Sequence record: SRR22947725_824
Reading direction: 5' to 3' (one strand)
DNA: 33,669 nt
Shown: positions 1 through 33,669 of the stretch, in pieces
Layout of the letters: each line of letters begins with the position of its first letter
Numbering within the stretch: position 1 is the stretch's first letter
The notes under the pieces: model-generated
Told to the model about the DNA's origin: nothing
Databases searched by the model: none
What the model saw: the letters and a program-made list of their open reading frames with translations, nothing else
Made by a program: the position numbers and the translations under genes

Positions 1-928
1 TATCAAAGTGACCAATATTACAAACAATAGTGTTGTCTTTCATTTTTTCAAAGTGATCTTTGGTAATAATATCTTTATTACCAGTCGCTGTGACTACTAT
101 GTCCGCATTAGATATAATAGACTCTAATTTTTTTACTTCAAAACCATCCATTGCTGCTTGCAATGCACAAATAGGATCAATCTCTGTTACCGTAACAATA
201 CTTCCTGCTCCTGCAAACGAAGCTGCAGTTCCTTTACCAACATCACCATAACCGCAAACAACAACTCTTTTACCAGCTAGCATAATATCAGTAGCTCTTC
301 TAACTGCATCAACAGCACTTTCTTTACATCCATATTTGTTGTCAAATTTACTCTTGGTTACAGAATCATTCACATTAATTGCTGGTATAGGTAAAGTACC
401 ATTACTCATTCTCTCATATAAGCGGTGCACACCTGTAGTTGTTTCTTCACTAAGACCTTTAATTCCATTGACAAGTTCAGGAAAATGATCCAAAACTAAA
501 TTTGTTAAATCTCCGCCATCGTCAAGAATCATATTTAATGGTTTTTGATCTTCACCAAAGAAAACAGTTTGTTCAATACACCAATCAAATTCTTTCTCAG
601 TCATTCCTTTCCAAGCGTATACAGAAATTCCTGCTGCAGCAATTGCAGCAGCAGCATGATCTTGAGTTGAAAATATATTACACGAACTCCATGTAACTTC
701 AGCACCTAAATCAACTAAAGTTTCAATTAAGACTGCAGTTTGAATAGTCATGTGTAAGCATCCAGCTATTCTAGCTCCTTTAAGCGGTTGGGTACCTTTG
801 TATTCTTTTCTTAAACTCATTAATCCCGGCATTTCTGCCTCGGCTAATGTTATCTCTTTTCTACCCCAATCAGCGAGTGATAAGTCCTTAACTTTGTAAG
901 GGCTATATTTAGTATTTTTTGCAATCAT
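1..928 (-). CDS. ahcY: Adenosylhomocysteinase (SAH hydrolase); 3' end runs off the window
   Basis: Manual minus-strand translation from ATG at 928: [37 protein letters not shown]...[21 protein letters not shown]...[14 protein letters not shown]...ILDDGGD...[11 protein letters not shown]...[13 protein letters not shown]...GYGDVGKG...CNIGHFD. These are the hallmark AhcY motifs. It is missing from the ORF track because there is no stop codon in the window. Confidence 0.97.
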
Positions 929-933
929 AATCG

Positions 934-941
934 TATATTTG
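934..941 (+). promoter_or_regulatory. Candidate Bacteroidota sigma-70 -7 element (TATATTTG) for the PPTase-pnuC-kinase unit
   Basis: Exact TAnnTTTG match in the divergent ahcY/PPTase spacer. Confidence 0.45.
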
Positions 942-992
942 GTACATTGTTTCTTTAGATTGTAAATTTACATAATAAGTTTTTATAATTAT

Positions 993-1625
993 ATGCCAAT
1001 TTATAAAAGTTATAGCCCTAATTCTTCCACATGTATTAAAGTTTGGAAAATTTCTGAAAGTTTCAATGAATTATTATCTTCCGTAGACATAAGCAAAAAC
1101 ACTATAGAAAAATTAGATAAAGTTCAAAGTGATGTTAAAAAATGTGAAATTTTAAGTGTTAGACACCTTTTAAAAGAATTTGGATTTTCTGATAATGATC
1201 TCTTTTACAATGAAAATGGTAAACCAATGTTGTCAAACAAAAAACACATTTCGATAAGTCACTCAAAATTATTTTCATCAATTATTATTAGTGACTTTAA
1301 TATTTCAATTGATATTGAAAAAGTAAGTGATAAGATCGCTAAAGTTTCTAGTAAGTTTATTGATTATGAATATTCATTTCTTGGAGATTTAAACAACGAA
1401 CTAGAAAGGCTTACCTTAATTTGGTGTGTTAAAGAATGTATTTATAAAATATCAAACGAAAAACTACCTTTTATTTTCAAAAGTAATTGTATTGTTACCC
1501 CGTTTAATTTACAAGATAGCTCAGTAATTTCTTGGCTAAAATTTAATGGAACTATACTTTCTTTTAAATCTTATCTTCATAGTTTTGAAGATTATAAACT
1601 AGTATATTTAATCCAAAATAAATAA
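993..1625 (+). CDS. 4'-phosphopantetheinyl transferase (Sfp/ACPS superfamily)
   Basis: Motifs NGKP, ISISHS, (G/S)IDIE and WCVKECIYK (WxxKE). Confidence 0.85.
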   Translation: MPIYKSYSPNSSTCIKVWKISESFNELLSSVDISKNTIEKLDKVQSDVKKCEILSVRHLLKEFGFSDNDLFYNENGKPMLSNKKHISISHSKLFSSIIISDFNISIDIEKVSDKIAKVSSKFIDYEYSFLGDLNNELERLTLIWCVKECIYKISNEKLPFIFKSNCIVTPFNLQDSSVISWLKFNGTILSFKSYLHSFEDYKLVYLIQNK

Positions 1626-2242
1626 TGGGCAGCATAGTTGATTTTTTTATAGAATCCTACTCCAGCACATCATATTTAATGATAATTCTTGAAATAATTG
1701 CATTCTTATTTGGAATTATTAGTGTTGTCTATGCCAAAAAAGAAAATATTTTGGTTTATCCCACAGGGATTATTTGCACAGTTATTACCGTTTATATTTT
1801 ATTTAAAGCTCAATATTTTGGTGATATGATGATGAATATTTATTATTCATCGATGAGTATTTATGGATGGTGGAACTGGACAAGATACAAAAATGATAAT
1901 ACTAGAATTGTAATCACATATGCCAATTATAGAGAAAGAATAATTGCCAGCTTATTTTTTTTAATTACAATTGTCATAACGTATTCCGTTTATTTAATGA
2001 ATAGCTCAATAATTTATATAGAAAATTATATTGACATCTTCACATCTGGAATATTTTTTGTAGCAATGTGGTTTATGGCTAATAAAAAAATAGAAAGTTG
2101 GGTTTTTTGGATAGTTGGTGATTTAATTACAATACCTTTGTATGCTTACAGAGGATTAGGTATGTTATCTCTACAATATTTAATTTTTACAATTTTAGCA
2201 ATTCAAGGATATAATCAATGGAAAAAGAGCTTAGTCAAGTAA
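1625..2242 (+). CDS. pnuC: PnuC-family vitamin transporter (nicotinamide riboside/thiamine type)
   Basis: About 7 hydrophobic segments; YGWWNW (WxxW), KKIESWVFWIVGD and C-terminal GYNQWKK; lies next to a NadR-type kinase. Confidence 0.9.
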   Translation: MGSIVDFFIESYSSTSYLMIILEIIAFLFGIISVVYAKKENILVYPTGIICTVITVYILFKAQYFGDMMMNIYYSSMSIYGWWNWTRYKNDNTRIVITYANYRERIIASLFFLITIVITYSVYLMNSSIIYIENYIDIFTSGIFFVAMWFMANKKIESWVFWIVGDLITIPLYAYRGLGMLSLQYLIFTILAIQGYNQWKKSLVK

Positions 2243-2790
2243 AATCAAGTTGTATTAAAGTTGTTTTATTTGGGCCGGAGTCTACAGGGAAGACTACTCT
2301 CTCAAGACAATTAGCTAGACATTATAATTCGGTTTGGGTTAGAGAGTTTGCAAGACAGTACTTACAAAATAAGTGGAACAATCAAAGAAAGACTTGTGAA
2401 CCATCAGATTTAATTCCGATTGCAAGAGGTCAAATTAAGCTAGAGAACGAATTAGCATCTAAAGCTAACAAGGTTTTAATTTGTGACACAGATTTATTGG
2501 AGACTAAAGTATATTCTGAGGCTTATTATATTGGTAGTTGTGACCCAACACTTGAAAAATATGCAATTGAAAACTCTTACGACCTTTACTTACTTACTTA
2601 CATAGATATTCCATGGGAGGCAGATGATTTAAGAGATAAGCCAAAACAAAGAGAAGAGATGTTTAACGCTTTTGAATCTGAATTAAAAAAATACAACAAA
2701 CCTTATGTAATATTAAAAGGAGATAAGGAAACCAGATTGAAAGAAGCAATTAATTTAATTGATAAATTAATTATAAATAATCCCGAATAA
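2218..2790 (+). CDS. NadR-like P-loop kinase (ribosylnicotinamide kinase domain only, AAA_28-like)
   Basis: Walker A GPESTGKTT, EFARQYL, ICDTD and PWEADDLRD; no HTH or adenylyltransferase domain. Confidence 0.85.
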   Translation: MEKELSQVKSSCIKVVLFGPESTGKTTLSRQLARHYNSVWVREFARQYLQNKWNNQRKTCEPSDLIPIARGQIKLENELASKANKVLICDTDLLETKVYSEAYYIGSCDPTLEKYAIENSYDLYLLTYIDIPWEADDLRDKPKQREEMFNAFESELKKYNKPYVILKGDKETRLKEAINLIDKLIINNPE

Positions 2791-2815
2791 TTTTTTTAGA
2801 ATAAAAATTACTCAA

Positions 2816-2823
2816 TACATTTG
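2816..2823 (+). promoter_or_regulatory. -7 promoter element (TACATTTG) driving the riboswitch leader
   Basis: Exact TAnnTTTG ending 8 nt before the 5' strand of aptamer P1, as expected for a TSS just upstream of the aptamer. Confidence 0.7.
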
Positions 2824-2831
2824 TTATGTCT

Positions 2832-2901
2832 CAAAAGGGGTGCTTTACAGCTGAGATTATACCCATTGAACCTAGAACAGATAATGCTGTTTAGGAATTT
2901 G
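2832..2901 (+). ncRNA. TPP (THI-box) family riboswitch aptamer, variant in the pyrophosphate-sensing arm
   Basis: GGGGUGC...GCUGAGA-UUAU-ACCC...GAACCU...AUAAUG...UAGG. P1 CAAA/UUUG, P2 GGG/CCC, P3 GCU/AGC and P5 ACAG/CUGU with an AUAAUG loop; sits directly upstream of a TonB receptor. Confidence 0.9.
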
Positions 2902-2962
2902 TATCAAACCATTAATTATACAAAAATAATTGACCCCTTTTTATTTGATAATATTTTATCAT

Positions 2963-5086
2963 ATGAAAAATCTATTATTTAACTTATCATTTATTTTAAC
3001 ATTTTCACTTTTTTCTCAAGAAATCAAACAAGATACAACTAGGGTACAAAACCTAGAGGAGGTTATTGTCTCCTCTATTCGGGTGAAACAAAATGCACCT
3101 ATAGCTTTTACCAATGTTTCAAAGGGTGAGTTGGGTAAAAAGAACCTTGGTCAAGATTTACCTATTTTACTTAATTCTTTAACTTCAGTAGTTACTACAT
3201 CTGATGCTGGAGCTGGAGTAGGATATACAGGTATTAGAATTAGAGGAATAAATGCACAATCAACTAATATAACAATAAATGGCATTCCATATAATGATGC
3301 AGAGTCTTTGGGTACATATTGGGTAGATTTACCTGATTTTGCCTCTTCAGTTGAAAATCTTCAAGTACAACGAGGAGTTGGAACATCCACAAACGGTTCT
3401 AGTGCCTTTGGAGCTAGTATTAATATACTAACAGATTTAATTTCAAAAAACTCTTACTTTGAAAACTCTAACTCAGTCGGTAGCTACAATACTATTAAAA
3501 ACACCTTTAAATTCAGTACAGGAATACTTAATGATTATTTTGAATTTTCTGGTAGACTTTCTAAAATAGATTCAGATGGCTATATTGATAGATCTAGTTC
3601 TGATTTAAAATCCTATTTTTTACAATTAAACTACAAAAAAGAAAATACGTTAATAAAGGCTTTAAGTTTTGGTGGTCATGAAATAACTTATCAAGCTTGG
3701 AATGGAATTGATGGAGAAACACTTCAAAGTGATAGAACTTATAATCCTTCTGGAATGTATGTAGATCAATCTGGTAATATTCAATTTTATGACAATGAAG
3801 TTGATAATTATAAACAAGATCACTACCAAATACATTGGAGTCAAATTATAAACACTAGACTAACTTCAAATTTATCATTTAACATAACTAATGGCCTTGG
3901 TTATTATGAGCAATATAAAGAAAATGATAATCAAGATTATGTAACAAGAAAGTGGCTAGATAATCAATTTATAGTTGGAAACTATTCTTTAAATTATCAA
4001 GACAATAAAGTAAATATGAATTTTGGTTCTTCTTATAGTCAGTACGATGGAGATCATTTTGGAAAAGTAATTTGGGCTCAAAACACACCCGGAATCCAAA
4101 TAGATGATCGTTTTTATGATGGTAACGGAATTAAAAAAGACTTTAGTAATTATATCAAAACCACATATCAGTTAAATTCTAAATTACTATTATATGGTGA
4201 TATTCAATTTAGAAATATTAACTATAGTACAACAGGAAGCACATCTGAAATTGCTAACTTTTTAATAAACAAAAAGTATAATTTTTTTAATCCCAAGGGA
4301 GGATTAAATTACCTATTTAATAATCATAATAGGTTGTACTTTTCTTTTGCAAGATCAAATCGTGAACCTACAAGAAGTGATTATGAAAGTAATCCTAATA
4401 TAAGATCAGAACAATTAAATGACTTTGAAATTGGTTGGAATCTCACTAAGAAAAACGTTAATTTAACCACTAATTTTTATATGATGCAATATAAAGATCA
4501 GCTAGTTTTAACAGGTTCCATTGATGATGTTGGATCCCCTGTTAGAGAAAACAGTGGAGAAAGTTATCGAGTTGGTTTAGAACTAGAAACAGTTTTTAAT
4601 TTATCTGATAAAGTTTCTCTGCAAGCTAATTCGGCTTTTAGTGATAATAAAAACAAAAATTTTGTAACATCTATTGATGGAGAGTTAGTAAATCTTGGAA
4701 AAACTAATATATCTTTTTCACCAGAAATAGTATCCTCGGTAAATTTATCGTACTCGCCTAAAGAAAACATGGTTTTATCTATATTAAATAAATATGTTGG
4801 TGAGCAATATATGAGTAATACAGATTCTCTATTTTCAAAACTAGATGCTTACTCAGTCATTGATTTTAATTTTAATTATAATTTTAAAAACACTTTTTTC
4901 TTTTCTGAAATAGTATTATCAGGTGTTATTAGTAATTTGTTTGGAGCTGAATATGTGTCTAATGGATATTATTATACATATGATGATACTTGGAGTGATC
5001 CTAATAGTATAACAACAATTGAAGGGACAGGATACTATCCTCAAGCTACAAGGAACTATATGCTAGGATTAAAATTTAAATTATAG
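2963..5086 (+). CDS. TonB-dependent outer-membrane receptor, probable thiamine/vitamin B1-vitamer uptake
   Basis: Signal peptide from ATG 2963 (MKNLLFNLSFILTFSLFSQ), TonB-box-like LEEVIVSS, plug SDAGAGVGYTGIRIRG...NGIPYNDAES...VQRGVGTSTNG, C-terminal YYPQATRNYMLGLKFKL; TPP-type riboswitch in the leader. Confidence 0.9.
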   Translation: MKNLLFNLSFILTFSLFSQEIKQDTTRVQNLEEVIVSSIRVKQNAPIAFTNVSKGELGKKNLGQDLPILLNSLTSVVTTSDAGAGVGYTGIRIRGINAQSTNITINGIPYNDAESLGTYWVDLPDFASSVENLQVQRGVGTSTNGSSAFGASINILTDLISKNSYFENSNSVGSYNTIKNTFKFSTGILNDYFEFSGRLSKIDSDGYIDRSSSDLKSYFLQLNYKKENTLIKALSFGGHEITYQAWNGIDGETLQSDRTYNPSGMYVDQSGNIQFYDNEVDNYKQDHYQIHWSQIINTRLTSNLSFNITNGLGYYEQYKENDNQDYVTRKWLDNQFIVGNYSLNYQDNKVNMNFGSSYSQYDGDHFGKVIWAQNTPGIQIDDRFYDGNGIKKDFSNYIKTTYQLNSKLLLYGDIQFRNINYSTTGSTSEIANFLINKKYNFFNPKGGLNYLFNNHNRLYFSFARSNREPTRSDYESNPNIRSEQLNDFEIGWNLTKKNVNLTTNFYMMQYKDQLVLTGSIDDVGSPVRENSGESYRVGLELETVFNLSDKVSLQANSAFSDNKNKNFVTSIDGELVNLGKTNISFSPEIVSSVNLSYSPKENMVLSILNKYVGEQYMSNTDSLFSKLDAYSVIDFNFNYNFKNTFFFSEIVLSGVISNLFGAEYVSNGYYYTYDDTWSDPNSITTIEGTGYYPQATRNYMLGLKFKL

Positions 5087-5087
5087 A

Positions 5088-5519
5088 TTAAAAATTAGAA
5101 ATAAAAAGGTTGCTGCCATTTATTTCTACTCTATAAGCTTTCAGACCGCATTCTAGAGCTACTGTTAAAGACTGACCTGTGATAAGACTGTAAGAGTTTT
5201 CTTCAGGACAATTGCTTACACATTCTAATCCATTAATAGTCATAGTTGAACAGCTAGTAGGTATTCGGTTCGGGTCACTAGCATCCCAAGCTAAGTATCC
5301 TGTGCCAGAATTTGTGACTATAATACCCCCATTTCCAATATTAGGAATATAAACTGAGTTACTAATAAAGTTTAATTGGTTATACTGTGGTAGATTGAGG
5401 TTGATTTCATAATTAACTTCAATATTTGCCAAATATCTGCAGTTGGATGAAATTTCATCTTTTTTACATGTAAATATCGTTAATACAACAAATATTAAAA
5501 TGATTGATATTTTTTTCAT
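5088..5519 (-). CDS. Lipoprotein with a degenerate Rieske-like domain (conserved flavobacterial hypothetical)
   Basis: Lipobox IFT-C18 followed by KKDE; GNGGIIV, AWDASDPNR, C...C-x3-C...YSLITGQ and LKAYRV resemble a Rieske-type fold. Confidence 0.6.
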   Translation of the reverse strand: MKKISIILIFVVLTIFTCKKDEISSNCRYLANIEVNYEINLNLPQYNQLNFISNSVYIPNIGNGGIIVTNSGTGYLAWDASDPNRIPTSCSTMTINGLECVSNCPEENSYSLITGQSLTVALECGLKAYRVEINGSNLFISNF

Positions 5520-5562
5520 TTAGTGAAATTACAACAAAAAGATTTTTCATTTAAATATTTTG

Positions 5563-5570
5563 TATATTTG
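5563..5570 (+). promoter_or_regulatory. -7 promoter element (TATATTTG) for greA
   Basis: Exact TAnnTTTG ending 65 nt upstream of the greA ATG. Confidence 0.65.
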
Positions 5571-5576
5571 ATTTAT

Positions 5577-5600
5577 ATCTCGTGAGAACGAGATTTTTTG
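5577..5600 (+). terminator. Intrinsic terminator-like hairpin in the greA leader
   Basis: ATCTCGT-GAGA-ACGAGAT (7-bp stem, GNRA tetraloop) followed by TTTTTG. Confidence 0.7.
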
Positions 5601-5635
5601 TATTTATATAGCAAGTTTTAATTAATTATAAAGTA

Positions 5636-6109
5636 ATGAGTAATATTTCATATTATACAAAAGAAGGATTAAAGAAATTAAGAGATGAATTAAGTCAGTT
5701 AAAAGACATTGAAAGACCAAAAGCTTCAAATGCTATTGCAGAAGCAAGGGATAAAGGAGATTTGAGTGAGAATGCAGAATATGATGCTGCTAAAGAAGCT
5801 CAAGGTATGTTAGAAATGAAAATCTCTAAACTTGAAGAAACTTTGTCTGGAGCCAGAGTAATTGACGAATCTCAGTTAGATAATTCTAAAGTATTAGTTT
5901 TATCTAAGGTAAAGATTAAAAATAAGTCAAATGGAATGGAAATGTCTTATACTTTAGTAGCTGATGGTGAAGCAGACCTATCAGCTGGAAAACTTTCTGT
6001 TAACTCTCCTATTGGTAAAGGTTTATTAGGTAAATCATTGGGTGATATTGCAGAAATTAAAGTCCCTAACGGAACGATTAAATTCATTATTACTGATATT
6101 TCAAGATAA
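5636..6109 (+). CDS. greA: Transcription elongation factor GreA
   Basis: AEARDKGDLSENAEYDAAKE and SVNSPIGKGLLGK. Confidence 0.97.
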   Translation: MSNISYYTKEGLKKLRDELSQLKDIERPKASNAIAEARDKGDLSENAEYDAAKEAQGMLEMKISKLEETLSGARVIDESQLDNSKVLVLSKVKIKNKSNGMEMSYTLVADGEADLSAGKLSVNSPIGKGLLGKSLGDIAEIKVPNGTIKFIITDISR

Positions 6110-6516
6110 TGGCTTCTATTTTTTCTAAAATAATTTCTAAAGAAATTCCTTGCTATAAAATTGCAGAAAATCAGGAATTCATTGCCTTTTTAGATATTAA
6201 TCCAAATTCAGTAGGTCACACACTTTGTGTTCCTAAAATTGAGGTTGACAACTTTTTGGATCTAGAAATAAAATTATACGATAAATTAATGTCATTTTCA
6301 AGGGATGTAGCGTTGGCGATCAAAGAAGTTGTGCCTTGTAAAAGAATAGGGATGTCATTAATAGGTCTGGAAGTTCCACATGTTCACGTGCATCTAATAC
6401 CAATTTCTAATATGGAGGACATGCAATTTGTAAAAAAAGTCAAATTAAACCATAATCAATTTGATTCGTTAGCAAAAAAAATACACACTGCTTATTCTTT
6501 ATCAAATTCAATTTGA
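6109..6516 (+). CDS. HIT family nucleotide hydrolase
   Basis: SIFSKII, AFLDINP, GHTL and the histidine triad VPHVHVHLIP. Confidence 0.93.
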   Translation: MASIFSKIISKEIPCYKIAENQEFIAFLDINPNSVGHTLCVPKIEVDNFLDLEIKLYDKLMSFSRDVALAIKEVVPCKRIGMSLIGLEVPHVHVHLIPISNMEDMQFVKKVKLNHNQFDSLAKKIHTAYSLSNSI

Positions 6517-7634
6517 ATAACCGTCTTAACGTTTAATTCTGAGTATTTTACAAATATTTTACCATTGTGATAATCTTCTATAATTCTTTTAGATAATGAT
6601 AATCCAAGACCCCAGCCTCTTTTTTTACTTGTGTACCCGGGGTTAAATATTTTTTTAAAATGACTTTTTTTTATTCCAGTTCCATTATCAGTAATTGTAA
6701 GTACTAATATGTTTTTTTGCTCAATAAGTTGAACTAGTATATCTCCGTTTCCTTTAATAGCATCAATACTGTTTTTTATAATATTTTCAATTGTCCAGCT
6801 ATAAAGTTGTTTATTGATTTGGCAGTATAATTGCTTTTCTGGGAATTTAAATTCAATATTCACCCTTTGGGACACCCTTGTCGTTAAATAATCTAGTGAA
6901 TCTTTGGTCAGTTTTGTAAGGTTGGTACTTAATAAAATTGGATTAGAGCCAATTTTATTAAATCTTTCACTTATAATATTTAATCTATCAATATCTTTTT
7001 CAATCTCAATTAAATAATTTGAGTCTACTTTATTGCTTTTCAATATCTCTAACCATCCCATCAATGATGTTAATGGGGTGCCAATTTGATGAGCTGTTTC
7101 TTTTGCCATACCAGTCCATAGCATATTAAGTGTAGCGATTTTAGAACTTTTATAATAAAAGTAAATTAATGATATGAATAATAAAATTATTAAGATTAGA
7201 GCTAATGGATAATACTTTAACTTATTTATAACATCAGAATTTCCATAGTATAATGTTTCTATAACTTTGTTATCATAATAAATTTTAATTGGACTGTTTT
7301 CATTTTTAAATTTCCTTATAAGTTTATTTATCTTAGTAGTATCATTAATTTTTAGATTAGTAATATTATTGAATTCTATTTCTCCATTTTTATTAACTTT
7401 TATCATTGGAGTTGTAGAGTTGTTTTTTAATACCTCTAGTGTAAGATTAGAAATATTATCATCATCCAAAGATTTTGTTAATTCAGCTTGAGCTAATGAC
7501 CATATTTGCATTTTAGATCTTTCTTCTGTTTTAAATTTTTGAAAAAAGAGAAAAGTATTCCATAAAATTGCAGAAATAATTATTAAGGACAAGGAAACTA
7601 AAATCCAGCTAGATATATTGTTTTTTTTGTTCAA
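6492..7634 (-). CDS. Orphan membrane sensor histidine kinase
   Basis: Two TM segments; H-box ETAHQIGTPL, N-box ENIIKNSIDA, DNGTG, FNPGYTSK and GWGLGLS; TTG start. Confidence 0.92.
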   Translation of the reverse strand: MNKKNNISSWILVSLSLIIISAILWNTFLFFQKFKTEERSKMQIWSLAQAELTKSLDDDNISNLTLEVLKNNSTTPMIKVNKNGEIEFNNITNLKINDTTKINKLIRKFKNENSPIKIYYDNKVIETLYYGNSDVINKLKYYPLALILIILLFISLIYFYYKSSKIATLNMLWTGMAKETAHQIGTPLTSLMGWLEILKSNKVDSNYLIEIEKDIDRLNIISERFNKIGSNPILLSTNLTKLTKDSLDYLTTRVSQRVNIEFKFPEKQLYCQINKQLYSWTIENIIKNSIDAIKGNGDILVQLIEQKNILVLTITDNGTGIKKSHFKKIFNPGYTSKKRGWGLGLSLSKRIIEDYHNGKIFVKYSELNVKTVIQIEFDKE

Positions 7635-7761
7635 AACTAAGCTTGTAAAATAATTTATTAAATAAATATAATCTAATTATATCAAACTATAATAACATAT
7701 AAATGATTAGAAATCTTTATTTTAGACAATCAAAAAATAATTAACAAATTTAATAATCAAC

Positions 7762-8136
7762 ATGGAATTACAAGGAAAAATTAAAATGATTGGCAATACT
7801 CAAGCTATTACTGATAGTTTCAAAAAAAGAGAAATAGTTATTACGACAAACGAACAATACCCACAAACAATTATGACCGAATTTGTACAAGATAAAGTAG
7901 ATCTTTTAAATAATTATGAGGTAGGTAATGATGTTAAAATAAGTATAAACATTAGAGGTAGAGAATGGAAAAACCCAAAAGGTGAAATTAAATATTTTAA
8001 CTCTATACAAGGTTGGCGTATTGAAAAGTTAAGTGGTGAAGTTGATTCAAGTCAATTACCTCCTGCAGCTCCACTACAATCATTTGAAACCACTAATGAT
8101 GTAAAAGACGAAGATCATGATGATTTACCATTTTAA
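7762..8136 (+). CDS. DUF3127-family protein (SSB-like OB fold with acidic DDLPF tail)
   Basis: FKKREIVITT-EQYPQ, NIRGREW, YFNSIQGWRIE and C-terminal DEDHDDLPF. Confidence 0.85.
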   Translation: MELQGKIKMIGNTQAITDSFKKREIVITTNEQYPQTIMTEFVQDKVDLLNNYEVGNDVKISINIRGREWKNPKGEIKYFNSIQGWRIEKLSGEVDSSQLPPAAPLQSFETTNDVKDEDHDDLPF

Positions 8137-8139
8137 TAC

Positions 8140-9528
8140 ATGTATTTAACAAAATTCATTGAAAATATTTTTAAAAGGTTTCTGCCCTCTCCCTTTATAA
8201 TTGCAGTAATTCTGACTTTTACTACAATTATTCTTGCTCTTATATTTTCTAATTTTGTTGATCCAAACTCCTCTTTATCTTTTTTAGAAATTTTATCTTC
8301 CTGGGAAAAAGGCATTTGGAATAATGATTTATTGGTATTTGCTTATCAGATGATACTAATATTAGTTTTAGGAAACATATTAGTTTTAAGCTCACCTATA
8401 AGCAGATTAATATTAGTAATCGCTAAAAAGGCTAATAGCACTGAAAAAGCAGTAATTATTGTTAGTGTGTCAGTAATGTTGGTCGCTTTTTTTAATTGGG
8501 GTCTGGGGCTTATTTTTGGAGCCATTTTAGCAAGAAAAATTGGAGACTATTCTGTTGAAAATAATATAAAATTAAATTATCCGTTAGTTGGTGCAGCTGG
8601 ATATGTAGGACTTATGATATGGCATTCAGGAATTAGTGGTTCAGCTCCTATAAAAGTTGCTGAAGACAATCACTTGTCTAGTCTAATGTCTTCTAGAAAT
8701 GATTCTTATTTGTACAGCGATCTACCAACTAGTTTAAATTTTGATTTAACAGTTTTAAGTTCAGCCAATTTAATTACATTCTTAGTATTACTAATTTTGG
8801 TGCCACTTACTTTTTATTTTCTTTCAAAAAATTCATCATCTCAAAATACTGTATTAACAAATGAAAACATAATGAATAATGATGTTCCAGATGAGATAAG
8901 TACAAATAATCTTGAAAACTCAAGAATGTTTTCGATACTATTTGGCGTAATTTTGCTAATTGCTTTCTTTTATCAATACTCAGAGGATTTAATTAATTTT
9001 AAAATTACTCCAAATAGTCTTAATTTTTTTATGCTAGGTCTTTCAATTTTATTGCACTCAAATTTTAAATCTTTTCTTAACGCTTTACGAAAGTCGATTA
9101 ACGGTGCTTCAGGGATATTAATTCAATTTCCGTTATATTTTGGAATTATGGGAATTATGAAAGAGTCAGGATTAATCGTTTATGTATCAGATTTTTTTAT
9201 TTCTATCTCAAATGAATTTACACTCCCAATATTTACTTTTTTTAGTGCTGCTATTATAAACGTATTTGTTCCCAGTGGTGGAGGGCAATGGGTTATTCAA
9301 GGACCTGTAGTAATTGCTGCTGCTACTGAGTTAAATGTACCAATTCAGAAAGTTGTAATGGCTTTGGCTTATGGAGACCAATTAACTAATATGTTACAGC
9401 CATTTTGGGCTTTACCGTTATTGGCAATTACAAAATTAAAAGCGAAAGAAATTTTACCATACACGCTTATTATTATGCTTGTAGGATTAGTAGTTTTTAT
9501 CTCTAGCTTAATTATATTTAAATATTAG
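8140..9528 (+). CDS. atoE: Short-chain fatty acid transporter (AtoE family)
   Basis: LPSPF, FAYQM, NWGLGL, WHSGISGSAP, QFPLYFGIMG, FVPSGGGQW and YGDQLTNMLQPFWALPLL. Confidence 0.85.
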   Translation: MYLTKFIENIFKRFLPSPFIIAVILTFTTIILALIFSNFVDPNSSLSFLEILSSWEKGIWNNDLLVFAYQMILILVLGNILVLSSPISRLILVIAKKANSTEKAVIIVSVSVMLVAFFNWGLGLIFGAILARKIGDYSVENNIKLNYPLVGAAGYVGLMIWHSGISGSAPIKVAEDNHLSSLMSSRNDSYLYSDLPTSLNFDLTVLSSANLITFLVLLILVPLTFYFLSKNSSSQNTVLTNENIMNNDVPDEISTNNLENSRMFSILFGVILLIAFFYQYSEDLINFKITPNSLNFFMLGLSILLHSNFKSFLNALRKSINGASGILIQFPLYFGIMGIMKESGLIVYVSDFFISISNEFTLPIFTFFSAAIINVFVPSGGGQWVIQGPVVIAAATELNVPIQKVVMALAYGDQLTNMLQPFWALPLLAITKLKAKEILPYTLIIMLVGLVVFISSLIIFKY

Positions 9529-9531
9529 TCT

Positions 9532-10338
9532 ATGCTTAAAACTGCCGATGTTTCAAATCATTTAGATAAAATTCGTTTTTTAGAAATACTTAAAAACAAA
9601 TTTTCAGCAAAAAAATACAACTCAATTTTAAGTACTGTTAACTATACTAAAGAGCTTCTTGAATTACAATCATCTTTAGTAGATCTACAAAACTGGATTC
9701 AAAAAAACGACAAAAAAGTCTGTATAGTATTTGAAGGCAGAGATGCTGCTGGTAAAGGAGGTGCGATTAAAAGATTTACACAACACCTTAATCCCAGAAC
9801 AACTAGAGTGGTGGCTTTAGCAAAACCAACAAAGAAAGAAAAAGGGCAATGGTATTTTCAGAGATACATCAAGGAGTTACCAAATAATGGAGAAATTGTG
9901 TTTTTTGACAGAAGTTGGTATAATCGTGCAATAGTAGAGCCAGTTATGGGATTTTGTACAGAAAAGCAATATAATATTTTTATGAATCAGGTAAACGAAT
10001 TTGAAAAGATGATTACTCAGGAAAATATAATTTTAATTAAATTTTGGTTTTCAATAACAAAAAAAACTCAAAAAAATAGATTTAATAGCAGATTGTCCAA
10101 TCCTTTAAAAAGATGGAAATTTAGTGTTGTAGATAAAGAAGGGCAAAAAAAGTGGGATGTTTATACTGATTATAAAAATAAGATGATAGACAAAACAAAC
10201 ACTTCTGAAAATCCTTGGAAAATTATTAAAAGTGATTGTAAAAAAAGCTCAAGATTAGAGTCAATTAAGTATGTATTATCATTATTTGAATTTTCAAGAA
10301 ATAATTTAAATAAATCTCTAAAAAGCCCAAAAAAATGA
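9532..10338 (+). CDS. ppk2: Polyphosphate kinase 2 (copy 1)
   Basis: Walker A FEGRDAAGKGG, LNPR, WYFQRY, Walker B FDRSWYNRA and PLKRWK. Confidence 0.95.
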   Translation: MLKTADVSNHLDKIRFLEILKNKFSAKKYNSILSTVNYTKELLELQSSLVDLQNWIQKNDKKVCIVFEGRDAAGKGGAIKRFTQHLNPRTTRVVALAKPTKKEKGQWYFQRYIKELPNNGEIVFFDRSWYNRAIVEPVMGFCTEKQYNIFMNQVNEFEKMITQENIILIKFWFSITKKTQKNRFNSRLSNPLKRWKFSVVDKEGQKKWDVYTDYKNKMIDKTNTSENPWKIIKSDCKKSSRLESIKYVLSLFEFSRNNLNKSLKSPKK

Positions 10339-11138
10339 ATAATTACTCAGTAAGAGATTTAAAATTGTTAAGCTCAAAAAAAGCTTTAGTTTACCTCTTA
10401 ACGCAAGACAATACAACTATTGCTAAAACTTTAAGATATGTTAAATATGAAAATAATCTTAAAAGACTTCAGATTGAATTAATTAAACTTCAAAAATGGG
10501 TTTCGGATAATAATAAAAAAGTAATTATAATATTTGAAGGAAGAGATTCAGCTGGTAAGGGTGGTGCAATAAGGAGAGCTATTGAACACTTGAATCCAAG
10601 AAAAATTAAAGTTGTTGCTTTACCTAAGCCAACTGAAAATGAAAAAAGTCGCTGGTATTTTCAGAGATATGTAAATCATTTTCCAAGTAAAGGAAATATA
10701 GTTTTTTTTGATAGAAGTTGGTATAATAGAGCAGTAGTGGAACCAGTAAATGGGTTTTGCAATGAAAATGATTATATATCCTTTATGAGTCATGTTAATG
10801 ATTTTGAAAAAATGATCACAGATTCAGATACCTATTTAATTAAATTTTATTTTTCTATTTCTAAAGATGAACAATTAAAGAGATTTAATGAAATTAAAAA
10901 TAGTCCTTTAAAAAAATGGAAATTTAGCAGTGTTGATAGTAATGCACAAGAGTTGTGGGATAAGTATACTTTTTATAAGGATCAAATGTTTTTAAAGACA
11001 AATACAACTAATGCACCTTGGAATATCATTGAAGCTAATAGAAAAGTTAAAGCAAGAACTCAAGCTATAAAGACAATTTTAGAAAAAATTCCATACACCA
11101 AGGATTTAGATTTACAATCTGATGAAGTTGTTTTCTAA
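10335..11138 (+). CDS. ppk2: Polyphosphate kinase 2 (copy 2)
   Basis: FEGRDSAGKGG, LNPR, WYFQRY, FDRSWYNRA, PLKKWK and APW. Confidence 0.95.
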   Translation: MNNYSVRDLKLLSSKKALVYLLTQDNTTIAKTLRYVKYENNLKRLQIELIKLQKWVSDNNKKVIIIFEGRDSAGKGGAIRRAIEHLNPRKIKVVALPKPTENEKSRWYFQRYVNHFPSKGNIVFFDRSWYNRAVVEPVNGFCNENDYISFMSHVNDFEKMITDSDTYLIKFYFSISKDEQLKRFNEIKNSPLKKWKFSSVDSNAQELWDKYTFYKDQMFLKTNTTNAPWNIIEANRKVKARTQAIKTILEKIPYTKDLDLQSDEVVF

Positions 11139-11821
11139 CTTATATTATTTGTAAATTCTTCGATTGATTTTGATTTGTTTACTGAGAATTCACCAATTTG
11201 AGTCCTAATTAACTTAGATAATGTCGCTCCAGAATTTAATTTTTTTCCAAAATCGTTTGCCAAAGCCCTAATATAAGTTCCCTTACTGCATTCTACTTCA
11301 AAATCTATGTGAGGCATATGAATTTTTGAAATATTAAAACTTAAGATTTCAATATATCGATCATTTATTTCAACATTTTCTCCTATTCTAGCAGATTCAT
11401 ACAGTCTTTTTCCGTCTTTTTTTATTGCAGAAAAAATTGGTGGTTTTTGTTTTATTTTACCAATAAAACTTTTTGATGCATTAATGATTAAATCTTCATT
11501 AATATGATCTATTGGAAATGTGTTATTTGGTTTTGTTTCTAAATCAAATGATGGAGTAGTTGTGCCAATTAGAAAAGTACCAGTATATTTTTTTGTTTGA
11601 TTTTGAAAACTAGAAATTTTCTTTGTCATTTTTCCTGTACAAATAATTAGTAATCCAGTTGCTAACGGATCTAATGTTCCTGCATGTCCAACTTTAATTT
11701 TTTTTATTCCAAACTTATTTTTAATAAGCCATCTAATTTTATTTACAACTTGAAATGAAGTCCAATTAAGGGGCTTATTTATGAGTAAAACTTGACCGTT
11801 TTTAAAATCTTCTTCGTTCAT
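11135..11821 (-). CDS. truB: tRNA pseudouridine(55) synthase
   Basis: NKPLNWTSF, KVGHAGTLDPLATGLL, PPIFSAIK and CSKGTYIR. Confidence 0.97.
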   Translation of the reverse strand: MNEEDFKNGQVLLINKPLNWTSFQVVNKIRWLIKNKFGIKKIKVGHAGTLDPLATGLLIICTGKMTKKISSFQNQTKKYTGTFLIGTTTPSFDLETKPNNTFPIDHINEDLIINASKSFIGKIKQKPPIFSAIKKDGKRLYESARIGENVEINDRYIEILSFNISKIHMPHIDFEVECSKGTYIRALANDFGKKLNSGATLSKLIRTQIGEFSVNKSKSIEEFTNNIS

Positions 11822-11841
11822 GAACTCTGATTTATAAAAAA

Positions 11842-12636
11842 TTAATTTAAAAGTGCATAACCGATTGCAATACTTCCAATAATCCCACAGTATATTGAGA
11901 AGTAAGAAAGTTTACTTTTCTTAACTATTAAAATCATCCATTTACAGGCTAATAAGCCAGATGTAAAGGCAGCAAGAAAACCTGCCAAAATAGGAATTAT
12001 TTCAGATGATTGTAAGTTTAAATCACCACTTAAAATGTCTTTACCTATTTTCCCGAAAATTAATGGAACTACCATCAAAAAAGAAAATTTAGCAGCCCTG
12101 GTTCTGTCAATTCCTAATAAAACAGAGGTGGAAATTGTTGCTCCTGATCTTGAAATTCCTGGAATTATAGCTATAGCCTGAGAAATACCAATTAGTATAG
12201 CATATAAATAAGAAACTTCTTTTTTTGTATTTTTTGCTTTATCTGCAAGTAGCAATAATAATGCAGTTAGCAACAACATAAATCCAACTAGTAATATTTT
12301 TCCTCCAAATAATGATTCAAGCTCTCTCTCAAAAAATAATCCAAAAATTACAGCTGGAAACATAGAAATTATAATTTTTAATGAAAATTTAAATTCAGCG
12401 TTCCATTTAAATTGTAATAACCCTTTAAATATTTCAACAACCTCTTCTTTGAAAACAAAGATTGTACTTAACGCGGTAGCAAAATGTAATACTACAGTAA
12501 AAGTCAAGCTTTGATCTGCTGCATAGTTATTCCCCAGAATTACTTTTGCTAATTCTAAATGACCACTTGATGAAACTGGTAAGAATTCAGTTAAGCCCTG
12601 AACGATACCAAGTACTATAGCTTCTAAAACATCCAT
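11842..12636 (-). CDS. uppP: Undecaprenyl-diphosphate phosphatase (BacA)
   Basis: QGLTEFLPVSSSGH and PGISRSGATI. Confidence 0.97.
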   Translation of the reverse strand: MDVLEAIVLGIVQGLTEFLPVSSSGHLELAKVILGNNYAADQSLTFTVVLHFATALSTIFVFKEEVVEIFKGLLQFKWNAEFKFSLKIIISMFPAVIFGLFFERELESLFGGKILLVGFMLLLTALLLLLADKAKNTKKEVSYLYAILIGISQAIAIIPGISRSGATISTSVLLGIDRTRAAKFSFLMVVPLIFGKIGKDILSGDLNLQSSEIIPILAGFLAAFTSGLLACKWMILIVKKSKLSYFSIYCGIIGSIAIGYALLN

Positions 12637-12638
12637 AT

Positions 12639-12887
12639 CTAGTCTTTTTCTGTAGTACTCAAGATTGCATAAATCTGTATTCCAAGACCTAGCAGCACTA
12701 AAGTTGGAGCTAGTCTTATTCTTCTAAAATTATATATATCAGGGCTAAAGTTGTTAGGATCTTCACTTCCTCCACCTGACATTAAAATGAATCCAACAGC
12801 AATAATTATCAGCCCGAAAATCATTATTTTGTAGTTTCTTTTTTTAAAAATAAAATTATTTTTATGTTTTCTTTTTTTCTCTCCCAT
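12639..12887 (-). CDS. DUF3098-family small membrane protein
   Basis: NYKIM...GFILMSGGGS-DP...RRIRLAP; located between ftsX and uppP as is typical in Bacteroidota. Confidence 0.8.
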   Translation of the reverse strand: MGEKKRKHKNNFIFKKRNYKIMIFGLIIIAVGFILMSGGGSEDPNNFSPDIYNFRRIRLAPTLVLLGLGIQIYAILSTTEKD

Positions 12888-12890
12888 CTG

Positions 12891-13757
12891 TTAATTATAT
12901 AATTTTTCTGTATTTAAATTTAAAAGTTTTTGAGTTGCAAAATAGGTGCTTATCCAACTTATTAATACCCCTAAAAGAATTATGGATAAAAAAACATAAA
13001 CAATATAGATATTGTTAAACATATCTATAAATGGAATTTTCTTGTCTATGTACAAAATTGTGAAATATAGTAGTGTAGAGGCTAAAACAGAACTGAATAA
13101 TCCTAAAAAAACATTTTTTTTGATAAAGGGTTTTCTTATAAACCTTTTTGTTGCCCCTACCAATTGCATTGTTTTAATAGTCCATCTATTAGAATAAATA
13201 GCAAGTTTTATTGAACTATTAATAATTAGTACTGAAATTACAAATAGGATAAAAGTTATTGGGAACATCCATAATGTAATTTTTTTCAAATTTGCATTCA
13301 TCATACTTACTAGATCTTTATCATATTGAATGTCATCGATAAAATTATTATTCTTCGCTAATAATTTCGAAATGCTATCAATTTTTTTGCCATCTACATA
13401 TTCAGATAAAAGGTTAATGTCAAATGAATTTATTAATGGATTATAACCAAGTTCGTCAATAAAATCTTCTCCAAATTCAGTTTTCATAATTGAAACTGCT
13501 TCATCTTTTGAAATGTACTTTAAATCTTTAACAAATTCAGAACTTATTAATGAGTTTTTTATTTGATTTAAATCAACACTTTTTGCGTCATCTTTTAAAT
13601 AAATTGACATAGTCAATGATTCCTTAAAGTTTTTGGAAACATTTTTAATATTTACAATAGTAAATGAAAATATGCCAAACAAAAACAGCATCATTGAAAT
13701 ACTTACAACTACAGAAACATATGAAGAAAGAATTCTACGTCTATTTAATTTATTCAT
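12891..13757 (-). CDS. ftsX: Cell division permease FtsX
   Basis: N-terminal TM, periplasmic domain YISKDEA...LGYNPL, TMQLVGATKRFIRKPF and three C-terminal TMs. Confidence 0.9.
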   Translation of the reverse strand: MNKLNRRRILSSYVSVVVSISMMLFLFGIFSFTIVNIKNVSKNFKESLTMSIYLKDDAKSVDLNQIKNSLISSEFVKDLKYISKDEAVSIMKTEFGEDFIDELGYNPLINSFDINLLSEYVDGKKIDSISKLLAKNNNFIDDIQYDKDLVSMMNANLKKITLWMFPITFILFVISVLIINSSIKLAIYSNRWTIKTMQLVGATKRFIRKPFIKKNVFLGLFSSVLASTLLYFTILYIDKKIPFIDMFNNIYIVYVFLSIILLGVLISWISTYFATQKLLNLNTEKLYN

Positions 13758-13834
13758 TTTAAATCAATGATTTAGTGTAAAAATAAAGAACTAAATCTAT
13801 ATCTAAAAAGATTTTCTATTATAACAAGAAAATG

Positions 13835-13860
13835 TAAATTTGTTAGCATATCTACTTTTG
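13835..13860 (+). promoter_or_regulatory. Two candidate -7 elements for leuS (TAAATTTG 13835-13842; TACTTTTG 13853-13860)
   Basis: Exact TAnnTTTG matches in the divergent ftsX/leuS spacer. Confidence 0.55.
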
Positions 13861-13867
13861 ATCATTC

Positions 13868-16681
13868 ATGAAATATAATTTTCAAAAAATTGAAAAAAAA
13901 TGGCAAGCTAACTGGGCTAGAAATAAAACTTATAAGTCTAAGATAGATCACACAAAGCCAAAATTTTATAGCTTGGATATGTTCCCATACCCAAGTGGTG
14001 CAGGACTTCATGTTGGCCATCCTCTTGGTTATATTGCCTCAGATATATATTCGAGATACAAAACATTAAAAGGGTTTAATGTTTTACATCCACAAGGTTA
14101 TGATAGCTTTGGATTGCCTGCAGAGCAATATGCTATTCAGACAGGACAACACCCAAAAAAAACCACCCTGAACAATATTAACACTTATAGAAGTCAGCTT
14201 GATAAAATAGGATTTTCTTTTGATTGGTCAACAGAATTAAGAACTAGTGATCCAAATTATTATAGGTGGACACAATGGATTTTTATTCAATTATTTAATT
14301 CTTGGTATGATTTCGATACACAGAAAGCAAAAAGTATTGATAAATTAGTAGATATTTTTTCATTAAATGGCAATAATAACATTAGGCTTGAAAATGATAG
14401 TGAAATAGAAGTCTTCACATCATCAGAATGGAATAATTATTCGAATGAGAAAAAACAACAAATTCTACTTTCATATAGAATTGCATATTTAGCAGACTCA
14501 GAGGTTAATTGGTGCCCTGAGTTAGGAACTGTATTAGCAAATGATGAAATAGTTAATGGAGTTTCTGAAAGAGGAGGTTTTCCTATTGAAAAAAGAAAAA
14601 TGCGACAGTGGAATATGAGAATTTCATGTTATGCTGATAGGCTATTAAATGATTTAAATAAAATAGATTGGAGTTATTCAATTAAAGAAACTCAAAAAAA
14701 TTGGATCGGAAAGTCTACGGGATGTTCTTTGTTTTTTGACATAGTAGATTTTGAGGATAAAATTGAGGTTTTTACAACAAGGCCTGATACAATTTTTGGA
14801 GTTAGTTTTATGACTTTAGCCCCAGAGCATGAATTAGTGAAAAAAATTGTTACAATTGATAAATTAAATGAGGTTACAAACTATATCAATAAAGTTAGCA
14901 CAAAAAGTGAGAGAGACAGGCTTTCTAATGTAAAATCAATTTCAGGTGTTTTTACAGGTGCTTATGCAGAGCACCCAATAACTAAAAAACCAATTGAAAT
15001 TTGGATTGGTGATTATGTATTGGCAAGTTACGGAACTGGAGCAGTAATGTCTGTCCCATGTGGAGATCAACGAGATTACGATTTTGCAAAAAAATATGAT
15101 ATTAAAATTATAAATATCTTCAAGGATATAGATATTTCAAATGAAGCTTTTATCAGTAAAGAAAAATTTAGTTTATGTGATAGTGATTTTCTTAATGATT
15201 TGTCATTTGTTGAGGCAAACCAAAAGGCTATTGAGTATATTGAATACAATGGATTTGGAAAGAAAAAGGTGAATTTTAGATTAAGAGATGCTATTTTTTC
15301 TAGACAAAGATATTGGGGAGAGCCTTTCCCTGTATATTATAAAAAAGGTCTTCCTTATATGATTGATGAAGCATATCTACCTTTGAAGCTTCCTGACATA
15401 GAAAAGTATCTACCAACTAAAGATGGAGACCCTCCACTTGGCAGGGCTGATGAATGGGCTTGGGATACTGTAAAAAATAAAACAGTGAGTACTTCATTGA
15501 TTAACCAGACTACAGTTTTCCCCCTTGAGCTTAACACTATGCCTGGTTGGGCTGGAAGTTCTTGGTATTTCTTAAAATACACAAATAGTTTAAATAGTAA
15601 TCCAGTGAAAAAAAATGATGGGTTATCATATTGGAAAAATGTTGATCTTTATATTGGAGGTAATGAACATGCTACAGGTCATTTGTTATATTCTCGATTT
15701 TGGACTAAATTTTTATATGATCGAGATTTTATAAGTTTTGATGAGCCATTTAAAAAACTTATTAATCAAGGTATGATTTTAGGTTCTAGCGCAATCATTT
15801 ATAGAGATTCAATTTCGAAGAAATTTATTTCTAAAGATTTGTTAAAAAATCAAAATGTAGATGAAATTCACATTGATGTTAGTTTAATTAATAGTTCAGA
15901 CGAAGTAGATCTCAATGCTTTAAAGTCTTGGCAACCACAATTTGAAAATGCTCATTTTGAGTTTATAAATAATAGTTTTAAAGCTGGAAGAAAGGTTGAA
16001 AAAATGTCAAAGAGATGGTATAATGTCGTTAATCCAGATTTGATTTGTGAACAGTATGGTGCTGATAGTTTAAGGTTATTTGAAATGTTCTTAGGACCAC
16101 TAGAACAATACAAACCATGGAATACTGCAGGAATTTCAGGCGTGCATAATTTTTTAAAAAAATTATGGAAACTTTACACAAACGATAAGGGGATAAAAAA
16201 TTTTAATTCAAAGCCCTCAAAAGAAAGTTTAAAAACTCTACACACCGCAATTAAAAAAGTTGAAAATGATATTGAAAATTTCTCATTCAACACTCCAGTT
16301 TCATGCTTTATGATAGCTGTTAATGAATTGACAGCTCAAAAATGCAGGAGCAAAGAGATTTTGGAGTCATTACTGATTTTATTATCTCCATATGTCCCAC
16401 ATATATGTGAAGAGCTTTGGGAAATGTTGGGACACACTAATTCAATTACTTTTGAATCATTTCCAATTTTTGACCCTAATATGCTAGTTGAATCTACTAA
16501 GATTTATCCAATATCAATAAACGGAAAGGTTAAACTTAAACTTGAAATATCTTTGGCATTAAATAATGAAGAAATTGAAAATATTATTCTTGCTAACACT
16601 GAGGTAATTTCAAAGTTAGAAGGTAAACCTCCTAAAAGAATAATTATTATCCCTGGAAAAATTATTAATTTAGTTGTATGA
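13868..16681 (+). CDS. leuS: Leucine--tRNA ligase
   Basis: MFPYPSGAGLHVGH (HIGH), FTTRPDT editing domain, YGTGAVMSVP, SRQRYWGEP and KMSK. Confidence 0.98.
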   Translation: MKYNFQKIEKKWQANWARNKTYKSKIDHTKPKFYSLDMFPYPSGAGLHVGHPLGYIASDIYSRYKTLKGFNVLHPQGYDSFGLPAEQYAIQTGQHPKKTTLNNINTYRSQLDKIGFSFDWSTELRTSDPNYYRWTQWIFIQLFNSWYDFDTQKAKSIDKLVDIFSLNGNNNIRLENDSEIEVFTSSEWNNYSNEKKQQILLSYRIAYLADSEVNWCPELGTVLANDEIVNGVSERGGFPIEKRKMRQWNMRISCYADRLLNDLNKIDWSYSIKETQKNWIGKSTGCSLFFDIVDFEDKIEVFTTRPDTIFGVSFMTLAPEHELVKKIVTIDKLNEVTNYINKVSTKSERDRLSNVKSISGVFTGAYAEHPITKKPIEIWIGDYVLASYGTGAVMSVPCGDQRDYDFAKKYDIKIINIFKDIDISNEAFISKEKFSLCDSDFLNDLSFVEANQKAIEYIEYNGFGKKKVNFRLRDAIFSRQRYWGEPFPVYYKKGLPYMIDEAYLPLKLPDIEKYLPTKDGDPPLGRADEWAWDTVKNKTVSTSLINQTTVFPLELNTMPGWAGSSWYFLKYTNSLNSNPVKKNDGLSYWKNVDLYIGGNEHATGHLLYSRFWTKFLYDRDFISFDEPFKKLINQGMILGSSAIIYRDSISKKFISKDLLKNQNVDEIHIDVSLINSSDEVDLNALKSWQPQFENAHFEFINNSFKAGRKVEKMSKRWYNVVNPDLICEQYGADSLRLFEMFLGPLEQYKPWNTAGISGVHNFLKKLWKLYTNDKGIKNFNSKPSKESLKTLHTAIKKVENDIENFSFNTPVSCFMIAVNELTAQKCRSKEILESLLILLSPYVPHICEELWEMLGHTNSITFESFPIFDPNMLVESTKIYPISINGKVKLKLEISLALNNEEIENIILANTEVISKLEGKPPKRIIIIPGKIINLVV

Positions 16682-16986
16682 TTATTGCTTTAATTTTTGT
16701 TAATATTATTTTTTTAGCTATTGCTAAGTATATAAATACTGAAAATGCTAAATTTTTTCTTGCTGGATATAATACAATGTCAGAAAAAGAAAGAAATAAC
16801 TTTGACTTAGTTAGTTATTTGAGATTTTTTAAAAGTTTTTTTATAAAATTAACTTTTTATTCAACTTTAATATTTGCAGTTACTTATTTTTTATATGATG
16901 AAGAAATTGCAGCTATAGCCTGGTGTATATCACTTACGGTTCCTTGGCCTTATTTTATAATTAAATCTCAAAAGTATTCTAAATAG
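16678..16986 (+). CDS. Small membrane protein (DUF3784-like)
   Basis: Three hydrophobic segments and the LAGYNTMSEKER motif. Confidence 0.65.
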   Translation: MIIALIFVNIIFLAIAKYINTENAKFFLAGYNTMSEKERNNFDLVSYLRFFKSFFIKLTFYSTLIFAVTYFLYDEEIAAIAWCISLTVPWPYFIIKSQKYSK

Positions 16987-17449
16987 CAATTTGTCTATCA
17001 ATTTGTTGATCTAAAGAAATATATGTTTCAGTTCTTGAAACACCATTAATGGTTTGAATTTTTTTATTTAATATTTGCATTAAATTCTCATTATCTATAC
17101 ATAATATCTTTGTCAAAATACTCCAATTCCCTGTTGTATAATGACACTCTAAAACTTCAGGAATTTTTTTTAATTCACGAACAACGGATGCATTGTCACC
17201 AGCTTTTTCTAAATAAATTCCAATAAATGCCATTGTTTTATGCCCAAGAACTTTTGGATTAATTATAATTTTTGAACCTTCAATCAATTCAGAATTTTCA
17301 AGTTTTCTAAGTCTTTGGTGAATTGCTGCACCAGAAACTCCAATTTTTTTTGCTATTTCTAAAATGGGGGTCCTGGCATTAGTCATAAGTGATCTAATAA
17401 TCTCCTTATCTATACCATCAATTGTTATGTTGTTATTAATATTCTTCAT
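16979..17449 (-). CDS. Lrp/AsnC-family transcriptional regulator
   Basis: IDGIDKEII...NARTPILEIAKKIGVSGAAIHQRLRKLE HTH; ECHYTTG; GVSRTETYISL. Confidence 0.93.
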   Translation of the reverse strand: MKNINNNITIDGIDKEIIRSLMTNARTPILEIAKKIGVSGAAIHQRLRKLENSELIEGSKIIINPKVLGHKTMAFIGIYLEKAGDNASVVRELKKIPEVLECHYTTGNWSILTKILCIDNENLMQILNKKIQTINGVSRTETYISLDQQIDRQIAI

Positions 17450-17476
17450 AAAGTTTAATCACTAATTACATTAGTT

Positions 17477-18823
17477 TTAATTTTTAAACGGAATCTCGTG
17501 TTCATTAAATTCTATTCCATAGTCAATTAATTCTTTTAAAATTGGGTTATAAATATCCTTTTTAACTGGAAGTTGTACTCCTTTAGCTGTAATTTTAGAA
17601 TTTAAAATTGCTAATGTTGCAATTGCTAAAGGAAGCCCTACAGTTTTTGCCATTGCTGTATAGGTTTGATCTTCTCCAATACAAACCATATTTGAGTCTA
17701 TTTGATATTTTTTGTTGTTTAGTTCGTAAACGAATTTATGAGTCATTACAATCATATCTTTATCATCAGGTTCTAACGTCCAGCTTTTGCAAAGAATAAA
17801 TTCTAATATTTGTGCTGGAGTTGCATTGTTTATTGTAATAGTCTTTTGGCTACTAAAGATATCTAATTCTAATAATTTACTCCAAATAAGATCTTTTTCA
17901 GAAATATTTAATAGTTTTTGTAATTTTAATTCAACCTTTTCTTTGGCATTGTGTGGTAAGAATAAATCTACAAAATCTTTAAAAGCCATATTCTTACTAT
18001 TTTCAATTATGTAGCTATCATCTGTCATTCCGAGCTGAACAAAAACGTCCCAAGATTCACTAAAACCAACTTTTCTAATTGTACCTCTACATAGGGTTTT
18101 TACATCTTTTAATCCATAAATTTCTTTATATTTTAAAGAATCTCTGTTAGCGTATCCTTCAAAACTTCCATAATTTTTGACTTCTAAATTTTGAGTTCTT
18201 CTAAAAAGTTTATTGTAGGGGATATATTTATTATGCCCCTGTTGAATGAATTTTGCAGGCCCTCCTTGACCCGCAAGTACTACATTTCTTGGATTCCATG
18301 TAAATTTATAGTTCCATAAATTATTATCGGATTCTGGCGCAATTAATCCTCCTGTATAAGATTCAAATAAAGTAATTTTTCCTTTTTTTTCTTTAATATG
18401 ATCAATAACCTTCATTGCACTCATGTGGTCAATTCCAGGATCTAAACCAATTTCATTCATAATTATTATATCTTTTTCTATAGCAGAATTATTTAAAGCA
18501 AGCATTTCATCACTTATGTAAGATGCTGTCAACATGTTCTTGCTGTATTTAATGCAGTCTTTTGCCACCATTAAATGGAATCTAGCAGGCAGCATAGAAA
18601 TTACAATATCTGCTGCAAGAATTTCTTTTTCTCTGGAATTGTCATTAAATACATCAAGTTTTATTGCCTTAGAATTAGAATGGTTATTTAATAATATTTT
18701 TATTTTTGCAATATGTTTATCTGCAACTATTACAAATAAATTTTCTTTTTCAGATTTGCTTAACAGGTATTTAATTAAATAGGCAGAGGATTTTCCGGAA
18801 CCAATTATTAGTATCTTTCTCAT
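17477..18823 (-). CDS. Saccharopine dehydrogenase/reductase family protein
   Basis: Rossmann IIGSGKS, TASY, NEIGLDPGIDHMSA, YKFTWNP, YANRDS, RGTIR and TAMAKTVGLP. Confidence 0.9.
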   Translation of the reverse strand: MRKILIIGSGKSSAYLIKYLLSKSEKENLFVIVADKHIAKIKILLNNHSNSKAIKLDVFNDNSREKEILAADIVISMLPARFHLMVAKDCIKYSKNMLTASYISDEMLALNNSAIEKDIIIMNEIGLDPGIDHMSAMKVIDHIKEKKGKITLFESYTGGLIAPESDNNLWNYKFTWNPRNVVLAGQGGPAKFIQQGHNKYIPYNKLFRRTQNLEVKNYGSFEGYANRDSLKYKEIYGLKDVKTLCRGTIRKVGFSESWDVFVQLGMTDDSYIIENSKNMAFKDFVDLFLPHNAKEKVELKLQKLLNISEKDLIWSKLLELDIFSSQKTITINNATPAQILEFILCKSWTLEPDDKDMIVMTHKFVYELNNKKYQIDSNMVCIGEDQTYTAMAKTVGLPLAIATLAILNSKITAKGVQLPVKKDIYNPILKELIDYGIEFNEHEIPFKN

Positions 18824-18900
18824 AAATATAAAAGTAATATTATAAATTTAATATTCTAATATTTCAAGTCTTTATATAATTCATTTTCTTAATAAATTCA

Positions 18901-18908
18901 TACATTTG
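18901..18908 (+). promoter_or_regulatory. -7 promoter element (TACATTTG) for pckA
   Basis: Exact TAnnTTTG ending 26 nt upstream of the ATG. Confidence 0.6.
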
Positions 18909-18934
18909 ATATTAGATGCATTTAAAGAAAATAA

Positions 18935-20515
18935 ATGAATTTAGATAAATACGGATTACTTAAATCTAATGTTTACTATCAGACTCCAGTTAATAAGCTA
19001 CAAGAAATTATAGTTAATCAAAAACAGGGATTTATTGTTGATTCCGGAGCGTTATCTATATATACTGGTAAATTTACTGGGAGATCTCCAAAAGACAGAT
19101 ATATTGTTAAAGATAAAATCACAAAAGATAAAGTCTGGTGGGGTGAGATTAACATTCCAATTACTGAATCTTATTTTGAAAAATTATATCTCAAAATAAC
19201 CAACTATTTATCTGGAAAGGATTTGTATGTTAGAGATAGTTATGTCTGTTCATTAGAGTCAGCAAGACTTAATATTAGAACAATCTGTGAATTACCTAGT
19301 AGTGATTTTTTTGCTAACAATATGTTCTTAAGGTTAGATAAAAAAACTGTTAAAAATTTTCAGGAGGATTGGCTTTTAATTAATGCACCGGGATTTAAAT
19401 CTAATCCAAAAATTGATGGAACAAGAAGCGAAAATTTTGCTATAATAAATTTTTCAAAAAAAATTATAATTATTGGTGGAACAGGATATACGGGAGAAAT
19501 AAAAAAATCTATTTTTTCTGTCCTAAACTTCATCCTCCCTGTTAACCAAGATATTTTACCTATGCATTGCAGTGCAAATGTTGGTAAAGATGAGGACACT
19601 GCAATTTTCTTTGGTTTATCTGGTACGGGTAAGACAACTCTTTCAGCTGATCCAAGCAGGCAATTAATAGGAGATGATGAGCATGGTTGGAGTAAAAACC
19701 AACAGGTTTTTAATTTTGAAGGAGGTTGTTATGCAAAAGTCATTAATTTAAATAAAGAAATTGAACCAGATATTTACAAGGCTATTAAGAAAGGATCTCT
19801 TTTAGAGAATATCATTGCTGATAAAAATGGTAAAGTTGACTTTAGAGACACTTCAATTACTCAAAATACAAGAGTTAGTTATCCAATTAATTTTATCGAA
19901 AACATCAAATTTCCTTCAATCGGAAATACTCCAAAAAACATTTTTTTTCTAACAGCTGATGCTTTTGGTGTTTTACCTCCAATATCTAAACTGTCTTCTA
20001 GTCAAGCTGCTTATCATTTTATTTCAGGTTATACTAGTAAGGTTGCAGGAACTGAAGCTGGGGTAGTCGAGCCACAACCATCTTTTTCTGCCTGTTTTGG
20101 AGCACCTTTTATGCCTTTACACCCTGCTAAGTATGCGCAAATGTTGATAAAAAAAATTAAAGAGTCGGGAGTTAAAGTTTGGTTAGTCAATACTGGTTGG
20201 ACAGGAGGCCCATATGGAATAGGCAAAAGAATGGAATTAAAATATACAAGGGCTATGATAAATGCTGCCTTAAGTGGTGAACTTGAAGAGGCTAATAAAG
20301 ATAATTATCATATTCATTCTGTTTTTAATTTAAACCAGCCGAGAATTTGTCCAAATGTTCCCACTTCTGTTTTAAGTCCAAGAAAAACATGGAACGATGA
20401 TGTTAATTATTATAAAACTGCTTATAAATTAGCAAATTCATTTGTTACTAATTTCAAACAGTTTGAATCCTATTCAAATAATGAAATCATGTCAGGAGCT
20501 CCAAACGGAAAATAA
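18935..20515 (+). CDS. pckA: Phosphoenolpyruvate carboxykinase (ATP)
   Basis: TGRSPKD, YTGEIKKS, MHCSAN, GLSGTGKTTLS, LIGDDEHGW and FEGGCYAK. Confidence 0.97.
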   Translation: MNLDKYGLLKSNVYYQTPVNKLQEIIVNQKQGFIVDSGALSIYTGKFTGRSPKDRYIVKDKITKDKVWWGEINIPITESYFEKLYLKITNYLSGKDLYVRDSYVCSLESARLNIRTICELPSSDFFANNMFLRLDKKTVKNFQEDWLLINAPGFKSNPKIDGTRSENFAIINFSKKIIIIGGTGYTGEIKKSIFSVLNFILPVNQDILPMHCSANVGKDEDTAIFFGLSGTGKTTLSADPSRQLIGDDEHGWSKNQQVFNFEGGCYAKVINLNKEIEPDIYKAIKKGSLLENIIADKNGKVDFRDTSITQNTRVSYPINFIENIKFPSIGNTPKNIFFLTADAFGVLPPISKLSSSQAAYHFISGYTSKVAGTEAGVVEPQPSFSACFGAPFMPLHPAKYAQMLIKKIKESGVKVWLVNTGWTGGPYGIGKRMELKYTRAMINAALSGELEEANKDNYHIHSVFNLNQPRICPNVPTSVLSPRKTWNDDVNYYKTAYKLANSFVTNFKQFESYSNNEIMSGAPNGK

Positions 20516-20521
20516 AATAAT

Positions 20522-21271
20522 TTATTTTTTCTTATTGACCTTTTTGATGTAATCATCTAGAGCCATAGTCATCGAAGGGAACTTTTTTGAAGGGGCAGAT
20601 ATATCAACTACAAGACCATTTTCTTCACATGTTTTTTTAGTGATAGCTCCGAAAGCAGCAATTCTTGTATTTTTTTGTTTAAAATCTGGATAATTGTGCA
20701 ATAAAGATTGTATCCCAGTAGGACTGAAGAAAACTAAAATATCATAAGAAACGTCTGCTAAATGTGACAAATCACTAATCACGGTTCTGTAAAATACAGA
20801 TTGTCTCCAGTTAATTTCTAATTTGTTAAGAAGTTTAGGAACTTCAGCTTTTAATTTATCAGTAGTAGGGAGTAAGAATCGTTCAGTATTATATTTCTCA
20901 ATCAAAGGGCATAAATCAGCAAATTTCCTTTGACCCACATAAATTTTTCTTTTTCTGTAAACAACATATTTCTGCAAGTAAAAAGCTACAGCTTCAGATT
21001 GACAGAAATATTTCATAGAATCAGGAACTTTGAATCTCATCTTTTCACAAACCCTGAAATAATGGTCTACTGCATATCTACTTGTAAGAATAATAGCTGT
21101 AAACATTGTTAAGTCTATCTTTTGAAGTCTAATTTCTTTTACTGAAACAGGTTTTACGTGAATAAAAGGCTCAAAGTCAATTTTAATTTTTCTGCTTTTT
21201 TCTAATTCAAAAAAAGGAGAGTGAGGTATTGTAGGTTTAGTTTGAGAAACAAGAATAGTTTTAACTTTCAT
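20522..21271 (-). CDS. hemD: Uroporphyrinogen-III synthase-like (HemD family) protein
   Basis: KVKTILVSQ, FTAIILTSRYAVDHYF, YRTV, YDILVFFSPTGIQSL and IAAFG. Confidence 0.75.
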   Translation of the reverse strand: MKVKTILVSQTKPTIPHSPFFELEKSRKIKIDFEPFIHVKPVSVKEIRLQKIDLTMFTAIILTSRYAVDHYFRVCEKMRFKVPDSMKYFCQSEAVAFYLQKYVVYRKRKIYVGQRKFADLCPLIEKYNTERFLLPTTDKLKAEVPKLLNKLEINWRQSVFYRTVISDLSHLADVSYDILVFFSPTGIQSLLHNYPDFKQKNTRIAAFGAITKKTCEENGLVVDISAPSKKFPSMTMALDDYIKKVNKKK

Positions 21272-21296
21272 ATAGCTTACCTTTTTGACATTGAAA

Positions 21297-21944
21297 CTAT
21301 TTTAATTCATTTATAAAAAATAAAATAGGAACAATTTCAAGAGTGCAAAGATACAAAATAAAATAAAACATGTTTGATAATATTAAATTATCATTCAATC
21401 TAATCACTTTATAAAGCCCAATTAAGTAAAGTGAAATAACAAAAAATATACTCATTTTTATAAATGTCATTGAGTTTGGGAAACTATAAATTGCTAATGA
21501 ATTCATTAAAATAATAATTATCCCAATTAATTTATTGAAGTTGTTTTTTTGTAAGTTAAAATTAACTATGAACTTACTTATACTAAATGCCCAGCCTACT
21601 AACAATTCAATCAGGTATTTTGCGTAAACAAAGACAATAACAATCAATAAAGTTTTGAAAAATATTGATATTTCAAAATTATTATTAATGCCGTATGAAC
21701 TGTAAGATAAAATAATAGAAATGTAAACACTTAGCGAAATGAGATAATTAATGTTTAGTAGGCTATTAAAACTGCTTAAAAAACTGTTGTTATTAGTATT
21801 AAATTTTAAAAATGAATTATTTAAATAAATAAAAATAAATTGTTTGAATTTAGAATTATTTAATGCCTTTGCAATAGTTACAATTATTATATTTAATAAT
21901 ATGATAATTGTAAATCCATCAAATAAAATATAGTCTCTTATCAT
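21297..21944 (-). CDS. DUF4271-family multi-pass membrane protein
   Basis: About 6 TMs; C-terminal FYFILYLCTLEIVP motif; ATG at 21944 preferred over TTG at 21947. Confidence 0.75.
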   Translation of the reverse strand: MIRDYILFDGFTIIILLNIIIVTIAKALNNSKFKQFIFIYLNNSFLKFNTNNNSFLSSFNSLLNINYLISLSVYISIILSYSSYGINNNFEISIFFKTLLIVIVFVYAKYLIELLVGWAFSISKFIVNFNLQKNNFNKLIGIIIILMNSLAIYSFPNSMTFIKMSIFFVISLYLIGLYKVIRLNDNLILSNMFYFILYLCTLEIVPILFFINELK

Positions 21945-22016
21945 CAAAGCTAAATTATGAAGAATATTGTATAAAAATAATCTACTAAATAACTATTTTT
22001 ACTAAAATATATAGTC

Positions 22017-22745
22017 ATGAGGGATGTTTTAATTATTATTCCAACATATAATGAAATTGAAAACATTGAAAATATTATTATTTCAACTATTAACTTATAT
22101 CCAACAATAAATATTTTAATTGTTGACGATAATTCTCCAGATTTAACTTCAAAAAAAGTTGAGAATTTAAAGCCAAAATTTAAAGATCAATTATTTTTAA
22201 TGAAAAGATTAAAAAAAGAAGGTCTTGGAATTGCATATGTAGCCGGTTTTAAATGGGCTCTAAAAAATAAATTTAATTATGTGTTTGAGATGGATGCAGA
22301 CTTGTCTCACAATCCAAAGGACATTAAAAGAATATTAGAACCGATGTTAGAAAACAATTATGATGTTTCTATTGGCTCAAGATACATAGAAGGTATAAAT
22401 GTTGTTAATTGGCCTTTGAGTAGAATAATTTTATCCTACACTGCATCTCAATATGTTCAACTAATAACTAGGATGAACATTAAAGACTCAACATCTGGGT
22501 ATATATGTTATAAAAAATCAGTTTTAGAGTCAATTGATTTGGATAATATAAAATTTACAGGATATGCTTTTCAAATTGAAATGAAATATAAATCATATTT
22601 AAAAAATTTTAAAATAATTGAAGTGCCAATAATTTTTTCAGACAGATTATTTGGTGTTTCAAAATTAAATGGCAGTATAATTTCTGAAGCAATATTTGGG
22701 GTAATAGCAATGAGAATAAAAAATATTTTTAATATTAAATTTTAG
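22017..22745 (+). CDS. GT2 polyprenol-monophosphomannose synthase-like glycosyltransferase
   Basis: IIPTYNE, VDDNSPD, GLGIAY, EMDADLSHNP, GSRY and GYAFQIEM. Confidence 0.9.
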   Translation: MRDVLIIIPTYNEIENIENIIISTINLYPTINILIVDDNSPDLTSKKVENLKPKFKDQLFLMKRLKKEGLGIAYVAGFKWALKNKFNYVFEMDADLSHNPKDIKRILEPMLENNYDVSIGSRYIEGINVVNWPLSRIILSYTASQYVQLITRMNIKDSTSGYICYKKSVLESIDLDNIKFTGYAFQIEMKYKSYLKNFKIIEVPIIFSDRLFGVSKLNGSIISEAIFGVIAMRIKNIFNIKF

Positions 22746-22748
22746 ATA

Positions 22749-24089
22749 ATGAAGCAGATTTTAATTAAAAATGCAAGAATAATTAATGAAGGTAAAATTA
22801 TTAGCTCTGATATTTTTATAGAAAATGAGATGATAAAAGAAGTGTCAAAATCTATTAGTTTAAAATCATCATCCGTTCAAATTATTGATGCAGAAAATAA
22901 TTTCGTAATGCCTGGAATCATAGATGATCAAGTGCATTTTAGAGAACCTGGATTAACACACAAAGCAGATATTAAATCAGAATCAAAAGCCGCTGTTGCG
23001 GGTGGTATAACTTCATTCATTGAAATGCCTAACACCAATCCTCAGGCTACGACTATTCAAGAATTAGATAAAAAATTTGAAATAGCATCTGAAGATTCAT
23101 TGGCAAACTATTCATTTATGTTTGGTGGAACAAATGATAATTTAGATGAAATTTTAAAAGTTGACACAAAAAATGTAGCTGCGCTGAAATTATTTTTAGG
23201 TTCTTCTACTGGCAATATGTTAGTTGATGATTTAGATGTTTTAGAGAAAATATTTTCTAAGACAAATATGCTCATCGCAGTTCACTGTGAAGATGAATCT
23301 ACAATAAAAGAAAATTTAAAATTATTTAGAGATAAGTATGGAGAAGATATTCCAATGAAATTTCATCCATTAATTAGAAGTAGAGAAGCTTGTTACATAT
23401 CATCCTCAAATGCTATCAAATTAGCAAAAAAAACGGGGGCTAGATTACATGTGTTTCATCTTTCAACTGCTGAAGAGACTAAATTATTCTCAAATAAAGA
23501 GAAGTTAAAAGAAAAAAAAATCACCTCAGAAGTTTGTATACATCATTTATGGTTTTCTGATTCAGATTATGATGAATATGGTTCAAAAATAAAGTGGAAT
23601 CCAGCTGTTAAAAGCTCAACTGACAGAGATGCTCTTTGGAAAGCATTACTAGACGATCGAATTGATGTAATTGCAACTGACCATGCTCCTCATACCGAGG
23701 AAGAAAAGAGATCTAAATATTTGAATTGTCCATCCGGAGGGCCACTTGTACAGCACGCACTACCAGCAATGCTAGAGGCTTATCATAATAATAAAATATC
23801 TCTCGAGAAAATTGTTGAGAAAATGTGTCATAATCCAGCTATTCTTTTTCAAATTGAAAAAAGAGGCTATATTAGAAAGGGTTATTTTGCTGATTTAGTT
23901 ATTTTTAATTTAAACAATCCATGGACTGTTAACAAAGAGAATATTTTATATAAATGCGGTTGGTCCCCTTTTGAAGGAAAATCATTCAAATCAAGAATTT
24001 CACACACAATTATTAATGGTAATTTGATATATGAAAACACTTCTTTTCTTAATGAAACTAGAGGTAAAAGGCTAACATTTGAAAGATGA
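22749..24089 (+). CDS. pyrC: Dihydroorotase (long type)
   Basis: PGIIDDQVHFREPG, EMPNT, KLFLGSSTGN, HCEDE, KWNP and ATDHAPH. Confidence 0.92.
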   Translation: MKQILIKNARIINEGKIISSDIFIENEMIKEVSKSISLKSSSVQIIDAENNFVMPGIIDDQVHFREPGLTHKADIKSESKAAVAGGITSFIEMPNTNPQATTIQELDKKFEIASEDSLANYSFMFGGTNDNLDEILKVDTKNVAALKLFLGSSTGNMLVDDLDVLEKIFSKTNMLIAVHCEDESTIKENLKLFRDKYGEDIPMKFHPLIRSREACYISSSNAIKLAKKTGARLHVFHLSTAEETKLFSNKEKLKEKKITSEVCIHHLWFSDSDYDEYGSKIKWNPAVKSSTDRDALWKALLDDRIDVIATDHAPHTEEEKRSKYLNCPSGGPLVQHALPAMLEAYHNNKISLEKIVEKMCHNPAILFQIEKRGYIRKGYFADLVIFNLNNPWTVNKENILYKCGWSPFEGKSFKSRISHTIINGNLIYENTSFLNETRGKRLTFER

Positions 24090-24559
24090 ATAAATTAAAT
24101 CTTATAATTATTTTGAGTTTAGTTTTAGGTTGCAATAATTCCCTAAATCAAGAACCTATACCACCAGAGAATTTAATCTCTAAAGAAAAAATGATTGATA
24201 TTATTTATGATATGACTTTAATTAATGTAGCTAAAGGTGTTAATAAAAGTATTTTAGAAAATAATGGAATAATACCTGAGCAATATCTTTTTAATAAACA
24301 CTCTATAGATAGTATATTATTTGCAAAGAGTAATGAATACTACTCATATGATTTAAAAACTTATCAAACAATTTATGATAAGGTAAAAATCAAACTTGAA
24401 AAAAATAAAAATATTATTAATGATAGTATTGATATCCTAAAACAAATTTCTGGTGAACTGAGTAAAAAACTAATTAAAGAAAGTAAAAAAAATAAAATAT
24501 TAATTGATACTATTAAAATTGATAGTATTAGTAAAATAAAATTAATTAATTCAAATTAG
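24086..24559 (+). CDS. DUF4296-family lipoprotein
   Basis: Lipobox VLG-C16; PENLISKEKMIDIIYD and FAKSNEYY. Confidence 0.75.
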   Translation: MNKLNLIIILSLVLGCNNSLNQEPIPPENLISKEKMIDIIYDMTLINVAKGVNKSILENNGIIPEQYLFNKHSIDSILFAKSNEYYSYDLKTYQTIYDKVKIKLEKNKNIINDSIDILKQISGELSKKLIKESKKNKILIDTIKIDSISKIKLINSN

Positions 24560-24601
24560 TATTGCTTATTTTTACATTTTGTTATAACAACTGAATAATT
24601 G

Positions 24602-25894
24602 ATGAAAAATTTTATTGAAGAAATTAGATGGAGGGGGATGATTCATGATGAAATGCCTGGCATCAATGATCATTTAAGTGACTCATTTAGAGTTTCTTAC
24701 ACTGGATTCGATCCAACTTCTGATTCTCTTCATATTGGGAGCCTTGTGCCTATTATGCTACTAGCTCATTTTCAACGCTCTGGCCATAAGCCTATCGTTT
24801 TAATAGGTGGTGCAACAGGTATGATCGGAGATCCGTCTGGAAAATCTTCTGAGAGAAATTTGTTAGATGAAATAACATTATCTAAAAATCAAAAAGCAAT
24901 AAAAAAACAGTTGTCTCATTTTTTAGATTTTGATTCTAAAGAAAAAAATAGTGCATTAATTCTCAACAATTTTGATTGGATGAGTAAATTCACATTGTTA
25001 GAATTTATTCGTGATATAGGAAAGCATATTTCTGTTAACTATATGATGTCTAAAGATTCTGTTAAAAATAGAATTTCGTCAGAATCTTCCGCAGGAATGA
25101 GTTTTACGGAGTTTACTTATCAGCTTGTTCAAGGATATGATTTTTTACATTTGTATAAAAATTACAAATGTACAATTCAAATGGGTGGTAGTGATCAATG
25201 GGGTAATATTACAACAGGAACAGAATTAATAAGAAGAGTAGATTCAGGAAAAGGATATGCATTAACTTGTCCACTCATTACTAAATCTGATGGATCAAAA
25301 TTTGGTAAAACTGAAGGAGGAAACATTTGGCTAGATCCTAACAAAACTTCAGTATTTAAATTTTATCAATATTGGTTAAATACTAGTGATTTAGATGCAG
25401 AAAAATATATAAAAATATTTACTTTCTTAAGCGAGAAAGAAATTGCTAATCTAATTAATGAGCATAAATTAGAACCACATAAAAGATTACTACAAAAAGT
25501 TTTAGCAAAAGAAATAACAATAATTGTTCATTCTCTAAATTCATTTAAACAGGCTGAACAGGCATCTTCTATATTATATAGCAAGACATTTAAACATGAT
25601 ATTCAACTTATCGATGAAAGTACTTTTTTAGAGGTATTTGAAGGGGTTCCATTTGCAGAAATTAATAAAGACGAATTATTAAATGGAATTGATATGATAT
25701 CTGCTTTATCCTCCAAAACAGATTTTTTGAATTCAAATTCAGAAGCAAGGAGGGCCATCAAAGAAAATTCAATTTCGATTAATAAATCTAAAGTCAAAGA
25801 GGATTATTTAATTCAAACTAAAGATTTGATTAATGACAAATATGTAATAATTAATAAAGGTAAAAGAAACACCTACATAATAAAATTCATATAA
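24602..25894 (+). CDS. tyrS: Tyrosine--tRNA ligase
   Basis: GFDPTSDSLHIGS, QGYDF, QMGGSDQWGN, KFGKT and a C-terminal S4-like domain; ATG at 24602. Confidence 0.98.
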   Translation: MKNFIEEIRWRGMIHDEMPGINDHLSDSFRVSYTGFDPTSDSLHIGSLVPIMLLAHFQRSGHKPIVLIGGATGMIGDPSGKSSERNLLDEITLSKNQKAIKKQLSHFLDFDSKEKNSALILNNFDWMSKFTLLEFIRDIGKHISVNYMMSKDSVKNRISSESSAGMSFTEFTYQLVQGYDFLHLYKNYKCTIQMGGSDQWGNITTGTELIRRVDSGKGYALTCPLITKSDGSKFGKTEGGNIWLDPNKTSVFKFYQYWLNTSDLDAEKYIKIFTFLSEKEIANLINEHKLEPHKRLLQKVLAKEITIIVHSLNSFKQAEQASSILYSKTFKHDIQLIDESTFLEVFEGVPFAEINKDELLNGIDMISALSSKTDFLNSNSEARRAIKENSISINKSKVKEDYLIQTKDLINDKYVIINKGKRNTYIIKFI

Positions 25895-25898
25895 AAAC

Positions 25899-26870
25899 TT
25901 AAACCATTTGATTACAACCTCGAATATCTGAATTATCAAATCTGCCAAGAATTTCAAACTCACTTTTACTTTTATTCCTACCCAAATCTTCAGTAGCAAT
26001 AAATGAACATGAATTAATATTTGCTAAATCAATTATATTTACTCCCCCAGTTGAACCATTATTTTTAAAAGATAAGGCATCTTGTGGCTCTCTAATGAGC
26101 ACTTTCATCCATGGTGGACACTGAAAAACTCCATTCTTTTGTGAATAAGCTTGTGAAAGTAACTCAGTCATCCCATACTCACTGCAAACTAGATCAGTAC
26201 CAAAGCCTTGTTTTATTATTAAATGCAGTTCTTCTCTTATTATTTCTTTTCTTCTCCCTTTCATTCCACCAGTTTCTATTATAGTCAAATTAGGTAATTG
26301 AAACGTAAATTTTTCTAATAAATTTAACAAAGCAAAAGTGACGCCGAACAATAAAACTTTTTGATTTTTTAGAGCTATTAATTTATTTCGTAATTCATCA
26401 TAATTATTGAGATAAAAACCACTATCCTGCTTATTAGTTTTTAATATTAATTTATTTATCATATAAATTAATGATGAATTTTTATTCTCTAAATATGAAG
26501 GTAGTAATGCTAAAATTGTATATTCCTTAATATCTCCAAAAAAATATTTAAATGAACTTTCAAAACTAGATTCATATAGTTTGAGATCAATTATATGGTG
26601 TTTGCTAAAATTAGTTTTTGTAGTACCACTACTAATAAATGTTTTTTCTATGGATTTATTAGAACTTAAAACTTTATGAGATTTAAAAAACTTAACAGGC
26701 AGGAAAGGTATTTGTTTTGAATTTGTGACATCACATGGATTTTTATTAATTAAATCACAAAATGATCTATAGATATTATTATTATTAAATTGAAATTCAA
26801 ATATTTTATTTGCCATTAATTCAAATTCATCTTCAGTTTTTATTTTAAAAATATCTTTAATGTTTATCAT
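25899..26870 (-). CDS. LuxE-like acyl-protein synthetase ('acyl transferase')
   Basis: IPFLP, SSGTT, ETGGMKG, SEYGMTEL, ATEDLG and GRFDNSDIRGCN; start at ATG 26870 preferred. Confidence 0.85.
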   Translation of the reverse strand: MINIKDIFKIKTEDEFELMANKIFEFQFNNNNIYRSFCDLINKNPCDVTNSKQIPFLPVKFFKSHKVLSSNKSIEKTFISSGTTKTNFSKHHIIDLKLYESSFESSFKYFFGDIKEYTILALLPSYLENKNSSLIYMINKLILKTNKQDSGFYLNNYDELRNKLIALKNQKVLLFGVTFALLNLLEKFTFQLPNLTIIETGGMKGRRKEIIREELHLIIKQGFGTDLVCSEYGMTELLSQAYSQKNGVFQCPPWMKVLIREPQDALSFKNNGSTGGVNIIDLANINSCSFIATEDLGRNKSKSEFEILGRFDNSDIRGCNQMV

Positions 26871-26913
26871 ATATTCAAAAGTATTTAAAATAATATACAT
26901 CGTAATAAAATTG

Positions 26914-26988
26914 AACATTTATTTAATGTTATTAAAATGTTATCAATTATTTATATTAATTTTTAATAATATTTAGTTCATATATTTG
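26914..26988 (+). promoter_or_regulatory. Promoter of the response regulator: direct repeat AATGTTAT x2 (11-bp period) plus -7 element TATATTTG (26981-26988)
   Basis: AATGTTAT at 26925 and 26936, inverted AACATT at 26914, exact TAnnTTTG downstream. Confidence 0.55.
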
Positions 26989-27009
26989 TAAAAATTGTAA
27001 CTCTTCGAA

Positions 27010-27681
27010 ATGGCTTATAAAATATTACTGGTTGATGATGAACCAGATATATTAGAAATCATCTCATATTCACTTGAATCTGCAGGTTATAAGATTTATA
27101 AAGCAAATAATGGATTAGAGGCGATAAAAATTGCTAAAAAAATAATTCCAGATTTAATCATTATGGATTTAATGATGCCTCATATGAATGGAATTGATGC
27201 ATGTGATGCAATTAGAAAATCTGATAATTTAAACGATGTAATTATTACTTTTTTATCTGCTAGAGGTGAAGATTTTTCTAAAATTGCCGGATTTGAAGCT
27301 GGAGCAGATGATTACATTACTAAACCTATAAAACCAAAAGTTTTATTGAGTAAAGTTAAAGCTCTATTACGTAGAAAAAGTTCTGAACAAGATCAAACTA
27401 TAATCCAAATAAACGATTTAATTATTGATCGATCAAAATACTCTGTAAATCTGAAGGGTATTGAGCTTAATTTACCTAGAAAGGAATTTGAATTACTATA
27501 TTTGTTAGTATCAAGTCCTAACACAGTTTTTACAAGAGAAAAGATTTTAGATGTTGTTTGGGGTAGCGATGTTATAGTTGGAGATAGAACTATTGACGTG
27601 CACATCAGAAAAATAAGAGAAAAAATTGGAGCTTCTTCGTTTAAAACTATTAAAGGTGTTGGGTATAAGTTTGTAAGCTAA
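27010..27681 (+). CDS. OmpR/PhoB-family response regulator
   Basis: LLVDDEPD, MDLMMP, GADDYITKP and winged helix RTIDVHIRKIREK...GVGYKF. Confidence 0.95.
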   Translation: MAYKILLVDDEPDILEIISYSLESAGYKIYKANNGLEAIKIAKKIIPDLIIMDLMMPHMNGIDACDAIRKSDNLNDVIITFLSARGEDFSKIAGFEAGADDYITKPIKPKVLLSKVKALLRRKSSEQDQTIIQINDLIIDRSKYSVNLKGIELNLPRKEFELLYLLVSSPNTVFTREKILDVVWGSDVIVGDRTIDVHIRKIREKIGASSFKTIKGVGYKFVS

Positions 27682-28733
27682 TGTCCTTTAAATTTAAAAA
27701 TTCGTATTCATTTGCATTTAAGACCTCATTTGCAATTTCTTTAGTTACTTCACTTATCGTTGGAGCTATTCTTTGGGTAGAGTCTACCTTAAGTTATTTT
27801 TATTTTCAACTCATTTTCTTAGCAGCTTTAGTGTTTATCATCTCTTTTTTAATAATCCAATCAAGAATAGAGGCATTTATTTATTCAAAAATTAAAAATT
27901 TATATAAAGAATTAAATTTAATTGATTCTATTTCTCTATCCAAAGCTGATATTAATACAGATATGAAATCGTTATTGGATAATATTAGTGAATTTAGTAG
28001 AGATAATAAATTAGAAATAGAATCTCTAAAGTTTAGAGAAGAGTTTAGAAAAGAGTTCATTGGAAACGTAGCACACGAATTAAAAACCCCAATATTTACG
28101 ATACAGGGATATATTGAAAATCTTATTGATGGAGCTATAGATGATAATTCGGTTAGAGATAAGTTTTTAAATAGGGCCAAAATTAGTGTTGAAAGGTTGA
28201 TCTATATCATTAAAGATTTGGATATGATCACAAAGTTAGAATCCGGAACTTTAAATTTAGAAAAAGATTCATTTGATATAATTGAGCTTGTTAAAAACAT
28301 TTATGATCAGTTAGAAATTCAAGCTCAAAAAAATGATATAAAGCTAATTTTTAACAAACCTTACTTAGAATCAATTATTGTTTTTGCAGATAAAGATAAA
28401 ATTCAACAAGTCATTACTAATTTAGTTATTAATTCAATTAAATACGGAACTAACAAAGGAACTACAGAGGTTAGTTTAGAGTCTATTAATTCTGATAAGT
28501 TAATCGTTAGAATTACTGATAACGGAGAAGGTATTCAAGAACAACATCTCTCAAGACTTTTCGAAAGATTCTATAGAGTAGATCAAAGTGGATCTAGAAA
28601 ACAAGGAGGGTCTGGCTTAGGTCTATCTATCGTAAAACACATTATTGATGCTCACAATGAGAACATTTATGTTGAATCAAAGTTTGGGATTGGGAGTGAA
28701 TTTTCTTTCACTTTAACAAAAGATTTAAATTAA
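27681..28733 (+). CDS. PhoR-like sensor histidine kinase
   Basis: Two adjacent N-terminal TMs with no periplasmic domain; HELKTP, NSIKY, DNGEG, FERFYRVD and GSGLGLSIVKH. Confidence 0.93.
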   Translation: MSFKFKNSYSFAFKTSFAISLVTSLIVGAILWVESTLSYFYFQLIFLAALVFIISFLIIQSRIEAFIYSKIKNLYKELNLIDSISLSKADINTDMKSLLDNISEFSRDNKLEIESLKFREEFRKEFIGNVAHELKTPIFTIQGYIENLIDGAIDDNSVRDKFLNRAKISVERLIYIIKDLDMITKLESGTLNLEKDSFDIIELVKNIYDQLEIQAQKNDIKLIFNKPYLESIIVFADKDKIQQVITNLVINSIKYGTNKGTTEVSLESINSDKLIVRITDNGEGIQEQHLSRLFERFYRVDQSGSRKQGGSGLGLSIVKHIIDAHNENIYVESKFGIGSEFSFTLTKDLN

Positions 28734-28753
28734 TTTCTTTAAAATAATGAGAT

Positions 28754-29428
28754 TTGGGAAGCAAAAATAAACTAAAAAGATTTAAAGAAAACGAAAAATT
28801 TGATAATGTATTTCAACCTACTAGAGAAGAATTGCTTTCTGGTAATTTCGAATTTAAAGGAAGATGGGCAAAAAAAGTTTTCAATAATTCTAATCCAATT
28901 ACACTAGAATTAGGATGTGGTAAAGGGGAGTATTCAGTGGAACTTGCAAGACAAAACCCTGATGTTAATTTCATTGGAATAGACATTAAAGGAGCTAGAT
29001 TCTGGAGAGGAGCGAAAACAGCTAATGAAAAAAATATTGATAATGTTAAATTTATTAGAGCTCAAATTGAACTTGTTGAATATTTGTTTGAAAAAAATGA
29101 AATTTCTGAAATATGGATAACATTCCCCGATCCACAAATAACATTTAAAAGAACAAAACATCGTTTAACTAATTTAGAGTTCTTAAATAAATACAAGAAA
29201 ATTTTAAACATCAACGGATGTATTAATCTTAAAACTGATAGTGAGTTTTTACATGGCTATACAATTGGACTTTTACAAGCAATGAATAACGCTGAAATAT
29301 TATATTCTAATCACGATATTTATAAAAGATCGGGTAGTCCAAAAGAAGCTATAGAAATTAAAACGCATTATGAAAATTTATTTCTAAATAATGACAAGCC
29401 TATAACATTTATAAAATTTAAAATTTAG
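28754..29428 (+). CDS. trmB: tRNA (guanine-N7)-methyltransferase
   Basis: LELGCGKGEY, GIDIKGAR, WITFPDP, LKTDS and THYE; TTG start. Confidence 0.95.
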   Translation: MGSKNKLKRFKENEKFDNVFQPTREELLSGNFEFKGRWAKKVFNNSNPITLELGCGKGEYSVELARQNPDVNFIGIDIKGARFWRGAKTANEKNIDNVKFIRAQIELVEYLFEKNEISEIWITFPDPQITFKRTKHRLTNLEFLNKYKKILNINGCINLKTDSEFLHGYTIGLLQAMNNAEILYSNHDIYKRSGSPKEAIEIKTHYENLFLNNDKPITFIKFKI

Positions 29429-29430
29429 TT

Positions 29431-29763
29431 TTGACTCCAAATACAGACAATTTTTTTGATAGAGTTTACAAGGTAGTAAAACAAATCCCTTATGGAAGAG
29501 TAACAAATTATGGGTCTATTGCAAAATATTTAGGCTCTGCGAAAAGTTCAAGAGCTGTTGGTTATGCTATGAATGCCTCACATAATTTAGCTGATGTTCC
29601 CGCTCATAGGGTTGTTAATAAAGTAGGTCTATTGACAGGTAAGCATCATTTTTTTGGTTCTAATTTAATGAAAGATCTTTTAGAAAGTGAAGGAATTGAA
29701 ATTGTTGATAATCAGGTTAGTAGATTTGACTCATTATACTGGGACCCTAGTATTGAACTATAA
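29431..29763 (+). CDS. MGMT-family alkyltransferase-like (ATL) protein
   Basis: VKQIPYGRVTNYGSIA, RAVGYAM, VPAHRVV (Ala in place of the catalytic Cys) and LLESEGI. Confidence 0.88.
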   Translation: MTPNTDNFFDRVYKVVKQIPYGRVTNYGSIAKYLGSAKSSRAVGYAMNASHNLADVPAHRVVNKVGLLTGKHHFFGSNLMKDLLESEGIEIVDNQVSRFDSLYWDPSIEL

Positions 29764-29797
29764 ATCCAATACATTTATTAAAATCAAGTTTTCGCAC

Positions 29798-29805
29798 TAT
29801 ATTTG
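29798..29805 (+). promoter_or_regulatory. -7 promoter element (TATATTTG) for the mrp-nifU-FNR-fdx operon
   Basis: Exact TAnnTTTG ending 18 nt upstream of the TTG start. Confidence 0.65.
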
Positions 29806-29823
29806 CATAAATAATAAGAGGCT

Positions 29824-30933
29824 TTGAAAATAAATAAAATAGAAATACTCAAAGAATTAAATGAGTTAAATATTAATGACTGTGACTTCATTAATATTGT
29901 AAATTTTTCCGATGAGATTATTTTAGACGTTAACATATCCAATCCTACTCTTCAGGCCAAGAAAAATGCTGAAATAAAAATAAATAATTTCTTTAACTCA
30001 GAATCTCTTTCTTCATTCAAATTAAAAATTAATTTTAAGAATGTTGTAGCTAAAAAGCAGAAGAACCAAATAATAGCTAAAAAAATATCTGGTATAAAAA
30101 ATATCATTGCAATTGCATCTGGCAAAGGAGGTGTTGGGAAATCTACCGTGACTTCAAATTTGGCTGTTTCACTTGCAAAAATGGGCTTTACAGTCGGACT
30201 TCTTGACGCTGACATTTACGGTCCATCTATTCCAATTATGTTTGATGTTGCTGAGGAAAGACCTAAATCAATTATGATTGAAGGTAAAAGTAAAATGGAG
30301 CCTGTAGAAAATTATGGAGTTAAAATCCTTTCTATTGGTTTTTTTACAAAATCAGACCAAGCTGTTATATGGAGAGGACCTATGGCGTCAAAAGCTCTAA
30401 ATCAAATGATTTTTGATGCTAACTGGGGAGAATTAGATTTTTTATTAATTGACTTGCCGCCAGGCACAGGAGATATACATTTAAGTATACTACAAGCATT
30501 ACCAATTACAGGATCTGTAATTGTCAGTACTCCACAAAATGTTGCTTTGGCAGATGCAAAAAAAGGAGTAGCCATGTTTAAGCAAGACCTAATTAATATT
30601 CCTGTTTTAGGGATTATTGAGAATATGTCTTATTTTACACCTAAAGAATTACCAGAAAATAAATATTACATATTTGGTAAGGATGGCGCAAAGAACTTAG
30701 CTGATGACTTAGAAGTACCATTTATAGGCTGTATTCCACTAATTCAAAGTGTAAGGGAGGCTGGAGATTTTGGTAGACCAGTAGCAATGCAAGAAGAGAC
30801 AATTATTAGTGAAGAATTAAAGAAAATTACTCAAAAGATAGTTTCTGAAGTTATTAAAAGAAATAAAGACCTTCCTGTCTCGGAAGCAATTAAAATTACA
30901 ACTATGGCGGGTTGTTCAGCAGTTAACAAATAA
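29824..30933 (+). CDS. mrp: Mrp/NBP35 (ApbC) Fe-S cluster carrier ATPase
   Basis: ASGKGGVGKST, DADIYGPS, WRGPMA, DLPPGTGD and GIIENMSYF. Confidence 0.93.
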   Translation: MKINKIEILKELNELNINDCDFINIVNFSDEIILDVNISNPTLQAKKNAEIKINNFFNSESLSSFKLKINFKNVVAKKQKNQIIAKKISGIKNIIAIASGKGGVGKSTVTSNLAVSLAKMGFTVGLLDADIYGPSIPIMFDVAEERPKSIMIEGKSKMEPVENYGVKILSIGFFTKSDQAVIWRGPMASKALNQMIFDANWGELDFLLIDLPPGTGDIHLSILQALPITGSVIVSTPQNVALADAKKGVAMFKQDLINIPVLGIIENMSYFTPKELPENKYYIFGKDGAKNLADDLEVPFIGCIPLIQSVREAGDFGRPVAMQEETIISEELKKITQKIVSEVIKRNKDLPVSEAIKITTMAGCSAVNK

Positions 30934-30943
30934 ATAAATTATT

Positions 30944-31180
30944 ATGTCTGAAAATATTAAAGAAAAAATTGAAAATGCATTGGATGAAATTAGACCATTC
31001 CTTCAAAAAGATGGTGGTGATATTTCATTAATTGAAATTCAAAAAAACACTGTTAAAGTTAAATTAGAAGGAGCTTGCTCTACATGTACTATCAATCAAA
31101 TGACCCTTAAATCGGGTGTTGAGATGACTATAAAAAAACATGCTCCAGAAATTCAAAATGTTATTAATATTGAATCATAA
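30944..31180 (+). CDS. NifU/NfuA-domain Fe-S scaffold
   Basis: IRPFLQKDGGDI and GACSTC (CxxC). Confidence 0.92.
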   Translation: MSENIKEKIENALDEIRPFLQKDGGDISLIEIQKNTVKVKLEGACSTCTINQMTLKSGVEMTIKKHAPEIQNVINIES

Positions 31181-32236
31181 ATGATAAAGTCTGATATTTT
31201 AATTATTGGAGCGGGACCGGTAGGCCTGTTTGCTGTATTTGAAGCAGGTTTGATGAAAATGAAATGTCATTTAATTGATGTTTTACCAAAACCAGGAGGT
31301 CAATGCTCTGAAATATACCCTAAAAAACCTATTTATGACATACCAGCTTACCCTGAAATATTAGCTGATGGTCTAATTGATAAGTTAATGGAACAATGTT
31401 CTCAATTCCAACCTGGATTTACCTTGGGAGAAAGAGCTATGACCATTGATAAACAAGAAAACAACTCTTTTGTTGTAACAACCGATAAAGGAACAAAACA
31501 CTTAGCACCGATTGTTGTAATAGCTGGAGGCTTAGGTAGTTTTGAACCAAGAAAGCCATTAATTAATAATATTGAAAAATATGAAGGTTCTGGACTTGAG
31601 TATTTCATTAAAGACCCTAATAAATTTAAAAATAAAAAAGTTGTAATCGCAGGAGGTGGAGATTCGGCACTAGATTGGGCTGTTGTTTTATGTGATATTG
31701 CTTCCGAAGTAACATTAGTTCATAGGCGAAATGAATTTAGAGGCGCTCTTGATTCTGTCGAAAAAGTTCAACATCTTAAAAATTTGAATAAAATTAATAT
31801 TATAACTCCAGCTGAAGTAGTTGGATTAAATGGTAATAATAATTTAGAGTCTATTATTGTTGAGAATTCAGACAAATCTAAAACACAGATTAAAACTGAT
31901 TTTTTTATCCCTCTTTTTGGTCTTTCACCAAAATTAGGTCCAATCGCTAATTGGGGATTAGAAATAGAAAAAAATGCAATAAAAGTAAATAACTCTTTAG
32001 ATTACCAAACTAATATTCCAGGAATTTTTGCTATCGGAGATGTAAATACATACCCGGGAAAACTTAAATTAATATTATGTGGTTTTCACGAAGCTGCTTT
32101 AATGTGTCAGTCAGCTTTCAAAATATTAAATCCAAACAAAAAATTCCTTTTAAAATATACTACCGTTTCTGGAGTAAAGGGTTTTGACGGGTCACATAAA
32201 AAAGCTGAAAAAGCTGTTGTTAAAACTATTTCATAG
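31181..32236 (+). CDS. TrxB-fold ferredoxin--NADP+ reductase (YumC-like)
   Basis: IIGAGPVGL, GGQC...YPKKPIYD, GGGDSALDW, HRR, IGDVNTYPGK; no CxxC. Confidence 0.88.
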   Translation: MIKSDILIIGAGPVGLFAVFEAGLMKMKCHLIDVLPKPGGQCSEIYPKKPIYDIPAYPEILADGLIDKLMEQCSQFQPGFTLGERAMTIDKQENNSFVVTTDKGTKHLAPIVVIAGGLGSFEPRKPLINNIEKYEGSGLEYFIKDPNKFKNKKVVIAGGGDSALDWAVVLCDIASEVTLVHRRNEFRGALDSVEKVQHLKNLNKINIITPAEVVGLNGNNNLESIIVENSDKSKTQIKTDFFIPLFGLSPKLGPIANWGLEIEKNAIKVNNSLDYQTNIPGIFAIGDVNTYPGKLKLILCGFHEAALMCQSAFKILNPNKKFLLKYTTVSGVKGFDGSHKKAEKAVVKTIS

Positions 32237-32565
32237 TGACTGATATTAATATTATTATAATTGATAGATTAGGAAAAAAACACAATGTTTTAGCTCCGTT
32301 AGATATGTCCATGAATATTATGGAATTAATTAAGTCTTATGAACTAGCCGATGATGCATCGATCGGTATATGTGGGGGTATGGCTATGTGCGCTTCATGT
32401 CAATGTTACATAGAATCCACTCATAAATTGAATCACAAATCAGATGAGGAAGAGGCTATGCTTTCAGAGGCCTTTAACTTAAAATCTTCAAGTAGACTTT
32501 CATGTCAAATACCTATTACAAAAGACTTAAAAGATTTGATTATTAGAATTGCACCAGAATATTAA
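32236..32565 (+). CDS. Adrenodoxin-type [2Fe-2S] ferredoxin
   Basis: C-GGMAM-C-AS-C and SRLSCQ; GTG start. Confidence 0.92.
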   Translation: MTDINIIIIDRLGKKHNVLAPLDMSMNIMELIKSYELADDASIGICGGMAMCASCQCYIESTHKLNHKSDEEEAMLSEAFNLKSSSRLSCQIPITKDLKDLIIRIAPEY

Positions 32566-33287
32566 TCTAATATTTTTTCTAGTGCAGCTGGAAAAATTCT
32601 TTCTACAAACTTTTTATAAGCTAGCTCTGATGGGTGTAAATTGTCACTTGCAACAAGTGCAGGATTTATCAATCCTTGCCTCGTAATGTCTGTTATGTTA
32701 ATGAAATTGATTCCATTTTCTAGGCAATGATTCTCAGCAAAAGTATTATACATGTCTATCTCTTGGCTTGTAATAGAAGGATTAGGTCCTGACTGTCCAA
32801 AAGGAGTATATGCATAATCTGGAATTGATATCACTATAAGATCATTACTACTTTGGGATTTAGTTAAACTTATAGCCTTATTTACTAACTCAGGAAATTC
32901 ATTTTCATATAATTCAAATGGTCTATTTTGGTATTGATTATTAACCCCAATTAATAAAGTGACTAAGTCATTTTCTTTAAAAATATTGTCAGGACTATTG
33001 TTTTCAAGAACTGGATCAACACTATTAATTAGTGCTGTAGTTGTCCACCCTGTAACTGCAATTATTTCAACATTTACAGTGTCTATTCTTAATGTGTTTT
33101 GCAGTGAATTCTTAAGTTGCATTGGAAAGTTACATTCGTCACAAACGCTTTGACCAATTGTATAACTGTCACCTAATGATAATATTTTATAGTTTACTGG
33201 ATAAATACCCATATCTTCTGCGTCTCGAAAAATATCACAACTATATACACTAATAATAATAATAATATATAAAATCGCTTTTCTCAT
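32562..33287 (-). CDS. SGNH/GDSL hydrolase lipoprotein
   Basis: Lipobox VYS-C17; blocks GDSYT, GWTT, GVNNQY and DNLHPS. Confidence 0.9.
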   Translation of the reverse strand: MRKAILYIIIIISVYSCDIFRDAEDMGIYPVNYKILSLGDSYTIGQSVCDECNFPMQLKNSLQNTLRIDTVNVEIIAVTGWTTTALINSVDPVLENNSPDNIFKENDLVTLLIGVNNQYQNRPFELYENEFPELVNKAISLTKSQSSNDLIVISIPDYAYTPFGQSGPNPSITSQEIDMYNTFAENHCLENGINFINITDITRQGLINPALVASDNLHPSELAYKKFVERIFPAALEKILD

Positions 33288-33669
33288 TTAAACTAAAACC
33301 TTTTTTCCTACAATAATCTTTTCAATTGAATTCCATAATTCAATTCTTTTTTTTAGCGCTTCTATTGAAACTTCTTCAATTTCTTTCCATTTTGTTGGAT
33401 CATTTTCTGCTAATTCTTTAACCATTTCTAGAGCCATAGGCCCGTGTTCATCTTCATCCAATTCTATATGTCTTTCAAAGTAGTATATCAATTTTGAAAT
33501 ATCTTGCTCAGGAAAGTTCTTTTGAAAGTTTTTTAATATTGCTGTAAACATACTAGGAATAAGGTTTTCTCTGCCAAATGTGAAAGCTGCAGCAACCTTG
33601 TGAGGCTTTCCTTCTTCAATTATGTTAAAGGTAAATTCCAAAAAATCTTTCACCTCCTTTGGGGTATTT
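33288..33669 (-). CDS. DUF3050-family protein (heme-oxygenase-like fold); 5' end lies outside the window
   Basis: AAAFTFGRENLIP, YYFERHIELDEDEHGPMA and RIELW; the frame stays open to the window edge (..NTPKEVKDF). Confidence 0.8.
   Translation of the reverse strand, partial: NTPKEVKDFLEFTFNIIEEGKPHKVAAAFTFGRENLIPSMFTAILKNFQKNFPEQDISKLIYYFERHIELDEDEHGPMALEMVKELAENDPTKWKEIEEVSIEALKKRIELWNSIEKIIVGKKVLV

Follow-up and report, generated by a model that had tools for sequence, protein, structure and literature searches.

In canonical TPP riboswitches (RF00059), the internal loop of the P4-P5 arm holds the Mg-pyrophosphate. The element described here shares with these riboswitches the P1-P5 layout, the sequences GGGGUGC, CUGAGA, and ACCC, and an L5 of the UAAU type, and like them it lies in the 5' leader of a thiamine-related transport gene. 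It belongs to a set of variants that differ from the canonical form in having an arm of 24-25 nt instead of 26-28 nt, with the loop base paired and CG(U/A)AGG lacking, and most of these variants score below the RF00059 gathering threshold.

Such variants have already been mentioned as work in preparation. According to the passage on TPP variants in McCown et al. 2017 (RNA 23:995), many carry mutations in the pyrophosphate core and have similar affinities for thiamin, TMP, and TPP, a result credited to Roth et al., in preparation; many bacteria possess variants with a mutated P4-P5 region, in some cases alongside others in one genome. The class to which our element belongs resembles them both in its P4-P5 mutations and in having canonical companions in some genomes; that passage comes without sequences, taxa, genes, or an expression platform, and it is from these likenesses that we infer that the two classes may be the same. 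Our full-text literature searches did not find a full account of the collapsed-arm variant, and the passages that they returned from later papers of the same laboratory do not mention it.

The closest described regulatory arrangement is that of Bacteroides thetaiotaomicron, in which, as reported in excerpts of Costliow, Degnan and Vanderpool (bioRxiv 10.1101/867226), the OMthi and pnuT riboswitches repress translation upon addition of thiamine and respond at about 100 nM, compared with 10 nM for the biosynthesis riboswitch. The OMthi riboswitch, like ours, is a TPP-family element directly before a TonB-dependent thiamine receptor; both Bacteroides riboswitches were found with RF00059, and the P4-P5 arm is not discussed in those excerpts. 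The B. thetaiotaomicron aptamers are described there as ending less than 5 nt from the start codon, whereas the distance in our case is 65 nt and includes a conserved hairpin. A second point of comparison is the HMP-PP riboswitch (thiS motif; Atilho et al. 2019, eLife), which likewise belongs to the thiamine pathway and senses something other than TPP; it is an unrelated and much smaller aptamer that lies within a terminator, unlike ours. In the marine literature this receptor type goes by the name omr1 and its substrate is called unclear in a passage of PMC12442306; bacterioplankton are described as using B1 vitamers in a passage of PMC10881298, and the passages of a marine study speak of Bacteroidota clusters for which neither a B1 synthesis nor a B1 transport system has been described.

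A TPP-family aptamer before a TonB receptor gene

We analysed a stretch of DNA of 33,669 nucleotides (sequence record SRR22947725_824), hereafter the window. A scan of the whole window with Rfam at gathering thresholds gave no match. In a permissive Infernal scan of positions 2700-3050, RF00059 aligned end to end (model positions 1-105) with 2826-2914 on the + strand, with a score of 51.1 bits and an E value of 2.5e-9; the default scan is silent because this score falls below the gathering score of 54.3. The E value and the full-length alignment nevertheless amount to homology to RF00059. Besides TPP, the permissive scan returned two chance-level matches and no match to the HMP-PP riboswitch, and in the window scans Rfam 15 offered no separate family for the variant. 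A covariance model built from 57 variants (R1) matched the window at 2823-2911 with 85.4 bits. The element is clearly a derivative of the RF00059 family, even though its score stays below the family threshold and the pyrophosphate loop is missing. Its pyrimidine-sensing half and the gene behind it are made up as follows.

2826-2914, + strand: TPP-family aptamer, collapsed-arm variant (RF00059 match, R1 match)
2832-2835 with 2898-2901, + strand: P1 of the aptamer
2837-2839 with 2862-2864, plus U2841-A2859, + strand: P2 of the aptamer
2837-2840, + strand: GGGG, pairing with CCC at 2862-2864
2842-2844 with 2849-2851, + strand: P3 (G2842-C2851, C2843-G2850, U2844-A2849)
2851-2856, + strand: J3/2 (CUGAGA), with UGAGA at 2852-2856
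2963-5086, + strand: TonB-dependent outer-membrane receptor, the regulated gene (Plug, 2.7e-10; TonB_dep_Rec_b-barrel, 9.2e-22)

The pyrimidine-sensor helix, consisting of P2, P3, and J3/2 with CUGAGA, is present in the window, and P2 (GGG/CCC), CUGAGA, and L5 are all normal in the RF00059 alignment. Among 57 aligned variants, GGGG, UG, CUGAGAU, ACCC, and GAACCU are invariant and L5 is conserved as (A/G)UAAUG. P3, which in the family joins L5 in the tertiary contact between the two arms, has only 2-3 base pairs in the genus of the window, but this is not specific to the variant, as it is equally short in two canonical relatives (L012 and L014). P1 seems to vary in register among the variants, with 44.6% of cells paired when a fixed register is imposed on the 57-sequence alignment, and some members seem to carry an inserted hairpin. 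The preliminary description of 2832-2901 had placed UGAGA at 2852-2856 and an L5 of AUAAUG at 2881-2886 and had called the pyrimidine-sensing half canonical; its coordinates are correct throughout, and the sequence and the RF00059 alignment bear out the assessment. The alignment to RF00059 that it had proposed, inspected at J4/5 and J5/4, gives a family match from which the internal loop is gone. It had also treated AGGAA in place of AGGGA as a mark of the variant, which fails among the relatives: many variants have AGGGA, and three canonical aptamers (L011, L014, and L019) have AGGAA.

The receptor gene begins 65 nt downstream of the aptamer and encodes 707 amino acids from an ATG at 2963-2965, with a signal-peptide-like N-terminus; NCBIfam gave no specific name for it.

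The P4-P5 arm among relatives

The other arm of the aptamer is where the window departs from the family.

2871-2895, + strand: P4-P5 arm without internal loop (sequence, arm lengths of relatives, covariation)
2871-2873 with 2893-2895, + strand: P4 (C2871-G2895, C2872-G2894, U2873-A2893)
2874, + strand: bulged A, or G2875 in the other register (read from the sequence)
2875-2880 with 2887-2892, + strand: extended P5 (read from the sequence)
2881-2886, + strand: L5, AUAAUG (read from the sequence)

With G2875.U2892, A2876-U2891, A2877-U2890, C2878-G2889, A2879-U2888, and G2880-C2887 in P5, positions 2871-2895 give nine base pairs, interrupted by a single bulged base and capped by the loop AUAAUG, much as previously claimed for 2871-2880 and 2887-2895. 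The pyrophosphate-sensor internal loop, J4/5 (GAU) with J5/4 (CG), is absent from this arm: where the consensus has AU in J4/5 and CG in J5/4, Infernal aligned GA and a single U, respectively. The GAU...CG(U/A) loop is the same in the Rfam consensus and in 20 canonical aptamers of relatives. The earlier statement that the GAU of J4/5 and the GCG of J5/4 are both lost is therefore right for the loop as such and wrong for the G of J4/5, which is kept as G2875. The two J5/4 positions that touch the pyrophosphate in the 2006 thiM and thiC structures have no counterpart in the variant, and of the nucleotides that hold the Mg-pyrophosphate in the solved canonical structures only this one G is left.

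We surveyed 101 related genomes with RF00059 and found a match at E <= 0.01 in 88 and a match above the cut-off in only 27. The nearest genome (81% of sampled words in common with the window; 1.3 Mb, 75% complete) contains exactly one TPP-family match, which is the same element at 51.9 bits. Within the genus, a single match per genome (49.6-54.8 bits) was found in seven of nine genomes; the two that gave none are 58% complete. The aptamer set comprised 30 loci and 60 further places from related genomes, plus the window. A regular expression parsed 78 aptamers, including the window, and missed 13 of the first 90 loci, all of which were matched by R1 and then read by eye. Arm lengths of the 78, measured from CCU to AGG, were distributed as follows.

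24 nt: 33 aptamers, collapsed
25 nt: 25 aptamers, collapsed
26 nt: 18 aptamers, canonical
27 nt: 1 aptamer, canonical
28 nt: 1 aptamer, canonical

The 58 collapsed arms (24-25 nt) and the 20 canonical arms (26-28 nt) thus have nothing between them. CG(U/A)AGG is present in 20/20 canonical and 0/58 collapsed arms, and the GAU...CG(U/A)AGG loop is found in all long arms save one intermediate, L024. Two types of short arm occur: CCU-G-(5 nt)-GUAAUG-(5 nt)-A-AGG, with a single G.A mismatch, and the form of the window, CCU(A/G)GAACAG-(A/G)UAAUG-CUGUUUAGG, with a one-base bulge. R1 matched all 91 sources, 61 of them at 67-91 bits, L024 at 62 bits, and the rest at 54 bits or less; reading by eye added collapsed arms with an altered P4, namely CUU/AAG in L074, L065, and L088 and CCA/UGG in L060. 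R1 was also run over 151 genomes sampled from the phylum, with a score of at least 65 bits counted as a collapsed arm. By this measure the collapsed arm occurs in 12/12 Flavobacteriales of the sample and in 9/24 genomes labelled as the same class; among the remaining genomes, the lower-scoring best matches that were inspected have canonical 26-nt arms. Judging from the sampled sequences, the collapsed form is common to a whole order of bacteria.

The 57-variant alignment indicates that the shortened arm is kept as a helix, with 93.8% of its cells paired. Column 76, the former J4/5 G (G2875 in the window), is G in 57/57 variants and faces U in 27 and a non-pairing A in 30. Positions of the former J4/5 and J5/4 now covary as pairs of several types, as seen in three pairs of columns.

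Columns 77-92: AU 30, GC 18, CG 4, GU 3, other 2
Columns 78-91: AU 26, GC 21, CG 6, UA 3, GU 1
Columns 80-89: AU 38, GC 12, GU 5, UA 2

Taken over the whole structure, covariation scored 0.251 compared with a shuffled mean of 0.112, and 0/500 shuffles reached 0.251, a count that is not to be read as a probability because the sequences are related. When partners were slid by one to three columns, the score was at most 0.117; these slid controls and the number of pair types argue for a real arm helix.

A decaying or misassembled TPP riboswitch that binds nothing would explain why the Rfam score lies below the gathering threshold and why the leader of the window, folded as a single sequence, is not significantly more stable than its shuffles (z = -1.68). 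We consider this explanation so improbable that it need hardly be entertained, as it is contradicted by the conservation data. The same architecture recurs in the 7/9 genus genomes noted above, dozens of other genera have it with compensatory base changes, a promoter motif and a leader hairpin are conserved around it (see below), and several marine RNA libraries yielded contigs that contain the sequence. The preliminary description had argued against decay from changes that preserve pairing and had asked whether the substitutions might be unique to this genome; the argument is strengthened by the order-wide conservation, the compensatory changes, and the clean split by arm length and R1 score, and the answer to the question is no. 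Since 58/78 aptamers are collapsed and the former loop positions covary as pairs, the variant is not a product of decay, and by comparative criteria the element is real, conserved, and functional.

To see which genes the two forms precede, the first ORF behind each aptamer was scanned against Pfam. A TonB Plug domain was found behind 53/55 collapsed arms, the other two (L050 and L057) being followed by short ORFs without a family. The 16 ORFs behind canonical arms consisted of 12 ThiC, 1 phosphomethylpyrimidine-kinase-like (ThiD-like), 2 PnuC-like, and 1 Plug, the last behind the intermediate L024. One genome (G098) has a TonB receptor gene behind a collapsed aptamer (L078) and, behind canonical ones, thiC (L003) and a pnuC-like gene (L035), so that both forms coexist and are kept apart in one cell; another (G024) has canonical L013 and L047 and variant L075. 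In the genus of the window, the single TPP-family match per genome leaves the variant without a canonical companion.

In other lineages of the phylum, 19 canonical aptamers with 26-nt arms precede Plug-domain receptors (L110, L113-L116, L118, L119, L123-L125, L127-L129, L131, L133, L136, and L138-L140). TPP-riboswitch control of this receptor type is therefore older and wider than the collapsed arm, which is not required for it and which seems to be derived and to have been maintained by selection afterwards. The earlier idea that an outer-membrane importer suits an altered aptamer agrees with the Plug receptors behind nearly all collapsed arms, but such receptors are nothing special to the variant, as canonical aptamers precede them elsewhere.

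Ligand and thiamine supply

Our preferred reading, to which we assign a probability of about 60%, is that the element is a working TPP-family riboswitch on a vitamin B1 TonB receptor, which would repress the gene and read the thiamine pool without phosphate discrimination. Because the pyrimidine half and L5 are kept, the RNA is predicted still to bind the aminopyrimidine part of thiamine compounds in the usual two-arm fold, and with the aminopyrimidine pocket untouched a thiamine-type ligand is to be expected. Nicotinamide riboside or NMN, which had been listed among possible ligands, is less likely, as the nucleotides of this pocket are all invariant. With the P4-P5 internal loop replaced by base pairs, leaving over only the invariant G opposite A or U, or a single-base bulge, the RNA most likely lacks a strong preference for TPP over TMP and thiamine and would read the total cytoplasmic thiamine pool. 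Relaxed phosphate discrimination is consistent with the remark of McCown et al. 2017 cited above. A metal-phosphate contact could still be made by the G that is invariant at the former J4/5, in which case selectivity for TPP would be reduced and not lost.

It is also possible, if rather unlikely in our view, that the variant is still selective for TPP and recognises the pyrophosphate in another way, for example through metal ions at the conserved G.A or G.U and in the neighbouring major groove; a lower affinity might then mean that the importer is shut off at a higher ligand level than biosynthesis is. Such selectivity would account for the invariance of G2875 whether it faces A or U and for the tight conservation of arm length and L5, as if the arm must reach the ligand. 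TPP is, moreover, the end product and the usual signal, and threshold tuning is a known theme, given that the Bacteroides transport riboswitches are reported in the excerpts cited above to need about tenfold more thiamine than the biosynthesis riboswitches. Weighing against it are the two J5/4 positions that contact the pyrophosphate in the solved structures and that have no counterpart here. The variants mutated in this region in the McCown et al. 2017 passage, for their part, barely discriminate among thiamin, TMP, and TPP.

The genes of thiamine metabolism bear on the remaining candidates. ThiL (TMP kinase) was found above the curated cut-off in 5/5 genomes of the genus, and in the same five genomes, which are 72-85% complete, searches for ThiC, ThiE, and thiamine pyrophosphokinase (TPK) each gave 0/5. 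With ThiL present and no ThiC, ThiE, or TPK found, the genus has to take up thiamine or TMP and make TPP by way of TMP, and the total supply is what a sensor equally responsive to thiamine, TMP, and TPP would report. A sensor for an aminopyrimidine compound without pyrophosphate (HMP, AmMP, FAMP, or a B1 breakdown product), imported by the receptor, would suit an aptamer whose pyrimidine pocket is intact and whose phosphate pocket is gone, and the unclear substrate of omr1 and the use of B1 vitamers by bacterioplankton, both from the passages cited at the outset, leave room for it. We nevertheless hold this to be improbable. No ThiE or ThiC having been found, the genus would make no thiamine from the pyrimidine, and such a precursor would be of no use to it; a ligand that touches only the other arm would leave the conservation of the P4-P5 arm and L5 unexplained, and the compound named in the McCown et al. 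2017 passage is thiamin. An HMP-type precursor, as suggested in the preliminary description, is thus less likely in this genus. Loss of the pocket does not track loss of TPK cleanly, as TPK and the variant occur together in seven genomes of a single Flavobacteriaceae genus, and we set this idea aside; TPK was found in 11/101 relatives and in 76/151 genomes of the phylum sample.

If our preferred reading is true, a very common riboswitch has come to measure something else by losing half of its binding site and keeping its fold, and the many sequences, together with canonical relatives in the same genomes, make the question of specificity directly testable by standard binding assays. This is probably an order-wide natural change of riboswitch specificity that standard annotation of B1 transporters has overlooked. 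Work on how B1 is exchanged in the sea and in the gut relies on RF00059, applied at the curated threshold, to detect transporters linked to riboswitches; given the difference between 27/101 and 88/101 genomes in our survey, many B1 receptors of Flavobacteria would go unrecognised in this way, and the dedicated model R1 separates the variant cleanly. With ThiL but no detectable ThiC, ThiE, or TPK in the genus, one may also ask which kinase phosphorylates imported thiamine to TMP.

Leader, switching, and neighbouring genes

Sequences flanking the aptamer include three further features.

2816-2823, + strand: -7 promoter motif of Bacteroidetes type (TAnnTTTG; sequence)
2924-2946, + strand: leader hairpin, proposed switching element (stem 2924-2929 / 2941-2946)
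2946-2965, + strand: small hairpin abutting the start codon (2946-2951 with 2956-2961; predicted folds only)

TAnnTTTG is the Bacteroidetes -7 promoter consensus. It ends 11-17 nt before GGGG in 52/58 variant loci and was found in 0/58 control windows inside the downstream ORF, so that the transcript is predicted to start just before P1, independently of the upstream genes. The loop of the leader hairpin carries CCCC (2934-2937) in the window, and 2933-2941 is complementary to 2833-2841, AAAAGGGGU, on the 5' side of P1/P2; an unconstrained fold of the leader is predicted to pair 2834-2843 with 2933-2942. The motif CCYC(U/C)U is present in 41/53 variant leaders, 39 of which enclose it in a stem of at least 4 pairs, and is missing from 12/53. 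The stem differs in sequence with pairing kept (AAAUAA/UUAUUU in the window, and GAAUAA/UUAUUC, UUCAAA/UUUGAA, and CGAG/CUCG elsewhere), and it mostly ends 14-23 nt before the AUG.

Two simple mechanisms gained no support. Attenuation was dropped because no terminator-like site was found on the + strand of 2650-3100. A plain start-sequestering hairpin fared no better, as equilibrium folding of 53 leaders gave a start-region unpaired fraction of 0.42 with the aptamer enforced and 0.42 without; with the aptamer enforced, accessibility of the start changed by more than 0.05 in few leaders (4/53 lower, 5/53 higher). The switching mechanism would then rest on a pseudoknot that is beyond the reach of the folding program, and the one that we propose from the complementarity joins the hairpin loop to the 5' strand of the aptamer. 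At a high thiamine pool, the AAAAGGGG segment would be held in P1/P2 by the aptamer; at a low one, this segment would pair with the C-rich loop of the leader hairpin and the start region would stay open. With ligand bound, the leader would refold around the start codon and translation would be repressed, as in the Bacteroides receptor riboswitch, the net effect being an OFF switch for the importer. It is by analogy with that riboswitch that we infer repression as the direction of the switch; the opposite polarity, with ligand turning expression on, would be compatible with the sequence as well.

Positions 2300-3500 are represented in contigs from four marine RNA runs, without a break in one of the four, and these libraries may contain DNA. 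Many short, deep RNA-library contigs from other organisms have only 2850-2897 in common with the window; this shows that the core is conserved among marine relatives, and transcript ends and levels are not readable from such contigs.

On the other side of the aptamer lie two genes that are not under the riboswitch.

1625-2242, + strand: PnuC-like transporter (profile match)
2218-2790, + strand: AAA_28 kinase, resembling the ribosylnicotinamide-kinase domain of NadR

The aptamer sits between the AAA_28 kinase gene and the TonB receptor gene. A PnuC-like and AAA_28 pair on the same strand, no more than 3 kb upstream of the riboswitch, was observed at 24/46 loci of other genera, and this synteny spans six families of the order. 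A TPK match was found in 0/24 genomes with the pair, and 5/22 loci without the pair are in TPK-positive genomes. The PnuC-like protein of the window is 29% identical to the PnuC-like proteins behind canonical TPP riboswitches, which are 58% identical to each other, and obviously unrelated housekeeping genes are also conserved beside the pair. The pair may be a nicotinamide riboside uptake system that is merely in conserved synteny, or it may supply the inner-membrane transport and trapping steps of a thiamine route that does without TPK. In the latter case, the TonB receptor would bring thiamine across the outer membrane and the PnuC-like transporter across the inner membrane, the AAA_28 kinase would trap it as TMP, and ThiL would convert this to TPP; free thiamine and TMP would then be obligatory, and a phosphate-blind sensor would measure what the importer delivers. 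That the variant forms a separate class sensing thiamine, or thiamine, TMP, and TPP summed, by means of the pseudoknot and within such a TPK-independent B1 salvage of Flavobacteriales, is a tentative proposal that we think unlikely in its entirety. A DUF4301 gene, for which NCBIfam has no specific name, follows the AAA_28 kinase in many genera and is fused to the kinase in L085.

Thiamine enzymes and the upstream gene pair

ThiL is present in all five genomes analysed from the window's genus (G001, which is nearest to the window, G002, G004, G008, and G009), and searches of the same five, at 72 to 85% completeness, found no ThiC, ThiE (TMP-TENI), or thiamine pyrophosphokinase (TPK). The genus looks like a strict auxotroph for thiamine or TMP that lacks a known thiamine-phosphorylating enzyme, as judged from genomes that are 72 to 85% complete. 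Just upstream of the riboswitch-receptor unit, that is, the variant TPP-family aptamer and its TonB-dependent receptor gene, lies the following pair:

Window 1625-2790, same strand as the riboswitch-receptor unit: PnuC-like transporter and AAA_28 kinase (NadR ribosylnicotinamide-kinase-like)

The pair occupies the same position, on the same strand, at 24 of the 46 loci of other genera, spread over six families (aptamer loci L037, L039-L041, L044, L045, L049, L053, L058, L059, L063, L064, L066, L067, L070, L073, L077, L079-L081, L083, L085, L089, and L090). TPK gave no match in any of the 24 genomes carrying the pair upstream of the riboswitch. The two genes may form a module for thiamine uptake and trapping; alternatively, they may simply be a nicotinamide riboside system whose synteny is conserved.

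Other genes near the riboswitch-receptor unit

In many Flavobacteriaceae, the AAA_28 kinase is separated from an RF-1/ArfB-like gene by a gene whose product is about 515 aa long, with DUF4301 as its sole match and no name in NCBIfam; the corresponding position in the window holds no such gene. At one locus, DUF4301 and the kinase are fused. The genes concerned, and an open reading frame that converges on the receptor gene in the window, are as follows:

L040 3556-5112 (and equivalents at other loci), minus strand: DUF4301 gene, DUF4301 being the only match
L085 3535-5715, minus strand: DUF4301-AAA_28 kinase fusion, 726 aa
Window 5088-5519, minus strand: 143-aa open reading frame

The 143-aa product has a lipoprotein-like N-terminus and several cysteines, and it has no match in Pfam or NCBIfam.

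Aptamer variation and the shared core

In the window's genus, P3 (window 2842-2851) consists of 2 to 3 base pairs and a 4-nt loop, among the shortest of the aptamers compared; the L5 loop, which normally docks on P3, is nonetheless conserved. Two canonical relatives, L012 and L014, have a P3 that is just as short. An intermediate aptamer, L024 (genome G075), precedes a TonB receptor; its 26-nt arm retains GCG on the 3' side and has GCU in place of GAU on the 5' side, and its score of 62 bits against the variant covariance model falls between the canonical and collapsed groups.

Marine RNA libraries (runs X1, X2, X4, and X13) contain numerous contigs, short but with high word depth, whose match is limited to the aptamer core (window 2850-2897). 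In these four runs, the contigs pass into unlike sequence at both ends; they derive from other organisms, to which the core is common nearly letter for letter.
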